Shown: positions 1 through 64,000 of the stretch, one piece after another
Position numbering within the stretch: the stretch's first letter is position 1
How the letters are laid out: each line of letters begins with the position of its first letter
Assembly: GCA_949283025.1 (NCBI GenBank)
Contig: CASDRB010000008.1
Span: 85 to 64,084, forward strand
Reading direction: 5' to 3'
Source of the DNA: an uncultured bacterium
Lineage (GTDB): Bacteria; Bacillota_I; Bacilli_A; RFN20; CAG-826
DNA length: 64,000 bases
The notes under the pieces: generated by a model
Databases searched by the model: none
What the model saw: only the letters and a program-made list of their open reading frames with translations
What the model was told of the DNA's origin: nothing
Program-made: the position numbers and the translations under genes

Positions 1-991
1 ATCCAGAAGTTGAAGGTCTGACACTATCGACTAATCCTGCAATTCCACCGACGTAAGTGAATCCTGAAATATACCCATTATTTGTATTATATTTAAACGA
101 TTCCGATGCGGCTGAGATAGTAACTTTTCCTACAATACCACCAACATTTTTATATGATGTGATAGTTGCGTCATTAACATTATTAAAGATTTTTGTGGAA
201 TTGGATAGTCCAATTAATCCACCTACATTATTTGAATATTCGCTACTTATGCTACCGCTAACTCTACAATCGCTTATTTCGCCATTGTTTGTTCCAACAA
301 TAGCTCCAACGTTATTGGCACTACCAGAACCAGAAATATTCACGTTGTCTATCACTAAATTAGAAATTTTTCCATTTAATACGCTAATAAGACCAACATT
401 ATCCTTAGATTTAATACTTAATTTTAATCCAGAAATCTTATAACCGTTGCCATATAATTCACCATTAAAGGTTTCTATTGGTTCCCACGAAGAAAGTAGA
501 CCCATATTTATATCATTATTCAAATAAAATATCTTATCTGAACCAGATATATTTTTTAGGTCTTCTTCATTATTAATCAAATAATGTACAGATACAGTTA
601 AAATATTAGATATCAAATCGCCTTTATTGTCATCGTGATTATAGTTATGATTGCACATTTTCGCCCAAAAGGATAAATTGTCACCATTTTGAACTTCATA
701 TTCAAAACTTGCAACACCACTACTAAGACGTGTTGATGTTTTACCAATAGTAACAAAATATTCAAGGTCTTCCAAAGAGTAGGTTGAGCCAGTATAGTTA
801 TAATTTAATTCAACATAATCACCCACTGCCACACTATTCTTGTCTGCGGTAATTGTCAATTCGCCTATTTTAGATGAATCATTATCGTTGTTGTTATTTC
901 CACCACCAAATAAGCCAAAGCAACTACACAAAGATGAAGCAAACAGCAAAAAGGCAGAACTTATTATTGCAAATTTAAATATTTTTTTCAT
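1..991 (-). CDS. Surface lipoprotein with GLUG-type repeats, N-terminal part (3' end lies beyond the window start)
   Basis: Absent from the ORF track because it is open at the window edge. Manual minus-strand translation from ATG 991..989 gives MKKIFKFAIISSAFLLFASSLCSCFG (signal peptide plus lipobox Cys). This is followed by FNGELYGNGYKISGL and reiterated NVGGLIG / NVGGIVG / YVGGIAG motifs. No in-frame stop was seen down to base 1. Confidence 0.7.
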   Translation of the reverse strand, partial: MKKIFKFAIISSAFLLFASSLCSCFGLFGGGNNNNDNDSSKIGELTITADKNSVAVGDYVELNYNYTGSTYSLEDLEYFVTIGKTSTRLSSGVASFEYEVQNGDNLSFWAKMCNHNYNHDDNKGDLISNILTVSVHYLINNEEDLKNISGSDKIFYLNNDINMGLLSSWEPIETFNGELYGNGYKISGLKLSIKSKDNVGLISVLNGKISNLVIDNVNISGSGSANNVGAIVGTNNGEISDCRVSGSISSEYSNNVGGLIGLSNSTKIFNNVNDATITSYKNVGGIVGKVTISAASESFKYNTNNGYISGFTYVGGIAGLVDSVRPSTSG

Positions 992-1005
992 AAACGTACC
1001 ATTCT

Positions 1006-3858
1006 TTATTGATATTTAACAGAGACTTCAGTCGATAAATTTGAATCTAATAAATAAACACCATTTGAATTAAAAGTCATTCCAAGTGCTTGGACTTGAA
1101 CTTTATATGTTCCTCCAACGGTCGTCATTACATAAGAATACTTAATCGTTTCTTCGTCTTCGCTGATAATATTATTTCTTTCTATGCCACCAACAAACAT
1201 TTTATATCCGGTAGCATAATTTTGTTTTTTAATAGTCACAATAATTTCATTGCCATTAGTCTCGACTTTAAATGCATTTGAATTAGTCAAAGAATTATCT
1301 AAGACTGGTTGAGATAATCTCGAAACATTTTGAGCGAACGAATACACATCTGAATCAGCGATAGTAATCCCATCACCTACAGCACGTACACTTACCTCAA
1401 ATTGACCTTCGCTAGTAAATGTTGGCTTATATGAATTAGTTTTAACTAAAGTCCATGTAGCGTCTTTGCTCAGTTTAATTTCATATCCATCTGCTCCAAC
1501 GACTGGATCCCATGTAAATGTGTCACCATTTTTGACAAAGTTAGTTATTTTATCAAGTTTAGTAAAAGTAAATGTATCAGATGAAGGAGAATTAATTGTC
1601 GATACATAATCTCCTAACGCAACAACAGAGACAGAATATGTGCCTGGTTCAAAATTTGATAATGAATATGAGGTGCCTGTTACGTTTACATCTTTGCTAA
1701 TACCATTATTTGCGATTGTTAATTTGTATGAATTACAATTAATCGAATTCACTGATGATGAATTCCATACAAGATTATCACCCATAATTTTAAGATTGGA
1801 AGGTCTTGTATATTTACTATAAGTTTTTGTATTAGACACATCTGAATCAATGATGTTAGAACCATTTCCAATTGCATAAACACTTATTTGTGTGCCAAAA
1901 CCTTCTGAAATATAACTTTCATAACCTAATAAATTAAATTGGTTTGTGTCAGTGTTAAATGTTTCTGTACCTAAAATTACTTTATACGCCGTAGCACTAG
2001 GTACCATATCCCAGGTCAATAATCCATTAGATATAATAAGATTTGTCGGTGTTGCTAATTTTTTAACTGACAACTCATTTGAAAAACCACTTGTAATCAC
2101 ATCTTCCCCATTTCCCATTGCTTGAATAAAAATGGAGTGAGTTCCTGCTGATAAATCAGTTAGCGTATATGATGTTGTAGTAACTTCGGTTCGTTTTCCA
2201 TCAATTGTTAAAACATATTTGCTAGTATTATTGACAGAATCCCATGAAATTTCGTTTCCATTAATCATTAAATTTTGTGGGGTAGCTAATTTTTTTACAT
2301 TGAATTCTAATGGATTAATTGTATCTAAAATTGCACCTCTGTCATTAACGCCACCAATAGCAGTGATTTTAAAATTCACAACAGATTCTTCAGCTTTACT
2401 AGTCATTTTTGACAAGTCAACAGAGAATGTTGTGCTATTTGTTGTTGATGCTATTTCAACATCATCAGCAAACAATTTATACCCAGAAGCCCCAACAACA
2501 GGATTAAATGATATTGAAACTTGGTTTTGTTCTAAAGGTCTATTTGTAATAAGAGGATTAGAAGGCGTTGATAAGCGTTTAACAGAATATGGATTGCTCC
2601 ATCTTGATTCGTATATACCACCAATACCTAACGTGGTGGCTTTAACATAAACTAAGTAATCTCCAGAATCTTCAAAAGGATAATTGTATACAAATGTTTC
2701 TTGACCTACAGACGTTGTGAAAATTACTCCGCCAGATTTTTCTATTTTTAACGAATAACCAGCAGCACCACTAACTTGATTCCAGCGAATAACACCATCA
2801 GAAAATGAAACAACCGGACTTCTTAAAATATTAACAGTTATCTCATTGGACCAATGTGAAAAGTAAAAATCGCCCGAACCTAAAGGAAGAATCTGAATTC
2901 GATAACTTTGCCCGCTAGCTAATGCATCGTATTCATTTTCAACAAGTTCCTCATCTTGAATGATACCATTAATTTTTATTTTATATTTAACAGCATTTTC
3001 AGGGGCAGACCAAACAAGTTTTCCATCAACTACATCTAAATTTTCGATTGGAGCGATATATTGATAAGTTTTCTTTTCAGACCAAACCGAATCATAAATA
3101 CTTTGTTCTATATTTCCAATAGCTTTAAGACTAATATCGAAATCTTCATCGCCGGCAACATAATCATATTCATTTTTATTTGTTTCATATTCAAAATTAC
3201 CTATTTTTATGACATATGATGTCGCACCTTCAACACGATCCCAAGTAAAAGTTTCTGAATCATATTTTAAATTTTCAACAGATTTTAATATACTTCCAGT
3301 TAAGGCTTCGCTCCAAATAGAATAATATGGATTATTTCCATTAGTAATTTCGGTATTAGTTTTGATACCTCTAACTTGATATTTAAAATCTCCAGGGCTA
3401 GTTTCATAAGAATTTGTTCCAACAAAAGACGTTACAATATCACCGTTATAAAGTATTTGATATTTATCTGCTTCGTCAAGCAAATCCCATTTCAATAAAC
3501 CGTTTTCAATTTTTAATCCAGTAACTTGACCAATGTTTTCAAAATTGATGGTGTAAGATGGGTTTTTATCACTATTTTCTTTAATGACAGCCTCTACAAA
3601 AAATTTAAAATCCAATCCTTTAGAATCGTATTGAACTGTTATTTTGCCATCATTTTGTGAAATGAGTTGTTCGGCACCATCATCAATCCTATAAATATAA
3701 TTTTTTGCATTCGAAACGCTTTCCCATGAAATGGTTGTGCCGTCGTATGTCAAATTCTCAATGTATTTTTCTCCTTCAAACACGTCGCAAGACGAAAATG
3801 TTGTTAAACACATCAAGCCGACAAACGCAAACATTGAATTTAAAAATTTGTTTTTCAT
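1006..3858 (-). CDS. Surface lipoprotein built of about 10 tandem Fn3-like modules
   Basis: Based on ORF 1006..3924. The start is trimmed to ATG 3858, which has an AGGAG RBS at 3866..3870. The N-terminus MKNKFLNSMFAFVGLMCLTTFSSC is a lipoprotein signal. There are ~85-90 aa repeats, each with a W-x-x-V-x-x-A-x-x-Y signature (ISWESVSNAKNYIY, FTWDRVEGATSYVI, IRWNQVSGAAGYSL, ISWDSVNNTSKYVL, FTWDPVVGADGYEI and others). Confidence 0.8.
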   Translation of the reverse strand: MKNKFLNSMFAFVGLMCLTTFSSCDVFEGEKYIENLTYDGTTISWESVSNAKNYIYRIDDGAEQLISQNDGKITVQYDSKGLDFKFFVEAVIKENSDKNPSYTINFENIGQVTGLKIENGLLKWDLLDEADKYQILYNGDIVTSFVGTNSYETSPGDFKYQVRGIKTNTEITNGNNPYYSIWSEALTGSILKSVENLKYDSETFTWDRVEGATSYVIKIGNFEYETNKNEYDYVAGDEDFDISLKAIGNIEQSIYDSVWSEKKTYQYIAPIENLDVVDGKLVWSAPENAVKYKIKINGIIQDEELVENEYDALASGQSYRIQILPLGSGDFYFSHWSNEITVNILRSPVVSFSDGVIRWNQVSGAAGYSLKIEKSGGVIFTTSVGQETFVYNYPFEDSGDYLVYVKATTLGIGGIYESRWSNPYSVKRLSTPSNPLITNRPLEQNQVSISFNPVVGASGYKLFADDVEIASTTNSTTFSVDLSKMTSKAEESVVNFKITAIGGVNDRGAILDTINPLEFNVKKLATPQNLMINGNEISWDSVNNTSKYVLTIDGKRTEVTTTSYTLTDLSAGTHSIFIQAMGNGEDVITSGFSNELSVKKLATPTNLIISNGLLTWDMVPSATAYKVILGTETFNTDTNQFNLLGYESYISEGFGTQISVYAIGNGSNIIDSDVSNTKTYSKYTRPSNLKIMGDNLVWNSSSVNSINCNSYKLTIANNGISKDVNVTGTSYSLSNFEPGTYSVSVVALGDYVSTINSPSSDTFTFTKLDKITNFVKNGDTFTWDPVVGADGYEIKLSKDATWTLVKTNSYKPTFTSEGQFEVSVRAVGDGITIADSDVYSFAQNVSRLSQPVLDNSLTNSNAFKVETNGNEIIVTIKKQNYATGYKMFVGGIERNNIISEDEETIKYSYVMTTVGGTYKVQVQALGMTFNSNGVYLLDSNLSTEVSVKYQ

Positions 3859-3883
3859 TTTAACACTCCTTAAATCTATAAAT

Positions 3884-5974
3884 TTATGAATTATAACTCC
3901 AAATTGGATAGATGTTCCAATCATCGTTGGTTAAATACATATTTAATACTTCAACAGTGTTATCTATGTATACAGCGAAATCACTTCCTACATTTTCAAA
4001 AACATCTATACCCAAAGCTGGAGGATTACATCTTAAAATAACTTTTTGCAAGTTTAAGCAATTTGCGAATGCACAATCTTTTATTTCACTAATGTACTTT
4101 GAAATAAAAACCTCATCCATATTAGAAAAAGAGAATGCATTGCTAGATATTCCAATAATTTTCTTTGCATTTATTATTTCTGGAATTGAAACAGAGTCAT
4201 CAGTTCCAAAATACTGTTTAATGTAATAACCATCAAAAGCCTCCTCGATTGCAAAATCACCATAAATATCTCCTAATGAGAAAATGCAATCGCTCAATTC
4301 TCTCCAATTTGTAGCTGTCTTATAATTAGAAATCATTGAAGAAGAAACATAAATACTAAAGGTGCTTGAGACATTTAAAAACACAGATGAATTTAAAATT
4401 GGAATAGAAGAAGTATAAATTAGCAACGCCTTTAAATTGGTACAATTAGAAAAAGCATAACTACCAATTACTAAATTGGTCGATGTGGTATTTATGGTGA
4501 CATTGATTAAATTTTTACACCCTTCAAACACATAATTCTCGATAGATGATATTCTTGAACCAATAACAATTTTTTCTATTTTAGAACCACTAAATGAATA
4601 TTCCATTAATTTGACAGTAGATTCATCGATTTCGTAATTTTTAGCCTCTTTTGCAGCAGGAAATTGCACTAAATATGTTGAATTAGCCAATTTATAATAC
4701 AAGACATCATCAATAGAAATATAATTTACATTATTCGGTTCTACATAAATTTTTTCTAGATTCACCATATTTTTAAAAGCGCCAGCCCCTATTAAATTGA
4801 CATTTTCTGGAATATTAATTTCTTTAATCGAAAAGCAATCAGAAAAGGATAAATCGCCAATTGTTTCTAAATAATATGAAAAATTAATTTCTAATAAACT
4901 GGAGCATCCAAAAAAGCACTTTTTTGGAATAGACTTTAACTTAATAGGAATATTAACTTTTTGTAAACTATAGCAATTTTCAAAAGTAGCTTCATCTAAA
5001 TTAATAATAGTTTGTGGCAACAAAATTTCAACGACAGAACTTGCTTCAATTTTTTCGATTTTGGTTATTTCTTTTCCAAAATATAAATCAGGTATGACTA
5101 ATTTTTGAGAATTTCCAGTATAAGACACAGAATATTCTTTGTCATTATTGATAGATTTAAAATTTAAGACATCAACGCTGCCATAAACAAATTTGGCATA
5201 CAAAATTATATTTTTATCTTCGTTATCGCTAATTTTATACGGCAATTTAAGTTCATCAATCAAACTTTCATCAAAACACCAGGCGACAAAGCAATAATTA
5301 TTTTTTTTGCTAATAGGTAAATCGTGTATCGTATCACCAGTTTGATAAACTATAGAAGAAACAGGACTTCCGTCAGTGACAAAAGTTAAGGTAGTCGTCT
5401 TGGAAGTCCACCTAGCAAAAAGAGTAACGCTAATATCATTAATTGGATATATTGGCTCTTTAAAAAACTTGGCATCGTCAACAACTTCTCCCTTATTATC
5501 TGTAATTCGATTGCCGTTTATTTCATCAGTGAACCAACCATCAAAAGAATAGCCACTTTTCCCTGGAACAGGAAAAGTAGCAGTTACTTCTTGTCCATAT
5601 GTTATTTCCATCGAATTAATATGATTGTTAGATGTTGCTCCACAATAATCAAATTTAATTAAATAATCCTTGACTTCCCAATGTGCAAATAAATCTGTTT
5701 TATTTTCTTTTTTCCATATAAGACCAGCACTGTTGCCATTCGAATCAGTGTAGGCAGAACCACCATTTGAATCGGTATACCATCCCTTAAATGAATACCC
5801 AATTTTTGTTGCTGTACCAAAAGAATATTCTTCGTTTACCTTAACAGTAACAGCTCTAATGAATTCATTTCCATCATATAATTTTACACTTATTTTATCT
5901 GTGGAACACGACGATGATGAAGTCGAAAATAAAATTAGGCATAGCCCACATAATATTTTTTTAAATATTCTCAA
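3884..5974 (-). CDS. Surface lipoprotein with Listeria-Bacteroides (Flg_new) repeats and BspA-type leucine-rich repeats
   Basis: Based on ORF 3884..5998. The preferred start is TTG 5974, 8 nt after AGGAGG (5983..5988), giving MRIFKKILCGLCLILFSTSSSSC (lipobox). GYSFKGWYTDSNG and GYSFDGWFTDEING are Flg_new-type repeats. Many units of the form A-F-x-x-C-x-x-L-x-x-I/V-x-I/L-P are LRR_5-like. Confidence 0.8.
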   Translation of the reverse strand: MRIFKKILCGLCLILFSTSSSSCSTDKISVKLYDGNEFIRAVTVKVNEEYSFGTATKIGYSFKGWYTDSNGGSAYTDSNGNSAGLIWKKENKTDLFAHWEVKDYLIKFDYCGATSNNHINSMEITYGQEVTATFPVPGKSGYSFDGWFTDEINGNRITDNKGEVVDDAKFFKEPIYPINDISVTLFARWTSKTTTLTFVTDGSPVSSIVYQTGDTIHDLPISKKNNYCFVAWCFDESLIDELKLPYKISDNEDKNIILYAKFVYGSVDVLNFKSINNDKEYSVSYTGNSQKLVIPDLYFGKEITKIEKIEASSVVEILLPQTIINLDEATFENCYSLQKVNIPIKLKSIPKKCFFGCSSLLEINFSYYLETIGDLSFSDCFSIKEINIPENVNLIGAGAFKNMVNLEKIYVEPNNVNYISIDDVLYYKLANSTYLVQFPAAKEAKNYEIDESTVKLMEYSFSGSKIEKIVIGSRISSIENYVFEGCKNLINVTINTTSTNLVIGSYAFSNCTNLKALLIYTSSIPILNSSVFLNVSSTFSIYVSSSMISNYKTATNWRELSDCIFSLGDIYGDFAIEEAFDGYYIKQYFGTDDSVSIPEIINAKKIIGISSNAFSFSNMDEVFISKYISEIKDCAFANCLNLQKVILRCNPPALGIDVFENVGSDFAVYIDNTVEVLNMYLTNDDWNIYPIWSYNS

Positions 5975-6043
5975 ATCATTATCCTCCTTATACAACAAAA
6001 TAGATCTAGATAAGACCTAGACCTAAAAGGTATAATAAGAATA

Positions 6044-6071
6044 ATATTACCCCCCCCCCGCATTTTTGCGA
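6044..6071 (-). promoter_or_regulatory. Putative sigma-70 promoter of the lipoprotein operon with the G10 tract in its spacer
   Basis: The minus strand reads TCGCAA (6071..6066), then a 16 nt spacer AAATGC+G10, then TAATAT (6049..6044). This sits about 70 nt upstream of start codon 5974. Confidence 0.4.
6050..6059. repeat. C10 (G10 on the minus strand) homopolymer
   Basis: Ten consecutive C read directly at 6050..6059, in otherwise AT-rich intergenic DNA, 76 nt upstream of the lipoprotein operon start codon. Confidence 0.95.
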
Positions 6072-6187
6072 GAAGAGAGCAAGGTTTCTAAATCAATGTT
6101 ATTTTTACATTTTTTTATATTAAAATCAATATATAGTGTAAATGAAACTTTACATTTCAAACAATATAATATCGATAAAATTTTTAT

Positions 6188-6264
6188 TGGCACCCCAAGT
6201 AGGAATCGAACCCACAACCCTCAGATTCGAAGTCTGATACTCTATCCAGTTGAGCTATTGGGGC
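6188..6264 (-). tRNA. tRNA-Arg (anticodon TCG)
   Basis: Manual cloverleaf: GCCCCAA acceptor, anticodon stem TCAGA/TCTGA, loop CTTCGAA, T-loop GGTTCGATTCC, encoded CCA. The 1-72 pair is G-U. Confidence 0.85.
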
Positions 6265-6339
6265 ATACAATATATTATAATTAATTAGAATTAAAAACAA
6301 AGTGTTATTATTTAAAATAACAAAAATATTTGTTATGAT

Positions 6340-7464
6340 ATGAACATGGAAAAATATCAAAACGGCAATTGTTTAGTAAATCTATCAAATTCCATACTGA
6401 AGCGTTTCAAAGTCAATACATTTCATCCTAGCATCAAAAAAATTGATGATTTACTAATTAACCATAAAAAAATTGCCCTATTTCTTTTTGATGGCATGGG
6501 AAAAAACGTTTTAGACCTTCACAATTTAGAATCAAAAGATTTAAACAAAAATGTTTTTACTACTATCACATCTATAAATCCTCCCACCACTGTCGCTGCT
6601 ACAACTGCATTATTAAGTGGAAAATGGCCTTGTGAAACTGGCTGGTTAGGTTGGTCATTACCTTTTTATGATTTAAAAAGAATAATAAATGTTTTCCAAA
6701 ATGTCGATTCTATAACTGATGAAGTCATACCAGGACCAAACATTATGGAAAAAAGAGCAGGATATTCTAATATTATTGAATTAATTAATAAACAAAATCA
6801 TAAAGAAATTGCCTTTCAAATTAAAGAATATCCAATTGATTTAGATGGTCCAAAAACTTTAGCTGAATTGTTTTGTTTAGTTTCAAATAAATTTAAAGAA
6901 TTAGATGAAGGATTTGTTTATGCTTACTACACAAATCCTGACCATGACGCTCATGAGTTTGGCATCGACTCCAAAGAGGTTAAAAACCATGTTAAAAATA
7001 TAAATGATGGTTTAGTCAAATTCGCCAAAGAAAATCCAGATTTATTAGTATTAGTTATCGCCGATCACGGACATATTAATGTCACAAATAAATATTTAAG
7101 TGATTATCCAGATATTGTTGATTTATTACAGCACCCTATTTGCATTGAAGGCAGATGTGCTAGTTTTAAAATTAAACACGGCAAACACAATCAATTCAAA
7201 TTCTTATTTAAAAAGTATTTTGGTGATGATTTTGAATTATTTACAAAAAATCAAATCATCAAGAATAAGTTATTTGGTGATGCTGAATTATCTCCATTGG
7301 CTTATTCTTTTATCGGCGATTATGTCGCAGTTGCAATTAACGATGTGATTTTAATAAATAAATACGAACCTCATGTATTCAAAGGTCATCATGCTGGTGG
7401 TACAAAAGACGAATTATATATTAATGTCATTGCGTTTAACAAAGGAGACACAAATGAAATATAA
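6340..7464 (+). CDS. Alkaline-phosphatase superfamily protein (type I phosphodiesterase / nucleotide pyrophosphatase-like)
   Basis: Motifs FLFDGMGKN, NPPTTVAATTALLSGKWP and VIADHGH are typical of the metal-dependent phosphodiesterase fold. Confidence 0.65.
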   Translation: MNMEKYQNGNCLVNLSNSILKRFKVNTFHPSIKKIDDLLINHKKIALFLFDGMGKNVLDLHNLESKDLNKNVFTTITSINPPTTVAATTALLSGKWPCETGWLGWSLPFYDLKRIINVFQNVDSITDEVIPGPNIMEKRAGYSNIIELINKQNHKEIAFQIKEYPIDLDGPKTLAELFCLVSNKFKELDEGFVYAYYTNPDHDAHEFGIDSKEVKNHVKNINDGLVKFAKENPDLLVLVIADHGHINVTNKYLSDYPDIVDLLQHPICIEGRCASFKIKHGKHNQFKFLFKKYFGDDFELFTKNQIIKNKLFGDAELSPLAYSFIGDYVAVAINDVILINKYEPHVFKGHHAGGTKDELYINVIAFNKGDTNEI

Positions 7465-8101
7465 AGCTTTATTTTTAGATTTAGATGGAACAATTTTAGA
7501 CACTTTAAAAGATATCAGTGAGGCTGTTAATTATTCTTTAAAAGTGCATAATCTTTGCCTTAAAAGCGATGATGAAATTGTCAGTTTTTTAGGCAAAGGA
7601 TCTTCTTATTTAATTTCAAATTCAATAGGAAAAAATGCCAATGATAAAGCATTGTTTGACGATGTATTTAAAGTTTATAAACAGTATTATTTGTCACACC
7701 CATCCGTATATACAAAACCATATGATGGTGTTTGCGAGGTATTGCTTAAATTTAAACAAAAAGGCGGCAAAATCGCCTTAATTTCTAACAAACCGCAAGA
7801 TATAGCAATCAAATTATTAAATCAATTTTTCCCCAATACTTTTGATGCCATATATGGGCAAATGGACCAAATTAAATCAAAGCCAGATCCGGAATCAATT
7901 AATTTGGCACTAAAAGATTTAAATGTAAGTAAGAAGGATGTCTTATATATTGGTGATTCTTTAGTGGATTATCAAACTGCTTCAAACTCACAGCTTGATG
8001 TCTTGTTATGTTTATATGGTTTTGAAGAAAAGAGTAAATTATTAAAAACTAATGCGAATTGTATAAACACATTTAAAGAGGTTGAGGAATATATTTTATG
8101 A
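7454..8101 (+). CDS. HAD-superfamily phosphatase (phosphoglycolate phosphatase-like)
   Basis: Start trimmed to ATG 7454, after AAAGGAG. FLDLDGTILDT is HAD motif I, with SNK and GDSxxD motifs downstream. It overlaps the upstream stop codon. Confidence 0.8.
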   Translation: MKYKALFLDLDGTILDTLKDISEAVNYSLKVHNLCLKSDDEIVSFLGKGSSYLISNSIGKNANDKALFDDVFKVYKQYYLSHPSVYTKPYDGVCEVLLKFKQKGGKIALISNKPQDIAIKLLNQFFPNTFDAIYGQMDQIKSKPDPESINLALKDLNVSKKDVLYIGDSLVDYQTASNSQLDVLLCLYGFEEKSKLLKTNANCINTFKEVEEYIL

Positions 8102-8499
8102 ATGTTTTATTTTTCTTATTGCCAAAAGCAAACTGCGCATATATTGACGAGAGTTTTTCTTTAAGACAAACACTTGAAAAAATGGAATATCATCATTACT
8201 CATCTATTCCTTTATTAAGCAAAGACGGAAAGTATATTGGAACTGTATCAGAAGGTGATTTATTGTGGTTTATCAAAGATCATGATATGTCATTATTGGA
8301 TAGTGAAAAAATATCGATTAAAGATATTAAAAGGCAAAGGGATATAAAAGCTATTTCTATCAACAATGATATGAATGATTTAGTAAACTTGATTCTAAAT
8401 CAAAATTTTGTTCCCATCGTCGATGACAATCAAATATTTATCGGTATCGTTAGACGTAGTAGCGTCATCAATTATTTAGTCGAACAAGTAAAAAGATAA
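8098..8499 (+). CDS. CBS-domain protein
   Basis: 133 aa with two CBS-like halves (GTVSEGDLL.., IGIVRRSSVINYL). The start overlaps the upstream stop (ATGA). Confidence 0.65.
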   Translation: MNVLFFLLPKANCAYIDESFSLRQTLEKMEYHHYSSIPLLSKDGKYIGTVSEGDLLWFIKDHDMSLLDSEKISIKDIKRQRDIKAISINNDMNDLVNLILNQNFVPIVDDNQIFIGIVRRSSVINYLVEQVKR

Positions 8500-8501
8500 T
8501 A

Positions 8502-10055
8502 TCACATTAAAGGTGCGAATATACGCAATAGTGCCCACCACATTCTTTTAAAAATATTAGTGTGTTTAAAATCATTTAATGTCCATTGCTTTGATTGTTT
8601 AATAGACGACTCAAAGTCTTTTTTCATTTGCAAAATACTTTGATCATTATATAAAAATACGCCACATTCTAAATGTAAAAACAATGAGCGATAATCCAAA
8701 TTGGCTGTGCCAACCGTCCCAGTATTATCATCACAAATAAACATTTTTGAATGAACAAAACCTGGTGTATATTCATATATTTTCACACCTGCTTCTAATA
8801 AATTTTTATAATAACTTCTCGTCACAGAAAAAACGGTTTTTTTATCAGGAATTCCAGGAGTTAAAATAATGACATTTATGCCTTGTTTAGCTGATGTTTT
8901 AATTGCGTTTTCTAATTCTGGAGACAAAATTAAATACGGGGTCGTAATATATACATATTTTTTTGCTCGCATTAGAATGTGAATGTATATAGTTTCTGAA
9001 ACAGCTTCATAATCAAAAGGATAATCAGTATATGGTTGAACAAAGCCATTGCTTCTAGGCACAAATCCTAACTCAGAAGCATATTTTATATAATGAAAAT
9101 CGTTAAAATTTTCCACCGTATTATAACAAAAATCCCACATGCTTAAAAACATTGTTGTCATACCCCAAACCGCCTCGCCTTGGAGCATGATTGCATTATC
9201 TTTCCAATGTCCAAATCTAGTTTTTAAATTTACATATTCATCGGCAATATTTATTCCGCCAGTAAAACCAGTATGTCCATCGATAATTAATAATTTTCTA
9301 TGGTCGCGATTATTCATTTTAATATCTAAAAATGGTTTAAAGCGGTTATATGATACACATTTTATTCCTTTTCTTTCTAAATATTTAGGATAATTAGATG
9401 GCAATGTAGAAATAGAACCAAAATCATCATACATAATTCTTACATCGATACCTGCTTTTGCTTTTTTTATCAATAAATTTATGATTGAATCAAGCATTTT
9501 TCCTTCAGCCAAAATAAAATATTCTAAAAAAATGTAATGTTTAGCAGAGTTGATTTTATCTAGCATCACGGGCCAAGCATTATCCCCTAAAGGAAAATAC
9601 GTAGTTTTAGTATCGCCAAATAACGGGGTGCCAGAAGCATGAAATATATATTGAGCCATCCTAGCAACATCAGGTGAAATTTTGTCAATATATTGGATTG
9701 CTTTAGTATCATAACTAGCGTTTTGCAACGCTTCCATAATTGGCTTAATCTTTTTTTGTTGTCTTTTTGTAAACTTTTTATTGCCAAACATTAGATACGC
9801 AATTACTCCTAACATCGGGATAACGCCTATAAAAAACAACCAAGTTAATTTATAGGCGACATTTCCTTTAGTTGAAACAATATAAAGCATTAGAATAATT
9901 GCTAAAATTTCAAATACAACATAAAAAATTGTCGAAATCATCAAATTATAGTTAGAAAAAGAATAAATAAGACCAAATAAAAGAGTTAGTTCAATTAATA
10001 AAATTAAACAATTCCAAAATAATCTTGAAGTTATAAAACGATAAATTTTCCTCAT
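8502..10055 (-). CDS. cls: Cardiolipin synthase (PLD family)
   Basis: Two N-terminal TM helices and two HKD motifs (HRKLLIIDGHTGFTGGINI and HSKMFICDDNTGTVGTANLD). The first ATG is at 10055. Confidence 0.9.
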   Translation of the reverse strand: MRKIYRFITSRLFWNCLILLIELTLLFGLIYSFSNYNLMISTIFYVVFEILAIILMLYIVSTKGNVAYKLTWLFFIGVIPMLGVIAYLMFGNKKFTKRQQKKIKPIMEALQNASYDTKAIQYIDKISPDVARMAQYIFHASGTPLFGDTKTTYFPLGDNAWPVMLDKINSAKHYIFLEYFILAEGKMLDSIINLLIKKAKAGIDVRIMYDDFGSISTLPSNYPKYLERKGIKCVSYNRFKPFLDIKMNNRDHRKLLIIDGHTGFTGGINIADEYVNLKTRFGHWKDNAIMLQGEAVWGMTTMFLSMWDFCYNTVENFNDFHYIKYASELGFVPRSNGFVQPYTDYPFDYEAVSETIYIHILMRAKKYVYITTPYLILSPELENAIKTSAKQGINVIILTPGIPDKKTVFSVTRSYYKNLLEAGVKIYEYTPGFVHSKMFICDDNTGTVGTANLDYRSLFLHLECGVFLYNDQSILQMKKDFESSIKQSKQWTLNDFKHTNIFKRMWWALLRIFAPLM

Positions 10056-10061
10056 TGACAA

Positions 10062-10865
10062 TTAAAATTCTTCGACAAAATATTGTTCATTTATTGATTC
10101 AATATCCCCATTATCACAAGCATTTGCTAATTTATGATCAAGTGGTATGCGACCTAAAATTTTAACATTGTATTCAGCCGCTACTTGTTCTAATTTTGAA
10201 TGTCCAAATACTTCGATATGTTCATTACATTTAGGACAAACAACATAAGACATATTTTCCACTATTCCCAATACTTTAATATTCATTTGATTCGCCATTT
10301 TAATAGCCTTACCAACAATCATTGAAACTAAATCCTGCGGAGTAGTGACAATAATAATACCATCAACTTTTATACCTTGGAAAACAGTTAAAGATACGTC
10401 TCCAGTTCCTGGTGGCATATCGACAAACATATAATCGACATCACCATAATTGACATCGGTGTAAAACTGTTTAACCATAGATGCAATTAAAGGCCCACGC
10501 CAAATAATAGGGTCGTCTTCATTTTCTAACAACAAATTGGAAGAAACGACTTTAATCCCGCGTCTAGAGACACTAGGATAAATGCATTCGCCATCGCTTT
10601 CTAATGCATCGTTAATACCAAAACATTTTGGAATTGACGGACCAGTAATATCGGCATCTAAAATCGCAACTTGTTTACCTTGATGCATCTTAGCAACAGC
10701 TAACAAAGATGTAACCAAAGACTTGCCGACTCCTCCTTTTCCAGATACTACACCAATTATTTTTTTAATATGAGATTTTGGATTTGCATCTAAAAGAAGC
10801 GATTTGGGATCGCGAGAAGCACAATTTTCACTGCAATGATCACAATCATGATTACAATCAGGCAT
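10062..10865 (-). CDS. Mrp/NBP35-family ATP-binding Fe-S cluster carrier protein
   Basis: Cys-rich N-terminus, deviant Walker A GVVSGKGGVGKS, and CPxC (CPKC) near the C-terminus. Confidence 0.85.
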   Translation of the reverse strand: MPDCNHDCDHCSENCASRDPKSLLLDANPKSHIKKIIGVVSGKGGVGKSLVTSLLAVAKMHQGKQVAILDADITGPSIPKCFGINDALESDGECIYPSVSRRGIKVVSSNLLLENEDDPIIWRGPLIASMVKQFYTDVNYGDVDYMFVDMPPGTGDVSLTVFQGIKVDGIIIVTTPQDLVSMIVGKAIKMANQMNIKVLGIVENMSYVVCPKCNEHIEVFGHSKLEQVAAEYNVKILGRIPLDHKLANACDNGDIESINEQYFVEEF

Positions 10866-10924
10866 AAATAAACTCCTTTAATAACTTTAAAATTATACAA
10901 TATATTTTTAAAAATATACAATTA

Positions 10925-12580
10925 TTAGATATATGTTTTGTCGCTGTTGAATAGTTTAGCGATGTTAGAACAATGTGAAAATACCCTTTGATAATCACTA
11001 ATTATATCGGCGTAAACCAAATTTAAGTAAGAAATTTTCTTATCGGATTGATTAGAAAATGTCTGATAATATTTTTCTAATAAAGCATCGGTTTGCAGGA
11101 TATACTCTCTTCGCAATGATATGATTGACAAAGATAATTTTTTGTCTTGGTTAATGTATGTTTGTTGAGTCATTTTTAATATATCAAGGCATTGTTTGTT
11201 CAATAAATTAATATCTTCAAATAAAGAACTATGGAACTTATTTTTCCTTTCGTATGCTGATTCAAAAAAATTAATTAAATTCTCACCATAATCTCCTAGA
11301 CGTTCTATATCTTTGCAACCTTTTAAAACGCAAGTAAAAAGTTTTAAATCATTTTCACTTAATTCGCCTTTATCAGCCAATAATAAATACTCATTTAACA
11401 ATCGGTCAATTTTATCTATTGATATTTCTAATTCGTGAACATAAATCGCATCGTTTTGATTTTGAGATTGTAAATACTTATTAATATTTTCAAACATTTC
11501 TATGACATAAGAAAACATAATATCCACTTCTTCTTTAGCAAGTTGAATACCAGCAGAAGGAAATTCTTTCATGGCCTTTGTATCTAACTCTTTAATTTTA
11601 ATTTCATGTCTTTTAACATCTTCACCTTTAATAATAAAATGGAATAATTTGTCAATAGGCTTTAAGATGGGAATAACAATAAAAGCGGTAATACTATTGA
11701 AAATTAAATGGAATAAAGCAATTTGTAATTTTGGGTCAATTGGCCAAGAAGAAGACGATTTTAAAAAATCCTGACACGCATATATTAGTCCCATAAATAT
11801 CAATGATCCAATAACATTGAATAATACATGAAATAACGCCACTCTTTTTGAGTCTTTATTTCCACCAATAGAAGCTAAAATAACATCGATAGTAGTACCA
11901 ATATTAGCGCCTAAAACTATTGGTGCAATACCAAAAAAAGTAATGCCAGAAAAATCTGAAATAGCATAAATACCCTGCAAAACCCCTATAACTGCTGAGC
12001 TAGATTGAAAAATAGCAGAACTTAGTGCACCTATCAATAAACCAAGCCAGGGAGAATTATTCAAGGCAATAAATGTATCTTTAAACCATGGGTATGAAGA
12101 AAGTGATTCCAAATTAATATCAATCAGCCATAGACCAAAAAATATGCTGCCCAATGCAAAACAAATATCACCAACGTTGGTTAACTTTTGCCTAGTTGTC
12201 AAAAGCAAAATGATTGAGCCTATAAACAAAACGATTGGCATATATTCTAAAATAGGAATAGAAATAATAAAAGCGGTAATTGTCGTTCCAATATTTGCGC
12301 CAATAATTATCCCTGCAGCTTGAGCAAAAGTTAATATCCCAGCGCGAACCAATCCAACAGTCAAAGCCGTTGTCGCAGAACTAGATTGAATAATAGATGT
12401 AAATCCTGCGCCAGTCAGCAATCCTTTAATAGGATTGTCAGAACACTTAGATAGAAATTTTTTTAATTTGTTTCCGGCGATTCGTTTTAAAGTTTTGCTT
12501 AACGAAACAATACCAAACAAAAATAGACCCAATCCACCTAAAGTAAATGTCCAAAATTGTATTTGTGTATAATCAAACAT
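10925..12580 (-). CDS. Na/Pi cotransporter family protein with PhoU-like C-terminal domain
   Basis: Duplicated GANIGTT motifs in a polytopic N-terminal half, followed by a helical PhoU-like C-terminal half. Confidence 0.8.
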   Translation of the reverse strand: MFDYTQIQFWTFTLGGLGLFLFGIVSLSKTLKRIAGNKLKKFLSKCSDNPIKGLLTGAGFTSIIQSSSATTALTVGLVRAGILTFAQAAGIIIGANIGTTITAFIISIPILEYMPIVLFIGSIILLLTTRQKLTNVGDICFALGSIFFGLWLIDINLESLSSYPWFKDTFIALNNSPWLGLLIGALSSAIFQSSSAVIGVLQGIYAISDFSGITFFGIAPIVLGANIGTTIDVILASIGGNKDSKRVALFHVLFNVIGSLIFMGLIYACQDFLKSSSSWPIDPKLQIALFHLIFNSITAFIVIPILKPIDKLFHFIIKGEDVKRHEIKIKELDTKAMKEFPSAGIQLAKEEVDIMFSYVIEMFENINKYLQSQNQNDAIYVHELEISIDKIDRLLNEYLLLADKGELSENDLKLFTCVLKGCKDIERLGDYGENLINFFESAYERKNKFHSSLFEDINLLNKQCLDILKMTQQTYINQDKKLSLSIISLRREYILQTDALLEKYYQTFSNQSDKKISYLNLVYADIISDYQRVFSHCSNIAKLFNSDKTYI

Positions 12581-12629
12581 GTTTTTATTTTATAAAAATT
12601 TTTTTATAATCAAAAGAAAAAAGTATATA

Positions 12630-14873
12630 TTATCTATTTTTATTACTTTTTTTAATGATGTTTAACACAGTTTGATAAGAAAAACCGGCCATAGTGATGT
12701 TTCTAATTGGAGCATTTTTAAGCGTTGTCTCTAACATCTTATAATTTGGGTTTTTTCTTAATAATTCAATTTGCAAATAAAGATTTATGCAAAATTTAAT
12801 TATTTCTATAATAAATATTTTTTTATTCATATCATAAATTCTCGTATCTAAATCGTATCTTTGCTCTTTGAATTTTATTTTTTGGTCAGCATAAAAATCA
12901 TACATCAAAATTGGCTTATCAATTTTTTCGCCATTAATATGTATAGTTTCACGCAATGGAGTATTATCAACACTATTTCCAACAAAAATTTGATAATCAC
13001 CATCAATCAAAACATCACGATTTAATCGTTTATAAAAATACTTTAAATTACAATAATAAACAAAAATAGAAACATTTTTAGATTCGCCTACTTTTAAATT
13101 TATTTTTTCATAAGCTTTCAATTCCAAAAACGGGAATACGCTCTTTATATAAACTTGAACCACTTCTTTTCCAGGATAATTTCCAACATTTTTAACATTT
13201 AAATTAATGATAAGACCTTCATCGTTTTTAGATACAACTAAATTACTAAATGTAAATTTGGTATATGAAAGGCCATAACCAAAGCAAAATAATGGTTGTT
13301 TTTTATTAAACAAATAATCGCGATAACCAATTAAAAATCTTTCGCGATAATAAGTAATCATGTCATCGTTTTTAGGAATATATTTATCTGCCAATATATC
13401 ATTTGCATGCACCGGAAAAGTTTGAGCTAATTTACCACTTGGCGAAATAATACCAAATAAAATATTTTTTAAGGCTTCTGCTACAGCTTCACCGCCTAAC
13501 CCCGCATATAAAATAGCGTTGCATTTATCAACAAAAGGCATTTCAATCGGATTGCCGCTATTAATTATTAAAATTAAGTTTGACGAAAGTTGATGTAACA
13601 CATCAATCAATTCTATTTCTTGCAAAGGTAATTTATTATTTTGTAAGTCTACACCTTCAGTTTCCACATCAGGTAATTGTATAAAAAGAATGGCAATGTC
13701 ATCGGGTTTAATATTTTCCTTAATTTGCTTTATTAACTTATCATGGCGTTTAGAATTGTTTAAATCATAACCATCATAATTACAAAATGGGATATTAGCT
13801 TGTTTTAAAAAATATAAAAAATCAAATTTAAAATATGGTTTAACATAACTTGATCCGCATCCTTGAATTTTAACTTTGTTTTGACCGATTACTACTACTT
13901 TTTGATTAGTTAAAGGCAAGATACCATCATTTTTTAAAAGTACAATTGATTCTGAAGCGATTTTTAAAGCCGTTTGATAATTATGATGGTAAATGTCTTT
14001 TTTTGATAATGAAATTTTTGAAGGGGTTAAATCCAAATTTAAATGTTGTCTCAAGCATGAATTTATATCTACATCATTGATTAATCCTTTTAGATATTGA
14101 TGATAAATATAACGATTAAGACCCATAACATGAGGCATCAGCAAATTAACCCCACACTTAATGGTTTTAACAATATCATGAAATGCCCCCCAATCAGAGA
14201 TAATCATTCCATCATATTTTAACCTATTTTTTAAAATTGTGTTGATTAGATAATGATTTTCGCCAATATGTTCGCCATTAACTTTGTTATATGCAAACAT
14301 GATAAATCGAGGTGAGGATTCTTTAATTACTATCTCAAAAGGTTTAATATATAGGTTAATTAAAGTCTCTTCATCAATAACCTCATCAACAATCATTCTA
14401 TTTAATTCTAAATTATTTAAAACATAGTGTTTGACACACGCACCAACACCCAAGGATTGTACACCATTTACATAGGCGCTTCCCAATCTACCACTAAGAA
14501 TTGGATCTTCGCTAAAATATTCAAAATTTCTTCCCCCAAATGGATGACGCTTTAAATTTATACCTGGCCCCAATACCACATTTACATTATTAATAATTGC
14601 TTCAGATGCAATTCCTTTCCCTAATTCATAAATTAGTGCATCATTAAAACTACAAGCGCTTAGGCAGGCGCAAGGAAAACACGTCGCCTTTTTGCTATGC
14701 CCATACATCTTAGAAATTCTTAATCCATGCGGTCCGTCACTGAATCTTAACTTTTTGATTCCTAATTTATCATTATGTAAACCAGACCAAAAATTTTTTC
14801 CATTGATATATTTAATTCTTTTTTTTATATCTATTTGCATTAGCAAATAATCTTTTGCTTTTTTATCGTTCAT
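12630..14873 (-). CDS. Glycoside hydrolase family 3 (beta-glucosidase-like), apparently cytoplasmic
   Basis: Contains FSDGPHGLR and the GMIISDWGA nucleophile region. No signal peptide. The start overlaps the GT2 stop by 1 nt (TAATG). Confidence 0.85.
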   Translation of the reverse strand: MNDKKAKDYLLMQIDIKKRIKYINGKNFWSGLHNDKLGIKKLRFSDGPHGLRISKMYGHSKKATCFPCACLSACSFNDALIYELGKGIASEAIINNVNVVLGPGINLKRHPFGGRNFEYFSEDPILSGRLGSAYVNGVQSLGVGACVKHYVLNNLELNRMIVDEVIDEETLINLYIKPFEIVIKESSPRFIMFAYNKVNGEHIGENHYLINTILKNRLKYDGMIISDWGAFHDIVKTIKCGVNLLMPHVMGLNRYIYHQYLKGLINDVDINSCLRQHLNLDLTPSKISLSKKDIYHHNYQTALKIASESIVLLKNDGILPLTNQKVVVIGQNKVKIQGCGSSYVKPYFKFDFLYFLKQANIPFCNYDGYDLNNSKRHDKLIKQIKENIKPDDIAILFIQLPDVETEGVDLQNNKLPLQEIELIDVLHQLSSNLILIINSGNPIEMPFVDKCNAILYAGLGGEAVAEALKNILFGIISPSGKLAQTFPVHANDILADKYIPKNDDMITYYRERFLIGYRDYLFNKKQPLFCFGYGLSYTKFTFSNLVVSKNDEGLIINLNVKNVGNYPGKEVVQVYIKSVFPFLELKAYEKINLKVGESKNVSIFVYYCNLKYFYKRLNRDVLIDGDYQIFVGNSVDNTPLRETIHINGEKIDKPILMYDFYADQKIKFKEQRYDLDTRIYDMNKKIFIIEIIKFCINLYLQIELLRKNPNYKMLETTLKNAPIRNITMAGFSYQTVLNIIKKSNKNR

Positions 14874-16174
14874 TATTTTTTAGATACATTTCTTTTAATT
14901 TGTTTCCATTTTGGTTTGCTCAACGCACCTAAAGTTATACCAATAGCCCACAAAATCATAAAAAACGAAGACATGAATATGCCTGTATATAAACCCTTTA
15001 ATGATTTTAATCCTAAATGTTTTTTGCTTAAAACCATCGCTAACCAAGTCTGAATAATGTAAACAACAATAAAACTACCTAAAATATATCCAATCAAAAT
15101 ACCCATCTCATTCAAATAACTTAATGAGAAATCAGGACTCATTGGATATGGTAAAAAATTTGGTCCAAAGGCATTGATTAAATGCGAAATAATCAAAAAA
15201 GCATAATAAGCTGGAAACCATAGGCAGCATAAAACACCAACTGGAATGAAAAACAATTGCATGAATAGATCAACATATGTAAATTTACCGGTAGTAAAAA
15301 ACTTACCAATAAATACAAAGCCTCGTTTGAAAAAGACGCGTGTGAGTCCACATCCCATTCTTTTTAAGCGATTCATGTTGTCAACAAATGTAGATGGTTG
15401 ATCTTCATACACAATTGCATCGGCAACATAATGCACGTCGTGTCCATCAATCATACGATTCAATGTATATTCAGCATCCTCGGAAACGCTCATCGCATCC
15501 CATCCGTATTGATAAATAATGTCTAATGAAACCATCATTCCCGCACCGGTAAGCATTGAAGACATACCAACTTTTTCTCGAAAATTAGATGGAATTCTTG
15601 AATCTCTTACATAGTAAGTAGCAGACACTTTTGTCCAAATATTTTGTTTGGCATTTTTGCTCCATTCAAATGGTCTTGCAATTTTGACCCCGGCATTTAA
15701 AGCATCATTCATTCGCGAAATATAATCACTTTTACAATGGTTATCAGCATCAAATCTAATAATCGCATCATAGCCATTGTGATTAGTTATAATTTCATCT
15801 AATAAAAACTTTAATGGATATGCAACACGCATATGGGAAGGAATAAAATCATCGTATTTATAAGCAATCGCTCCCGCTTTTAAAGCTTTTTCGTATGTAT
15901 TATCAGTGCAATTATGGGCACACACAAAAACATCATATAATTCTTTTGGATAATCCTGCTCTTTTAATAATTTTGTGACAGTTTCTTCGATTACATCCTC
16001 TTCATTTCGCCCACATATAACAATAGCAAAACGCTTTTTAACATCGCTTATTGGAAATTTTTTGGGTTTTAGCCAAATAAAAAAGATATAAATCAATTGG
16101 AATAAAAATCCAATTGTTGTTATACCAATACAAATATAATTAATAATTTCTAGTACGTATAATAAAGTGGCCAC
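14873..16174 (-). CDS. Membrane-embedded family 2 glycosyltransferase (synthase-like)
   Basis: One N-terminal TM and about 4 C-terminal TM helices. Motifs VICGRNEE, FDADN, SEDAEY and RLKRMG (a QxxRW-like position). GTG start at 16174, the first start codon after an in-frame TGA. Confidence 0.75.
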   Translation of the reverse strand: MATLLYVLEIINYICIGITTIGFLFQLIYIFFIWLKPKKFPISDVKKRFAIVICGRNEEDVIEETVTKLLKEQDYPKELYDVFVCAHNCTDNTYEKALKAGAIAYKYDDFIPSHMRVAYPLKFLLDEIITNHNGYDAIIRFDADNHCKSDYISRMNDALNAGVKIARPFEWSKNAKQNIWTKVSATYYVRDSRIPSNFREKVGMSSMLTGAGMMVSLDIIYQYGWDAMSVSEDAEYTLNRMIDGHDVHYVADAIVYEDQPSTFVDNMNRLKRMGCGLTRVFFKRGFVFIGKFFTTGKFTYVDLFMQLFFIPVGVLCCLWFPAYYAFLIISHLINAFGPNFLPYPMSPDFSLSYLNEMGILIGYILGSFIVVYIIQTWLAMVLSKKHLGLKSLKGLYTGIFMSSFFMILWAIGITLGALSKPKWKQIKRNVSKK

Positions 16175-16368
16175 AAGATAACAATATTGAACTAATCAAT
16201 ATCCTTTCGTTAATAATAAACAAGATATCCAATATTTATTATAACTATCAGAACAAACATTATCAATCTATTAAACTTTTAATTTTTGTTTAAAATTTTT
16301 ATTGTTCTTTTATTATAAACGCTTCCGTTTTCAATATTTCAAATAAAATGTGATAACGATTATGTATA

Positions 16369-16905
16369 TTATTTTTCGTATATTTTTTTGCTTAAAATAG
16401 CAACATAAGGTAAATTTCGATATCTTTCATCATAATCAAGACCATATCCAACCACAAATCCACCTTCAATTGTAGTTCCGACATATTTTGGCTTAAAATC
16501 TAATCGCCTTCCACTCGGTTTATCAATTAGACACGCGGCTTCAAAAGATGCGATTTTTCTAGTTGCAAATAATGACATAACTTCATTCATAGTTATCCCT
16601 GAATCAACAATATCATCGACGATAATTACATGTTTATTCATAACATTAATTTCTATATCTTTTTTAAAGACGATATTTGCACTAGTAGTTCCACCATGAT
16701 ATGAACTAATTTGCATAAAATCAATTTGAATGGGAATAGTAATTTCTTTTATTAAATCCATCATAAATGGCATAGCACCTTTTAACATGCCGATGACAAC
16801 CAAATCTTTTCCTTTATAATCTAAAGAAATTTGTTTGCCTAGTCTTTGTACAATTTCTTTTATTTGTTCTTTAGTGATTATGATTTTTTCAAACTCGTTC
16901 TCCAT
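16369..16905 (-). CDS. hpt: Hypoxanthine phosphoribosyltransferase
   Basis: PRPP-binding loop VIIVDDIVDSGITM, and typical length and termini for Hpt. Confidence 0.9.
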   Translation of the reverse strand: MENEFEKIIITKEQIKEIVQRLGKQISLDYKGKDLVVIGMLKGAMPFMMDLIKEITIPIQIDFMQISSYHGGTTSANIVFKKDIEINVMNKHVIIVDDIVDSGITMNEVMSLFATRKIASFEAACLIDKPSGRRLDFKPKYVGTTIEGGFVVGYGLDYDERYRNLPYVAILSKKIYEK

Positions 16906-16909
16906 ATTG

Positions 16910-18394
16910 CTACCTCACATATAATTTTTTAGCGCTCATAACTGGTTCTTCCGTTACATCGATTCCTAATCTTTTTAAAGTATCGGTGTCACTTTTTGAA
17001 AGAATAGTAGTCGAATGGGCTTGACAGCCTTTTAATTTATGGAGTTGATTTAAAGCCAAAGAAGATAAAGAATTGGTCGGCGCTTGAATTGCTAATGCAG
17101 TTAAAACTTCTTCCGCTCTTAAATAAGGAACGGTGTTTTTAGAATAACTGCGTTTCAACTTTAATATTGGTTCTAAAACATTGGGGGTAATTAAATAAAT
17201 AGAATCATCAATTTTAGCTAAAGTTTTTAAAGCATTAAGCAACAATCCAGCAGGAGAAGAAAATAAGGATGATTTTTTAGCAGTAATTATTTTTCCGTTG
17301 TTTAGTTCTAAAGCGATGCATGGTGCGTTGCAAAGTTTAGATTTTTCCAAAGCATATGAAACACATTTACGATTAGCAATTGAAATATTTAAACGGTTCA
17401 TAAGCATTTCAATTTTTTCAACACAATCATCGTCAAATTTGCCATAAAAATTACTTTTTTTAACTTGATAATAACGGCGAATAATCTCATCCTCACTAGC
17501 TTTTTTTGCTACTTCTTGATTTTTTATAGCAAAGCCTGCCATATTAACTCCCATGTCGGTGGGAGAATAATAAGGGCTTTCGCCATATATTTTTTCAAAA
17601 ATAGTTTTCAACAATGGAAAAACTTCCACATCTCGATTATAATTTACAGCAATTTTGTTATAGTGTTCTAAATGAAACGGATCTATCATATTGACATCTT
17701 TTAAATCGACTGTCGCAGCTTCATAAGCTAAATTAATAGGGTTGTCTAAACCTATATTCCAAATTGGAAAAGTTTCATATTTTGCATATCCAGAACGAAT
17801 ACCATTCTTGCTATCATGATAAAGTTGAGATAAACATGTAGCCATTTTTCCACTTCCTGGACCAGGTGCAGTTATCACAACTAAAGGACGAGTTGTCTTG
17901 ATATATTCGTTTTTACCAAGCCCCTCGTCAGAAACAATTAACGAAGCATTTTGCGGATAACCATTTATTTTATAAAGGCGATAAACATTTATGTTGTTAT
18001 TTTCAAGTTTAGTAATAAACGAATCAACTAATAACGATGGAGCATAAAAAGAAAAAGCGACACTAGAAACATAAAGACCAGTTTCTTTAAAAGCATCAAT
18101 TAATCTTTCAACTTCTGATTGATATGTTATGCCACTATCGTTTCTAATTTTATTAGAATTAATATCATTGGTGTTAACGACAATTACAATTTCTACCTGG
18201 TCTTTAAAACCTAACAACATCTTAACTTTTGAATCAGCTTCAAAACCTGGCAAAACTCGGGCAGCATGATAATCATCAAACAATTTGCCTCCGAATTCAA
18301 TGTAAAGTTTATTATCAAAAGAAGCGATTCTTTTAATGATTGCATCTCTTTGAATTTTTAAATATTTTTTATTATCAAACGCTATCTTTTTCAT
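16910..18394 (-). CDS. DUF1846 / UPF0371 family protein
   Basis: The N-terminus FDNKKYLKIQRDAIIKRI...YIEFGGKLFDDYHAARVLPGFEADSK matches my recollection of the UPF0371 signature. Length is about 494 aa. Confidence 0.75.
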   Translation of the reverse strand: MKKIAFDNKKYLKIQRDAIIKRIASFDNKLYIEFGGKLFDDYHAARVLPGFEADSKVKMLLGFKDQVEIVIVVNTNDINSNKIRNDSGITYQSEVERLIDAFKETGLYVSSVAFSFYAPSLLVDSFITKLENNNINVYRLYKINGYPQNASLIVSDEGLGKNEYIKTTRPLVVITAPGPGSGKMATCLSQLYHDSKNGIRSGYAKYETFPIWNIGLDNPINLAYEAATVDLKDVNMIDPFHLEHYNKIAVNYNRDVEVFPLLKTIFEKIYGESPYYSPTDMGVNMAGFAIKNQEVAKKASEDEIIRRYYQVKKSNFYGKFDDDCVEKIEMLMNRLNISIANRKCVSYALEKSKLCNAPCIALELNNGKIITAKKSSLFSSPAGLLLNALKTLAKIDDSIYLITPNVLEPILKLKRSYSKNTVPYLRAEEVLTALAIQAPTNSLSSLALNQLHKLKGCQAHSTTILSKSDTDTLKRLGIDVTEEPVMSAKKLYVR

Positions 18395-18396
18395 AT

Positions 18397-19368
18397 CTAA
18401 ATCTTTTCGACAAACATATCATATACAATCGTAAGTGGCATGCCTAATTCAATATGCTCAATAATTTTTGCTAGCATTGGAGCCAACGATAAAACTTTCA
18501 CTTTTTCATCATCCATTTCTTTTTTTAATGGTATTGAATCAGTGATAACAATTTCTTTAAAAACATCACTATCAATCAGTCGTTCTTTTGATTTATTTGA
18601 AAAAACACCGTGAGTTGCAGCGATTCGCACATCTTTTGCGCCTTTTTTTAATAACATCTTAGCAGCCTCATAACACGAACCAGCAGTATCAATAATATCA
18701 TCAACAATGAGGCAGTGTTTATTTTCAACATCACCAACAATATTAACAACTTCAGCCTCATTAGGACCATTTCGACGTTTATCAATAATTGCTAAAGGAG
18801 TATTTAATCTTTGAGCAACTTTTCTAGCACGATTAACACCGCCATGATCTGGAGAAACGGTAATCCATTCGTCATTAACTTTGTTAAGAAAATGAGTAGC
18901 TAGAAGAGGGATTGCAGTAATTTCATCAACTAAGCAGGAAAAGAAGCCTTGAATTTGTGAAGCGTGTAAATCGACGCAAATAACTCTTGTCACCCCTGCA
19001 GTCTTTAATAAATCTGCGACCAATCTTGCAGTAATCGGCTGCCTTGGCTTGGCCTTACGATCTTGACGAGCGTAACCATAATAAGGCATTATGACTGTAA
19101 TATTTTTAGCCGATGCTCTTTTTAATGCATCTACAAATACAAAAATTTCAAATAAATTTTCATTGACAGGACCACATGTGGACTGAATGATGTAACAATT
19201 TTTTTCTCTGACTGAATCGATTGGTTCGCATATGGTTTCACCATCAGCAAAATGAGATATAGATACATCGGCGACATTTATTCCAAGGATTTTTGCAACA
19301 TCGCTTGTTAATTTTTTATTAGCACTTAAAGCAAATAATCTAGCGTTTTTATCAATTGCAATATTCAT
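18397..19368 (-). CDS. prs: Ribose-phosphate pyrophosphokinase
   Basis: Motifs YARQDRK, DLHA and CLIVDDIIDTAGS (PRPP loop). Confidence 0.9.
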   Translation of the reverse strand: MNIAIDKNARLFALSANKKLTSDVAKILGINVADVSISHFADGETICEPIDSVREKNCYIIQSTCGPVNENLFEIFVFVDALKRASAKNITVIMPYYGYARQDRKAKPRQPITARLVADLLKTAGVTRVICVDLHASQIQGFFSCLVDEITAIPLLATHFLNKVNDEWITVSPDHGGVNRARKVAQRLNTPLAIIDKRRNGPNEAEVVNIVGDVENKHCLIVDDIIDTAGSCYEAAKMLLKKGAKDVRIAATHGVFSNKSKERLIDSDVFKEIVITDSIPLKKEMDDEKVKVLSLAPMLAKIIEHIELGMPLTIVYDMFVEKI

Positions 19369-19412
19369 AATTAATTACCTCTATTAGATAAACATATGAC
19401 TTTATGTTTTTT

Positions 19413-20039
19413 TTATTTAGTTCCAAAAATGCGATCACCAGCGTCACCAAGACCTGGAATAATATAACCTTTATTATTAAGGTGAGAATCTAGCACAGCT
19501 AAATATATATGAACATCTGGGTGTTTAGTTTCGACATTTTTAACTCCTTCTGGACACCCAACAAGACACATTAATCTAATATTTGTATATCCTCTTTTTT
19601 TGATAGCATCAATTGCTGCTATTGCACTACCACCAGTAGCTAGCATCGGATCGACAACCACCACTAAAGGATTTTCAACTTTTGGCAATTTAAAATAATA
19701 TTCGTGAGGAATCAAAGTCTCCTCGTCGCGATACATGCCGATATGCCCTATTCTGGCAGTTGGAATCATATTTCTTATACCATCAACCATTCCTATTCCT
19801 GCTCTTAATATTGGAGCAAGAATAATTTTATTATCCAATTTAACTTTTTTTAATCTAGCGCCAGTGGGAGTATTATATTCTTCGTCAATTTCATGTACTC
19901 CAACATCTTTAAAAACTTCATAACTCATCAATGAAGCAATTTCATCTAATGATTCCCTAAATTCTTTTGATTTAGTTTTTTCATCACGCATGATGGCAAG
20001 TTTAACTTTAATGAGGGGGTGATCCACAATTGTTAACAT
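19413..20039 (-). CDS. upp: Uracil phosphoribosyltransferase
   Basis: Motifs HPLIKVKLAIMRD, ILRAG, VVVDPMLATGGS and YIIPGLGDAGDRIFGTK. Confidence 0.92.
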   Translation of the reverse strand: MLTIVDHPLIKVKLAIMRDEKTKSKEFRESLDEIASLMSYEVFKDVGVHEIDEEYNTPTGARLKKVKLDNKIILAPILRAGIGMVDGIRNMIPTARIGHIGMYRDEETLIPHEYYFKLPKVENPLVVVVDPMLATGGSAIAAIDAIKKRGYTNIRLMCLVGCPEGVKNVETKHPDVHIYLAVLDSHLNNKGYIIPGLGDAGDRIFGTK

Positions 20040-20071
20040 ATTATTTTATCGCTCCTTTTATTTTCATTTTA

Positions 20072-20100
20072 TTTTACCAATATGTTTGGTAATAGACAAT
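20072..20100 (-). promoter_or_regulatory. Putative promoter of the upp-prs-DUF1846-hpt operon
   Basis: The minus strand reads TTGTCT (20100..20095), then 17 nt, then TAAAAT (20077..20072) with a TG extension (TGGTAAAAT). A GGAG RBS follows before ATG 20039. Confidence 0.45.
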
Positions 20101-20126
20101 TGAATAATTTGTCTTTTCATTAAAGA

Positions 20127-20147
20127 AGCCTTGAAAATCAAGGCTTA
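20127..20147 (-). terminator. Hairpin downstream of the 20164..20679 ORF
   Basis: AAGCCTTGA-AAA-TCAAGGCTT forms a 9 bp stem. The U-tract is weak. Confidence 0.4.
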
Positions 20148-20163
20148 TTGTTTATATAGAAAA

Positions 20164-20679
20164 TTATTTGGTTTTAAATCCTATATTGTTATCAGAACAT
20201 GGCATATTTTCTTTTAAATTATGATATTTGGAATTGTATGTTGCAGGATATGGAAAACCAGTATCTCCAAGATTTCCACATGCCACATATGTTCTAACAT
20301 CTTTAAAATAAGAATTCCCCTTTAAAGAGATAGTGGCATTTTTAAATTCGGTATTTTTTGGATTTAGACATAAATCAGTTGCCTCATGTAAATAGACAGC
20401 GCCACGAGTCAAGGATGTTGTTACCTGAGTAGAAGTGCCATCTGTTAATTTCTTTTTAATAGCTAATAATGTTCCTAATGCTAAGAAAAAGCCAGGAATA
20501 TAATCCAATGGAACTCCATTTAAATTAACAGGATTATCTAAAGTTCCATTTCTAACCGATAAGCCAGTAATGTCTTCAGCACAAGGAGCCCATCCAGGAT
20601 AATTTCTCCAAACCGAATCAGAAAAACACATCAAATGTGAATAAATAATGTTAGGGTTAATTTTTTTTGATATCCTCAA
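20164..20679 (-). pseudogene. CoA-transferase family III-like fragment (probable gene remnant)
   Basis: TTG-initiated 171 aa ORF. GWAPCAEDITGLSV and DYIPGFFLALGTLLAIKKKLTDGTSTQVTTSLTRGAVYL resemble the central region of CaiB/BaiF-type enzymes, which are about 400 aa. There is no room for the missing N-terminal part. Confidence 0.3.
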
Positions 20680-20772
20680 ATGGTATATCTATGTAAAACT
20701 ATAAACTCATCGTTAAAATTCGAAAAAGATATATTTAAAGTGCTATTATGATATTTATCTAGTATTAGATAA

Positions 20773-22920
20773 CTACATAACGAATGTTTGAGATGTGATT
20801 ACTTCTTCAGGGCTATACGAGATTACTACTAAAACATTTTCTTTTGTTGGCACGTTAGTAAAAGCAAAAGTACTAGTATTAAACTCGATAGTTTCAACAA
20901 GCGTTGTATATTCTCCGGCGACATCTGATTCCTCATACAATGATGCTGTTAAGGTGTTTTCGCGCGGATTATCGAAACTGAACTCATTTCCTCCAGGTTG
21001 GATTTGCTTTATCTCTGGAGCTTTTGAAGTAGTAAAAGGAATTCTATCTGCTTCGAATTCTAAATCGATTCCAGACTTGAAAACGAATATATAATTTGTC
21101 GATGGCATCAAATAATGGATTACATCTTGCCCACTATTATTAAATCCACCTGAATAATATTCATCAATTTCGTTTCCTTCTTCATAGATGAAAACATAGG
21201 AAATTTGATCTTCTGGCGTGCAATTATATGAGAACAACACTCCGTCCCAATATATTTCATCAATAGATGCCGAAGCAGATGGAATCTCTGCCGTTATAAA
21301 ATCAATATCGTATAGCAGGATTGGACCTTCTACAATATCATTATACATTATCTTGATAGTATATTTTGTCTCGTCTTGCAAGCCATCCACTTTCAAATTA
21401 AGATAACCATAATTATCGAGTTCAAAATTGAAAGTTTGGGTCACTCCGTTAATGATTGCTTCGGCATATAGATTTTCTACTTCGTAAGTTTCCAAACTAT
21501 CAACAGTATATTCAAACGAGCGATAAGTCACAAACTGATATTCTTCATAAAGTCTGGTTCTAAATTCGTAAGTGGCCACATGGATTGGTTCAGATAAATT
21601 TTGACTTTCAAAAAGAACCTCAACATAATAGTCATTAACAGGCATTAATGGTTCAAATTCGCCAAATTCAATTTTTTCATAAAAGACGAATGTTTTTTCG
21701 ACTTGTTCATTTGTCTTTTTGTCATATAAATATGCACTTAAAACCAAATCGCTATCGGACGGCCAATTCAATACATCGAATTCAACTTTTCGACCAGTAT
21801 TGTTTGATTCAACAAACTCAAGATTGTCAGGAATTGGATCGCTTTCAAACCTTATCTCTTCAATGACGCTAGTGCCATAATTAATAAGTTTAAGAATGTA
21901 AGACCTTCCAGGAATTAAATCGTTATAGTAATATCCAAATCCATCTTGGTGAACATAGTCAATAAAATTATTATCGCTATCAAACAAACAAAGTAAAAAG
22001 GAAGCTTCGCAATTATAATCATAATAAATAAACACACCAATATGAGTTGATCCTTTTTCTGCGATTTCAATTTTGTATTCAGGGACGATAATGGACGTTG
22101 CAAATGTTTTATTTCCAACCTCAAATCCTTCTTGAAATAAAGTCAATGTATACATTTCAGTCGGCACTAAATTATCAAAATACAATGTTCCGCCAGCAAA
22201 ATATTTAGAAGCAATTAAGTTTCCGTTAGCGTTATGAATGTTTGCTTCTATGTATGAATTTTCAGCTCCATTAACATTGAAAGTCATTGCATATAAACTA
22301 CTTTTTTCAAAATCAATATCGATATTATATTTAGGAATTTCAAGAGTTGAATATGTACCCAATTTAAATATTTTACCATCGTCTATTGATTTGGCGGTGA
22401 TTGCATAAGATGTGGCGGGTTCAAGTTCTTCAAATAGGATGTATGGTATACTTTCATCGTTTAAAAAGGCGGTTGTTTTATATGATTCGGTGGTATCATC
22501 AACATTTTCGGCATAAAAAAGTAAATTGTCATATGAAGTATTTTTGATATTCAATTCGCATTTTATATATGATAAACCGGTGTTGATTTGTTCAAACGAA
22601 ACGCCAATGAGCGTCGCAGTTACAGCTGTAGCAGTTAAAGCGACTACACCAATAGCGGTAACCACCACTCCCGCTGTGCTGACTGTACCAAAAGATAATC
22701 CCGATTTAACAATTAATTTATCTCTAATTTTATTTTTATTATTTCTTTTTTTGGAAGAGAAATCATTTTGATTAAATTCTTTTGATGAAATTAAAGATGG
22801 AAATTCAACTGACTTATTTGATTTGATTTCTTCGACTTGGATAAATTCATGATTAAAAGATTCTTTTTCAAAAGATTTGACAAATTCATCATGTCTATTC
22901 GTTTCTTTTGGCAATTTCAT
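20773..22920 (-). CDS. Membrane-anchored protein with repeated beta-rich extracellular modules, unknown function
   Basis: About 85 aa cytoplasmic N-terminus, one TM (VSTAGVVVTAIGVVALTATAVTATLIGV), then about 600 aa of reiterated ~85-90 aa units with an L-x-P-x-x-x-Y pattern. The first ATG is at 22920. Confidence 0.7.
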   Translation of the reverse strand: MKLPKETNRHDEFVKSFEKESFNHEFIQVEEIKSNKSVEFPSLISSKEFNQNDFSSKKRNNKNKIRDKLIVKSGLSFGTVSTAGVVVTAIGVVALTATAVTATLIGVSFEQINTGLSYIKCELNIKNTSYDNLLFYAENVDDTTESYKTTAFLNDESIPYILFEELEPATSYAITAKSIDDGKIFKLGTYSTLEIPKYNIDIDFEKSSLYAMTFNVNGAENSYIEANIHNANGNLIASKYFAGGTLYFDNLVPTEMYTLTLFQEGFEVGNKTFATSIIVPEYKIEIAEKGSTHIGVFIYYDYNCEASFLLCLFDSDNNFIDYVHQDGFGYYYNDLIPGRSYILKLINYGTSVIEEIRFESDPIPDNLEFVESNNTGRKVEFDVLNWPSDSDLVLSAYLYDKKTNEQVEKTFVFYEKIEFGEFEPLMPVNDYYVEVLFESQNLSEPIHVATYEFRTRLYEEYQFVTYRSFEYTVDSLETYEVENLYAEAIINGVTQTFNFELDNYGYLNLKVDGLQDETKYTIKIMYNDIVEGPILLYDIDFITAEIPSASASIDEIYWDGVLFSYNCTPEDQISYVFIYEEGNEIDEYYSGGFNNSGQDVIHYLMPSTNYIFVFKSGIDLEFEADRIPFTTSKAPEIKQIQPGGNEFSFDNPRENTLTASLYEESDVAGEYTTLVETIEFNTSTFAFTNVPTKENVLVVISYSPEEVITSQTFVM

Positions 22921-23030
22921 AAACAATTATCTTGTTTATATTATTTCATTATTAATAAAAAGTGTCAATGTAAGCAAAATATAAGTATCATTTTTTATGG
23001 CTTTGAAACAAAATAAACTGTTATTAAAAA

Positions 23031-24494
23031 TTATAAGTTTGTAATTTCGCCAATGAAAATAGGAATATCATTGAAATCTTTTATTACATAAATAAATGGT
23101 GAATCTAATGTGATAGCATAACCATCGTTTGGTAATGGCGCGACACTTCCAGCAGGTAGCGAAAATGTTAAAGTTTTAATTTTGGTGCCGTCTTCATTAA
23201 AAATAATTCGATTTTGCTGTTTACAAATTGATAGATAAATAGGAACATTAACAACATTAAGTGCTTCATTAAAAATATAATTATCTTGATTGAATAATTC
23301 TTTTCCAAATTCGTTTTTTATCAATAATTCATCACAGTCGACCATTTGGCTAATATTAAATTTAGGTATAGATAATTCAATAGGAGTATTGCTGATTAAT
23401 TTATTTTCGTCTTCGTTTAAAAAATTGATATCTTTAATTAAGTCAAATATTGAGTCGTCTTTATTTTTAGGGGTTAAATATTGAACCTTGTAGCCATTAA
23501 AATAATAATCATAAAATGAAACATAATCCCCATAATCATAAATATCGCCTAAATAAATATGCGACATGAAATTGGCTTGAGTTATCGTATTATTTAAATT
23601 GGTAAAATCTTGCAGTTTCGTCTCATTTTTATCATAAGGATTCATCCATTTATTAACAAAATACATTGTTGAAAATAAATAAAAAATCGCTGCATCATTA
23701 TCATCAATTAAATTGAATATGTCTTGTAATTCTAGTGATGAAAATGGAGAATGTTGAACAATCCATTCCTTCATAAAATCGACATGATCTGAATTGGTAA
23801 AATCAACTTTAAATGCCTCAGTATAACGATTGGTCAATCCATTGATGTAATAATTGTCGATATCTAAATCGTTATTCATAAAAAAACCATTGTATAAATA
23901 TGTGCCAATATCTTTTTTATTATAAAAATTGTTTTTAAATGTGTTAATAAAATTGGCCTGTCTTGAACTGACGTCGCTTCCTAACAAATTATCAAAAATA
24001 TACTGATACTCTTCCCCTGCTAAAGTCGATAATATATCTAGATGCATATATAAACTAATTGGTGAATATCCAAAATTTTGTTCATCTAAACCATTTAAAA
24101 ATATTTCATAAGCAAAATTATTTACATCGCTTATGTAATCATCGTTTACTTCAAAACTTCCTTTTTGGTCAGGATAGTTAATCGTGTTTAATTTAATGAT
24201 GCCGCTAGTGGTAATTTCTTCCATTTCCTGTTCATTAAATAACTTTTTTTCATAAGAAAATCGTTCGCTAACTTTTAAAGAGGCAATTAAAAATCCAACG
24301 ATAGGAATTAATATGATGCCAATGCAAGAACATCCAAATACAACACCAGCAATTTTAAATCTATGCGCTATTTTTTCATGCTTGGTGCTTTTTTTATAAT
24401 CTTTTTCTAAATGATTAAATTCAAAATCATTAAAAGTTTCTTCAAAAGGTTTAATTGGGTGATTTTTTTCGTAATCTTTAAAAATCTTTTTCAT
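23031..24494 (-). CDS. Anti-sigma-position membrane protein with extracellular serpin domain
   Basis: About 45 aa cytoplasmic N-terminus, one TM (FKIAGVVFGCSCIGIILIPIVGFLIASL), then about 400 aa with serpin hallmarks. These are FAYEIFLNGL..NFGYSPISLYMHLDILSTLAGEE near the start, the hinge NEDGTKIKTLT, and a C-terminal DSPFIYVIKDFNDIPIFIGEITNL. There is a 4 nt ATGA overlap with the sigma gene. Confidence 0.75.
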   Translation of the reverse strand: MKKIFKDYEKNHPIKPFEETFNDFEFNHLEKDYKKSTKHEKIAHRFKIAGVVFGCSCIGIILIPIVGFLIASLKVSERFSYEKKLFNEQEMEEITTSGIIKLNTINYPDQKGSFEVNDDYISDVNNFAYEIFLNGLDEQNFGYSPISLYMHLDILSTLAGEEYQYIFDNLLGSDVSSRQANFINTFKNNFYNKKDIGTYLYNGFFMNNDLDIDNYYINGLTNRYTEAFKVDFTNSDHVDFMKEWIVQHSPFSSLELQDIFNLIDDNDAAIFYLFSTMYFVNKWMNPYDKNETKLQDFTNLNNTITQANFMSHIYLGDIYDYGDYVSFYDYYFNGYKVQYLTPKNKDDSIFDLIKDINFLNEDENKLISNTPIELSIPKFNISQMVDCDELLIKNEFGKELFNQDNYIFNEALNVVNVPIYLSICKQQNRIIFNEDGTKIKTLTFSLPAGSVAPLPNDGYAITLDSPFIYVIKDFNDIPIFIGEITNL

Positions 24495-25003
24495 AAGAAT
24501 AACTCCTTATTTTGTCTTAAAATTTTTCGAGCATTAGAAAAAATAACTCGACATCGTGTTTCATTTTTATTAATTAAAGGAGATATTTCCTTATAAGATA
24601 ATCCAAAGTAAGCATGATATATAAACACATCATATTCTTGTTTGCTTAATACTTTTTTAATCTCGCCAATTAGACTAGTTTCTTCGTCATGACTCATAAG
24701 CATATTATCGTTTATTTCTAAATTTGCTTCTTTTTGTTTTTTCTTTAATAAATCTAGGCAAAGATTTTTACATGTTATACTCAGAAAAGCTACAAACTTT
24801 TGGCTATTTTTTAATTTATTAAAATCATATGATAAAACTTTGTAATAAGTCTCACTTACCATATCTTCAGCGTCCTCTTTATTTGAAAGCATGGAAAAAG
24901 CAATATGAAATAATAAACGATATGTCTCGTTATAAACTTTTTTAACTATGTTTTCGTCTTTTAAGAAGAAATAACGAATGTCTGTTTTAGAAAACTTGTC
25001 CAT
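24491..25003 (-). CDS. Sigma-70 family (ECF-like) RNA polymerase sigma factor
   Basis: 170 aa. Region 2-like EDAEDMVSETYYKVL and region 4 HTH GLSYKEISPLINKNETRCRVIFSNARKIL. Confidence 0.8.
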   Translation of the reverse strand: MDKFSKTDIRYFFLKDENIVKKVYNETYRLLFHIAFSMLSNKEDAEDMVSETYYKVLSYDFNKLKNSQKFVAFLSITCKNLCLDLLKKKQKEANLEINDNMLMSHDEETSLIGEIKKVLSKQEYDVFIYHAYFGLSYKEISPLINKNETRCRVIFSNARKILRQNKELFL

Positions 25004-25179
25004 TTATCTCCTTTCAAAATATATGACGATTAAATTATGATAAATGTTCATAAATATTTTTATTCCAATTCATTTTATTATTTACTAATTAATTTAATTT
25101 AAACAATATCAAAAAACGAATCTTAATTTTGATTTATATCAAAAATATTAATAAAAACTTAAATAAAACTAATTGAGTA

Positions 25180-25365
25180 TTATTTTTCTTTGCGGCGAAT
25201 TAAAAATCCACATAATCCTGCAAGACCAAACAAACCGCCAATCAAGAAAAACAAAGCTGAATCAGGTTTATATTCTGTTCCTGAAGTAAAAACAATTGTG
25301 CCACTAAGAATCAATACACAAGAAATTAATATAAGCGAAGCAAAAAATAAATCATACTTTCTCAT
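25180..25365 (-). CDS. Small two-TM membrane protein (hypothetical)
   Basis: 61 aa with two clear hydrophobic helices and a basic C-terminus. The overlapping plus-strand ORF is low-complexity. Confidence 0.4.
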   Translation of the reverse strand: MRKYDLFFASLILISCVLILSGTIVFTSGTEYKPDSALFFLIGGLFGLAGLCGFLIRRKEK

Positions 25366-25886
25366 ATTCTAAGCACCATTTAAACTTAAAAAAATTTCAT
25401 AGACTAATTTAATTATATTATTGACTATATCAGTGTTCAATATGCCATGGTTAATGTTGCTCGATATTTTCACACTTTTATACAGCATCATTAAACGATA
25501 CACATTTTATCAAATTTTTGTTTTTTACAATGCATTGAATTAACAACATAAAATTACACTTTTAGCAATTTTTTATCACCCGCATCTATAATAATCTTCC
25601 CTTAATTTGATAAAAAGGTTAAATGATAGAATTATTATACTAATTTAAATACACAAAGGTTTAACAAATAAATATTTTTCCGATTAATTTTAATGATGAC
25701 GCTATTAAACTATTAATATATTTAATTTTAAAAACTTTAATAAAAAAAATGCAGACAAGTCCACATTGTTCATCAGTTTTCTTATTTCTTAAACAAACTT
25801 TCTATTTTGCTATACAAGGGCTAAAATAAAATATAATTTCGAGTAAACACACATCACAGTAATAAGAGTTCGTTTTCAATTTAGAT

Positions 25887-25960
25887 TGGAGCACCTGACG
25901 GGAATCGAACCCGCATAGCCAGCTTGGGAAGCTGGAGTTCTACCACTGAACTACAGATGC
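25887..25960 (-). tRNA. tRNA-Gly (anticodon CCC)
   Basis: Manual fold: acceptor GCATCTG/CAGGTGC, anticodon stem CCAGC/GCTGG, loop TTCCCAA, U73 discriminator, encoded CCA. A perfect TATAAT (25976..25971, minus strand) lies just upstream. Confidence 0.85.
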
Positions 25961-26003
25961 ACGTATAAATATTATAAGGCAAGTTTTAAAAAAAGAAACA
26001 AAA

Positions 26004-26019
26004 ACCGGATAAATCCGGT
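26004..26019 (-). terminator. Rho-independent terminator between tRNA-Val and tRNA-Gly
   Basis: CCGGAT-AA-ATCCGG hairpin, followed on the minus strand by TTTTGTTTCTTTTTTT. Confidence 0.6.
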
Positions 26020-26031
26020 TTATATTTTAAC

Positions 26032-26107
26032 TGGTGGATGCTGAGGGGATCGAACCCCCGACCTCCTGTACGTCAAACAGGTGCTCTCCCAGCTGAGCTA
26101 AACATCC
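26032..26107 (-). tRNA. tRNA-Val (anticodon GAC)
   Basis: Manual fold: acceptor GGATGTT/AGCATCC, anticodon stem CCTGT/ACAGG, loop TTGACGT, GGTTCGATCC T-arm, CCA. Confidence 0.85.
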
Positions 26108-26111
26108 ATAC

Positions 26112-26188
26112 TGGTGCCGGCTATCGGAATTGAACCAACAACCTACTGATTACGATTCAGTTGCTCTGCCAGATTGAGCTAAGCCGGC
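26112..26188 (-). tRNA. tRNA-Thr (anticodon CGT)
   Basis: Manual fold: acceptor GCCGGCT/AGCCGGC, anticodon stem ACTGA/TCAGT, loop ATCGTAA, CCA. Confidence 0.85.
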
Positions 26189-26256
26189 GTCAATAGTAGA
26201 GCAAGCACCTAATAATATAACTATATTATAAAATAATTACAAGAAAAAAATGCAAT

Positions 26257-26994
26257 TTATTCAGATTTTCCCCCTGCTGCAATAAATTGTTTTAACCTAA
26301 TATTTTGACATTGATTAAAAATATAATCGGGACTACCTGATTCTAATATTATCCCTTGGTCCATAAAAATTACTTTATCTGCAACATTTTTTGCAAAATT
26401 CATTTCGTGTGTAACCACCACCATCGTCACTCCTTCACTTGCTAAATCCTTCATGACTTTTAAAACTTCTTGGACCATTTCTGGATCTAAAGCCGATGTT
26501 GGTTCATCAAATAAAATTACCTCTGGATTCATCGATAAACTTCTTGCAATAGCGACACGCTGTTTTTGGCCACCTGATATATCTTTTATTTTATAATTAA
26601 TACGGTCGCTCAAACCGACTTTATTAAGATTGTTTATCGCTATTTCAGTTGCTTCTTTTTTATTTCTTTTTAATACTTTTGTTTGACCAATGACACAATT
26701 TTGTAAAACATCTAGATTATTAAATAAATTAAACGATTGAAAAACCATAGATAATTTGCTTCTAATTTGATTTACATTATTGTTTTTTTCTAAAATATTC
26801 ACACCATTGAATAATATTTTTCCACTGGTAGGGGTTTCCAATAAATTTATGCATCTTAATAATGTTGATTTTCCGCTTCCGGAAGAACCAATAATAGCAA
26901 CACATTCACCTTTTTCTACTTCAAAGCTAATATCTTTTAAAATCAGATTATCTCCAAAAGATTTTGCTAAATTTTCAATTGATAAAACTGACAT
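26257..26994 (-). CDS. Polar amino-acid ABC transporter ATP-binding protein
   Basis: Walker [10 protein letters not shown], signature SGGQKQR and Walker [12 protein letters not shown]. Confidence 0.9.
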
Positions 26995-26996
26995 AA

Positions 26997-27764
26997 TTAT
27001 GCCTCCTTTTTTCGATAATGGAAAAACGAGAATTTGAATTTTTTGCCATCCATTTTTCTTTCTACTAATTTTAAAATTCCAGTAGCACCCAATGTTAAAA
27101 TTAAATAAATAAGTGCAACAATAATATAAGTGGCAACATACTTATAATTTTTTGAGGCTGCATCAGCAGCTTGAAAATATAATTCAGTGACGCCGATCAC
27201 ATTTAAAACTGATGAATCTTTAATATTGACAATCCATTCATTTCCAATGGTCGGTAAACAATTTCTTAAAGCTTGAGGCAAAGAGACATAAAATAGCGTT
27301 TGCAATTTGCTCATACCAAGCGATGAAGCGCCTTCAATTTGACCATTGTCAACACCATTAAGACCACTTTTTATAATTTCGCCCATATATGCAGCAGTAT
27401 TAAAAGTAATGACCACTAAACCAGCAATCATCCAGCCATCTAAAATAGGAACACCAGGCAAAATAGCGTTCCAATTAACACCTAGCATCTGACAGCCATA
27501 TTTAAATATCATAGCTTGAACCATCATCGGCGTGCCCCTAATAACGATGGAGTAAATATTGCAAAGCCATACGATAGGATATACCCATAATTTATGATAC
27601 CAAGGATCGCTTTTTTTAATAGTTAAGCCCTTTCCAAAGGCTAAAAATATTCCTAAAAATAATCCGACACCTGTACCTATAATCGATAATAATAATGTTG
27701 ATACCAAACCTAATAAATAAAAATCATAGTAATTTGATAACAAATAACCTATATCTGAAAACAT
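26997..27764 (-). CDS. Amino-acid ABC transporter permease
   Basis: Polytopic, with an EAA-like loop ([24 protein letters not shown]). Confidence 0.85.
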
Positions 27765-27785
27765 ATTTTATCCTTTATTAATTTA

Positions 27786-28637
27786 TTAATAAGAAGCACT
27801 TCTTATCACAGCTTCGCTCATTAAATTTATGCGCGTTGTTTCATCGATTTGCGATAAACCTTCGTTTAATCGATCAATCAATTCATCATTTTGTTTATTA
27901 ACGCCAATTGAGACACCTAATTCCGATTGTTTTTCGCCAAGTATTTCTTGATCGATATGAATAATACCTAAATCGGTGTTAGCTGCTACAATAGCCTGCG
28001 CAACTGGCAATTCGGCTGTCATAGCAAAAGCAAGACCATTAGAAACATCTGTGGCAGCATTAGCAAAAGTGTCAACTGGATTAGCATGTATAGCGCCATA
28101 TTCGCTTGCAAAAATATCAATAACATCGTTAGTGACGGTCGATGTTTGCGAAACAATAATTTTTCCATTTACTAAATTTGCAAATTGCTCAGATGTCAAC
28201 GCATCAACATAATCGTCAGCAATATCTTTTTTACTCACTAAGACTAATTCGCTGCGATAATATTCATTTGTAAAAGAAATTGATTCTCTTCGTTCAGGTG
28301 TATCGGTCATTCCGGCAATAACGGCATTAATCGTGCCCATTTGCAAATCGGTGACTAATGATTCCCAAGCAGTTTTTACTATCACCACTTCAACATTTAA
28401 GCTTTCGCCTAATAGTTTGGCAATTTGAATATCGTATCCATCGGCATATTGATTGGATTTATTAGAAATTGGAAGAGTGAAATCATTTGATGTATTTTCA
28501 GTCCAATTAAATGGAGCATAATTGCATTCCATACCAATAATTAACTTAGAATTATCAAATTGTGTCGGTCCGCAACTTTGCAATCCAAAACCGGCAATGC
28601 TGAGTAAGGATATCAATCCCAAAAATGTTTTTTTCAT
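27786..28637 (-). CDS. Amino-acid ABC transporter substrate-binding lipoprotein (family 3)
   Basis: Signal plus lipobox LQSC. Has the periplasmic-binding-protein family 3 pattern (GYDIQIAK.., AGMT.TPER). Confidence 0.8.
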   Translation of the reverse strand: MKKTFLGLISLLSIAGFGLQSCGPTQFDNSKLIIGMECNYAPFNWTENTSNDFTLPISNKSNQYADGYDIQIAKLLGESLNVEVVIVKTAWESLVTDLQMGTINAVIAGMTDTPERRESISFTNEYYRSELVLVSKKDIADDYVDALTSEQFANLVNGKIIVSQTSTVTNDVIDIFASEYGAIHANPVDTFANAATDVSNGLAFAMTAELPVAQAIVAANTDLGIIHIDQEILGEKQSELGVSIGVNKQNDELIDRLNEGLSQIDETTRINLMSEAVIRSASY

Positions 28638-28649
28638 AAAAAAATGTTC

Positions 28650-28872
28650 CTTTCTTTAGACCGCATTACTATCAATGCGATCCCAAGTTGGAACTGACAT
28701 CAATAGCGCCTACCGATGAGACACATCGGCGAGTCTATAAGATATTTTCTTATAGCCCAACTCGGTTTTTTTAGGCCATTATTAACCGGTTTCGGCACTC
28801 TTACTTTTCCTTTAGATGCGATTGGCCATGTCATCTAGAGTACTTGTTTGTAGTGCTCCTCTATTCGATCTA
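28650..28872 (-). promoter_or_regulatory. Lysine riboswitch (L-box)-like leader of the ABC transporter operon
   Basis: The minus strand contains AAUAGAGGAGCAC, AAGUACUC, AAAGGAAAAGUAAGAGUGCCGAAAC, GUUGGG and hairpins CUAUAAGA/UCUUAUAG and CCGAUG/CAUCGG. GGCGCUAUU pairs with AAUAG. GUUCC can pair with the GGAAC of the RBS. Confidence 0.55.
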
Positions 28873-28954
28873 TGCTGTTTTTATACTATCTTATTGTTGC
28901 TTTGTCAATATTTTTTTATTGTAATAAACAAAAAATGATTGTTATAGTTAAAAT

Positions 28955-29431
28955 ATGAAAAACAAATCAATTTCCATAATGCACACCAAGCGTTTTCAAT
29001 CTATTTTTAATCGTTATTCAATTTTTTGTTCCACGTTAACTTTACTGCCAGCATTATTATTGTTGAGTGTTCCTGTCATAATTATATTTAAAATATTTTG
29101 GATTTTAATTTTGATATGTTTTTTATTGATGACCTTTTTCCTACCATTATTAAATGAAGATTTTAAAAATATGTTGCAAAACTTCACCAGCGACGACACA
29201 TCGATGGAAGTGGTAAAAAATGTTTTAATTGCAACATATTATTTGCCTTTGATTTTAATCATATTTTCAGGTGTTTTTACAATTGTTTCAGTTATTGTTT
29301 CTATATGTAATCGCAAATATACTAATTCAAAAAGTGGTCTAATCGGAGCAATAGTAATGTTTATTATCGCTTTGATATTTTGTATTTTTTATTATTCGTG
29401 TTTTGATATGTTTATCGGAGGTAACAATTAA
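28955..29431 (+). CDS. Hypothetical polytopic membrane protein
   Basis: 158 aa with 4 hydrophobic helices. Translationally coupled (TAATG) to the next ORF. Confidence 0.55.
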   Translation: MKNKSISIMHTKRFQSIFNRYSIFCSTLTLLPALLLLSVPVIIIFKIFWILILICFLLMTFFLPLLNEDFKNMLQNFTSDDTSMEVVKNVLIATYYLPLILIIFSGVFTIVSVIVSICNRKYTNSKSGLIGAIVMFIIALIFCIFYYSCFDMFIGGNN

Positions 29432-29925
29432 TGTTTTATCTTCGATTAAATAATCTTGATAGCAACATCGTTATAATGTGTAATAATCAGCCATTGAAGT
29501 TTAAAAAAATGCATGGAAAGTATGTAGCATGCATTGATGATATGCAAGCAAATATTTGTTTTACTTATCATCATGAATTAGTTGATAATTTTTGGTTTTT
29601 AAAAGCGCTTGGGTTTTATTTATTGTCTTTTTTTGGAATATTTATGAAGCGCTATCCTAAAACCTTTTATACACTTGATGTAAATATTCAATTTGCTCCT
29701 CAATTAAGCGAAACATATTATGACATCATTTTAAATCATAATCCAAATGCTGAATATCCAATCACTATTAGTGGTGGCCAATATTATTTTTTAAGTGCGA
29801 ATAAATTTATAAAAGATGAAAATGCAAAAAAGAACTATCGCATATTTAAAACATTTTCTATTTTAACTAGATTGTTTGTCATTATTTTAGTTGTAGTAAT
29901 AATTATTGTATCTTTTACAAAATAA
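29431..29925 (+). CDS. Hypothetical membrane protein
   Basis: 164 aa with an internal and a C-terminal TM helix. Confidence 0.5.
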   Translation: MFYLRLNNLDSNIVIMCNNQPLKFKKMHGKYVACIDDMQANICFTYHHELVDNFWFLKALGFYLLSFFGIFMKRYPKTFYTLDVNIQFAPQLSETYYDIILNHNPNAEYPITISGGQYYFLSANKFIKDENAKKNYRIFKTFSILTRLFVIILVVVIIIVSFTK

Positions 29926-29942
29926 ATCAGTAAACTGATTCT

Positions 29943-32729
29943 TTATGCTTTTTTACTTTTTATTCTTTTAATTATGAATAAAATTAAAGCGACTATTTCA
30001 TGAACAAATAATGGCGCTAAAGATAATAAAGCGATGTATAACCAATGAATATCATTAAATTGATAACAACTGAACACATCATTTACACCTGGTACTTCTA
30101 CGACAAAGATTTGTAAACCTAGACCTACAGCAAAAGCAATCCATAACATCTTATTTTTTGTTTTGAAATTATGTATGAAACTTTTCCTAATAGAAGTCAT
30201 TCCTAACATGTGAGTCAATTCAGAAAGAGCTAATACCGTAAATCCAGCAGTTTGAGCTTCTTTTAAAATCAAAGCTGTCTCACTAGCGCTAAAAGTAACA
30301 CCATTGATGATAGCTTCGCTACCACCAAGCACCGATCCAGCATTCAATAAAACTTGAAGATTGGATAGACTAATGTCTAAGCCGTGTCCTATTAATTCTT
30401 CCATAGGAATTAATAAAAAAGCGATAAGAGTCACTAAAGTAATCAATGCTCCATAACCAAAAGTCAGCCAATAGCCACCTTTAGCAAAAAGCGATTCTTT
30501 AGGATCACGCGGTTGATCGTGCATGATATCTTTTTCTTTTTCATCTGCTCCTAAAGCGACAGCTGGCAATGAGTCAGTAATTAAATTAACCCATAAAATA
30601 TGGATGGCAATCAAAGGTTCTGGTAAACCCAAAACAATCGCGATAAAAATCGCTAATACTTCTGCAATATTAGAAGATAGCAAGAAAATGACAGTCTTTT
30701 TAATGTTGGCATATATTCCTCGCCCTTCTTCAACCGCTTTTTCAATAGAAGCAAAATTATCATCGGTCAAGACCATATCAGCCGCACCTTTAGCTACATC
30801 AGTGCCAGTAATACCCATAGCAATACCAATATCAGCAGCTTTTAATGATGGCGCATCATTGACACCATCCCCTGTCATAGCAGCGATATTACCATTTGCT
30901 TGAACAGCTTTGACAATAGAGACCTTATTTTCAGGAGAGACTCTAGCAAAGACATGGACGGTCTTAACTTTTTCTTTTAATTCTTCAAAACTTAAAGCAT
31001 CGATTTCGGCTCCAGACATAGTTTGGTCAATATCTTCAACAATTCCCAATTCTTTAGCAATTGCAAAAGCTGTTGTCTTATGATCACCAGTAATCATAAT
31101 AGTGGTAATCCCTGCCTGTTTAAATATCTCAACAGCACTCTTAGCCTCAGGTCTTGGTGGATCAACCATCCCAGTTAATCCGACAAAAATAATATTTTCT
31201 TCATTTATTTGATTATCTAAATGATATCCTAAAGCCAAAACTCTTAAGGCTCGATGTGACATATCATCATTGACACGATATAATTCATCAATATCTTCTT
31301 TTGTGATTTTTCTAACTTTATCACCATCTAAAATATGAGTAGTGTGTTTTAAAATGGAATCGATTGCACCTTTTGTATATATGATATGTTCGTCGTCATT
31401 TTTATGCATGGTCGACATCATTTTACGAACAGAATCAAAAGGTAATTCATCCACTCTTGGTAAATCAGATTTAATCTTAGAATGGCTTAATCCTATATTT
31501 TTAGCAAATTCTAATAATGCGATTTCAGTTGGATCGCCGTGTACACCATTATCAATGCTGGCATTAGAACAAAGCGCCATACCTTTTGCTAATATTTCTA
31601 AATCATCTTTGTTGAAACTATCATTTTTAATTTGTTTATTTAAGATATATGCTTCAACAACTGTCATTTTATTTTGTGTTAAAGTACCAGTTTTATCAGA
31701 ACATACGACTTTAGTTGCGCCTAAAGTTTCAACACTAGGTAGCTTTCTTACAATAGTGTTTACTTTTACCATTCTTCGCATACCTAAAGCTAAAACGATT
31801 GTAACTACGGCTGGAAGACCTTCTGGTATGGCAGCAACCGCAATAGAAATAGAAAGCATAAATGTATTGGCTACTCCTGGAATAGATAAACCTTCATTCA
31901 ATCCCATTTGTAACAATTCAACACCAAAAATAATTACGACGATAATAATGACCAATAACCCTAAAAATTTAGATAACTTTGCCAGTTTTTTTTGTAAAGG
32001 AGTTTGTTGATCTTCTTCACTAGACAATAGTTTTGCAATCTTGCCTATTTCTGTATTCATTCCCGTAGAAACAACTATACCTTCCCCATGGCCATATACA
32101 ACTGGAGTAGACATGTATGCAATGTTGACTCGATCACCCACTCCAACTTCTTCACTGAATACAAAATTAGCATCCTTTTCAACAGGTAATGATTCTCCAG
32201 TTAAACTAGATTCATCAGTTTTTAAATTTACAGTTTTAATTAATCTCAAATCCGCGGGAACAACTTGTCCTTCCTCTAAAATAACAATATCGCCAACTAC
32301 TAATTCTTCCGCTTTAATAGTTAATATTTTGCCATCACGTTTGACAGTCGTGGTCGGTGATGACATCTTTTTTAAAGCTTCTAAAGACTTTTCCGCTTTA
32401 CTTTCTTGAACGGTTCCGATAATCGAATTTAAAACGACAACACCAAGTATGATGACAGTATCAATCCAATCAAAAGATTCACTTAAGCCAGAAAAGTAAG
32501 AATAAGCAGATACTGCAATACTTAAAACAGCAGCAGCCAACAAAACATAAACCATCGGATCATTAAATTGACCTAAAAAAACTAAAATCCAATGCTTTTT
32601 CTTTTTTTCTTCGAGTTTATTAAAACCATTTTTTAAAAGTCTATCGCTGGCCTCACTAGTTGACAGTCCGTCGCTTGTCGATGCATTTAATTCATTTTCT
32701 ATTTGGGCAATAGTTTTATTTTCAAACAT
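29943..32729 (-). CDS. P-type cation-transporting ATPase, type II (Ca2+/Mn2+ exporter-like)
   Basis: Motifs TGES, AIPEGLPAVV, CSDKTGTLTQNKM, MITGDH and TGDGVNDAPSLKAADIG. Confidence 0.92.
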   Translation of the reverse strand: MFENKTIAQIENELNASTSDGLSTSEASDRLLKNGFNKLEEKKKKHWILVFLGQFNDPMVYVLLAAAVLSIAVSAYSYFSGLSESFDWIDTVIILGVVVLNSIIGTVQESKAEKSLEALKKMSSPTTTVKRDGKILTIKAEELVVGDIVILEEGQVVPADLRLIKTVNLKTDESSLTGESLPVEKDANFVFSEEVGVGDRVNIAYMSTPVVYGHGEGIVVSTGMNTEIGKIAKLLSSEEDQQTPLQKKLAKLSKFLGLLVIIIVVIIFGVELLQMGLNEGLSIPGVANTFMLSISIAVAAIPEGLPAVVTIVLALGMRRMVKVNTIVRKLPSVETLGATKVVCSDKTGTLTQNKMTVVEAYILNKQIKNDSFNKDDLEILAKGMALCSNASIDNGVHGDPTEIALLEFAKNIGLSHSKIKSDLPRVDELPFDSVRKMMSTMHKNDDEHIIYTKGAIDSILKHTTHILDGDKVRKITKEDIDELYRVNDDMSHRALRVLALGYHLDNQINEENIIFVGLTGMVDPPRPEAKSAVEIFKQAGITTIMITGDHKTTAFAIAKELGIVEDIDQTMSGAEIDALSFEELKEKVKTVHVFARVSPENKVSIVKAVQANGNIAAMTGDGVNDAPSLKAADIGIAMGITGTDVAKGAADMVLTDDNFASIEKAVEEGRGIYANIKKTVIFLLSSNIAEVLAIFIAIVLGLPEPLIAIHILWVNLITDSLPAVALGADEKEKDIMHDQPRDPKESLFAKGGYWLTFGYGALITLVTLIAFLLIPMEELIGHGLDISLSNLQVLLNAGSVLGGSEAIINGVTFSASETALILKEAQTAGFTVLALSELTHMLGMTSIRKSFIHNFKTKNKMLWIAFAVGLGLQIFVVEVPGVNDVFSCYQFNDIHWLYIALLSLAPLFVHEIVALILFIIKRIKSKKA

Positions 32730-32740
32730 AAAATCCTCCT

Positions 32741-32830
32741 AAACAAGGTCTTGTTCGCCATTAAGCGGTTTATTTCCGGATGTTTGACATCGTGTTGTCG
32801 AAAGTAAACTACACTACTCCCCTTTGTCGG
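32741..32830 (-). promoter_or_regulatory. yybP-ykoY (Mn2+) riboswitch
   Basis: The minus strand reads ACAAAGGGGAGUAGUGUAG...GAUGUCAAACA...GGCGAACAAGACCUUGUUU. It contains both hallmark motifs, AAAGGGGAGUAG and CAAGACC, and abuts the AGGAGG RBS (32740..32735). Confidence 0.75.
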
Positions 32831-32834
32831 TGAT

Positions 32835-32843
32835 ATTATATCA
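32835..32843 (-). promoter_or_regulatory. Extended -10 promoter element (TGATATAAT) for the riboswitch-ATPase transcript
   Basis: The minus strand reads TGATATAAT immediately upstream of the riboswitch 5' end. Confidence 0.55.
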
Positions 32844-32893
32844 ATTTTTTAATAAAATTAAATCTTAAATTTACTAATTTGATAAATAAAAAA

Positions 32894-32915
32894 GGCTCGA
32901 TGTATAAATCAAGCC
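32894..32915 (-). terminator. Rho-independent terminator after tRNA-Leu(CAA)
   Basis: The minus strand reads GGCTTGAT-TTATAC-ATCGAGCC followed by TTTTTTATT. Confidence 0.6.
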
Positions 32916-32926
32916 GTTAATATCAA

Positions 32927-33012
32927 TGGTGCCCACGGCCGGAATCGAACCGGCATGGCTGTTAACCGATGGATTTTGAGTCCATTGCGTCTACCAGTTT
33001 CACCACGTGGGC
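32927..33012 (-). tRNA. tRNA-Leu (anticodon CAA)
   Basis: Manual fold: acceptor GCCCACG/CGTGGGC, anticodon loop CTCAAAA, long variable arm, GGTTCGATTCC, CCA. Confidence 0.85.
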
Positions 33013-33065
33013 GATAACGAAAAATACTATATCATTTTTTTATGTTATTTCAACAAATATTTATT

Positions 33066-34022
33066 TTATCTTGTCAAAATTTTATCGTCATTCTTCATCT
33101 TAATACTTAAACTATAAACTAATCCAAACGAAGCAGCTAACAATGCAAAGATGATGCAAGCAATATAACTATAAAAACAATCAAATCCAGTTAATACAAT
33201 TCCAAAAATAGTGGCAAAAATGCAACATATTGACATTATAAAGTTAAACAATGAAGCTAAATAAATTTTGTTTTTTATAACTAATATTAATGAGGCAAAC
33301 GATAATGCCCAACAAACAAAATATATAATGAACAATGGAATGAATGTATTAGGAGTTAAAAACGCTACAAAACCTAACAAACCACTATAAGAATAATATG
33401 TATCGTTGTTTTTAATGTTAACGCCAATGATGGACAAAATATTTAACAACAATCCCACCATGAACAAACTATAAAAGATTACATTGATAGTTTTTGTGCC
33501 GTTCACATTTAATATAGAGTAAATAGCATAGGTAATTAAGTAAGCAAATTGAGCAATCATCAAAAGAACGCCAGCATAATTTGTAGCGCCTAAAAAATCA
33601 GTCAAAACAAAATTAAGGCTAAATAATATAATTAAACTGATATAATGCCATTTCATTTTTGTCTTATCAACAAATGGTATGATGCTAAAAATTAAGCAAA
33701 CAAATGACATTATAAACATCAAAAATATAAAAACTATATAAACTAAAGAAAAGACCGCTGAATAAGTATTGATTGTTCCTCCATTAATAAAATAAGTGAT
33801 AATGGAAATAATATTTTTGTTTAATGTCATTGAATTGGGAGCCCAATCTCCAAATGCTAATCCAATATTTAAAACAGAATAAACCATTCCAAAAATTAAT
33901 GAAAAAACAACAAACCAAGCCTTATTTTCTTTTTTAATTAGTTTGATTCCACATTTTTCACAAAAAACATCACTATTAGATGCGGTGTGTTGACAATTAG
34001 GACAAATTTTCATAGTGTTCAA
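33066..34022 (-). CDS. Zinc-ribbon domain membrane protein (hypothetical)
   Basis: N-terminal CPNC...CEKC ribbon followed by about 8 TM helices. Confidence 0.6.
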   Translation of the reverse strand: MNTMKICPNCQHTASNSDVFCEKCGIKLIKKENKAWFVVFSLIFGMVYSVLNIGLAFGDWAPNSMTLNKNIISIITYFINGGTINTYSAVFSLVYIVFIFLMFIMSFVCLIFSIIPFVDKTKMKWHYISLIILFSLNFVLTDFLGATNYAGVLLMIAQFAYLITYAIYSILNVNGTKTINVIFYSLFMVGLLLNILSIIGVNIKNNDTYYSYSGLLGFVAFLTPNTFIPLFIIYFVCWALSFASLILVIKNKIYLASLFNFIMSICCIFATIFGIVLTGFDCFYSYIACIIFALLAASFGLVYSLSIKMKNDDKILTR

Positions 34023-34516
34023 TCTCCTTTGTTTATTCTATCAAATTCTAAGTTTAATAGGAAAACTTTTTTATTAATTCCAGCGACATATCCTATATTT
34101 TTATGATTAATTCCTACCACTCGATGGCAAGGCACAACAATCAACAAAGGGTTTTTCTTTAAAGCTTGGCCAATTGCCTGACACGACATGTTTTGATATT
34201 TTTTATTAGCGCAAAGTTGATTCTTAATATCTAAATAAGTCATCGTTTTTCCATATGGTATTTGATAAGCTATTTCCCACACGTCTTTTTGAAACGTGGT
34301 TCCTTGCATTAAAATAGGGAAATCAATAACAGGACTAATTTTGCCTTTAAAATATGAATTAAACCAGTCAATGGCTTTGCGTAAAGTTGAATTATTTAAA
34401 TTTTCATCCATTAAATCATCATTTTCATCAACAAAAGTTGATTCAATCAAATATTGATCCAAACATGTTAATTTTATTAATCCAATCGAAGTTTTTACAT
34501 ACCCCACAAAAATCAT
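34019..34516 (-). CDS. ogt: Methylated-DNA--protein-cysteine methyltransferase
   Basis: Active-site motif VPCHRVV. 4 nt overlaps with both neighbours. Confidence 0.85.
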   Translation of the reverse strand: MIFVGYVKTSIGLIKLTCLDQYLIESTFVDENDDLMDENLNNSTLRKAIDWFNSYFKGKISPVIDFPILMQGTTFQKDVWEIAYQIPYGKTMTYLDIKNQLCANKKYQNMSCQAIGQALKKNPLLIVVPCHRVVGINHKNIGYVAGINKKVFLLNLEFDRINKGD

Positions 34517-35124
34517 TTTTTTCTTACCGTCATCAGCAATTCTCTTGTTCCGCTATAAGGATGCTTATAATCTATTTTTAAATCAATTATTTGAAAATCA
34601 TTTTCATCCAATATTTTTTTAACGTATGACAAATCTAACGCGCTGTAATAAAACTTTTGGCCAAACATTTCGTTTACCTGTTCATTGTCGTTTTTACCAT
34701 GCGTAAACAAAAGATAACCACCACTTTTTAATAAATTAGACAGACGCTTATAAATTATTTTTTGATGATGATAATTTATATGCCATAAACTATCAAAAGC
34801 AATAATGCCATCGAATTTTAAATTGGTTTTGTATTTTAAAAAATCGCAATTAATAAATTGAGCATTTGATAAATTCAACTGGTTAGCTTTTTTAATCATA
34901 TTAAAAGAGATGTCAATTCCAATCACTTTAAAATTAAGATTACTTAAATAGTTATCAATCGGATATCCACTGCCACAACCAACATCTAAAATAAGCCCAT
35001 TAGGTTTAACGAGCTTAACAAAATCAACAACGCATTCATCGATTGGTTTGCTATGGCGATAATCATCCCATTGCTCGTAAATTAGATCGTATGATAACTG
35101 ATTGATTTTGTCTTTCATATTCAA
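34513..35124 (-). CDS. Class I SAM-dependent methyltransferase
   Basis: Motif I ILDVGCGSGY and post-I IGIDIS. Confidence 0.8.
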   Translation of the reverse strand: MNMKDKINQLSYDLIYEQWDDYRHSKPIDECVVDFVKLVKPNGLILDVGCGSGYPIDNYLSNLNFKVIGIDISFNMIKKANQLNLSNAQFINCDFLKYKTNLKFDGIIAFDSLWHINYHHQKIIYKRLSNLLKSGGYLLFTHGKNDNEQVNEMFGQKFYYSALDLSYVKKILDENDFQIIDLKIDYKHPYSGTRELLMTVRKK

Positions 35125-35266
35125 TATTTTACCAATCTAAGTAATAAATAAAAGGTTGATTGATTTTGATTTACACTCCTTGTGTTTTAAACAAACTTGA
35201 AAATATCTTTAAATCAATATATATTTTATCAATGATATTATTATAAAATAGAAAAAGAGGTTTAAT

Positions 35267-35611
35267 ATGGATAAATTTTGTACAAAATGTGGAACAAAAA
35301 TTGTTGATGGCACATCATATTGCCCTAATTGCGGAGCCTTTGTAGGCAATAATCCTCAACCAACTCCTATGTCTCATTCCAACCAAAAATCAAAAATTGC
35401 GGCAGGATTATTAGGTATATTTTTAGGTGGCTTAGGTGTCCATAATTTTTATTTAGGATACACTGGTAAAGCCATTGCACAATTGCTTATTTCTTTATTG
35501 AGTTTTGGATTTTTATCGCCCGTATCAAGTTTATGGGGATTAATAGAAGGCATTATGATATTAGTCGGGTCTATTAATGTCGATGGAAACGGCATTCCTT
35601 TAACTGAATAA
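35267..35611 (+). CDS. Zinc-ribbon plus TM2-domain protein
   Basis: CTKCG..CPNCG ribbon, then GIFLGGLGVHNFYLGYTGKAIAQLL (TM2 domain signature). Confidence 0.7.
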   Translation: MDKFCTKCGTKIVDGTSYCPNCGAFVGNNPQPTPMSHSNQKSKIAAGLLGIFLGGLGVHNFYLGYTGKAIAQLLISLLSFGFLSPVSSLWGLIEGIMILVGSINVDGNGIPLTE

Positions 35612-35641
35612 ATTTTTGTTTTTGATAACAATGTTAAAAAA

Positions 35642-35658
35642 GCGGTTAGATAAACCGC
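35642..35658. terminator. Bidirectional terminator between convergent genes
   Basis: AAAAA-GCGGTT-AGATA-AACCGC-TTTTTT. Confidence 0.7.
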
Positions 35659-35667
35659 TTTTTTACA

Positions 35668-37087
35668 TTAAATTTTATTAGTTTTATTCTTTAACATCGC
35701 GTTTAAAATAATGCCCAAAATCATTGCTACTGCAATAGATGTTATCGTAATAATAGGGTTTTCAGGATTACCAAATTTAAATGCCAGGCCACCAATACCA
35801 CTGACTAATATGACAGAAGCAATAAAAATATTCTTTTGATTATTGAAGTCGATTTTTTCTTTAATCAGCATCTTGACACCACTAGAAGCAATAAATCCAT
35901 ATAGTATCAAACTTATACCACCAGTTACTGCAGCAGGAATTGTTTGTAGCAAAGCAGTAAAAGGTGTAAAAAACCAATTACAATACTAAAAATTGCCGCT
36001 AATAAAACAACTTTTGTTGAAGCAATTTTAGTCATGCCAATAACAGCAACATTTTCTCCATATGTGGTGTTGGCAGCGCCACATAAAACACCGCTGACAG
36101 CCGTGGCAATTCCATCTCCAGATAAAGTTTTTGCCATTCCTGGTTCATCATTTAATAAATCGCGATCAATTATATTTCCTAAGTTTTCATGATCTCCAAT
36201 ATGTTCGCACATAGTAACCAAAGAAACTGGAACAAATAATAATATGACGGTGCCTATCGTTGCCCAATCAAAATTAGCAATTTCTTCAAATCTTAAAAAA
36301 ACAAAACTCTCGCCATCATTTGGAATAAACAATTTATAATTTAAAAAGCTTGCAAAACTAATATTTTCTTTTGAAAAGATATTGATAAATGGACTAAAAT
36401 CAACTATTTTGAAATATTCATTGCCGCATCCATAAAACCCAATTAAAGTCAAAATAACCGCAAAAACATATCCGCTGCTCATCCCGATGACAAAAGGAAT
36501 TAATTTGGCCATTTTTTTACCATAATGACTAACGAGTGCGGTTGTAAAAAGTGCAATCAACCACAAGATAATGCCGCCCAATTATATAGAGGGCTGTTTG
36601 AAATATTTGCAGAAGTAATATTGCTTATAGCGCTTCCAGCCAAAGATAATCCGATAACCATGATGATTGGACCAATTACAATTGGTGGTAAGACTTTATT
36701 TAACCATTTAGTTCCGACAGTTTTTACTATCAATGCAAAGATACAATATATTAATCCAACTAATATCATGCCAATAATCAACGCTAAATAATTCATGCCA
36801 CTGGCCTTTCCAATTAAGCCAATTGATAAAGCGCTACTCATCGGCGATAGATATGCAAAAGATGATGAAAGAAAAACTGGTGATTTTCCTTTAGTAATTA
36901 ATATGTAAATAAAAGTTCCGATACCAGCACTTATAATAGTTGCTGCGATTGGCAAACCAGTCAAAAGTGGGACCGTGATACATGCTACAAGCATAGCTAA
37001 CACATGTTGAATCGAAAAAAGAAACCACTCGTGAATTTTTTTAGGGCTCTCTTCAACGTCTAGAATCAAATTCTTGCTTTTTTCCAT
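35668..37087 (-). pseudogene. pyrP: Uracil/xanthine permease (NCS2 family) disrupted by at least two frameshifts
   Basis: Three consecutive ORFs (36557..37117, 35925..36581, 35668..35952) together recapitulate one permease (QHVLAMLVACITVP.., ..TTYGENVAVIGMT.., ..LQTIPAAVTGGISLILYGFIASSG). The second break maps to an A6 run at 35968..35973. A seventh A would restore ..IGFFTPFTALLQTIP... Confidence 0.8.
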
Positions 37088-37107
37088 AACCTTTACTTTC
37101 CAAAAAA

Positions 37108-37129
37108 AATTCGGCACTGAAGCCGAATT
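37108..37129 (-). terminator. Strong rho-independent terminator directly upstream of the permease start
   Basis: The minus strand reads AATTCGGC-TTCAGT-GCCGAATT followed by T8. It ends about 20 nt before ATG 37087. Confidence 0.7.
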
Positions 37130-37301
37130 TTATAAATGAATTATTAAGATAAGAGGATAAAATGACAATTTCTTTGTTATTATTTTTTTAACAAATTGAA
37201 ATCTTTTTATTCTTATTTTCATAACTCTGCGTATCACTTTATCTAATTAAAAGAAAAAGTAAACAGGGAATTTAAATTTTAAAAATTTTTTTATTATTTG
37301 T

Positions 37302-37778
37302 TTAATTTTCTTCTTGTTTTTCGATATTAATTTGTTCTTCGTTTTTTGCTTTTTTTTCGCTTTTTTTATCTTTAATATAAATGACTAAAGCAGGAATATC
37401 GATCAATCCACAAACGATAAGTACATAAATAAAAAATGGTAATAAGGTTAAACAAATAGTACCAATTGTAGAAACAACAAAAACTAATAGCAAAAATGCT
37501 GTTGCTAAACTAACAATAATACCCGCTAATTCTAGTTTTTTATTATTTATCAAATAGCGAAGCACGTACAATGTTAAGCAAGCAATCAAGAGCATTGATG
37601 TAAAAAACAAAACTATCACTGCCCAAATCGCATCAGCGTTAGCATTATTCACATTTGCAATAAAATCTGCGTTGTCGCAAAAAGAAGCGAAAAGTTGTAC
37701 AGCACCTACTAAAAGTGAAACTCCAACAATTGCCAAAACAACATTAATAAACAATGGTAAATTAATTATCTTTTTCAT
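37302..37778 (-). CDS. Hypothetical 4-TM membrane protein with acidic/basic tail
   Basis: GGAGG (37790..37786) lies 7 nt before ATG 37778. Confidence 0.55.
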   Translation of the reverse strand: MKKIINLPLFINVVLAIVGVSLLVGAVQLFASFCDNADFIANVNNANADAIWAVIVLFFTSMLLIACLTLYVLRYLINNKKLELAGIIVSLATAFLLLVFVVSTIGTICLTLLPFFIYVLIVCGLIDIPALVIYIKDKKSEKKAKNEEQINIEKQEEN

Positions 37779-37813
37779 AACCATTCCTCCGTTTATTTAA
37801 TTGTATCATGTAA

Positions 37814-38407
37814 TCAAGCATTTGTTGATATATCAAAAATACTTTCATAAGGGACTGTGGTAATATAACCAAATTCGTTCTTAATTAAATATATTTTATA
37901 ACAATCATTCAACTCCATTATTTCTAAATTATCTATGTCATCAACATTGTTAATTGAATCACCTAATAAATATATAAATTTGATATCTTCATTGCCTTTA
38001 ATTTTGACCAATATATCAATTTCATATTTAGTATAAACAACGTTTTCATAGGTAATTAAGTCCAATCTTGCTATTGTTTTAATTGTATAAACTAAATCGC
38101 TGCTATCAAATAATTCTTGTCTAGAATCAGTCGGTATAGTTTCACTAGAACTAATCGGGCTTTGATTTTCATCACTATTTGTGTGTTCAAAATTCATAAA
38201 AACAGCATTTAATGTTAAAGAAATAATTAAAGCAAGTACCCCGCAACCAGCAAAGGAAATAGAGAAAGGCAAAATCCATTTTTTCTTAATACTTGATGAC
38301 TTATTATGTTTTAATTCATCAAATTTGATGTTAGTTTTAATATCATCATAGTTTAATTGCTTTTTACATGATTTTTTGATGTGATCATCAAATTTATTTT
38401 TCCTCAT
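37814..38407 (-). CDS. Putative anti-sigma factor (single-pass membrane protein)
   Basis: Overlaps the sigma gene by 14 nt. About 40 aa cytoplasmic N-terminus, TM (WILPFSISFAGCGVLALIISLTL), and about 130 aa extracellular domain. Assignment rests on position and topology only. Confidence 0.5.
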   Translation of the reverse strand: MRKNKFDDHIKKSCKKQLNYDDIKTNIKFDELKHNKSSSIKKKWILPFSISFAGCGVLALIISLTLNAVFMNFEHTNSDENQSPISSSETIPTDSRQELFDSSDLVYTIKTIARLDLITYENVVYTKYEIDILVKIKGNEDIKFIYLLGDSINNVDDIDNLEIMELNDCYKIYLIKNEFGYITTVPYESIFDISTNA

Positions 38408-38945
38408 TTTTTATCCTTTCTTTTAGTTTTTTTATCGAGCGATGATATACGCTTTTAATAGTGTTATATGGTATATTCTTTTTAATGGCGATATCTTTTA
38501 AAGATTCTCCAATAAGAATGTGGTCAATTAAAATGTGTTGTTCATCACTAGTCAAACACTTATTCCAAATATTTAAGAAATTATCATCAAATAGTTCATA
38601 TTGGTCATAATAAGATGCAATTTCTTCTTGCAGCGGCAAATTTGATTTATTTATTTTTAAAAAATCTAATGATTTATTTTTAGCCATAGTGCATAAATAT
38701 TGCTTAATATTTTTAATTTGATAGCAAATATCATTTTTAAGTATTGTATTAAAAAAATTAATAAAAACTTCTTGGCAAATATCTTCACTATCGGCGTCGT
38801 TTAAAACATATTGGTACGAAACAAAATATACCAACTTGTAATAAGAATTAAAAATTTGTTTAAAAGTTTCGTCAAGTTCTTCGCTTTTCTTTGTCTTCAG
38901 CGCATAAGACAACTTTTTTTCTAATGTCATGAACATCCCTAACAT
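38394..38945 (-). CDS. Sigma-70 family (ECF-like) sigma factor
   Basis: Region 2 DADSEDICQEVFINFF and region 4 HTH ESLKDIAIKKNIPYNTIKSVYHRSIKKLKE. Three alternative ATGs (38945, 38936, 38930). Confidence 0.8.
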   Translation of the reverse strand: MLGMFMTLEKKLSYALKTKKSEELDETFKQIFNSYYKLVYFVSYQYVLNDADSEDICQEVFINFFNTILKNDICYQIKNIKQYLCTMAKNKSLDFLKINKSNLPLQEEIASYYDQYELFDDNFLNIWNKCLTSDEQHILIDHILIGESLKDIAIKKNIPYNTIKSVYHRSIKKLKERIKNEEK

Positions 38946-39269
38946 TAATGATAGGCAAATCTATCAATATAAAAATTATCGCATAAATTTGCCTAATCAT
39001 TAATAATGACTTTATAAAATATATTTTGGTTGCATTGTTAATAAAAATATTTAAATTAAAATAACAATAAAAATGAATTGAACATTCATTATTAACCATG
39101 TTTACAAAACGTAGAAGCTGTGGCTCTAATATTTTTAAAGTATAGACAACCCAATATTACAATACGTGGCAATTGTTAATTATATCAGTATTAACATTTT
39201 TTATATCATTGAACGAAAGTCAATTCCATCTTTAAATGATGTCTTTGTGCTATCGCTTTGATACAAAAC

Positions 39270-39320
39270 GCGACCCCTACTAGAGAAATGATACCCTTAC
39301 TAGTAAAACGATACCCCTGT
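39270..39320 (+). repeat. Left array of ~20 bp tandem repeats (2.5 units)
   Basis: The array reads GCGACCCCTACTAGAGAAAT / GATACCCTTACTAGTAAAAC / GATACCCCTGT. Unit 2 matches the reverse complement of 47634..47653 at 18 of 20 positions. Confidence 0.85.
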
Positions 39321-39336
39321 AAAAATGCCTACATAA

Positions 39337-39945
39337 ATATCGCTATATGCTTTGCTGTTTTCTTTAGACGAAGATAATGCCGGAATGTGGAACTATTATA
39401 CGAAAAATAGAAATCAAGATGGATATTCGCTTACTTTCGATTTAAAAGAGCTAATGTTCAAAATAACTGGTGTCCAGTCGAAACCTATATACTATGACGC
39501 TAATGCTTTCCCTATAATTTATACTGAAGAAGAACAAAATGACATTATCCTTAAAATTCTTAATGAGTACTATTCGCTATGGGATAAATTTGCTGAATAT
39601 AGAAATGAAATTGTGGATGATTGTTTCGATCTACTTATCTCGATAAGGTTTTGTTTTAAGCATCATTCTTATGATTATGAAAAGGAGTTTAGAGTTGTCC
39701 TCAAAGTTGAAAACCATGAATATTATGAAGCCATTAAAAAGAAAGTAATAAAGTTTGAAGAATCAAATGGTTTTTTTATTCCTTGTGTTTATTTAAATTG
39801 CATAAACGAAAATTCACTTTGTGAAATAACGGCATCACCAATGTTAAAAGACGAAATTGATATTCAGAGCCTAAATTCACTTTTATACCAGAATGGGTTA
39901 GAACACGTTCATACTAGGGCCTCAAACTGTCCAAAGCGATATTAA
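39337..39945 (+). pseudogene. 5'-truncated DUF2971-like gene
   Basis: LFSLDEDNAGMWNYYTKNRNQDGYSLTFD resembles the central CFS...MW..Y..G motif of DUF2971 proteins. The N-terminal ~80-100 aa region is absent. The reading frame opens right after stop 39334..39336, 14 nt from the repeat array. Confidence 0.45.
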
Positions 39946-39970
39946 AAAAAGACCTGCCATTTAAGACAAG

Positions 39971-40393
39971 TCAATTCCTAGAAAACACCTTATTGGCATT
40001 CAATTTTGCTTTTTCTACATTTCTTTGAACCACTTCTATTCGATCGTGATCGCGTTGAAGTTTTAAACATACTTTTTGAAACTCTGGAGAGTATTCGAAA
40101 TTATGGATATACATAAAATCAATGTATGCTTGATGACACCAGTAATTCCTCTTTTCTCTCATTTGGTTAAGAAAATTATAATCATCTTTAGAAATAAAAG
40201 GTGTTCCAGCAGAATAATCTAGTTCTTTTAGTTCTTTTATAACGAAACCAAGATTCCTTTTATCTAAGCTATCATAATTTTCGCTAATATCGCCTTTATG
40301 CATCAGCGAATAAATCCATTTTAAATCTCCTTCTATAAGTTGAAAACATCCTATTGTTTCACTGTGCAAAATCTTAAATTCTTGAAAATTCAT
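39971..40393 (-). CDS. Small HEPN-like protein (tentative)
   Basis: 140 aa and all-helical in appearance. Has an Rx4H motif in REKRNYWCHQAY. It is the last gene of the island operon, starting 3 nt after the upstream stop. Confidence 0.45.
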   Translation of the reverse strand: MNFQEFKILHSETIGCFQLIEGDLKWIYSLMHKGDISENYDSLDKRNLGFVIKELKELDYSAGTPFISKDDYNFLNQMREKRNYWCHQAYIDFMYIHNFEYSPEFQKVCLKLQRDHDRIEVVQRNVEKAKLNANKVFSRN

Positions 40394-40396
40394 AGT

Positions 40397-40576
40397 TTAT
40401 TCGACTTCTTTTTCAAAGACTACGACACAAGCACCGAGCCAATCAGAAAAATCAAATTTAACTAATTTCCAACCTTCATCAGCTTTTTCGTCAAGAGTGT
40501 CTTGCAACTTTTTTGTTAGTGACTTTTTGCTAAGAGCATAACCCAATGTCACCGTCTCATATTTATATTTTTTCAT
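40397..40576 (-). CDS. DUF4177-like small protein (59 aa, below the ORF-track cutoff)
   Basis: Manual translation: MKKYKYETVTLGYALSKKSLTKKLQDTLDEKADEGWKLVKFDFSDWLGACVVVFEKEVE. The YKYETV...EGWKLV...VVFEK pattern is typical of DUF4177. ATGA overlap with the upstream gene. Confidence 0.6.
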   Translation of the reverse strand: MKKYKYETVTLGYALSKKSLTKKLQDTLDEKADEGWKLVKFDFSDWLGACVVVFEKEVE

Positions 40577-41265
40577 TCTATCATCCCCAGCTCTTTCATC
40601 TTCTCTTCCCTAAGTTCAGATAATGTTTTCTTGTCATCTGCTTTTCTCATAAAGGCATAGCTTTGAATGGCTTTCCACCCTGTAACTTTGCAGCCGAAGA
40701 CATTCGCAGACATCGTTTCCCCTTTGTATTCGACGTGTTTTCCATCAAGTATTGTTGCTACTTCATCTGGGTGAGAAATAACACAAATCTTATCACCCGG
40801 TTTAACTAATCCTTGTTCGATCATCCAATCCAATTTAGGAAGCTTAGTTTGAGTTCTTTTAGTTCTTATTTCTTCTGCTTCTTCTTCGTCTCTAATTTGT
40901 TTTGCAGATGGTTCTACCAAAACTAGATGATCTTCTAATCCGTTTATCTGAGCAATGGTTTCAAGAATAGAATAAGCATCAGCAGGTGTCATATTATAAA
41001 ATTCACGTTTCCTAGTCTTACCATCAAACTCCTCAATACTTCTAAGATTAGGGTTAAGCTTATCGATCATTTGATGCAGCTTCATGTCAGTGAGTCTTTT
41101 TGGAACTTCATAATAGGCATAAAGCCTAAAAGCGAAAGGAATGCATTCACTCCTATTAAGTTCTTTTAACCTTTTGTTAACATCGTCCGCATATCCTATC
41201 TTCACATAGTCTGGGAACGATGGATTGGTAAGTATGTAGATTACGCCTTGTGATTTAGTTTCCAT
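40573..41265 (-). CDS. T5orf172 (GIY-YIG superfamily) domain protein with DUF4357-like C-terminus
   Basis: GVIYILTNPSFPDYVKIGYADDVNKRLKELN is a T5orf172/MUG113-type signature. The C-terminal ~80 aa domain assignment is tentative. Confidence 0.65.
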   Translation of the reverse strand: METKSQGVIYILTNPSFPDYVKIGYADDVNKRLKELNRSECIPFAFRLYAYYEVPKRLTDMKLHQMIDKLNPNLRSIEEFDGKTRKREFYNMTPADAYSILETIAQINGLEDHLVLVEPSAKQIRDEEEAEEIRTKRTQTKLPKLDWMIEQGLVKPGDKICVISHPDEVATILDGKHVEYKGETMSANVFGCKVTGWKAIQSYAFMRKADDKKTLSELREEKMKELGMIE

Positions 41266-41278
41266 AGATTAGTTGTCC

Positions 41279-44200
41279 TTACTTTAATTTCCAAGATAAA
41301 AAATCTTGTGTAAATTTGTCCTTATTTTCATAAAGAATTTTGTTAACTTCTTTTTTAGAAACGCTCAACGCTTTAGCTATCTTTTTAGCACTCATCCCTT
41401 TAGCATTAGATTTTAGCAAAGAAACTATTTTTTCTTCTAGACTATTATCATCGCTAGCAGTTTCACGTTGTGGCGTTTCTTCAACATCTAAATCAGCATC
41501 AGCATCTGTGTCTAACTCATTGCTATAAGATGTGATTTCGTCTTGAACGGCTTTAGCGTTTATTTCGTTCACATAGTCTTTGACTTCTTGCTCGATTTTA
41601 TTAAAACCAAACCAACCAAAACTATTGCGATATTGATTGTTAATATCAGGATTATTAGTATCTAAATTTTCGCCGATAGATTCATTCACAAAGAACTCGT
41701 GGATATAGTTGTTTAAAGTTTTTTCCTCAAAAATATGATATTTATTCAAAGCTTCAAAATCTTCTTTTTTAATACCAACTGCCTCTAAAAAGACATCAGG
41801 ATCAGCATTTTTAAAGATTTCTCTAAATGTTGTTTCACGATAGACGCTAATAAATAAAAATTCTATAAGTCTTGATAAAATATGCCTCAAAGCGTTGTTA
41901 CAATCAGCAACCGACGTGTCATTAGGTCCAGCAGGAATCTTAGGTGCTAAGGTTGTTTTAACTCCAAGTTTAAATGAATCACAATACCATCTCTTATATA
42001 GCATTCCTCTATATTCTTGTGGAATATGGTTAATGTCATTTAAATATTGATTAACAAAATTATAGATTTTTGGTCTTGTTTCTTTTGTAAATACAATATT
42101 GTTGCCAAACTGCGCTTTTACTTCATTATTAGCGAATTTGATGCCATCTTCTTTTCCACATTGAAGTCTTCTAATTGGAACATTAACGCCCTGTTCATAT
42201 CCTTTTTTAAAGCCGTTTGTGTACCAAACAACCTCATTATGACTATAAGTCTTAGGACAGTTCTCAATTACATAGTTTTCTATCTTCTCTTCAAATGTTT
42301 TTTGAACAACTTCATCATCTAAATCAAAATAGAGATTAGAATCAGCTAATCCCAAGTTATAACCCTTGTCTCTACCTTCTTTGGCTACTTTAGTTTCATA
42401 TCCTTTTTCAGGATCGGATTCTACTGGTTTATATCCACCTTGCTTCTTATCTTTAAATTTAGAGTGAGCAAATATCTTTTTGAATATATCATTTATTTCC
42501 GGATCATTGAGCATTGCAGCAAGTGTCTCTTCGTCCGCTACGTGAGTTGTATTCGCTAGATTTGTAATCTTTCTGCTTAAAGGGAGCTTTGATTGATCGC
42601 CTAATGTCGCTAATTCATAGAACACCTCATAAGCAATCGGGCTAGACATATCACCATTCATGAAAATTGGTAGATATTTAACGATTAATTTTGCTGTTTG
42701 AAGTTTTGTATAAGCTTCGTTCTTGCCACTTTCCTCAGCATATCTTAAAAGTAAAGCTGCTGCCCTATCGATATTGAAATCATAAACATATCCCTCTTTT
42801 TTTAAAATAACACCATTTTTAACAAGAGGGGTTTGAATTCGAAACACGGATTGAAAATATTGTTCCGGCGAAGATAAATCTTTTAAAACAAAGACACTAA
42901 ACCAATCTTTAACAGTAACGCCAATAGTTAATTTGTTTACTGTAAGGGCGATACTTCCTAGTTTATTAGTGTTATTGGCCCTAGTAATGCCTTCCATTAA
43001 ATGGTCGAATGCATCAACACCACTTCCTACACTTCTATCAGAAAGATTGATGATTTCATATTTAGAAAAATAGTCGTCGCTTTGAAGAAGCTTAGTCATG
43101 GCTATACAAGAATTAACTGATGGCATGAGCCATAATGTGTGCTTGTTATTGTTGAGCATTTTGTGGTTTGAATATGGGAAATCCATGCCGAATGTGGATC
43201 TACCTTTTATGATTTCAAACCACGTTTTGATTTCGTCCTCATAGACAAACACTAATGGTTCGTCAGGATTGGAATCCTGTCTAGTTTCAAAGAATTTATT
43301 TAAAGAAAAATATGATTTGCCCAGAAATTTATCAGTTGAACTAGTTTGATCACTTAAACTTCCAAACAAAGTAGACATGTTGTAGCCGAATATCTTCATG
43401 TCTGGGAATTGAGCGTAAAGAGGATCTATACGCTCAAAACTAGGTGGTTCTTTATCTGAGTCAGGATATTTATTTTTTTGCTCATCAAAGTAAGAATATG
43501 TAAACGTTGTATCTTTAGTAAACTCGCCCCTAGCTAATACTTTAAAAGGGGTCCCAGATAAGCAAATTATCTTATCGGTTTTGATGCCAAATCTATCGAT
43601 AACATCCTTTGTTTTGCTTAATTCTTTACTGTAAGCTGAGTCCAAGTCTTCTAACTTTTCTTGAGTTCTTTCATTCCAAGCGCCGAAATGATATTCATCT
43701 AAGATAACTAAATCAAAATGTTCTCCTTTTAGCTTTGCGATTTTCTCTTTTACATCGCCATCTTTTTCTTTTCCTAAGAAATTCTGCAACGACAAAAACA
43801 GAACGTATGGCTCATTGAGATTTTCCAAATGGAAAAATACATTTCTTAAATTTTTATCAGTGTAATATTTGTAATCTTTTTGAATATGTAAAAGATCATC
43901 TTTCCATGAAGCCTCAACTGCAGGTATGAATGTAAGAATTAAAATCCTATTTATGTTTGCTTCTTCGCAGTATTTGTAAGTGGTATAGGATTTACCAAAA
44001 CGCATTTTGCAATTAAGCAAAAAACGTCCGCCTTTAGGCTTTTTATCAAAATAAGTTTTAAGAGCATCGATACAGGCTTGTTGTTCTTTTCTAGGTGTAT
44101 AGATTTCCTTTTTCGAGCCTTTATTTCTAACTTTTTCAAATATCTCAATTAATTCATCTTGAGGAACATTAGTGAACCACTCTTGCTCCTTTTCGGTAAT

Positions 44201-44581
44201 ACCAGCATTGATTTTTAATATCTCATCATGAACATGATAGTCTTTAAACTTCTCATTCCTTGCATCTAAGCAAACGCCCCAATATATGACTTCTCTTTCA
44301 TTTCCATATTTAGCAAATTGATCATCAGTTAGAGCTAATTCATGGACTTGTTCACCTATTCTTTTCTTTAGAGCATGATTAAATGTCTCGCCGCCATGAC
44401 AGGTAGCCATACCAACCTTAATTCCGTGAAAAGGAAATTTAGGTAAGATATACATATACAAAACGATTAAATTTTCGTCAGTATCATTTGTTTTGTTTAA
44501 CTCAAAAGTTTGAGTCTTGTCGTCATAAGTAACAACGTCAGATTGATTGATATCAGGAGAAAATATAACTCTGCAAGACAT
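41279..44581 (-). CDS. Multidomain protein: N-terminal T5orf172 nuclease-like domain, SF2 (ResIII/SNF2-like) helicase, C-terminal winged helix
   Basis: N-terminus GIKVGMATC..KKRIGEQ..HVHDEILK..EQEWF. Helicase motifs RFGKSYT (I), VILDEYHFG (II), LSGTPF (III) and QSVFRIQT (VI-like). Acidic linker, then KIVSLLKSNAKGMSAKKIAKALSVSKKEVNKILYENKDKF..SWKL. Confidence 0.8.
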   Translation of the reverse strand: MSCRVIFSPDINQSDVVTYDDKTQTFELNKTNDTDENLIVLYMYILPKFPFHGIKVGMATCHGGETFNHALKKRIGEQVHELALTDDQFAKYGNEREVIYWGVCLDARNEKFKDYHVHDEILKINAGITEKEQEWFTNVPQDELIEIFEKVRNKGSKKEIYTPRKEQQACIDALKTYFDKKPKGGRFLLNCKMRFGKSYTTYKYCEEANINRILILTFIPAVEASWKDDLLHIQKDYKYYTDKNLRNVFFHLENLNEPYVLFLSLQNFLGKEKDGDVKEKIAKLKGEHFDLVILDEYHFGAWNERTQEKLEDLDSAYSKELSKTKDVIDRFGIKTDKIICLSGTPFKVLARGEFTKDTTFTYSYFDEQKNKYPDSDKEPPSFERIDPLYAQFPDMKIFGYNMSTLFGSLSDQTSSTDKFLGKSYFSLNKFFETRQDSNPDEPLVFVYEDEIKTWFEIIKGRSTFGMDFPYSNHKMLNNNKHTLWLMPSVNSCIAMTKLLQSDDYFSKYEIINLSDRSVGSGVDAFDHLMEGITRANNTNKLGSIALTVNKLTIGVTVKDWFSVFVLKDLSSPEQYFQSVFRIQTPLVKNGVILKKEGYVYDFNIDRAAALLLRYAEESGKNEAYTKLQTAKLIVKYLPIFMNGDMSSPIAYEVFYELATLGDQSKLPLSRKITNLANTTHVADEETLAAMLNDPEINDIFKKIFAHSKFKDKKQGGYKPVESDPEKGYETKVAKEGRDKGYNLGLADSNLYFDLDDEVVQKTFEEKIENYVIENCPKTYSHNEVVWYTNGFKKGYEQGVNVPIRRLQCGKEDGIKFANNEVKAQFGNNIVFTKETRPKIYNFVNQYLNDINHIPQEYRGMLYKRWYCDSFKLGVKTTLAPKIPAGPNDTSVADCNNALRHILSRLIEFLFISVYRETTFREIFKNADPDVFLEAVGIKKEDFEALNKYHIFEEKTLNNYIHEFFVNESIGENLDTNNPDINNQYRNSFGWFGFNKIEQEVKDYVNEINAKAVQDEITSYSNELDTDADADLDVEETPQRETASDDNSLEEKIVSLLKSNAKGMSAKKIAKALSVSKKEVNKILYENKDKFTQDFLSWKLK

Positions 44582-44582
44582 A

Positions 44583-46298
44583 CTAAATCATCTCCTGAAT
44601 ATTCATTTGAATGAATTTGATTTCTTCACTATTTAAACCATATCGAACAAATAATTGTTCATCAATACTGCTAACACTCTTTGACCAATCAATATCTTTC
44701 TTAGACTTAAAATCTAAAAGAGGGACAAATCTATATACTTTTTGAGTGGTGTGTTGTGTTTGTTTTTGAATACCTACTAAAGCTCTAAAAAATTTGGTCT
44801 TTATATATTTTATTACATTTTCTGCGCTTTGTGCATCATTAAAAGGGCCTATCTCGAGGAATGTCTCAGTGCATAGTTGTCCTGGCGTGCTTAGCACTGG
44901 CGTGCTAGGGACCTCTCCAATATTTCCGCAGCCATAAGCCTCAGCAATAAATACTTTATATTTATCAAGGCATGGACTTTTCTTTGGAATTGGATAGTTC
45001 TTAGGCAAATATTTCCAAGTCCTTTTCATTTTATCACCTAAGCCAAAAATTTCATAGCCGCCATCAATTTTTTCAGTTAAAAATTCTGGGAGCCCGAACT
45101 TCGATGCAGACACCATAGTCTCAGCACGAAAACCATATGGTTTGGAAGCTGAGACTATGGTGTCGAACGTATTTTCATTTCGCGCTAAAACTTTGTCTAA
45201 AATTGAAACCAAAATCTCGTCGCGAATAAAAATATCTACGCCATCTTTTTTTAAATACCTTGTACTCTTTCTAACACCGTTTTGGGTATACGATGTAATC
45301 TTACATGGTCCGGTGTGATCTTTATCCCACAAAAAGAAACAAACGCCGCCTTTTATATCATTATTAGGGAAACATTCTTTTGGATTTAAAAAATCATGTA
45401 GACTTGAAAAATGTTTATCTTCAATCATTTTTTGCCTAAAATCATCTAACCCCTTCCCACCTATCATCCACCTAGATGGAACAATCATGCATAAATATTT
45501 TGGATTTAAAGAAATAGCATTTTCAACAAACAATTGATAGATAGGCCTTGCGCTAGCTTGTGCCCCTCCATCACTTAATTGGTATGGCGGATTTCCGATA
45601 ATTACATCAAATTTCATAGACCTGTCTCCTTTAAAAAATAAATCTTGCAAATGCCTCTCTAAAGCCAATTTCCCATAGTGGATAAATTCGTAGGCATAAT
45701 GTTCCCTTTGATCAGATGAATTGTACTTAGAATTACTCTTTACACGACAGTATATACATTTACCACCTTTATCAAATGTATGCTCGATTCGTGGAGTTTT
45801 TATATTTCCTTCTTCATCATCAAACCATGTTCCATTGCCAATCGCATATCCATTTACATAATGTCCATCGGGCGCTTTAATTCCATCGCATTTTCTATTC
45901 GCTTGAGAGCAATAATAAAGGGTTCTTCTAGCTACGTTGGCTGTAAATTTAGTTTGCCCAATAGCAAATATCATATTTTGAAGAATGTGTTTTTTTCTTA
46001 TTTCTTCATTTGGAATAATATCTTTTAATCCTTTATCTAATCTCAAGGCAATTTCTCTTTCAAAAATTCCGTTTTTAGTTGCGGGGTTTAACCACTTATA
46101 GTTTGGGTTATGCCATACTTCCTCAGGTAAGGAATCTAGAATCATGTCGCATGTTTTTCGAGGAGTGAAAACCTCATCATTGCCGACATTGGTAATAGTT
46201 TCCAAAATATCGAAGTGTTCTAAATAGTCATAGGCACTTTCGACAGCGCTGGTATGATCTTTTTCTGCCTTTATAGCTACATTCTTATTTTCTTCCAT
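44583..46298 (-). CDS. Eco57I-type (gamma class) N6-adenine DNA methyltransferase
   Basis: Motif X DEVFTPRKTCDMIL, motif I-like WLNPATKNGIF and catalytic motif IV VIIGNPPYQ. It starts 1 nt after the upstream stop. Confidence 0.85.
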   Translation of the reverse strand: MEENKNVAIKAEKDHTSAVESAYDYLEHFDILETITNVGNDEVFTPRKTCDMILDSLPEEVWHNPNYKWLNPATKNGIFEREIALRLDKGLKDIIPNEEIRKKHILQNMIFAIGQTKFTANVARRTLYYCSQANRKCDGIKAPDGHYVNGYAIGNGTWFDDEEGNIKTPRIEHTFDKGGKCIYCRVKSNSKYNSSDQREHYAYEFIHYGKLALERHLQDLFFKGDRSMKFDVIIGNPPYQLSDGGAQASARPIYQLFVENAISLNPKYLCMIVPSRWMIGGKGLDDFRQKMIEDKHFSSLHDFLNPKECFPNNDIKGGVCFFLWDKDHTGPCKITSYTQNGVRKSTRYLKKDGVDIFIRDEILVSILDKVLARNENTFDTIVSASKPYGFRAETMVSASKFGLPEFLTEKIDGGYEIFGLGDKMKRTWKYLPKNYPIPKKSPCLDKYKVFIAEAYGCGNIGEVPSTPVLSTPGQLCTETFLEIGPFNDAQSAENVIKYIKTKFFRALVGIQKQTQHTTQKVYRFVPLLDFKSKKDIDWSKSVSSIDEQLFVRYGLNSEEIKFIQMNIQEMI

Positions 46299-46299
46299 A

Positions 46300-47289
46300 T
46301 TAGATCACTCCCCTTAACAAACTTATAAACCTTACTTTTTTATTCTTTTCCCAATCCATGATGTAGCAATATTTGCCATTATGTTCATAGATATTGTCCT
46401 TAGCACATCCCGGGCATTTCTTCTCTGGCTCACCTAATACCTCTTCTTCGCCAAAGATATTGGTCATCACGTATCGAGTAGATTTGACATTCTTACAACT
46501 GAATGGAACCACGTATTTAAGACCATCCATTTGGAAAACGTTATAAACGATGATTTCCGCAATTTCCTTTAATAATTCGTTAGATGGTTCCTCATTGAAT
46601 TTATCCTTGTAGGAATCAATAAAAGTAAATAGCAAATTCTCTCTTGCAATTAAAAGATTGTCGCCTTGAAATTCATATCCATAGATTGCTTTATAGGCAT
46701 TCTTTGTCCATTCAATCCATTCTTCTTTTGCATCGCAGTTTTCACTTACGACTCTTAACTTTCTATCCAAAAGACCGATGCGTTCAATTAAAGGAATAAA
46801 TTCGCCAGTAACAGTGTCATATCTACTAGTTAAATAAGGCGCTTCACCACAGGTTATTTCTAGTCTTATATCCTTAACGTAGTCTTGCCATGTTTTATCC
46901 GTAAACTCAATTTTATTAGTATTGGCTTGCCATCCTTTTTCTTCTTCAAAATTAAAAACATTCTCTCTTCCGAACCACGCATTATCGATTAAATTATTTT
47001 GTTTGTTGCAAACCCATGATGGAGTAAAGACCTCAGCCTTATCTTTGGATCTGATTCTTTGTTCTTCTTTTGATTTATCAATACGCGCTCTAATAAGTGC
47101 TCTTTTCTTATTTTTAAGAAACTCTAATTTAATTTCAGTAGTTTCCTTATATCCTCTTTTAGCATAATTATCAGTAGCAAAAATAATGTTCTTGTTGGTG
47201 TTTTTATCTTTCAACAAGAGCTCTATTATTTCATCATCGATATTATAGATAAGGTCATTTGTTTGAGTAATTTCCACTATCTCCACCAC
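46300..47289 (-). CDS. Methyltransferase-like protein lacking the catalytic (D/N)PP(Y/F) motif, unknown function
   Basis: AEVFTPSWVCNKQNNLID (motif X-like) and LEITCGEAPYL (motif I-like), but no NPPY-type tetrapeptide. C-terminal CPGC..Y.H..KYC cluster. Confidence 0.6.
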   Translation of the reverse strand: MVEIVEITQTNDLIYNIDDEIIELLLKDKNTNKNIIFATDNYAKRGYKETTEIKLEFLKNKKRALIRARIDKSKEEQRIRSKDKAEVFTPSWVCNKQNNLIDNAWFGRENVFNFEEEKGWQANTNKIEFTDKTWQDYVKDIRLEITCGEAPYLTSRYDTVTGEFIPLIERIGLLDRKLRVVSENCDAKEEWIEWTKNAYKAIYGYEFQGDNLLIARENLLFTFIDSYKDKFNEEPSNELLKEIAEIIVYNVFQMDGLKYVVPFSCKNVKSTRYVMTNIFGEEEVLGEPEKKCPGCAKDNIYEHNGKYCYIMDWEKNKKVRFISLLRGVI

Positions 47290-47292
47290 CCA

Positions 47293-47487
47293 TTAATCAT
47301 CTAATTTCATGCCAATCTCATTGAAGAGAGCGACTAGCTTTTTCTTGGTTTCCATGTTTGGTTCGAATTTTCCTCTTTCCCATCTAGAGATAGAAACAAA
47401 ACTAACATTTAATATTTTAGCAAGATCCTCTTGGGTTAAGAATTTTCTCTCTCGATATTCTCTAATCTTTTTAGCGTAATCAAACAT
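47293..47487 (-). CDS. XRE-family helix-turn-helix regulator (controller-protein position)
   Basis: LTQEDLAKILNVSFVSISRWERGKFEPN. 64 aa and the first gene of the operon. GAGGTG RBS. Confidence 0.85.
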   Translation of the reverse strand: MFDYAKKIREYRERKFLTQEDLAKILNVSFVSISRWERGKFEPNMETKKKLVALFNEIGMKLDD

Positions 47488-47581
47488 ATGGTCACCTCAT
47501 TAACACTGAGCACTATTTTAACACAAAACCCTTAAAATTTCGATATTTTAAATAAACTTTTATGAGATTTTTTCTCAAAAA

Positions 47582-47669
47582 ACAAGGGGTGTCGTTTATC
47601 TCGTAGGGGTTTCATTTTTCTAGTAGCCTAACGTTTCTCTAGTAAGGGTATCGTTTATCTAATAGAGCC
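47582..47669 (-). repeat. Right array of five ~20 bp tandem repeats, inverted relative to the left array
   Basis: The plus strand reads ACAAGGGGTGTC / GTTTATCTCGTAGGGGTTTC / ATTTTTCTAGTAGCCTAAC / GTTTCTCTAGTAAGGGTATC / GTTTATCTAATAGAGCC. It lies about 95-180 nt upstream of the XRE start codon. Confidence 0.85.
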
Positions 47670-47805
47670 AAAAATCTAAAATCCGTCTGTTCGAACCAAT
47701 TTTCATCTACTAGCAAAACGGCAAAAACAAAAAAATGCCCGATTTCTCGAGCAAATATCGTTCACTTTGATACCCTAACTTTGTATCAAAATGTTAGTTA
47801 TAAGA

Positions 47806-47890
47806 TGGTGCGGTTGACAGGACTTGAACCTGCACGAGTTGCCTCATTAGAATCTGAATCTAACGTGTCTACCAATTACACCACAACCGC
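47806..47890 (-). tRNA. tRNA-Leu (anticodon CAG)
   Basis: Manual fold: acceptor GCGGTTG/CAACCGC, anticodon stem TTAGA/TCTAA, loop TTCAGAT, long variable arm, GGTTCAAGTCC, CCA. Confidence 0.85.
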
Positions 47891-47957
47891 ATCTTGAATG
47901 ATTATAACATTGTAAAAATATCTTAACTACTTTTTTTATTATGATATAATACGTAGA

Positions 47958-49136
47958 ATGATTAATTTATTAAGAAAACTGTTTATTAAAAATTACCAAC
48001 AAATCAATGATCCAAAAGTAAGAGAAAAACATGGTATATTGGCATCGATTGGTGGAATAATTATTAATTTAATTTTGTTTGGTTTTAAAATTACTATTGG
48101 AATTATTTCTTTATCAATGTCTATTATTTCTGATGCTATTAATAATTTAACTGATCTATTTTCGTGTTTTGTCAATTTGTTTGGTTTTAGAATTGCGTCT
48201 AAACCAGCTGATGAAAAACATCCTTATGGCCATGAGCGAGTCGAATATATCGCTGGTATGATAATATCTTTCATTATCATTGCTGTTGCTATTGTTCTTG
48301 GTTATTCATCAGTTATGAAACTGATTAATCATGAAGACGCACCTACATATGATATATATGCGTTTATAATTTTAGCGGGGGCAATTGTTTTTAAAATTTT
48401 ATTAGGATTATTTTATTATGGATTAGGAAAAGCGATAAATTCAGAATCTTTAAAAGCCTCTATGAAAGATAGTTTTAATGATGTTATATGCACGTCTGGA
48501 GTTTTAATAGCGGCAATAATTACTCGTTTCGTGTCGGGATTATGGTGGCTTGACCCATCTATTTCTTTGTGCATCGCTTTATTTATTTTATATTCTGGTA
48601 TTAAATCAACAATCGAAACTGCTTCGCCACTTATTGGATTAACTCCCGACTCCCAATTTGTGCAAAATATTGTTAAAGATATCGTTTCATATGAAGGTGT
48701 ATTAGGAATTCATGATTTAATATGCCATTCATATGGCCACACTAAAATTTTTGTTTCGGTTCATGTTGAAGTTGATGGATATGAAAACATGATGGTCGCT
48801 CATGATTTAATTGATAATATCGAAAGTGACATTTCAAAAAAATATGGTATTAGTTTAACAATTCATATGGATCCTGTTGATACTAAAAATGTTTTATTGC
48901 CAGAATTAAAAACCAAAATAAGCCAAATTGTACATCAAATTGATAAGACGTTAACTATTCATGATTTAAGGGTAGTAAGCGGTCCAACTCACACAAATGT
49001 ATTATTTGATGTTTTAGTATCTCCTAATTTAAAAATGAGCGATGATAAACTTATTCAAAATATAAAAACACAGGTAGAAAATCTTAATTCTACTTATAAT
49101 GCTGTCATCAAAATAGATCGCAACTATAATAACTAA
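47958..49136 (+). CDS. Cation diffusion facilitator family transporter
   Basis: Six TM helices with SDAINNLTD and HPYGHERVE motifs, plus a C-terminal cytoplasmic domain. Confidence 0.85.
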   Translation: MINLLRKLFIKNYQQINDPKVREKHGILASIGGIIINLILFGFKITIGIISLSMSIISDAINNLTDLFSCFVNLFGFRIASKPADEKHPYGHERVEYIAGMIISFIIIAVAIVLGYSSVMKLINHEDAPTYDIYAFIILAGAIVFKILLGLFYYGLGKAINSESLKASMKDSFNDVICTSGVLIAAIITRFVSGLWWLDPSISLCIALFILYSGIKSTIETASPLIGLTPDSQFVQNIVKDIVSYEGVLGIHDLICHSYGHTKIFVSVHVEVDGYENMMVAHDLIDNIESDISKKYGISLTIHMDPVDTKNVLLPELKTKISQIVHQIDKTLTIHDLRVVSGPTHTNVLFDVLVSPNLKMSDDKLIQNIKTQVENLNSTYNAVIKIDRNYNN

Positions 49137-50659
49137 TCTTCTTTAATAATTTGATATGTAACATTTCGTTTTTTTAAATGGGTAGAAAAATAATTTTCTA
49201 TCTCTTTTTGAATTTCTGCACTTAGCAAATGGTTAACTACCACTTTCATTTTAATAGTGTCAACTTGATTTTCATCATTAGAAAAACTAATCATTTTAAC
49301 ACCTGGAATTGTATCAAAAAATTGTTTTAAAAATTTAATATATACACCGCGAACCAAATAATTCTGGTTGCGTCGATCAAAATGGATATAAATTCGCTTT
49401 TCTTTATCAAAAGAAACTATAAATTGACTATTTAAATATCCATTATAATATAGTTCATCCGTCTTTTTGGGCTCTTTATAATAAGCAATCATGTTGCTAT
49501 CAGATTTTAAATATAATTTTCCTTTTTTACTTAATGGATTAGTTTTAACTAAGATAGCATCAATCCCTTCGATTAGTTTTCCAAATGTCTCATCGCTTTC
49601 AACAAAGTACTGTTTGGTTGCAAAAAATCCACATGTTTCAACGCTTCCTAACACCGAGTAAAATCTTGGTGTTTGTCGACATTTTGATGATGCTAAAGAC
49701 CATTTGGTTTTTAAACGATATCTTTCATAATCGTTATAGACAACCCCTGCTTTTAATTTGTTTAAAAAACGATGCAATAATTTTTCATTGCTTTCAAAAA
49801 GTAGATCATAACTTTGATAATCACCACAAAAAACACCTATTTTTCCACTTTTTAATATTTTTTTAGTTTTGTAATCATCTTTATAACGGTCCATGCACAA
49901 TGTGATTCCGTTCAATAATGGCGAATGATAAAAACTAATTAGTCCAGGAATTGACATCAATGAAAAATCGCTCCACACTATTTGCCCATTAAAAGAATCA
50001 AAAAATTTAGACTGATTAAAACTAGCGGCGTGCAAGTTTTTATTGGAAAAACAACAAATATATGGCGTTTCATTATATCTTTCATTAGCGCCAATAACGG
50101 CAATAACATCTAAATTATGAAAATCAAAACTTGAAATCGCTTTGCGTTTTGATACGCGATAAGAAAAAGGAATACCTACTTTTGGAAGTCTATAATATTT
50201 GATATTTTTGATTAGTTTTTTAAAAGATATGTTCGGATTAAAATCAAATGTTTCATTGTCAATCACTGTAATTTTTTCTTTAATGTTACTAAACAATTTG
50301 TAATTTTCAATGTAGATATCTTTTTCTAAAAACATAATCCTAGAATTACAAATGCTATCAAACATTATTATTTCATCACCGCTTAATGTAGGATTAATTA
50401 AATGAATGATAATTCCTAAACGATTGCATGCATAAATTAACGCTAATGAAAAAGGTGAGTTATCAAGACAAATAGAAACAACATTGCTTTGGTGAAGTTG
50501 CAATCGAGAAACTAGATATTCACTCAATAAATTAATTTGATTTAAAAAATAACGATAAGTATAAAAATGGCCACGATAGAATAATGCTTTTTTATTGGGA
50601 AATTTTTCAAAAGCACAATGCAAATCGTAATATAAACCCATATTAACTATAAACTCCAA
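49133..50659 (-). CDS. ANL (AMP-binding) superfamily-like protein with degenerate catalytic motifs
   Basis: N-terminus YYDLHCAFEKFPNKKALFYRGHFYTYRYFLNQINLLSEYL, plus LGSVETCG (A5-like) and DRRNQNYLVRGVYI (A8-like). The phosphate-binding loop position reads GANERYNETPY instead of T/S-S-G-T/S-T-G-x-P-K-G. TGD is replaced by NSQ. Confidence 0.6.
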   Translation of the reverse strand: MEFIVNMGLYYDLHCAFEKFPNKKALFYRGHFYTYRYFLNQINLLSEYLVSRLQLHQSNVVSICLDNSPFSLALIYACNRLGIIIHLINPTLSGDEIIMFDSICNSRIMFLEKDIYIENYKLFSNIKEKITVIDNETFDFNPNISFKKLIKNIKYYRLPKVGIPFSYRVSKRKAISSFDFHNLDVIAVIGANERYNETPYICCFSNKNLHAASFNQSKFFDSFNGQIVWSDFSLMSIPGLISFYHSPLLNGITLCMDRYKDDYKTKKILKSGKIGVFCGDYQSYDLLFESNEKLLHRFLNKLKAGVVYNDYERYRLKTKWSLASSKCRQTPRFYSVLGSVETCGFFATKQYFVESDETFGKLIEGIDAILVKTNPLSKKGKLYLKSDSNMIAYYKEPKKTDELYYNGYLNSQFIVSFDKEKRIYIHFDRRNQNYLVRGVYIKFLKQFFDTIPGVKMISFSNDENQVDTIKMKVVVNHLLSAEIQKEIENYFSTHLKKRNVTYQIIKED

Positions 50660-51548
50660 GACAAATGCTGATTAATATGAATATGGCAACAAAAACAATT
50701 TGATGACCAAGATAAAACCATAAAGAATTTCTCCCAATAAAACAAACCGGTCTCATCCATCGATAATTATGATTTAAATGTAAGCTTGGATCTTTATACC
50801 ATGTCTTTGCCACTAATGCACCGATGAAAAATCCAATAATATATGGAAACAACGACATATAATCACTATGAAGATATGGATGATTGTTTATTACAATTTT
50901 ATCTGGGGCCCAAAATGGCCAATATAAAAATGCTTGATCCCCAATTTGTTGATAAAAGGCGGGCAATATAAACATAGAAAACATCAACAATGAAAATGTT
51001 ACCCAAAAAATACCTTTAGCGTTAAATTTTTCAAAAACACTATAAAGTAAGACACAACAAGAGATGACTGCGATTATATTAAAATTGATAAGTAGAACTT
51101 GACTATCACTAAAAATTGGTTTACCGGTTAACAATGGAGTATGCAAATAAGCATTGATTAAGTTAGTAATTAAAGCTAAACCACTACTAAACAAAAGCAT
51201 TTTAATTGCTCTTTTTGCATTATTTTTTGAAAATGCACAAGAGATACCACTTAAAAAAACAAATGTCATCAACGCCATTTCACGAACGATAACATAATAC
51301 CAAGCATTAAAGTAATATTTATAAATATATGAATGCAAAAAATCAGTCCAAAATCCGCTTCCATAATCAATGGCATATAAAATTCCGGGCAAATAATCTC
51401 TTAAATCATACATAATATGATCAAAAAAGACCAAAATTAAACAAAAACCTCTTAAAAAATCTATAATTGCAATTCGTGAATCAAATACACTTTTATATCT
51501 TTGTGATTTTATTGTTAAATTTGAAGATATAGCCCTTTCAGAATTCAT
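50643..51548 (-). CDS. DUF1624-type membrane acyltransferase (heparan-alpha-glucosaminide N-acetyltransferase-like)
   Basis: RIAIIDFLRGFCLILVFFDH signature and about 9 TM helices. 17 nt overlap with the downstream ANL-like gene. Confidence 0.6.
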   Translation of the reverse strand: MNSERAISSNLTIKSQRYKSVFDSRIAIIDFLRGFCLILVFFDHIMYDLRDYLPGILYAIDYGSGFWTDFLHSYIYKYYFNAWYYVIVREMALMTFVFLSGISCAFSKNNAKRAIKMLLFSSGLALITNLINAYLHTPLLTGKPIFSDSQVLLINFNIIAVISCCVLLYSVFEKFNAKGIFWVTFSLLMFSMFILPAFYQQIGDQAFLYWPFWAPDKIVINNHPYLHSDYMSLFPYIIGFFIGALVAKTWYKDPSLHLNHNYRWMRPVCFIGRNSLWFYLGHQIVFVAIFILISICLGVYS

Positions 51549-51618
51549 ACGAATAATTATATATTATTTTAGTTCCATTGAAAATAATAAAAGGATTGCA
51601 TACGCAATCCTAATTAAT

Positions 51619-54471
51619 CTAAATCTTGGTGGCAGTTTTAATCACAGTATTTATCTCATCATTGCAATGAGCTGCAATAAATGTATCCATTACTGTTAAA
51701 TCCACTTCGCTACCTACATCAACCAAATCTAATGATGCGGAAATTTTTATCGTGATGCCAACGCTGATATTTAGATTAATATCTAATCCTGAGAGCATAG
51801 CCGTTTCACTATTGACGCGAACTTTAACAGTCAGCGATTGCAAATCAGGATTTTGTGCTAATTCAGCAATATTAATATCGATAAAGAAATAAGAGCCTTG
51901 TTCTTTATAATAGAAATCTTTTAATATAGTTTCATATCTAATTTGTCCGTTAGCAGATGTATTTGAAGATTGGATTTGATCCATAACCCAACTTCTTAAG
52001 CCCATTACAAATTCACACAAATAATACATGATATTATCCATAAAATAATCCAATTGACAAACAGAAGTATAATTAACATCGTATTGAGTTGTAAAAATAA
52101 TTCCATTAGAAACGCGATCTGTTCTTCTCAAATATACCAACCCGTCCCGATAATAAATGCTAGCAGTTCTGGATTTTGTAGAGGTATAATCAGGATCACC
52201 ATTTGCAAGCCCAACGATAGGTATATCTGTTAAATCCAATGATAAAGAAACATTTCCTTGATTATTTTTGATTCTTAAATCAATAGGTAAATCTTTATCA
52301 ATAATTCCAAGGATATTTAAATTTGCTTTCCCAACTAAACGATAATCATTAAATTCAGCAGTGTTAATACCTAATGAAAGTAATAATTTTATATCTGAAA
52401 AATCAAAATATGTATTCATAGGATCTAATCTTGTAGATTCTAAGGAAGGATCAAAGTCAGTCAAATTTATGTTAAAATTAATAATAGTGTTATTGAAATT
52501 TATATTACTGAATTCGATACCATACAAATGCGTAGAATCATAATTGATAGTTAAATGCATAATGCAATCTAATCCAATTAAGGCGCCGCTTAAATCTAAA
52601 TCAATAGTAGTAGGTGTTATTTGAATATTGCTAAATGTATTTGTGGCAAACAAAATACCAATGTCACCATTTAATGCCTGATATAATGGCGTCTCGCTAA
52701 TTTTTTGTAATATGTCACCAAATAATTCCATAAAATGATCATCTTTATTGTTAATGATATCTCCAACCATAGTATAAATATCATCAATTGCAGCACCATC
52801 AAGTTTTCCACGAAGTGTTTGGTTATATGCAAAAAGCAAAGTTTTATCTTGGCGATAATCAGCTTTCAAATTATGCGTATAATTAGTTTGATCAACAATT
52901 GTGACTTCACCATATCCATAGGTATCTAAAACATCGAATTGTAACCCTCCATTAATTGACACAGGAGCAGCTTCTTCACTAGAGGATGTAACTTCACCGT
53001 TAAACTCTAATCTAAATTGTTCCTGATTAATTAAGTTAAAAATAGTTGGTACTAATTCCATAGCAGGATCTAAAGCAACATATTCTGATGTGACTGGACT
53101 AACTAAATTGAATGGCTTGACATCAATATCGACATTGACAATATAACCATTATATTCATAATCATCTAAATGAATTCCTAACAATGTTTGATAATCAATT
53201 GAAGCATAAATAGTAATTTGATTAATTTGCAATCCAAACACCGATAAATCAATAGTAATAGAAATTTTATCTTCTAAAACATCTATTGCGACTATCCATG
53301 AATTTAAATTTTCTAAATTTGCAATCAAATTAGACAATTCTGGTCCACTCACAGTTGTGGTTAAATCATCTAAAAGAGTTTTAATCGTGTCATCACTAAT
53401 TTGATTTAACAAATAATCAATCAAATTTGATGTAGTTTGATTTTGAATTGATAATTTGTTTATATCAGCTTGATTGATAAACAAAGTATTATTTTTTAAA
53501 TATAAGCCAAATTGATGATGTCTATTATTTTCATCAATCCCAATATCAAAAGATGCAGCATTATTAGTTAAATCATACGATAGATCACCATTGATGCTGA
53601 TAACATTTTCAAGACCATTTAAAGTTTGTTTATCCAAACTTACGTTTAAGCCGAAGGTGTTATTTTTATTTTGAAATAAATTATAAAAACCATTGATTAA
53701 ATTAAATGCTGGTCTAAATGATTGATATGTAGGAGCGCCTTCTATAGTTTCTGGATTTAACAAAGCATCAGTAGGTACATTTTCGCTACTAATATCACAA
53801 TCCAAAAATACAAATAAATCATCGTAAAAAAACTTATTAGTTCTTAATCCAGTAAACTGATAATTAAAATCGCTCTTGAAGAAAACTGAAATTGTTTCAT
53901 TTAAATCCAATTCAAACATATACCCATCAGGACAAGATGTTGGTTCCATATTGCTCAGTTTTGATGTCACGTCATTCAAATCTAACGTTTTGATTTCTTC
54001 CGGCATCGAAATATTGACACCCATAGAAGGGAGCATATCAATAAAATCAAACAAATCAGCTTGTTCTAATTTAAGATGGCTTTGATTGTAATCAACATAA
54101 ATTGTCTCATCAAAATATCCTAAAGACCCTGTGATAGAAGAAGCGCCATAATTAGCGAATAAATCTCCACTAATTTTTAAATTAGACAAATCGCTGACAT
54201 CGGCTACCCCTTGTATGTCGATACAACCATGTGTCATATCTTGCTGATAAGTAAACTCTAAATTAGCGTCAATATTAAACTTATTCAAACTCATCAATGA
54301 TGTAAATAAGACTTCTGATGGTTTTAAAGGTGTGTCTGGATTATCGGTTGGCAATTGTTCTGTTGATTGTGGCGTATAATTGCGATAGCAAAGATAATAT
54401 GTAATCGCACCACTAACTCCAAACAATGTGGCAAATAACACAGTTTGCTTTAACAAAAACGAATGTTTCAT
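51619..54471 (-). CDS. Large (950 aa) N-terminally membrane-anchored protein, unknown function
   Basis: One N-terminal TM (VLFATLFGVSGAITYYLCY). The rest is N/D/I/L-rich and looks beta-rich. No recognisable motif. Confidence 0.7.
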   Translation of the reverse strand: MKHSFLLKQTVLFATLFGVSGAITYYLCYRNYTPQSTEQLPTDNPDTPLKPSEVLFTSLMSLNKFNIDANLEFTYQQDMTHGCIDIQGVADVSDLSNLKISGDLFANYGASSITGSLGYFDETIYVDYNQSHLKLEQADLFDFIDMLPSMGVNISMPEEIKTLDLNDVTSKLSNMEPTSCPDGYMFELDLNETISVFFKSDFNYQFTGLRTNKFFYDDLFVFLDCDISSENVPTDALLNPETIEGAPTYQSFRPAFNLINGFYNLFQNKNNTFGLNVSLDKQTLNGLENVISINGDLSYDLTNNAASFDIGIDENNRHHQFGLYLKNNTLFINQADINKLSIQNQTTSNLIDYLLNQISDDTIKTLLDDLTTTVSGPELSNLIANLENLNSWIVAIDVLEDKISITIDLSVFGLQINQITIYASIDYQTLLGIHLDDYEYNGYIVNVDIDVKPFNLVSPVTSEYVALDPAMELVPTIFNLINQEQFRLEFNGEVTSSSEEAAPVSINGGLQFDVLDTYGYGEVTIVDQTNYTHNLKADYRQDKTLLFAYNQTLRGKLDGAAIDDIYTMVGDIINNKDDHFMELFGDILQKISETPLYQALNGDIGILFATNTFSNIQITPTTIDLDLSGALIGLDCIMHLTINYDSTHLYGIEFSNINFNNTIINFNINLTDFDPSLESTRLDPMNTYFDFSDIKLLLSLGINTAEFNDYRLVGKANLNILGIIDKDLPIDLRIKNNQGNVSLSLDLTDIPIVGLANGDPDYTSTKSRTASIYYRDGLVYLRRTDRVSNGIIFTTQYDVNYTSVCQLDYFMDNIMYYLCEFVMGLRSWVMDQIQSSNTSANGQIRYETILKDFYYKEQGSYFFIDINIAELAQNPDLQSLTVKVRVNSETAMLSGLDINLNISVGITIKISASLDLVDVGSEVDLTVMDTFIAAHCNDEINTVIKTATKI

Positions 54472-54483
54472 AATAAAAACTCC

Positions 54484-55377
54484 TTATTCATAAATGCAAT
54501 TTGTCGATAAGTCTGGTATATCGATTTCAACATCTTGATAATAATATTCATTGATAACAGAATCGGATTGATGGAATCCTAATTTATAAACTTCATATTG
54601 TTCGCTCACACAGCGACTAATTAAATTTAATTGATTGTCTAAAATAAATTGAATATGAACTTTGCTAAATGTTGGATAGCGTTCTAAATTAGACATTTCT
54701 TTCATTTGCTTGACATATCTAACTACTGATAAAACTGGGTCTAATTCAACATCAATTACATAATTTTGTTCATCATTTAATGAAAAAGAACTATCCAAAA
54801 CTGTTTTGGAAGAAATGACATAAATCGATGATCTAGACAACTGTTTCCCCCACAAATCTTCATATTCTTCGCAATTTAAAACATCGCTAGGAGTCCCGTT
54901 CCATGTCGCTGAAGAACCATTTTTAATTGAACTGCCATTAAATAAATTAACTTGATTAGGTTCATCTTGATAAAAACGTTTAGCAACTTTAACAATAGAA
55001 GACGCAGAGATAGATTCATTAAAATAATCGTTTTCTTGGCGAATAGATGTCCCTTTAATAGTTTGAGTAATGCCAGTTGCTTTGACCCACCCATCGGTAA
55101 CACTATAATGATTAGTAGTTTCATCGAATTTGTATATGCCAATATTTGCCAATTCGTAACCTTTAAAATTTGTATAATCACCATTAGCCTTGCTGTAGCG
55201 ATTCATCAACGATTGATAATCATCTTCCAACGCTTCAGCAGAATAATTATAATTGGGGACCGCTTTTAAATATTTCATTCCAAAAAAGATGCCAAGACCA
55301 GTGCCTGCCATTAATGCTAGTGAACAAACTATCGAGGTAACAATAATATGATTAGTTTTTGAAGTCAGCTTTTTCAT
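54484..55377 (-). CDS. Membrane-anchored protein, unknown function
   Basis: N-terminal TM (IIVTSIVCSLALMAGTGLGIFFG). 12 nt upstream of the 950 aa gene. Confidence 0.65.
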   Translation of the reverse strand: MKKLTSKTNHIIVTSIVCSLALMAGTGLGIFFGMKYLKAVPNYNYSAEALEDDYQSLMNRYSKANGDYTNFKGYELANIGIYKFDETTNHYSVTDGWVKATGITQTIKGTSIRQENDYFNESISASSIVKVAKRFYQDEPNQVNLFNGSSIKNGSSATWNGTPSDVLNCEEYEDLWGKQLSRSSIYVISSKTVLDSSFSLNDEQNYVIDVELDPVLSVVRYVKQMKEMSNLERYPTFSKVHIQFILDNQLNLISRCVSEQYEVYKLGFHQSDSVINEYYYQDVEIDIPDLSTNCIYE

Positions 55378-55540
55378 ACATGGTTATTATATTCTTACAT
55401 GCATATATATCACGCTATTGTGTAAAATATTTAAAATAGAGATTAATCGCCAATAATTAGAGCAAAATAATCAATTCTACAAAAAATAGAATCATAATAA
55501 TATATTTGATTAGTGCTGATAAAAAGTTATAATTAATAAC

Positions 55541-56134
55541 ATGAAAAATATCAAAGAAATTGTAGGAGAAAACCTTCAATTATTAAGAAAAGAGAGAAAA
55601 TTAACCCAACTAGAAGTGGCAGAAATGTTTGGCTATTCAGATAAAGCAGTCTCAAAATGGGAAAACGGAGACACTTTGCCAGATTTAGAGACATTATATA
55701 AAATTAGCGCTTTTTATGGTGTGACATTAGATTTTTTAACACACGAAGGCGATGAAAAAATTAAAGCTCAATTTAGAGTTAAAAAATCCAATAAAATTTC
55801 AATCGTTTGCTTATTAGTGTCGTTAATTTGGATGTTAGCCACCATTATTTTTGTTTGGATGGGAATGACTGCAGATAATTGGTTTTGGCAAGCTTATGTT
55901 TGGGCCGTGCCCGCTTCATGCATTTTATTATTTTATTTAAATCATCGCTGGGGACGCCGCATCTATATCTTTTATATTATTACCGTTTTTATTTGGTCAT
56001 TAATTGCTGCTTGTTATTTACAATTTTTATCATATAATTTATGGCCGCTTTTCATCTTAGGAATCCCGGCTCAAATTTCATTGTTGCTTTGGGTCGGAAT
56101 AAAAGATAGTATCTTTCCAAAAAAAGATAAATAG
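55541..56134 (+). CDS. XRE-family HTH regulator fused to a 4-TM membrane domain
   Basis: LTQLEVAEMFGYSDKAVSKWENGDTLPD followed by four hydrophobic helices. Confidence 0.8.
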   Translation: MKNIKEIVGENLQLLRKERKLTQLEVAEMFGYSDKAVSKWENGDTLPDLETLYKISAFYGVTLDFLTHEGDEKIKAQFRVKKSNKISIVCLLVSLIWMLATIIFVWMGMTADNWFWQAYVWAVPASCILLFYLNHRWGRRIYIFYIITVFIWSLIAACYLQFLSYNLWPLFILGIPAQISLLLWVGIKDSIFPKKDK

Positions 56135-56136
56135 TT

Positions 56137-56747
56137 TCACTTTGAAAGACGTTTCTTACACCATTTTATTTGTCCACAATTAGGACATTTTAATCTTCTT
56201 TTTGTTATAGTGTGCATTCCTTTTACATATTCTTTAGCGTTTGGTATAAATAAATGATGGCAATTAGGACATTCATAATAGCCCGTCTCAATATCTAACG
56301 CACAACATACAATAATACCTAAAACAATAATTACAAATGCTATAACAATCAATAATGTTTTTATTGCAATGTTATTAATTAATTCCATTGACGCTAAAAC
56401 AATCAACGGAATAGAACCTAATGAAAACATAATTGAAACGATAATTGCTAAGATAATTTTCTTTTTATTTGATTGTCTTTCTTTTAAAGAAAAAAGCAAG
56501 TTTTTTTCCGCTTCAGTTTTGAATTCGTTTTCGTTTTTAATTTCTTTCCCTGATAGCAATTCATTGACGCTAATTCCTAAAATGTTGCACAATTCAACCA
56601 TTAATGAACTAGACGGCAAACATTTACCACATTCCCATTTAGAAACGCTTTTAAACCAATGTCTAATTTTTCGGCTAATTGCTCTTGCGTTAATCCTTTT
56701 TCTTTTCTTTTTTGTTTTATAAAAACACCGATTTGTTTTAAATTCAT
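56137..56747 (-). pseudogene. XRE-family HTH / membrane / zinc-ribbon regulator with a 1 nt frameshift in the HTH
   Basis: ORF 56601..56795 (MNLKQIGVFIKQKRKEKGLTQEQLAEKLDIGLKA..) and ORF 56137..56619 (..LPSSSLMVELCNILGISVNELLSGK) are two halves of one HTH. The frame carrying SVSKWECGKCLPSSS is reached by adding one nt near 56645..56650. Confidence 0.7.
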
Positions 56748-56809
56748 AATTATGTCCTCATCAAAAATAATAGTTTTTAAAACAAATACCACCACTTAAA
56801 AGTCGAATT

Positions 56810-57853
56810 TTAAAAAATACAGGAAAAATTATATTCGCTTTTTATTTGATACATCGTATTCATATATGAAAATCTGTTTTTAGAATAAATATAAACAAAA
56901 TCTATTAGTTCTTTTATAACATAAACAGGAGCGATTTCATCATAAATATCTTGTGTTGGCCAAATTGTAAATTCAATTAAATTTAAATTTGAAATAGTAT
57001 TGACTATAGAATCGCTTTGATAATCAAAGACGTCGTATTTAAATTGATAATCAACAAAAGAATACCTGTGTTCACTTTTTTTAAATTTTAATAATGGATA
57101 TTCGTCAATGATTCGATAAGTTTTATTATGAATATAAATGTAGCCATTACTAATACGAATACTTTTTTCTGTATTTGAATAATAATAAGTTATTTCATAA
57201 TAATATCCGCCAGCAATATTTGTTATTATTGAATCGATAAAAACAACTTTGTTTTTTAAAAATGTACATGTGGTAGCAATATCGTCTTTATCATAAGAAT
57301 AATAAATATCAATTAATGAACCGGGAGCAACTCCGTTGTAACCATTTTCGATTCTAACCGTATTAACATCTTCGTTTTTTATATCATTAATCCATGGATA
57401 AATTTCATTTAATCCATAATAATAATTTTCCCAATTAGAATCTTCATCATCGCATATTACATCAATTGTAGCTGAAAAGTCTAAATATGAAAAATCAATA
57501 ATATAATTCCCTTGTTTATAAAAATATATTAAATATGTAGTTTCTCCACCATTTTCAAAATAATCAATATAATAATTGTGATTATCTTGACCAAATTCAC
57601 AAATATCTCCAACAAAACTCATAGATTTTGAGCCAATCCATTGGGGATATATTGTCAAAGCAAAAGTTAAAAACGTGTTGCAAATGTATTTATTATCTTT
57701 TTTTATAATTGGTTTATATTGGTTATCCTCATATAAATTAAGTTCACCATAAATGCCAGTGAGTTTTGGCTCGTCTCCGCCTAAATTTATCGACGAACAT
57801 CCCTCACTAATTAAACAGGTGCAAATAGCTAATAATAGTTTTAAAACTTTCAT
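56810..57853 (-). CDS. Hypothetical lipoprotein
   Basis: MKVLKLLLAICTCLISEGCSS signal with lipobox. The mature part is Tyr/Asn/Ile-rich. Confidence 0.65.
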   Translation of the reverse strand: MKVLKLLLAICTCLISEGCSSINLGGDEPKLTGIYGELNLYEDNQYKPIIKKDNKYICNTFLTFALTIYPQWIGSKSMSFVGDICEFGQDNHNYYIDYFENGGETTYLIYFYKQGNYIIDFSYLDFSATIDVICDDEDSNWENYYYGLNEIYPWINDIKNEDVNTVRIENGYNGVAPGSLIDIYYSYDKDDIATTCTFLKNKVVFIDSIITNIAGGYYYEITYYYSNTEKSIRISNGYIYIHNKTYRIIDEYPLLKFKKSEHRYSFVDYQFKYDVFDYQSDSIVNTISNLNLIEFTIWPTQDIYDEIAPVYVIKELIDFVYIYSKNRFSYMNTMYQIKSEYNFSCIF

Positions 57854-57907
57854 AAATTAATCCTTTGTTATTAAGACATTTCTTTTTTATAAAAAGGTGC
57901 AAAAAAA

Positions 57908-57926
57908 GCATAGATATTCTCTATGC
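57908..57926 (-). terminator. Rho-independent (bidirectional) terminator
   Basis: A7-GCATAGA-TATTC-TCTATGC-T5. Confidence 0.7.
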
Positions 57927-58017
57927 CTTTTTATTTTAATAAACTAAAAGACTATAAAAGTTTAATTGTAATTGTGCAATATCTATTGCTTGCATCAATG
58001 CTAACTGTAAATTGATC

Positions 58018-58452
58018 TTAATAAGTAAATACATCTTTGCCGCCGCTAGAATTTAAAACATAACCTAAATCAATTAAATCTTGACTAATAGCGGCATAAT
58101 ATCCTCTCTCATCAATATTGTCAGCATAATTTTGAGCCATTAAAATGTAAGAATTTGTCGAACTACTTGGCATATAATAATATTGTTTTTCAAAATCATA
58201 GCAAGGTAATAAATTAGCATCGCCAATCAAATTATCTAATTCGGATTTGACATTGGTATTATATTTAACATCATGTTGTTCCCAAGTAGTTTTTGTGGGC
58301 ATAACGTATACTTTATGAGAATATACATAAATCATAAAAGCATTATATGCTTCATCTTTTAATAATCCAATTTCAATTTCTTCTCCTAAAAAATACGAAT
58401 CTTCATCATAGCCATTTTTTCCTTTATATTCATATCCAGCATCCAATAGCAT
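58018..58452 (-). pseudogene. Hypothetical protein fragment; the reading frame appears to continue upstream in another frame
   Basis: The ATG 58452 ORF is preceded by ..KLNINNTSSRPWICYNKDGG in the -1 frame. The switch coincides with a C5/G5 run at 58480..58484. Confidence 0.35.
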
Positions 58453-58749
58453 TTGAACATAATCTGAGCGATTCCAATGCCCCCATCTTTATTGTAACAA
58501 ATCCACGGACGACTGGAGGTATTATTTATGTTTAGCTTCCTGCTTTTGATAGCGCATTTTGCTGTCCCATCGGCAAGCCTACTAGTGGTTCATGGTTTGA
58601 ACGGGTGGCAAATCCAACCAATATTATTCGAATAAAAGGTAAAAATACGAATTTATTTCTAATAGAGTTGAATATTTTTCTTTAAACTGATAAAATTTAA
58701 TCGAATAAAATTCGTCTATACGAAAAATATTCGACTAGAGGACTCAACA

Positions 58750-60039
58750 ATGATTGAAAGAAACGACTATTTGAAGCAGTTAATCTCAAAAAAGGAAAAT
58801 GGGATGATTAAGGTCATCACAGGTATTCGTCGATGTGGCAAAAGCACTCTACTTTTTGGAATATATCATAATTACCTTAAGTCGATTGGTATCAATTCCG
58901 ATCAAATCATTGAATTATCGCTAGATGATGATGAAAATATACGCTATCGAAACCCTTTAGAACTCGGAAAAATAATCCGTAGTTTTCTTATTGATGAAAA
59001 TAAAATTTACTATGTGTTTTTAGATGAAATACAAAAGGTCAAAACCATTAAAAACCCTTATCTAGATGGTGAAACTGTGGGGTTCGTCGACGTATTGCTT
59101 GGTTTAATGAAAAAGAAAAACGTTGACTTATATGTCACTGGAAGCAATTCTAAAATGCTTTCGACAGATATTCTTACCGAATTCAGGGGAAGAGGGGACG
59201 AAATTCGTGTCCATCCATTAAGTTTTAAGGAATACTATAACGCCTTAGATGATAATAAAAAGAATGCCTGGGCAACCTATTTCACATATGGAGGAATGCC
59301 GTTTCTATTGTCTTTAAATACGCATCAAGAAAAGAGCAAGTATTTAAAAGATTTATTTAAAAACATTTATATTAATGACATCTTGGAACGTCAACACATC
59401 AAAAACAAGAGCTTACTGGACGATCTTTTGGATGTGGTTTCTTCTTCTACCGGTTCCCTTACTAACCCCAAAAAGATATCTGATACTTTTGCTTCTAAAA
59501 AGCAAATTAAGGTAACCGATGATACCGTAGCCCGATATCTTGATTATTTCACCGATGCCTTTTTAATAAACAAAGCTGTTCGCTATGACGTGAAAGGTAG
59601 AAAATACATAGGTTCGCCATATAAATACTATTTCACGGACATCGGTCTTAGGAATGCTCGACTCAACTTTAGACAAAACGAAGAAAACCACATCATGGAA
59701 AACATCTTGTATAACGAGCTTTGCCTTAGGGGGTTTGATGTCGATATTGGTATTGTGGAATGGAATCGCAAAGACCAAGAAGGAAAAAGTAAAAAAAGTA
59801 ACCTCGAAATCGATTTTATTGCTAGTAGTGGAAGCAAAAAATACTATATCCAATCCGCATTCTCAATAGGAGAGGAAGAAAAACGACTTCAAGAAATTCG
59901 CCCCTATAAACTCATTCAAGACTCATTTAAAAAGATAGTCGTGGTAAAAGACAATATTATCCCTTGGCATGATGAAAACGGCATTCTTTATGTTGGCATA
60001 GAGAAATTCTTGCTAGACACTACAATTATCGATTATTAA
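58750..60039 (+). CDS. AAA+ ATPase (AAA_14 plus DUF4143 type)
   Basis: Walker A GIRRCGKSTLL and Walker B YVFLDEIQ. The C-terminal half resembles the DUF4143 / PD-(D/E)xK-like module. Confidence 0.8.
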   Translation: MIERNDYLKQLISKKENGMIKVITGIRRCGKSTLLFGIYHNYLKSIGINSDQIIELSLDDDENIRYRNPLELGKIIRSFLIDENKIYYVFLDEIQKVKTIKNPYLDGETVGFVDVLLGLMKKKNVDLYVTGSNSKMLSTDILTEFRGRGDEIRVHPLSFKEYYNALDDNKKNAWATYFTYGGMPFLLSLNTHQEKSKYLKDLFKNIYINDILERQHIKNKSLLDDLLDVVSSSTGSLTNPKKISDTFASKKQIKVTDDTVARYLDYFTDAFLINKAVRYDVKGRKYIGSPYKYYFTDIGLRNARLNFRQNEENHIMENILYNELCLRGFDVDIGIVEWNRKDQEGKSKKSNLEIDFIASSGSKKYYIQSAFSIGEEEKRLQEIRPYKLIQDSFKKIVVVKDNIIPWHDENGILYVGIEKFLLDTTIIDY

Positions 60040-60421
60040 ACGCTTCAAACAATAAGACATATATAGTTTTGCATCAAGACTCGCAAAGCTTTAATAGCAA
60101 ATATTAATTAAATTAATAAACGGTGATAAACCTTGAGGTAATAAACACCATCTAATTGCTATCACATAAAATTAAAAAATACTTATGATTAAATAATCAC
60201 AAGATTAAAAAATGAGTCAAAACGACATTCATTAGACAAAAAGGTTTTTGTGCAAACTCACTACTCCTAATTGAGGGTTCACTGAGGTGCAGAACACAGT
60301 TTCATTATTCACAATTTAATCATTTTAAGGATAAAACCCATATTTTTGGCACAAAAAAAGGTTTGATCAGCGATTTTTACTGTATCAAACCCATGCTTTC
60401 AATTTGGCAATAAATAACAAT

Positions 60422-60464
60422 TTTGATGCACTTGCGACCCCCATTTACGATATGCAACCCCTGT
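60422..60464 (+). repeat. Third copy of the island-end repeat family
   Basis: TTTGATGCACTTGCGACCCCCATTTACGATATGCAACCCCTGT compares with left-end 39258..39320 TTTGATACAAAACGCGACCCCTACTAG...GATACCCCTGT. They share TTTGATRCA, GCGACCCC and ACCCCTGT in the same order. Confidence 0.7.
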
Positions 60465-60654
60465 CAATCTTTAGCAAAGTAAGTTTTGCCAAATACTTGT
60501 TCACTTAAAGGAGCATAGCTATCCAACTCATCTCTAGGATAGAGACTAAGCTATTAGATATAGTCTCAGGCTATTCTTCTACTTTCTTAACTTCATCCTT
60601 GACTTTAGGAATAAATCCCTTTTTGAAAGACCCTTTCGTCTCAAAAATAAAAAA

Positions 60655-60671
60655 GAGGCCTTAATGGTCTC
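60655..60671 (-). terminator. Rho-independent terminator after 60690..60959
   Basis: The minus strand reads GAGACC-ATTAA-GGCCTC followed by TTTTTTATTTTT. Confidence 0.6.
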
Positions 60672-60689
60672 AAATTCATTATTTTAATC

Positions 60690-60959
60690 TTATAGGCGCC
60701 TATTTAAATCTTCGTAATCAATATCATCTTGATGTTCTTTTAATTCATCCATTAAAGCCGTAAGTTTCACTAATTTAGCTTCATCTTCAGTAGATAATTT
60801 ATTTTTTTCCTTTAATCCTTGAAATCCCATCATAATAATACTGACACCCATTGCAAACTCCAATAATTCATCTTTATTAGTAATCTTAAAAGGTTCTTTA
60901 TCATCTTTTTGAATTTCTTTTATTAATTCAACTGAATCATCACTTAAGATATATGCCAT
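60690..60959 (-). CDS. Hypothetical small acidic protein
   Basis: ATG at 60959 (MAYILSDDSVELIKEIQ...). The track ORF begins at an upstream TTG. Confidence 0.5.
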   Translation of the reverse strand: MAYILSDDSVELIKEIQKDDKEPFKITNKDELLEFAMGVSIIMMGFQGLKEKNKLSTEDEAKLVKLTALMDELKEHQDDIDYEDLNRRL

Positions 60960-61179
60960 ATTCAATACCCCTAATTTGAAAATAATTGTATCAAAATTTG
61001 AATATATACACAAGAATTGCAAAATAAAAATTATTTTCTCATTTTATAATTAGTTAGAACAGCTCCTCTTCTATAAACTGTCTGCTTTATTATTACCTTA
61101 TAAGTATAAGTAAAAGATATTCACACTTACATATATAAATGTCTATTGAATTATCATCTCCTAAAGGAGGTGATTTTTT

Positions 61180-61572
61180 ATGGGATACGGCCACAGATAT
61201 TATTCTGATGCTGAGAGGGTTAAAGCCGTTAAAGGCTATATGAATGCAGGTATGCCTGTTTCTAAATATGCTGAAATAATCAAAGTTAACGCTAGAACTC
61301 TTAGAGATTGGATACGGGCTTTTAGAAGCTTTAATGGGGGGTTTATTAATATTACCAAAGCCGCGAATGATCCAAGTAAACTAGTTACTAATTACGGAAT
61401 GGAAATGGAGGTTCTTGAACCTGACTAAGTGAAAAAGAAATCTTCTAACTTCACTAGATTTGATCGTGATGTTGTCGTTATTGAGATTGGTAAAATAAAA
61501 TTAGCAACTTCTTTAGGATGTGCTAGAGAATTATTAAGTAAGGAAATTATGCTTTTTAACGTTTTGTACTAG
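61180..61572 (+). pseudogene. IS66-family TnpA-like accessory protein remnant with an in-frame TAA
   Basis: N-terminal HTH (SDAERVKAVKGYMNAGMPVSKYAEIIKVNARTLRDWIRAF), then FINITKAAN. TAA at 61426..61428 is followed in frame by ..DVVVIEIGKIKLATSLGCARELLSKEIMLF, which is typical of the TnpA C-terminus. No tnpB or tnpC is nearby. Confidence 0.45.
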
Positions 61573-61637
61573 CTAACGTATGAAATTAAGAAAATGGTAA
61601 ACTTGTTGATTTTCTTATAATATTTAGTGTTTTGTTA

Positions 61638-62426
61638 TTATTTTATCGACTCATTTTTTAAATTGGTCCCAATAAAAGGAACTTCGAAAAAATCTTTAAA
61701 ATTCTTTCTTATTATATAATCAATATAATTTCCAATTGCTAAAGCAAAGACATGATACCCCATTGGATTAGGATGGAACCCCATTGCAAACTTTTTTCTA
61801 GCTTCTTCATCATAAATGGGGCCATAATTAGTTAGATCAATTAAATATATATAAGAAAACATCTTAACTACTTTTTTCATCTCTTTAGAGACATAATAAG
61901 CCATTTCGTCTTTTTCTTTAGACAAATGATCTATTTGTAAGGATACTAAAAAAATTCTTGCGTCTTTTTGTAAAACTTTTAATTTAGATAATACTTTTCC
62001 CATATATCCAAAATATGTTTCGGGGTTATTTTCAGGGTGTAACGGGTCAATATCTTTACTACTTCCTACTTTTTGATTAAAAACATATAAATCGTTATTT
62101 CCTAAACAGACGATATATCCTTGCCTTTTTTCCCAAAATTTATTTGCATCAGCCCAAGAATCGTAAAATTCTTTAAAAGTCATTCCACCACGCGAGTAAT
62201 TATAATATTTAGTGCCAGTTAATCTTTCTAAAATAGAGGGCCAAGAATACTCATACATATCATGGTAAGAGATATTCCCATCTTTATCAGTTGATTCAAA
62301 TTCCCCACTTGATAAAGAATCACCAATTACTCCTATTTCTTTAAAAATAGATGCGAAACCACAATTTTCTTTAATAATATCGAGTGGTTTTTCATTCTTT
62401 CCAATTTCAAAAATCTTGCTATTCAT
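61638..62426 (-). CDS. SGNH/GDSL-family hydrolase
   Basis: Block I VIGDSLSSGE, block III CLGNNDL, and a C-terminal His region. Confidence 0.8.
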   Translation of the reverse strand: MNSKIFEIGKNEKPLDIIKENCGFASIFKEIGVIGDSLSSGEFESTDKDGNISYHDMYEYSWPSILERLTGTKYYNYSRGGMTFKEFYDSWADANKFWEKRQGYIVCLGNNDLYVFNQKVGSSKDIDPLHPENNPETYFGYMGKVLSKLKVLQKDARIFLVSLQIDHLSKEKDEMAYYVSKEMKKVVKMFSYIYLIDLTNYGPIYDEEARKKFAMGFHPNPMGYHVFALAIGNYIDYIIRKNFKDFFEVPFIGTNLKNESIK

Positions 62427-63849
62427 GATTTTGATTACCTCTTTTCTTATCCCATTCTAATCCAGTAACTTTTGTTAAATCTAATCCTTTAGTTTCCCCG
62501 ATTCTTCTTAACATTACAATAACAGCTCCTGCCAAACCAGGAATAGTTAAGGAGAGATAAAAATATCCAAAATACTCAACAGGAATTAAAGGGACAACAA
62601 TCATCATAATAATTGATGCAACACCACCAATAATACCATTTAAAAGTGTATTAATAACTGTAACTGAACTTCTTAAATTAGTAGGTGCTGATTCTGAAAA
62701 CATAATAGAACCAATTGTATCTCCTGCTCCCCAATAAGAACCCATAAAGCCACCTATAAAAAATCCGGTTAAGAATGGTGTCCAATTTAACATTGAAGAC
62801 GCTATAAAAAGCGAATAACAAATTAATGATGATAATCCCATGGTGATAATGGTTGTCTTTCGACCAAATTTATCGCTAATAATACCAGTTATAAAGGTAA
62901 ATAAAGCATTACCAACAGGATAAAGATATAAAGCATAAGTAATCTCTTCTTCGGTCATATGAGCACTTTCTGCCATAACTGTGTTATAACTTGAAGTTGC
63001 TAGTGAAGCAAAATAAAAGAAGATACAAGCAATGATTAGCCATCTCAATTGATGATGTTTGAAAGCAAATTTGACAGCGCTAATAATTCCACCTTGAGAA
63101 TTATTTAACTTTTCTTCTTTGCTTTTTCTTTCTCTTTCTTCAATTGGTGTTCTTAAATATTTAATTCTATTAACTAAGAAAGTATTGGTTTCTTTTGCGC
63201 ATAATAACGCGATAAAAGAAAGAGCAAAACCGATCAGTGCAGGAACTAAATAAACCAAATGCCATTTAGAAGAGATGTTTTGCATTAAAATTTCACGTAA
63301 TAAAGGAATGAGCAAAGTTCCTAAAATAGCAATCGACTTTACAAGCGAATAATTTCTTGCTCTATTTTTTTCGTTAGAACATTCTAAGATATAAACAGCT
63401 TGCATATCGTGAGAGACCATAAATCCCATAAGTGTTCCACCTATCATATAAACAACTATTTCTTGCGATAGATAAACAATAAATAAGCCTAACGCCATAC
63501 AAAATGTATTAATTACTAAGAAAGGTTTTCGTCCAAATTTATCTGCCAATGGTCGATAAAGAACCATTAAAAGAGAAACTGGGTAAGTTATAAAGCCTAG
63601 CGCTGAGAAAATGGATAACCCTTGCCCATATTCCATCCCCATATTTTGAACAAAAAATTCATTTACAATGTTAGATTGAAATTGAATTGAAATTGTTGAA
63701 GCGATTTCATCGGTGATAAAAACAAGAGATAAAATCATAAAAAGATAAATTAAATAAAATTTATTCTCTTTGAATTTTGATTGTTTTTCTCGTCTTTTAA
63801 GTTCTTTTGCTTCTTTAATTCTCAATTTTTCGTATTTAATTTGATCCAT
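62419..63849 (-). CDS. MFS transporter
   Basis: About 12 TM helices, with LADKFGRKP and SDKFGRKT loop motifs. 8 nt overlap with the downstream hydrolase. Confidence 0.85.
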   Translation of the reverse strand: MDQIKYEKLRIKEAKELKRREKQSKFKENKFYLIYLFMILSLVFITDEIASTISIQFQSNIVNEFFVQNMGMEYGQGLSIFSALGFITYPVSLLMVLYRPLADKFGRKPFLVINTFCMALGLFIVYLSQEIVVYMIGGTLMGFMVSHDMQAVYILECSNEKNRARNYSLVKSIAILGTLLIPLLREILMQNISSKWHLVYLVPALIGFALSFIALLCAKETNTFLVNRIKYLRTPIEERERKSKEEKLNNSQGGIISAVKFAFKHHQLRWLIIACIFFYFASLATSSYNTVMAESAHMTEEEITYALYLYPVGNALFTFITGIISDKFGRKTTIITMGLSSLICYSLFIASSMLNWTPFLTGFFIGGFMGSYWGAGDTIGSIMFSESAPTNLRSSVTVINTLLNGIIGGVASIIMMIVVPLIPVEYFGYFYLSLTIPGLAGAVIVMLRRIGETKGLDLTKVTGLEWDKKRGNQNHE

Positions 63850-64000
63850 TTTTGTTACCTCCGTATTGAAAATTAAAAACCATGAAATTTTTTGTCATAT
63901 TTGGTGTGATATCCATTTCTTTCCTTAAAACATTTAAAACTTCTAAAAAGCCTTCAGAAGTTGAACACCTTTCCAAAAGGGAATTCTTTTTAATCAATTT
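63836..64000 (-). CDS. C-terminal end of an unidentified protein (5' part beyond the window end)
   Basis: The minus strand is open from 64000 to TAA 63838..63836 (..KLIKKNSLLERCSTSEGFLEVLNVLRKEMDITPNMTKNFMVFNFQYGGNKNGSN). It overlaps the MFS start. Confidence 0.4.
   Translation of the reverse strand, partial: KLIKKNSLLERCSTSEGFLEVLNVLRKEMDITPNMTKNFMVFNFQYGGNKNGSN

Follow-up and report, generated by a model that had tools for sequence, protein, structure and literature searches.

Pairs of ECF sigma and anti-sigma factors are a major route by which bacteria sense the outside, and for most groups of them the sensed signal is unknown. What might the signal be when the gene directly behind the sigma factor encodes a serpin? 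The biochemistry of a serpin sensor, with its bait and its large irreversible change, is well understood, so that the case yields a concrete and testable hypothesis about the signal. It arises from a stretch of 64,000 nucleotides of an uncultured bacterium, called here the window, where a sequence-only reading had proposed that an ECF-like sigma factor is held by an anti-sigma factor carrying an extracellular serpin, and that a third gene could be the output. The features concerned, all on the minus strand, are the following.

20773..22926 (-): gene of a 717-aa protein (open reading frame)
23031..24494 (-): TM-serpin gene, 487 aa (open reading frame, Pfam)
23037..24125 (-): extracytoplasmic serpin domain, aa 124-486 (PF00079, AF2, Foldseek)
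23121..23195 (-): reactive-centre loop, aa 434-458 (family comparison, entropy, tengpin alignment)
24126..24275 (-): juxtamembrane segment, conserved, ahead of serpin helix A, aa 74-123 (conservation)
24276..24353 (-): single transmembrane helix, aa 48-73 (I48-L73), N-in/C-out (hydropathy, charge)
24354..24494 (-): cytoplasmic N-terminal segment, aa 1-47, presumed sigma-binding module (conservation, sigma co-occurrence)
24491..25003 (-): ECF (group 4) sigma factor, 170 aa (Pfam, TIGR02937)
25025..25049 (-): putative ECF-type promoter of the operon, GAAC-N17-CGTC (sequence reading, pattern search)

Membership of the ECF family (group 4) is defined by the presence of regions sigma2 and sigma4 only, a length of about 170-200 aa and a match to the ECF model. 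The 170 residues of the sigma factor comprise just these two regions (Pfam Sigma70_r2, E=7e-10; r4_2, E=2e-5) and score 64 bits against the ECF superfamily model TIGR02937 (cutoff 43), while a sequence search of the PDB returned region 2 of SigR as the only match (E=1.6e-3). The open reading frames lie where the first reading had placed them, and the ATGA by which the end of the sigma gene overlaps the start of the serpin gene is read directly in the sequence (...ttattcttATGAaaaag). A ribosome-binding site, AAGGAG, stands 8 nt upstream of this overlap, and the arrangement is consistent with translational coupling of both genes. A position directly after the sigma gene, with a 4-nt overlap, is the standard layout of anti-sigma factors, and the serpin gene shows it in full: directly downstream, ATGA overlap, single-pass product with its N-terminus inside. 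The anti-sigma topology described at first thus holds, with a cytoplasmic N-terminus of about 47 residues and one helix, I48-L73 (Kyte-Doolittle 19-residue maximum 2.63), the orientation N-in/C-out following from the 7 Lys/Arg found within the 17 residues that precede it.

The cytoplasmic segment is presumed to be the sigma-binding module. Its first 27 residues or so carry a conserved motif, K-K-x-F-K-x-D-F-E...F-D...L, and within the family they are as conserved as the serpin core (entropy 1.91 bits for residues 1-27), the linker (2.81) and the transmembrane helix (2.67) being less so. A Pfam search with eight such N-terminal peptides at E<=10 gave noise only, with no match to RsgI_N or DUF4179 above it; the cytoplasmic part has no Cys/His motif and no Zn motif (HxxxCxxC of the ZAS type), and the N-terminus shows no homology of the class I ASD / ZAS kind. 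Beyond the membrane, the juxtamembrane segment displays the motif F-x-x-L-N-x-I-x-Y-P, with E90 and L102 invariant and N103, Y107 and P108 nearly so. This motif is also present in lipoprotein relatives without a sigma gene; it therefore belongs to the serpin lineage rather than to the anti-sigma module.

That the outside domain is a complete serpin, as had been claimed, is borne out. Against Pfam Serpin (PF00079) the 487-aa protein scores E=1.8e-31 and 110 bits (cutoff 27), the match covering residues 124-486 and profile positions 3-369 of 370, that is, the full length. A profile of the family, so far annotated merely as 'serpin family protein', matches 178 distinct PDB serpin sequences at E<=1e-10, its best solved sequence match being tengpin (2pee, 3e-35). 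The AF2 model, where the pLDDT of the serpin core is mostly 80-90 (range 68-92), has the serpin fold (three sheets plus helices, with a reactive-centre loop), and the top Foldseek matches are all serpins (E 1e-21 to 1e-22, target-normalised TM 0.75-0.82). In this model the hinge forms a strand, and the best matches are cleaved or latent serpins: it represents the loop-inserted state and carries no information on the metastable native state.

Occurrence of the two genes as neighbours in other genomes had been set beforehand as a test of the idea, and the pair is kept adjacent, between unrelated flanks, in at least 44 species-representative genomes. In a scan of such genomes anchored on the serpin, the sigma gene stands directly upstream in 32 of the 38 GTDB species of the clade; the remaining six serpins have no cytoplasmic extension, but a signal anchor or a lipoprotein signal instead. 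All serpins linked to a sigma gene possess the extension and all those without one lack it: in 36 of 36 serpins that have no sigma neighbour, a signal peptide, a lipobox or a short signal anchor replaces the 35-65 residues, as judged from the start position in the profile and inspection of the sequence, a Met occurring inside the module. Conversely, in a scan anchored on the sigma factor, again in species-representative genomes, a TM-serpin gene follows each of the 25 close relatives that could be tested; the next nearest sigma factors, from Bacteroidota (23-31% identity), have partners other than serpins. The pair is found in five different metagenomic neighbourhoods, with flanking genes that differ at every locus. 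The pairing is not due to chance. Among 43 non-redundant pairs the 4-nt overlap recurs in 17, gaps ranging mostly from -8 to +14 nt, and the transmembrane helix lies at residues 35-66 with basic residues before it. A second type of serpin fusion is present in eight species of Clostridia, built on a different N-terminal module (K.E.LF.AIG.IDD..I.EA). This module is widely shared and sigma-adjacent, being found in many single-pass proteins encoded directly after related sigma genes with a 4-nt overlap, and the serpin is one of many domains placed behind it.

Upstream, about 22 nt before the sigma start codon, the window has a putative promoter with the AAC-type -35 and CGT-type -10 elements of ECF sigma factors: GAAC at 25049-25046, a 17-nt spacer, and CGTC at 25028-25025. 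A two-part motif equivalent to it, which reads AAnCGACrAAA-N11-aaTTGTCTTATT within the main clade, precedes the sigma gene in 23 loci. The conserved elements (-35 AAC/GAC, -10 CGTC/TGTC) were found only there: at a score of at least 22 a PWM, trained on the same sites that it recovers, has no matches outside the sites upstream of sigma genes in 1.7 Mb scanned, and PWM and pattern scans gave no further copies in the window or in flanks of about 10 kb. Since a conserved ECF-type promoter precedes the pair, the operon is probably autoregulated.

The third gene fares differently. It does lie 104 nt downstream of the serpin gene, an intergenic gap confirmed here together with its positions, and the TM anchor attributed to its product stands; but the repeats do not, as a BLAST self-comparison of the 717-aa protein, all-beta in its AF2 model, found none at the level of sequence. 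The proposal that it is the regulated output of the sigma factor is rejected: its nearest relatives sit in unrelated contexts and the gene has no ECF motif. It has no homologue among 88 other loci and it has a sigma-70-type promoter of its own, which places it outside the module.

What, then, would the two remaining genes do together? The original idea of an ECF sigma factor with a serpin-sensor anti-sigma factor keeps its core (the serpin scores and folds as such, the pair is conserved, and the extension goes with the sigma gene) while losing its third gene. It seems to us rather probable that the two genes form a self-regulating ECF sigma/anti-sigma module, with a membrane-tethered serpin that senses proteases and leads to replenishment of the surface serpin itself. 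The conserved N-terminal peptide would tether the sigma factor to the membrane. A protease outside the cell, probably of the host gut or microbial, would attack the reactive-centre loop, which is exposed and hypervariable. Cutting of the loop or covalent trapping of the protease, whether or not the loop inserts, would make the ectodomain or the juxtamembrane linker removable, and intramembrane proteolysis would then free the sigma factor, which would transcribe its own operon, so replacing the consumed surface serpin, and might act on unlinked genes as well. Binding of the sigma factor and triggering by a protease are both steps that we infer. In RIP-controlled anti-sigma factors (RseA, RsiW and RsiV type) a site-1 cut outside the membrane precedes a site-2 cut by S2P/RasP; at the loci compared here no protease gene is conserved, and no candidate for either protease was identified.

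A known system comes close to this logic. RsiV is an anti-sigma factor, a receptor and an inhibitor of lysozyme at once (PMC5014341), and in RsiV/sigma-V of Bacillus subtilis, C. difficile and E. faecalis, binding is reported to lead to stepwise proteolysis, sigma release and protection against the enzyme (PMC5014341; PMC6066255). There a single-pass anti-sigma factor has an extracytoplasmic domain that directly binds a host hydrolytic enzyme and inhibits it too, an arrangement that the window protein would share. However, the RsiV sensor is not a serpin, its ligand is lysozyme rather than a protease, and its N-terminal domain is longer than that of the window protein; in the window module the only identified output is its own operon, binding and cleavage being presumed.

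Much depends on the reactive-centre loop. The string initially quoted as hinge and loop, NEDGTKIKTLTFSLPAGSVAP, is indeed found at residues 433-453, and comparison within the family divides the loop (aa 434-458) into a conserved hinge, E-D-G-T-K-I-K-T-L-T (1.25 bits), and a hypervariable distal part, F-S-L-P-A-G-S-V-A-P-L-P-N-D-G (2.63 bits). The hinge aligns to that of tengpin, ELGTKAGAVT, and has the P17 Glu, P15 Gly and P14 Thr/Ser of inhibitory serpins (E434 in 96%, G436 in 98%, T437 in 79% of the family). Ala, Gly or Ser at P12-P9 of inhibitory serpins allow fast loop insertion. Here the clade has I/V at P12, K/R at P11, S/T at P10 and L/V/I at P9, whereas outgroup bacterial serpins keep EEGTEAAAAT, with AAAA or AAAV at these positions. 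Because P12-P9 depart from the inhibitory consensus, rapid loop insertion and true inhibition are doubtful for these serpins. Within species, no hot spot of variation was seen in the loop: of 22 variable sites among 15 variants, one lies in its distal part.

In a stronger form of the protease-sensing module, entertained only tentatively, spring-loaded loop insertion would itself be the transmembrane signal: cleavage of the loop by an extracellular protease would cause the stressed-to-relaxed transition, the F-x-x-L-N-x-I-x-Y-P segment would leave the serpin body and become exposed to site-1 cleavage, and, the transition exposing this segment, one protease hit would amount to one event of sigma release. 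If true, it would be the first case in bacteria of signalling driven by a serpin conformational change and, in uncultivated gut Bacilli, a self-renewing circuit that senses gut proteases and neutralises them. A eukaryotic parallel exists in the hormone carriers CBG and TBG, non-inhibitory plasma serpins where cleavage of the loop, with the stressed-to-relaxed transition, switches ligand release. The likeness of the AF2 model to loop-cleaved CBG (2vdy, target-normalised TM 0.82) is one of the relaxed serpin state only, and CBG and TBG release a ligand but do not control transcription.

The hinge also invites another reading of the pair, in which the serpin is a non-inhibitory sensor of a non-protease signal, either binding a ligand or reporting heat, pH or oxidation when its metastable fold turns latent, with protease attack not being the natural signal. 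The non-canonical P12-P9 are clade-wide, AF2 prefers the loop-inserted form, and serpins with other roles are well established (CBG, TBG, HSP47, PEDF). We nevertheless hold this to be unlikely: the residues that face the core upon insertion are all uncharged (P14 T, P12 I/V, P10 S/T, P8 T/S), the loop is as long as serpin loops are (29-35 residues, counted from P17 up to the PF motif), its distal part is hypervariable and rich in Gly, Ala, Ser and Pro, as expected of a protease bait, and the hinge of the Clostridial fusions, EEG[CV]xAxx[FY]T, is near-canonical.

Still less probable is that the serpin does no more than protect the cell as a membrane-anchored inhibitor, co-transcribed with, and a target of, a sigma factor controlled otherwise, the extension serving, for instance, for anchoring or sorting. 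To be sure, the N-terminus has no homology to known anti-sigma domains, its binding to the sigma factor is deduced, and the sigma-less clade members show that the serpin works alone as a surface protein. Yet the extension is present only with the sigma gene, which is never found without the serpin; 27 N-terminal residues are conserved although cytoplasmic; the Clostridial module is common to many single-pass proteins in the standard anti-sigma position; and the loci compared have no other conserved gene that might be the regulator. Finally, an ectodomain that inhibits the cell's own site-1 protease, so that the anti-sigma factor protects itself and inactivation or titration of the serpin is the signal, would account for a serpin that is dedicated, tethered to the membrane and equipped with a hinge peculiar to the clade, but it is very improbable, as no protease gene is conserved beside the pair in the loci compared, where flanks always differ, and hypervariability of the distal loop is unexpected with a conserved endogenous partner.

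Set among known systems, the protease-sensing module combines familiar parts. RsgI/SigI of Clostridium thermocellum and the DUF4179-type anti-sigma factors of Firmicutes are modular, with swapped sensor domains. In these types a common sigma-binding N-module and one transmembrane helix carry many alternative extracellular domains, but neither N-module is recognized in the window protein. Firmicute-specific anti-sigma classes are noted in PMC7826278. A literature search that covered the main text of the ECF reclassification found no description of a serpin-type anti-sigma/ECF design, and that text does not mention a serpin as sensor domain. Tengpin, the siropins and the Bifidobacterium serpin have the same fold, come likewise from the gut and presumably act against host proteases. 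They are, however, soluble or lipid-anchored and regulated by separate sensors. In Bifidobacterium breve, proteases induce transcription of the serpin through an adjacent two-component system (PMC8012564). In the window module a single polypeptide, fused to an anti-sigma module, would act as both sensor and effector, and the clade shows Ile/Val at P12 with Lys at P11 where the secreted and lipoprotein serpins follow an Ala-rich consensus. The module would add bacterial transcriptional signalling to the inhibition and ligand carriage known of serpins, could supply synthetic biology with a compact two-gene protease-responsive switch, and suggests how its carriers, abundant uncultivated gut Bacilli of which some were deposited as uncultured Mollicutes, might survive pancreatic and neutrophil proteases.

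Three minus-strand ORFs span nucleotides 20773-25003, placed as first noted, and the sigma stop codon overlaps the serpin start by ATGA, with AAGGAG ahead of the overlap; placement and overlap, both claimed by the sequence-only reading, were read directly. The features concerned are as follows.

25049-25025, minus strand: putative ECF-type promoter, GAAC-N17-CGTC, ~22 nt before the sigma ATG
24491-25003, minus strand: ECF sigma factor, 170 aa
23031-24494, minus strand: TM-serpin protein, 487 aa, in four parts
22968-22940, minus strand: sigma-70-like promoter of the 717-aa gene, TTGACA-17-tgAATAAT, in the 104-nt spacer
20773-22926, minus strand: lineage-specific surface protein, 717 aa, with an N-in TM helix near residues 84-105

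The 170-aa product matches Sigma70_r2 (7e-10) and Sigma70_r4_2 (2e-5), and also TIGR02937, the model of the ECF superfamily (64 bits vs a cutoff of 43). Its partner begins with 47 mostly charged residues, followed by a single hydrophobic helix (I48-L73), a juxtamembrane segment of 50 residues and a serpin domain (residues 124-486). Seven Lys/Arg among the 17 residues preceding the helix indicate an N-in, C-out topology, so that the short cytoplasmic N-terminus with one TM helix proposed earlier is borne out. The same is true of the proposal that the extracellular domain is a complete serpin. Pfam Serpin matches it at E=1.8e-31 over profile positions 3-369 of 370, the family profile recovers 178 distinct PDB serpin sequences at E<=1e-10 (tengpin best, 3e-35), and Foldseek, queried with the AlphaFold2 model, returns serpins only (E 1e-21 to 1e-22, target-normalised TM 0.75-0.82). 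In that model the serpin core has a pLDDT mostly of 80-90 (range 68-92), and residues 1-96 are below 50. The agreement between these approaches shows that the serpin identity is real, not a chance motif match.

On the serpin side, only 19 relatives were found in 5.8 billion proteins, and 11 of them make up a family of 444-498 aa, every one metagenomic. In five members of this family (P0002, P0006, P0010, P0008, P0012) the serpin gene comes directly after a Sigma70_r2 gene, which it overlaps or abuts; no two of the five share a gene neighbourhood. A sixth, P0011, is without a sigma gene, and a lipoprotein-like signal (…LCITSC) replaces the cytoplasmic extension at its N-terminus. With each GTDB species represented by one genome, a scan yielded 79 loci, which were classified with home-made HMMs for serpin and sigma, counting those with enough upstream sequence. 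The search for sigma-adjacent TM-serpin fusions elsewhere, as the sequence-only reading had advised, thus found a same-strand sigma gene directly upstream in 32 of the 38 GTDB species of this clade (six have none); among more distant serpins the figures are five with and 30 without. All 36 sigma-less serpins carry a signal peptide, a lipobox or a short signal anchor ~10 residues or less from a plausible start codon, and every sigma-linked serpin has 35-65 residues ahead of its TM helix. The 4-nt overlap recurs in 17 of 43 non-redundant pairs. At family level (>=262 bits), ~95 clusters are present in a library of 1.84 billion 50%-identity representatives; about two thirds carry the N-terminal module, as their alignment begins within the first eight profile positions, and ~7 are short signal-anchored forms. 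Where public annotation names them at all, it is only as 'serpin family protein'. Metagenome-assembled genomes are the source of every family member. The PRPP synthetase of the window is nearest to those of the uncultured gut Bacilli UMGS1395 (77%), CAG:449 (76%) and MGYG-HGUT-04199 (75%), and the pair is also present in these three (loci L018, L043 and L015).

Seen from the sigma factor, the association is just as tight. Alignment against the same genome collection gave 26 close relatives (41-100% identity), and the next gene is a TM-serpin in 25/25 of those with downstream DNA, which added about a dozen species to those known to have the pair. Beyond these relatives, the most similar sigma factors are ECFs of Bacteroidota (23-31% identity), whose partners are unrelated; the sigma clade of the window is thus dedicated to the serpin. 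The ECF sigma/serpin pair is widespread in uncultivated gut Bacillota.

The reactive-centre loop (RCL) offers a more complicated picture. Its conserved proximal part, the hinge, reads E-D-G-T-K-I-K-T-L-T in the window, with Glu434 as P17, and E-D-G-T-[KTI]-[IV]-[KR]-[ST]-[LVI]-[TS] in this clade; outgroup bacterial serpins of the same scan have EEGTEAAAAT or ENGTKAAAVT, and tengpin has ELGTKAGAVT. P17, P15 and P14 agree with the inhibitory consensus; P12-P9 depart from it (I/V, K/R, S/T and L/V/I across the clade). One rival to a protease sensor is therefore a non-inhibitory serpin that reads a signal other than a protease. The positions that would face the core on insertion (P14, P12, P10 and P8) are uncharged throughout, residues 436-445 form a strand in the AlphaFold2 model, and the best structural matches are cleaved or latent serpins. 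No stretch of the protein is more conserved than the hinge (1.25 bits of entropy), and the distal loop ranks with the most variable ones (2.63 bits); it is rich in Gly/Ala/Ser/Pro, with length differences of as many as six residues. A conserved hinge with a variable distal loop fits a protease bait whose specificity would diverge between species. Within the species, 15 natural variants from different assemblies (>=90% identical to the window's protein, all of 487 aa) differ at 22 sites, with no hot spot in the distal loop, where a single site (P447S) falls. Sigma-less members of the clade (L009, L020, L034, L037, L039, L045, L048) have a lipobox or a short signal anchor (MKKRYWLIPLI…) and keep the unusual hinge. 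The hinge is accordingly a trait of the serpin lineage, not of the fusion, and the anti-sigma module was gained or lost on a serpin already tethered to the membrane.

At the other end of the protein, residues 1-27 follow the pattern K-K-x-F-K-x-D-F-E … F-D … L, with a mean column entropy of 1.91 bits over 48 family members; values in the same alignment are 2.04 for the serpin core, 2.81 for the linker and 2.67 for the TM helix. The peptide is as conserved as the serpin core, while linker and TM helix drift freely. A second rival holds that the serpin is a co-transcribed protective protein with no anti-sigma role: similarity of the peptide to known anti-sigma domains is not detectable, a zinc motif is absent, and a class I anti-sigma domain is about twice as long as the module. 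A conserved cytoplasmic peptide confined to sigma-linked proteins is, judged on sequence, how an anti-sigma binding element should look, and from this context we infer that it binds the sigma factor.

A comparable fusion in Clostridia lends support, by analogy, to reading the window's protein as an anti-sigma factor. There, five distant serpins (L055, L057, L070, L072, L079), each downstream of a sigma gene, have another N-terminal motif (…LLDAIGxVDDxLIxxA) and a near-canonical hinge. Their sigma clade counts at least 582 relatives, 80 of whose loci were sampled (L127-L206). In these, a 4-nt overlap with the downstream gene is usual, and the downstream genes code for single-pass proteins with the same N-terminal motif and ectodomains of very variable length, three more of them serpins (L148, L161, L178). 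The Clostridia serpin would seem to be one of many sensor domains on a common anti-sigma module. These sigma factors begin with MDDxQIIELY…, and the partners, with the motif K.E.LF.AIG.IDD..I.EA and ectodomains of 200-1000 aa, look like a modular family of anti-sigma factors, with sensor domains that would lend themselves to cataloguing.

Classic ECF promoters combine an AAC-type -35 with a CGT-type -10, as for Bacillus subtilis sigma-W, -X, -M and -V. The main-clade equivalent of the window's motif is AAnCGACrAAA-N11-aaTTGTCTTATT. In most loci a two-block weight matrix exceeds a score of 20, against a maximum of 19.5 for shuffled upstream regions. Over 1.7 Mb (both strands, all loci) it gives 23 matches >=22, 23/23 immediately upstream of the sigma gene; as the matrix was trained on the very sites recovered, the informative point is the absence of further copies from the ~10-kb flanks. 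With this promoter ahead of the pair and nowhere else in the scan, the operon is probably autoregulated, and it is the only sigma target visible in the sequence at hand.

The best-supported model is that the window pair is a protease-sensing switch, all steps of which are inferred. At rest the N-terminal peptide would keep the sigma factor at the membrane. An extracellular protease would attack the exposed loop, and the ectodomain would be cleaved, or covalently complexed and cleared. The leftover stub would then be taken off by intramembrane proteolysis, as in other single-pass anti-sigma factors, and the released sigma factor would switch on its own promoter, restoring the surface serpin. 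As a last rival, the serpin might serve as self-protection against an endogenous site-1 protease. The protease-sensing switch has two precedents: RsiV, an anti-sigma factor that is at once lysozyme receptor and lysozyme inhibitor (PMC5014341), and the serpin of Bifidobacterium breve, whose expression is induced by proteases via a two-component system (PMC8012564). Full-text literature searches gave nothing relevant that links serpins to anti-sigma, ECF or sigma factors. Serpins are absent from the main text of the ECF reclassification, and a review of gut serpins from 2021 refers to neither sigma factors nor anchoring in the membrane. ECF sigma/anti-sigma pairs are a known kind of system; a serpin as their sensor domain is undescribed in the searched literature.

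The 717-aa protein had been put forward as the regulated output, a role that several results argue against. It has no homologue at any of 88 other serpin loci, and its closest relatives are flanked by genes for an ABC component and a mechanosensitive channel, far from any sigma or serpin gene in the neighbourhoods seen. The 104-nt spacer lacks an ECF motif and holds the gene's own sigma-70-like promoter (11/12 match, extended -10). All this speaks for a neighbour, not a component of the module or its conserved output. In roughly one third of pairs, moreover, what follows the serpin gene is encoded on the opposite strand. Only four homologues of the 717-aa protein exist in 5.8 billion proteins. 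Described earlier as a TM-anchored repeat protein, it keeps the anchor; repeats were not found at sequence level. It is all-beta outside the TM helix (AlphaFold2 model, pLDDT 69.7), and its start is probably the ATG at 22920, not the TTG at 22926. The surroundings comprise:

20164-20679, minus strand: 171-aa ORF, probably a gene remnant, matching CoA-transferase family III at positions 108-205 of 366 only
25180-25365, minus strand: 61-aa ORF that may code for a small membrane protein, as it has two hydrophobic helices; it is located between the sigma promoter and the tRNA cluster
25890-26188 and 28696-28871, minus strand: three tRNA genes and a lysine riboswitch (coordinates given jointly), the tRNAs just upstream of the module
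41279-46298, minus strand: restriction-modification pair, a 1100-aa ResIII helicase-type subunit and a 571-aa Eco57I-type methylase

The lysine riboswitch precedes an amino-acid ABC transporter operon (26257-28637).

Follow-up and report, generated by a model that had tools for sequence, protein, structure and literature searches.

A seven-gene locus of an uncultured bacterium carries a probable Type ISP-like restriction-modification core, split into subunits, together with exchangeable defence-island cargo

Among the described restriction-modification (R-M) systems, the Type ISP enzymes LlaGI and LlaBIII are single polypeptides, in which an N-terminal nuclease of the Mrr/PD-(D/E)xK type and an SF2 double-stranded DNA motor precede a gamma-class N6-adenine methyltransferase, with target recognition assigned to a C-terminal domain. 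Type ISP enzymes translocate at the expense of ATP and cleave when two of them collide head-on. In Type III systems (Mod/Res, EcoP15I), the methyltransferase and the helicase-nuclease reside on separate subunits, with no third subunit; Mod is a beta-class (N6_N4_Mtase) enzyme with an internal recognition domain, and Res has its helicase at the N-terminus and a PD-(D/E)xK nuclease at the C-terminus. That methyltransferases of the Eco57I/MmeI-like kind occur together with a helicase and a GIY-YIG/T5orf172 nuclease was noted in 2009, and a helicase R-M system was predicted from this combination (PMC2731913, PMC9973331). DnmA(YeeA)-YeeB-YeeC is a conserved operon of this kind, with an N6-adenine methyltransferase of the Eco57I superfamily, an SF2 helicase and a T5orf172/GIY-YIG nuclease. 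The B. subtilis version protected its host neither from the three phages tried nor from transformation (PMC9973331), and DnmA/YeeB homologues of Vibrio crassostreae affect phage sensitivity, as cited in the same work (PMC9973331).

Here, we compare with these systems a locus found in a 64,000-nucleotide stretch of DNA from an uncultured bacterium, hereafter called the window. An ORF check of the window reproduced the seven same-strand genes of the initial annotation, all on the minus strand, which we call g1 to g7 in the order of transcription and which are separated by 3, 1, 1, 13, -4 and 3 nt. A single promoter-like site 5' of g1 (47515..47543, minus strand; TCGAAA, a 17-nt spacer and TAAAAT with an extended TG) and a single terminator-like hairpin with a T-run directly 3' of g7 (39951..39972, minus strand) bracket the seven genes, which appear to form one transcription unit here. 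A gene for tRNA-Leu(CAG) (47806..47890, minus strand) flanks the island and serves as context only, and the convergent DUF2971 gene on the other side (39352..39945, plus strand; PADLOC candidate PDC-S31) lies outside the operon; it is neighbouring island cargo and not an operon member, and a DUF2971 gene adjoins the core in one related locus (L028) as well. Flanking genes in common with any related locus were not found. The locus is best described as a small defence island beside tRNA-Leu. The tight gaps and the shared promoter-like and terminator-like sites favour the reading of the initial annotation, namely a single integrated and undescribed defence system made up of the whole set, in which g5, g6 and g7 would be obligatory effectors or sensors on a methyltransferase-helicase core.

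The distribution of the three downstream genes speaks against such an integration, as judged from 31 loci that are related to ours and lie in other genomes or on plasmids, 27 of them with upstream sequence. The domains called for g5 and g6 were recovered: g5 (40573..41265, minus strand) encodes a 230 aa T5orf172 nuclease (2e-13) with a RAMA-like C-terminal domain, whose match of 9e-4 is below the Pfam cut-off, and g6 (40397..40576, minus strand) encodes a 59 aa DUF4177 protein (PF13783, 6.3e-6). RAMA domains commonly accompany N6A R-M systems, whose nucleases have been described as typically having the T5orf172-RAMA architecture (PMC4738411), and the N-domain of g5 follows g4 in L005, L006, L032 and L033, which are the closest clade and the only loci with this arrangement; both observations are in line with a seven-gene system, and given this position g5 may be functionally linked to the core. 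On the other side, g5 matches over its full length (1e-80) the PADLOC candidate PDC-S57, a single-gene family for which no experimental function was found, it has relatives without g4 (L034-36), and relatives of g5-g6-g7 occur without the core. We class g5 as an accessory gene that is partly associated with the core, or else as a module of its own. None of the 31 related core loci has the DUF4177 gene, and only L034-35, which are close relatives, pair it with g7; g6 is locus-specific cargo. For the 140 aa product of g7 (39971..40393, minus strand), the HEPN-like label holds at the level of the RNxxxH motif, with R82, N83 and H87 invariant or nearly so in the family alignment, whereas the HEPN_Swt1 matches are sub-threshold, being seen in 19 of 45 family members (best 0.0096); the HEPN superfamily is marked by an Rx4-6H motif in all-alpha proteins. 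Homologues of g7 lie on phage-like and integrase-bearing contigs, and one of the 31 core loci (L005) has the gene, at a different position, so that g7 reads as locus-specific cargo of putative phage or mobile-element origin. In a 95%-identical relative (L032), unrelated genes stand in place of g6 and g7, and nucleotide identity to the window stops at 40930, within g5; in other core loci, the downstream position is filled by ABC-3C, SF1 helicase-DUF2726 or DUF2971 defence genes. The proposal of the initial annotation that three small genes are coupled into one system is not supported, as g6, g7 and largely also g5 are not retained with the methyltransferase/helicase pair, which that annotation had named as grounds for refuting it. 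We consider an integrated seven-gene system very improbable: g5, g6 and g7 are apparently co-transcribed but more likely swappable defence-island cargo than subunits.

What is conserved is the unit g1-g4, comprising a regulator and a predicted three-protein ATP-driven R-M system, which belongs to a widespread, uncharacterised, Type ISP-like family. Wherever upstream sequence is available, which holds for 27 loci, g3 and g4 lie next to each other, and all but one of these loci (26 of 27) have a g2-type gene 5' of the pair. The hosts include Bacillota, Actinomycetota and Alphaproteobacteria, among others, and the core family is spread over several phyla, with frequent occurrence on plasmids in enterococci and lactic acid bacteria. 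The g4 family comprises 1404 clusters at 50% identity and the g2 family at least 8000 clusters at 90% identity. In a 1417 aa protein of Pediococcus (L001), the equivalent of g4 residues 41-968 is followed directly by that of g3 residues 17-569 in one polypeptide; such fused g4-g3 relatives are present on at least 57 plasmids, commonly those of Lactobacillales, and they retain a separate g2-type gene upstream (L001 and L045 included). The block shared with the 95%-identical relative L032, probably a mobile one, extends from 47582 to 40930; it takes in g1-g4 with their promoter and reaches into g5 as far as the N-domain. A literature search found no paper on the core family, whether biochemical, structural or phenotypic, and no solved structure detectable by sequence was found for its proteins.

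The product of g3 (44583..46298, minus strand) is a 571 aa gamma-class N6-adenine methyltransferase; its annotated Eco57I type is confirmed by PF07669 (Eco57I, 2.3e-34), the sole significant Pfam match, with UPF0020 remaining below the cut-off and PF01555 giving no match. It carries motifs X (DEVFTP), I (NPATKNGIF) and IV (GNPPYQ) in the order X-I-IV of the gamma class, together with a Cys-rich insert; NPPY and the Lys of motif I are invariant in the family, and an acidic residue is absent at motif II. In PADLOC, the protein matches MTase_II (PDLC03375, 5e-67), and it also aligns with REase_MTase_IIG (PDLC03626) over the C-terminal portion of that profile. Residues 30-330 are conserved across the family and the C-terminal ~240 aa (330-570) are variable, as expected for a target-recognition domain, which this region is predicted to be; g3 would thereby combine, as Type ISP enzymes do, a gamma-class N6A methyltransferase with a C-terminal recognition domain.

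Upstream of it, g2 (46300..47289, minus strand; GTG start, 329 aa, a long-form small subunit) had been described as a methyltransferase-like protein without a catalytic motif. This description is indirectly borne out by a PADLOC MTase_II match (PDLC03390, 7e-110), by the match of the family profile to the Type I HsdM 3ufb (1.3e-3) and by the replacement of NPPY with N-V-F-Q, but neither Pfam nor NCBIfam gave a match. Motifs X (EVFTP), I (LEITCGEAPYL) and II (YGYEF, with the acid kept) are recognizable, and the C-terminus bears a CxxC...H...C cluster. The g2-type genes upstream of the methyltransferase fall into two length classes, and one homologue is named 'type III restriction endonuclease subunit M' in RefSeq. 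The AF2 model of g2 (pLDDT 88) had no significant PDB neighbour in the fold search, and its non-significant top matches include LlaGI and LlaBIII, as well as, weakly, the BREX methyltransferase PglX. We propose that g2 is an obligatory partner of g3, with a role that may be regulatory, structural or cofactor-sensing. Since g2 keeps motifs X, I and II without NPPY, and g3 keeps NPPY and the invariant motif I Lys without the motif II acid, a composite or coupled methyltransferase can be envisaged. We put forward only tentatively, and at rather low probability, that the g2 family is a new kind of obligatory R-M subunit, forming with g3 a composite or allosterically coupled methyltransferase, possibly a switch that senses SAM or the methylation state and licenses the motor-nuclease. 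If true, this g2-g3 switch would be a control principle undescribed for Type I, ISP or III enzymes.

The 1100 aa product of g4 (41279..44581, minus strand; ResIII, 3.5e-7; PADLOC IIG profile, positions 176-595) combines several domains. At its N-terminus, the initial annotation had placed a T5orf172/GIY-YIG-like domain (residues ~38-140; 44162..44470, minus strand), and this placement stands on homologues and conserved residues: T5orf172 matches of 2.3e-5 to 3.6e-3 are obtained at the aligned N-terminus of the distant full-length homologues L001, L002 and L003, RefSeq names homologues 'GIY-YIG nuclease family protein', and in the family alignment Y42, Y44, R74 and E134 are invariant and H118 nearly so, whereas the N-terminus of the window protein itself gave no Pfam T5orf172 match, even at E<=1. 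A Mrr domain was not matched by Pfam. The next region (residues ~160-600; 42782..44104, minus strand) is an SF2 ATPase core and predicted translocase, and the annotated helicase motifs GKS, DEYH and SGTP are borne out by the ResIII match and by their invariance in the family (motif I, K197; motif II, 295-298; motif III, 342-345; motif VI region, Q577/R581/Q583). It is followed by a conserved region that is mostly alpha-helical in the AF2 model (residues ~604-965; 41687..42772, minus strand), likely a docking or coupler region for g3 because it sits between helicase and methyltransferase in the fused relatives. Beyond a disordered acidic linker, the annotated winged helix was recovered as z-alpha-like (residues ~1046-1100; 41282..41446, minus strand; PF02295, 1.3e-4 / 4.8e-5); it is a variable appendage, missing in homologues of ~990-1006 aa, while other homologues have a GGACT domain in its place. 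In the fold search against the PDB, the AF2 model (pLDDT 71.5) matched best with LlaBIII, of Type ISP (8.6e-11); next came SauUSI, an ATP-dependent endonuclease, then the Snf2-type remodellers, which are double-stranded DNA translocases, and RadD. A good alignment with LlaBIII is confined to the motor, which keeps the TM-scores low (0.26/0.20), and the likeness of g4 to Type ISP therefore holds at the level of the motor.

The expectation that the methyltransferase plus helicase core of this R-M-like defence locus follows Type ISP or Type III logic is thus supported by the LlaBIII fold and the domain content. Nuclease, SF2 motor, gamma-class methyltransferase and putative C-terminal recognition domain are all found in the core, and the fused relatives show the Type ISP order of domains from N- to C-terminus. 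The differences are a T5orf172/GIY-YIG instead of a Mrr/PD-(D/E)xK nuclease, the division of the core into the three polypeptides g2, g3 and g4, and an extra, apparently obligatory methyltransferase-like subunit that persists even beside the fused forms; similarity of the core proteins to LlaGI or LlaBIII was not detectable at the sequence level. An alternative is that the core works in a Type III- or BREX-like manner, the ATPase acting as a sliding switch or as a replication block without cleavage and the T5orf172 domain nicking or being non-catalytic. As in Type III, methyltransferase and helicase-nuclease are separate and the helicase is of the Res family PF04851, BREX PglX is among the weak fold matches of g2, and the fold search, although its top matches for g4 are mostly translocases, is of a kind that does not separate translocation from a sliding switch. 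However, g3 is not a beta-class Mod with an internal recognition domain, the nuclease of g4 is N-terminal and not of the PD-(D/E)xK type, its C-terminus being helical with a winged helix, and Type III has no counterpart of g2. The PADLOC scan gave no BREX, DISARM or Type III profile matches, and the signature proteins of BREX, DISARM, MADS and other named multi-gene systems (PglZ, BrxC, DrmA/B, Mad) were not found by it apart from weak mad1/mad2 matches. With the best fold match of g4 and the domain order of the fused relatives both pointing to Type ISP, we regard the Type III- or BREX-like mode as unlikely.

The methyltransferase, helicase and nuclease of the core resemble those of DnmA-YeeB-YeeC. 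In the core, the helicase gene likewise lies 3' of the methyltransferase gene, but the helicase carries the nuclease as its own N-terminal part, whereas in DnmA-YeeB-YeeC the nuclease is encoded by a gene of its own and has its T5orf172 domain at the C-terminus; the separate T5orf172 gene of our locus, g5, is non-conserved. DnmA is an MmeI-homologous protein of ~880 aa without PD-ExK, and g3, with its 571 aa, has no detectable similarity to MmeI-family structures (at E<=1, neither the single sequence nor the family profile retrieved a PDB chain of MmeI or DrdV). The small methyltransferase-like subunit is a further difference. These distinctions from YeeA, YeeB and YeeC are drawn from their descriptions. 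Because DnmA-YeeB-YeeC of B. subtilis showed no restriction phenotype (PMC9973331), clusters like the core can be inactive, and the locus could be epigenetic or a relic, an orphan methyltransferase with a nuclease-helicase that no longer restricts, as proposed for the B. subtilis operon. Frameshifted or split g3 or g4 genes in L017, L024, L026 and L030 agree with such decay. In the window, however, the g1-g4 ORFs are all intact, and the catalytic-type residues are invariant across relatives of only 26-28% identity. The size of the family, the diversification of the recognition region beside a conserved core, which is typical of phage-driven selection, and the altered phage sensitivity in Vibrio crassostreae also argue against a relic, which we judge to be a highly improbable explanation.

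The first gene, g1 (47293..47487, minus strand), encodes a 64 aa XRE-family HTH protein, the annotated domain being confirmed by PF01381 (1.4e-12). An XRE gene stands directly 5' of the core only in L005, L006, L015, L028 and L032; g1 is optional in the system. Its HTH and its upstream, co-oriented position are those of an R-M controller, a class that has palindromic C-boxes in its own promoters; the match to the PADLOC Control_protein is weak (1.5e-3), and a 20-bp near-palindrome (47532-47551, minus strand) overlaps the promoter-like site at the -35 element. The core sequence ATATCGAAAT and the -10 element recur in the upstream regions of L032 and L005, conservation of the near-palindrome among relatives being partial. 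We regard g1 as a probable controller (C) protein and the near-palindrome as its possible operator.

On the whole, it appears likely that the functional heart of the locus, g1-g4, is an ATP-dependent R-M system, that is, a Type ISP-like enzyme split into subunits, with g5-g7 as exchangeable cargo. The data show directly which genes are present, what domains and conserved catalytic-type residues they encode, how often they co-occur, that fused relatives exist and to which structures the proteins are similar; we infer complex formation, translocation, the mode of cleavage, what g2 does and that g1 regulates the system. In the proposed mechanism, g3 would read a specific, probably asymmetric site through its C-terminal domain and methylate host DNA, partnered by g2 with its cofactor-binding-type motifs but no NPPY, and the helical C-terminal region of g4 would dock on g3. 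At an unmethylated site, the SF2 motor of g4 would translocate double-stranded DNA with ATP, and its T5orf172/GIY-YIG nuclease would nick or cut the DNA, probably away from the site, while g1 would time expression.

The suggestion that this locus is the best candidate for an undescribed system goes too far, as parts of it are covered by existing PADLOC models and the general combination was already noted in 2009. The scan of the whole locus returned no named multi-gene system, in agreement with the initial annotation, but MTase_II, REase_MTase_IIG, PDC-S57 and Control_protein matches, besides weak mad1/mad2 or HTH ones. The core is thus already partly catalogued, with models covering g2, g3, the fused helicase-methyltransferase form ('Type IIG', whose profile spans both g4 and g3) and, for g5 alone and as a candidate family, PDC-S57/T5orf172-RAMA. 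New in comparison with Type ISP are the T5orf172/GIY-YIG nuclease in place of Mrr, the split enzyme and the apparently obligatory NPPY-less subunit without a Pfam family. As a principle of defence, the core is not categorically new, and the seven-gene set that looks exotic is an accident of the defence island. The core would be a natural experiment in how ATP-dependent restriction enzymes can exchange their nuclease, with a GIY-YIG type in place of PD-(D/E)xK, and become split or fused. Solving it would widen the mechanistic picture of Type I, ISP and III enzymes and would allow many genes now labelled "Eco57I domain" or "DEAD/DEAH helicase" to be better annotated.

Seven minus-strand open reading frames, here numbered g1 to g7 in transcription order, occupy window positions 47487 to 39971, and all are present at exactly the coordinates proposed in the initial annotation, which regarded them as a seven-gene, restriction-modification-like and possibly undescribed defence operon. 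The genes are spaced by 3, 1, 1, 13, -4 and 3 nt, a sigma-70-like promoter match lies upstream of g1 (47543-47515, minus strand) and a hairpin with a T-run directly follows g7 (39972-39951, minus strand). With one promoter match before g1 and one hairpin after g7, the seven genes resemble a single transcription unit in this genome. The block is slightly higher in G+C than its surroundings (0.33-0.35 vs about 0.26-0.30), and a tRNA-Leu(CAG) gene (47806-47890, minus strand) is located directly upstream of the island. Between this gene and the operon promoter lies a run of four tandem repeats, each about 20 nt long (GGGTGTCGTTTATCTCGTAG-like, 65-100% identical; 47587-47665). Iterons, an att remnant and sites for a regulator are possible interpretations of them; similarity to the 95%-identical relative L032 ends at 47582, just short of the repeats. 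A search for a C-box operator of g1 yielded only a partly conserved near-palindrome. No integrase was detected among those flanking ORFs that were scanned against Pfam, and no flanking genes common to the window and the related loci, sought to set the island ends, were found.

Other features of the neighbourhood deserve mention. Convergent to g7 is a gene for a DUF2971 protein (39352-39945, plus strand) that matches the PADLOC candidate family PDC-S31, and in one related locus (L028) the motor gene is followed directly by a gene for a DUF2971 protein (13282-14238). Three successive ORFs of 186, 218 and 94 aa (35668-37117, minus strand) share between them the sequence of a xanthine/uracil permease (PF00860), likely a pseudogene or a set of frameshifts. 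A 950 aa ORF (51619-54471, minus strand) carries no Pfam or PADLOC assignment and shows a faint phage tail-tip match (E=0.087).

Of the seven products, the first, g1 (64 aa), is an XRE helix-turn-helix protein (PF01381, 1.4e-12). The 329 aa g2 has no match in Pfam or NCBIfam and is matched end to end by the PADLOC profile MTase_II PDLC03390 (7e-110), and g3 (571 aa) is an Eco57I-type N6-adenine methyltransferase (2.3e-34) with the motif GNPPYQ, assigned by PADLOC to MTase_II PDLC03375. The largest protein, g4 (1100 aa), contains a ResIII motor domain (3.5e-7) and a z-alpha-like winged helix at its C-terminus. Downstream, g5 (230 aa) has a T5orf172 domain (2e-13), a sub-threshold RAMA domain and a match to the PADLOC candidate PDC-S57 (1e-80), g6 (59 aa) is a DUF4177 protein, and g7 (140 aa) has no significant match, although its RNxxxH motif is invariant and 19 of 45 family members weakly match HEPN_Swt1. 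A single PADLOC profile, REase_MTase_IIG PDLC03626 (1359 positions), aligns with g4 residues 185-589 through its positions 176-595 and with g3 residues 216-570 through its positions 998-1359; g4 and g3 must therefore also occur joined in one polypeptide.

Which of these genes belong together was assessed from 31 related loci, obtained by tblastn against plasmids and by a scan of one genome per species. The majority come from metagenome-assembled genomes of uncultured gut Bacilli or Mollicutes-like bacteria, and the remainder from Clostridia, further gut bins and plasmids of Rhizobium, Mycobacteroides and Pediococcus. The adjacency of g3 and g4 is retained in every one of the 27 loci for which upstream sequence is available, and in 26 of these 27 a BLAST-linked gene of the g2 family, either in a long form of 308-350 aa like g2 itself or in a short form of 211-231 aa, immediately precedes g3. 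Only five other loci have an XRE gene ahead of the core. After g4, the T5orf172 N-domain of g5 recurs only in L005, L006, L032 and L033; elsewhere ABC-3C genes, an SF1 helicase-DUF2726 protein or a DUF2971 protein have been observed in the downstream position. DUF4177 is missing from all 31 loci, and a relative of g7 occurs in one of them (L005), at a different position. L032 encodes, in this order, an XRE protein, proteins of 333, 566 and 1100 aa and a T5orf172 protein of 220 aa, beyond which its genes are unrelated; at the nucleotide level it resembles the window between 47582 and 40930, and the similarity breaks off inside g5. Relatives of g7 are found on phage-like contigs beside terminase genes or on integrase-bearing elements, and the trio of a T5orf172 fragment, DUF4177 and g7 exists without any g4 match within the sequence available there. 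The rival reading of a true seven-gene system, as originally put forward, is not supported. From the co-occurrence across loci, the conserved unit is g2-g3-g4 with an optional regulator, and g5-g7 are variable island cargo.

Several observations concern these relatives individually. The protein of about 1030 aa in L009 (12977-16060) combines SF1 helicase domains (AAA_11/AAA_12) with DUF2726 and belongs to a BLAST-linked group whose genes follow the core in three unrelated loci: as the next gene after g4 in L009 and L016 (6952-10056), and one gene further on in L029 (14450-17554). It could be a defence gene that travels along with the core. The phage-like contigs L037-L040 encode g7-like HEPN proteins (62% identical; e.g., L037 6001-6420); the gene precedes that of the large terminase by three genes, and an HNH gene and a fragment of a SAM-synthetase N-domain are close by. 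Methyltransferase or motor genes are frameshifted or split in L017, L024, L026 and L030, which suggests frequent inactivation or errors in the assembly of metagenomic genomes.

In the window, the N-terminus of g4 has no Pfam match even at E<=1 and no significant BLAST similarity to g5, so that its assignment to this nuclease type rests on homologues and conserved residues. Homologues of 26-28% identity, taken at full length, match T5orf172 in the corresponding position just ahead of ResIII. Four residues (Y42, Y44, R74 and E134) never vary across the family and H118 almost never does, and several homologues are labelled "GIY-YIG nuclease family protein" in RefSeq. The predicted model of g4 (pLDDT 71.5) has the Type ISP enzyme LlaBIII as its top fold match (E=8.6e-11), followed by SauUSI, Snf2-type remodellers and RadD. 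At 50% identity the motor family falls into 1404 clusters, whose lengths group around 760-870, about 1100 and 1330-1470 aa. The C-terminal appendage is modular: homologues of about 990-1006 aa lack the z-alpha-like winged helix (41282-41446 in the window), and two of the aligned homologues, most likely the forms of about 1250-1266 aa (L016 3175-6930; L029 10001-13801), have a GGACT/AIG2 (gamma-glutamyl cyclotransferase-like) domain in its place.

The single-chain enzymes are represented by a 1417 aa protein of the Pediococcus plasmid pRS5, in which g4 residues 41-968 are joined directly to g3 residues 17-569 in the order T5orf172, ResIII, Eco57I. At least 57 plasmids, most of them from Enterococcus and lactic acid bacteria, carry fusions of this kind, and in these loci the g2-type protein is still encoded by its own gene immediately upstream. 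Judging from the junction, residues 604-965 of g4, a helical region, probably contact the N-terminus of g3. In g3 itself, residues 30-330 are conserved and the C-terminal 240 residues vary, as would be expected of a target-recognition domain. The g2 family retains motif X, (E/Q)(V/I)FTP, motif I (LEITCGEAPYL in the window, whereas the short form has the canonical LEPxxGxGxF) and an acidic motif II. Of the residues at the NPPY position only the Asn never varies: the window protein reads N-V-F-Q there, and many short forms read N-F-M-W. A PDB search with single sequences and family profiles of the core proteins and one fused relative produced nothing useful except a weak match of the g2 profile to a Type I HsdM. 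The AlphaFold model of g2 is confident (pLDDT 88), but no PDB structure resembles it significantly; the highest-ranking matches, all short of significance, are the methyltransferase parts of LlaGI, PglX, LlaBIII and DrdV.

The best-supported reading of these domains, conserved residues, co-occurrences, fusions and fold similarities is an ATP-dependent restriction-modification system, Type ISP-like in its working but split. Under the control of g1, g3 together with g2 would recognize and methylate a site; g4 would dock on g3, translocate DNA from unmethylated sites and cut it with its GIY-YIG-type nuclease. A core acting in a Type III-like or BREX-like mode is a rival reading; membership of BREX, DISARM, MADS and Type III was rejected on the PADLOC scan, signature proteins being missing or the methyltransferase class being wrong. 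Cooperation of an Eco57I/MmeI-like methyltransferase, a helicase and a GIY-YIG/T5orf172 nuclease was proposed by Morgan et al. 2009 (PMC2731913), T5orf172-RAMA fusions have been described as nucleases of N6A restriction-modification systems (PMC4738411), and a T5orf172 protein of phage ICP1 has nuclease activity (PMC8263062). The same kind of gene set in B. subtilis, DnmA-YeeB-YeeC, showed no restriction (PMC9973331), and a relic locus with an orphan methyltransferase is a further rival to the restriction-modification reading; homologues of that set in Vibrio crassostreae affect phage sensitivity, according to a citation in the same article. The g2-g3-g4 family is distinct from all three of YeeABC, Type ISP and Type III, and a literature search for a characterised member found no paper, only the YeeABC literature and general statements.

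The restriction-modification-like interpretation of the locus is right, and the core is a widespread variant of helicase-type restriction-modification systems, already catalogued and uncharacterised. Its chief point of interest is the methyltransferase-like small subunit g2, an apparently obligatory component of the core.
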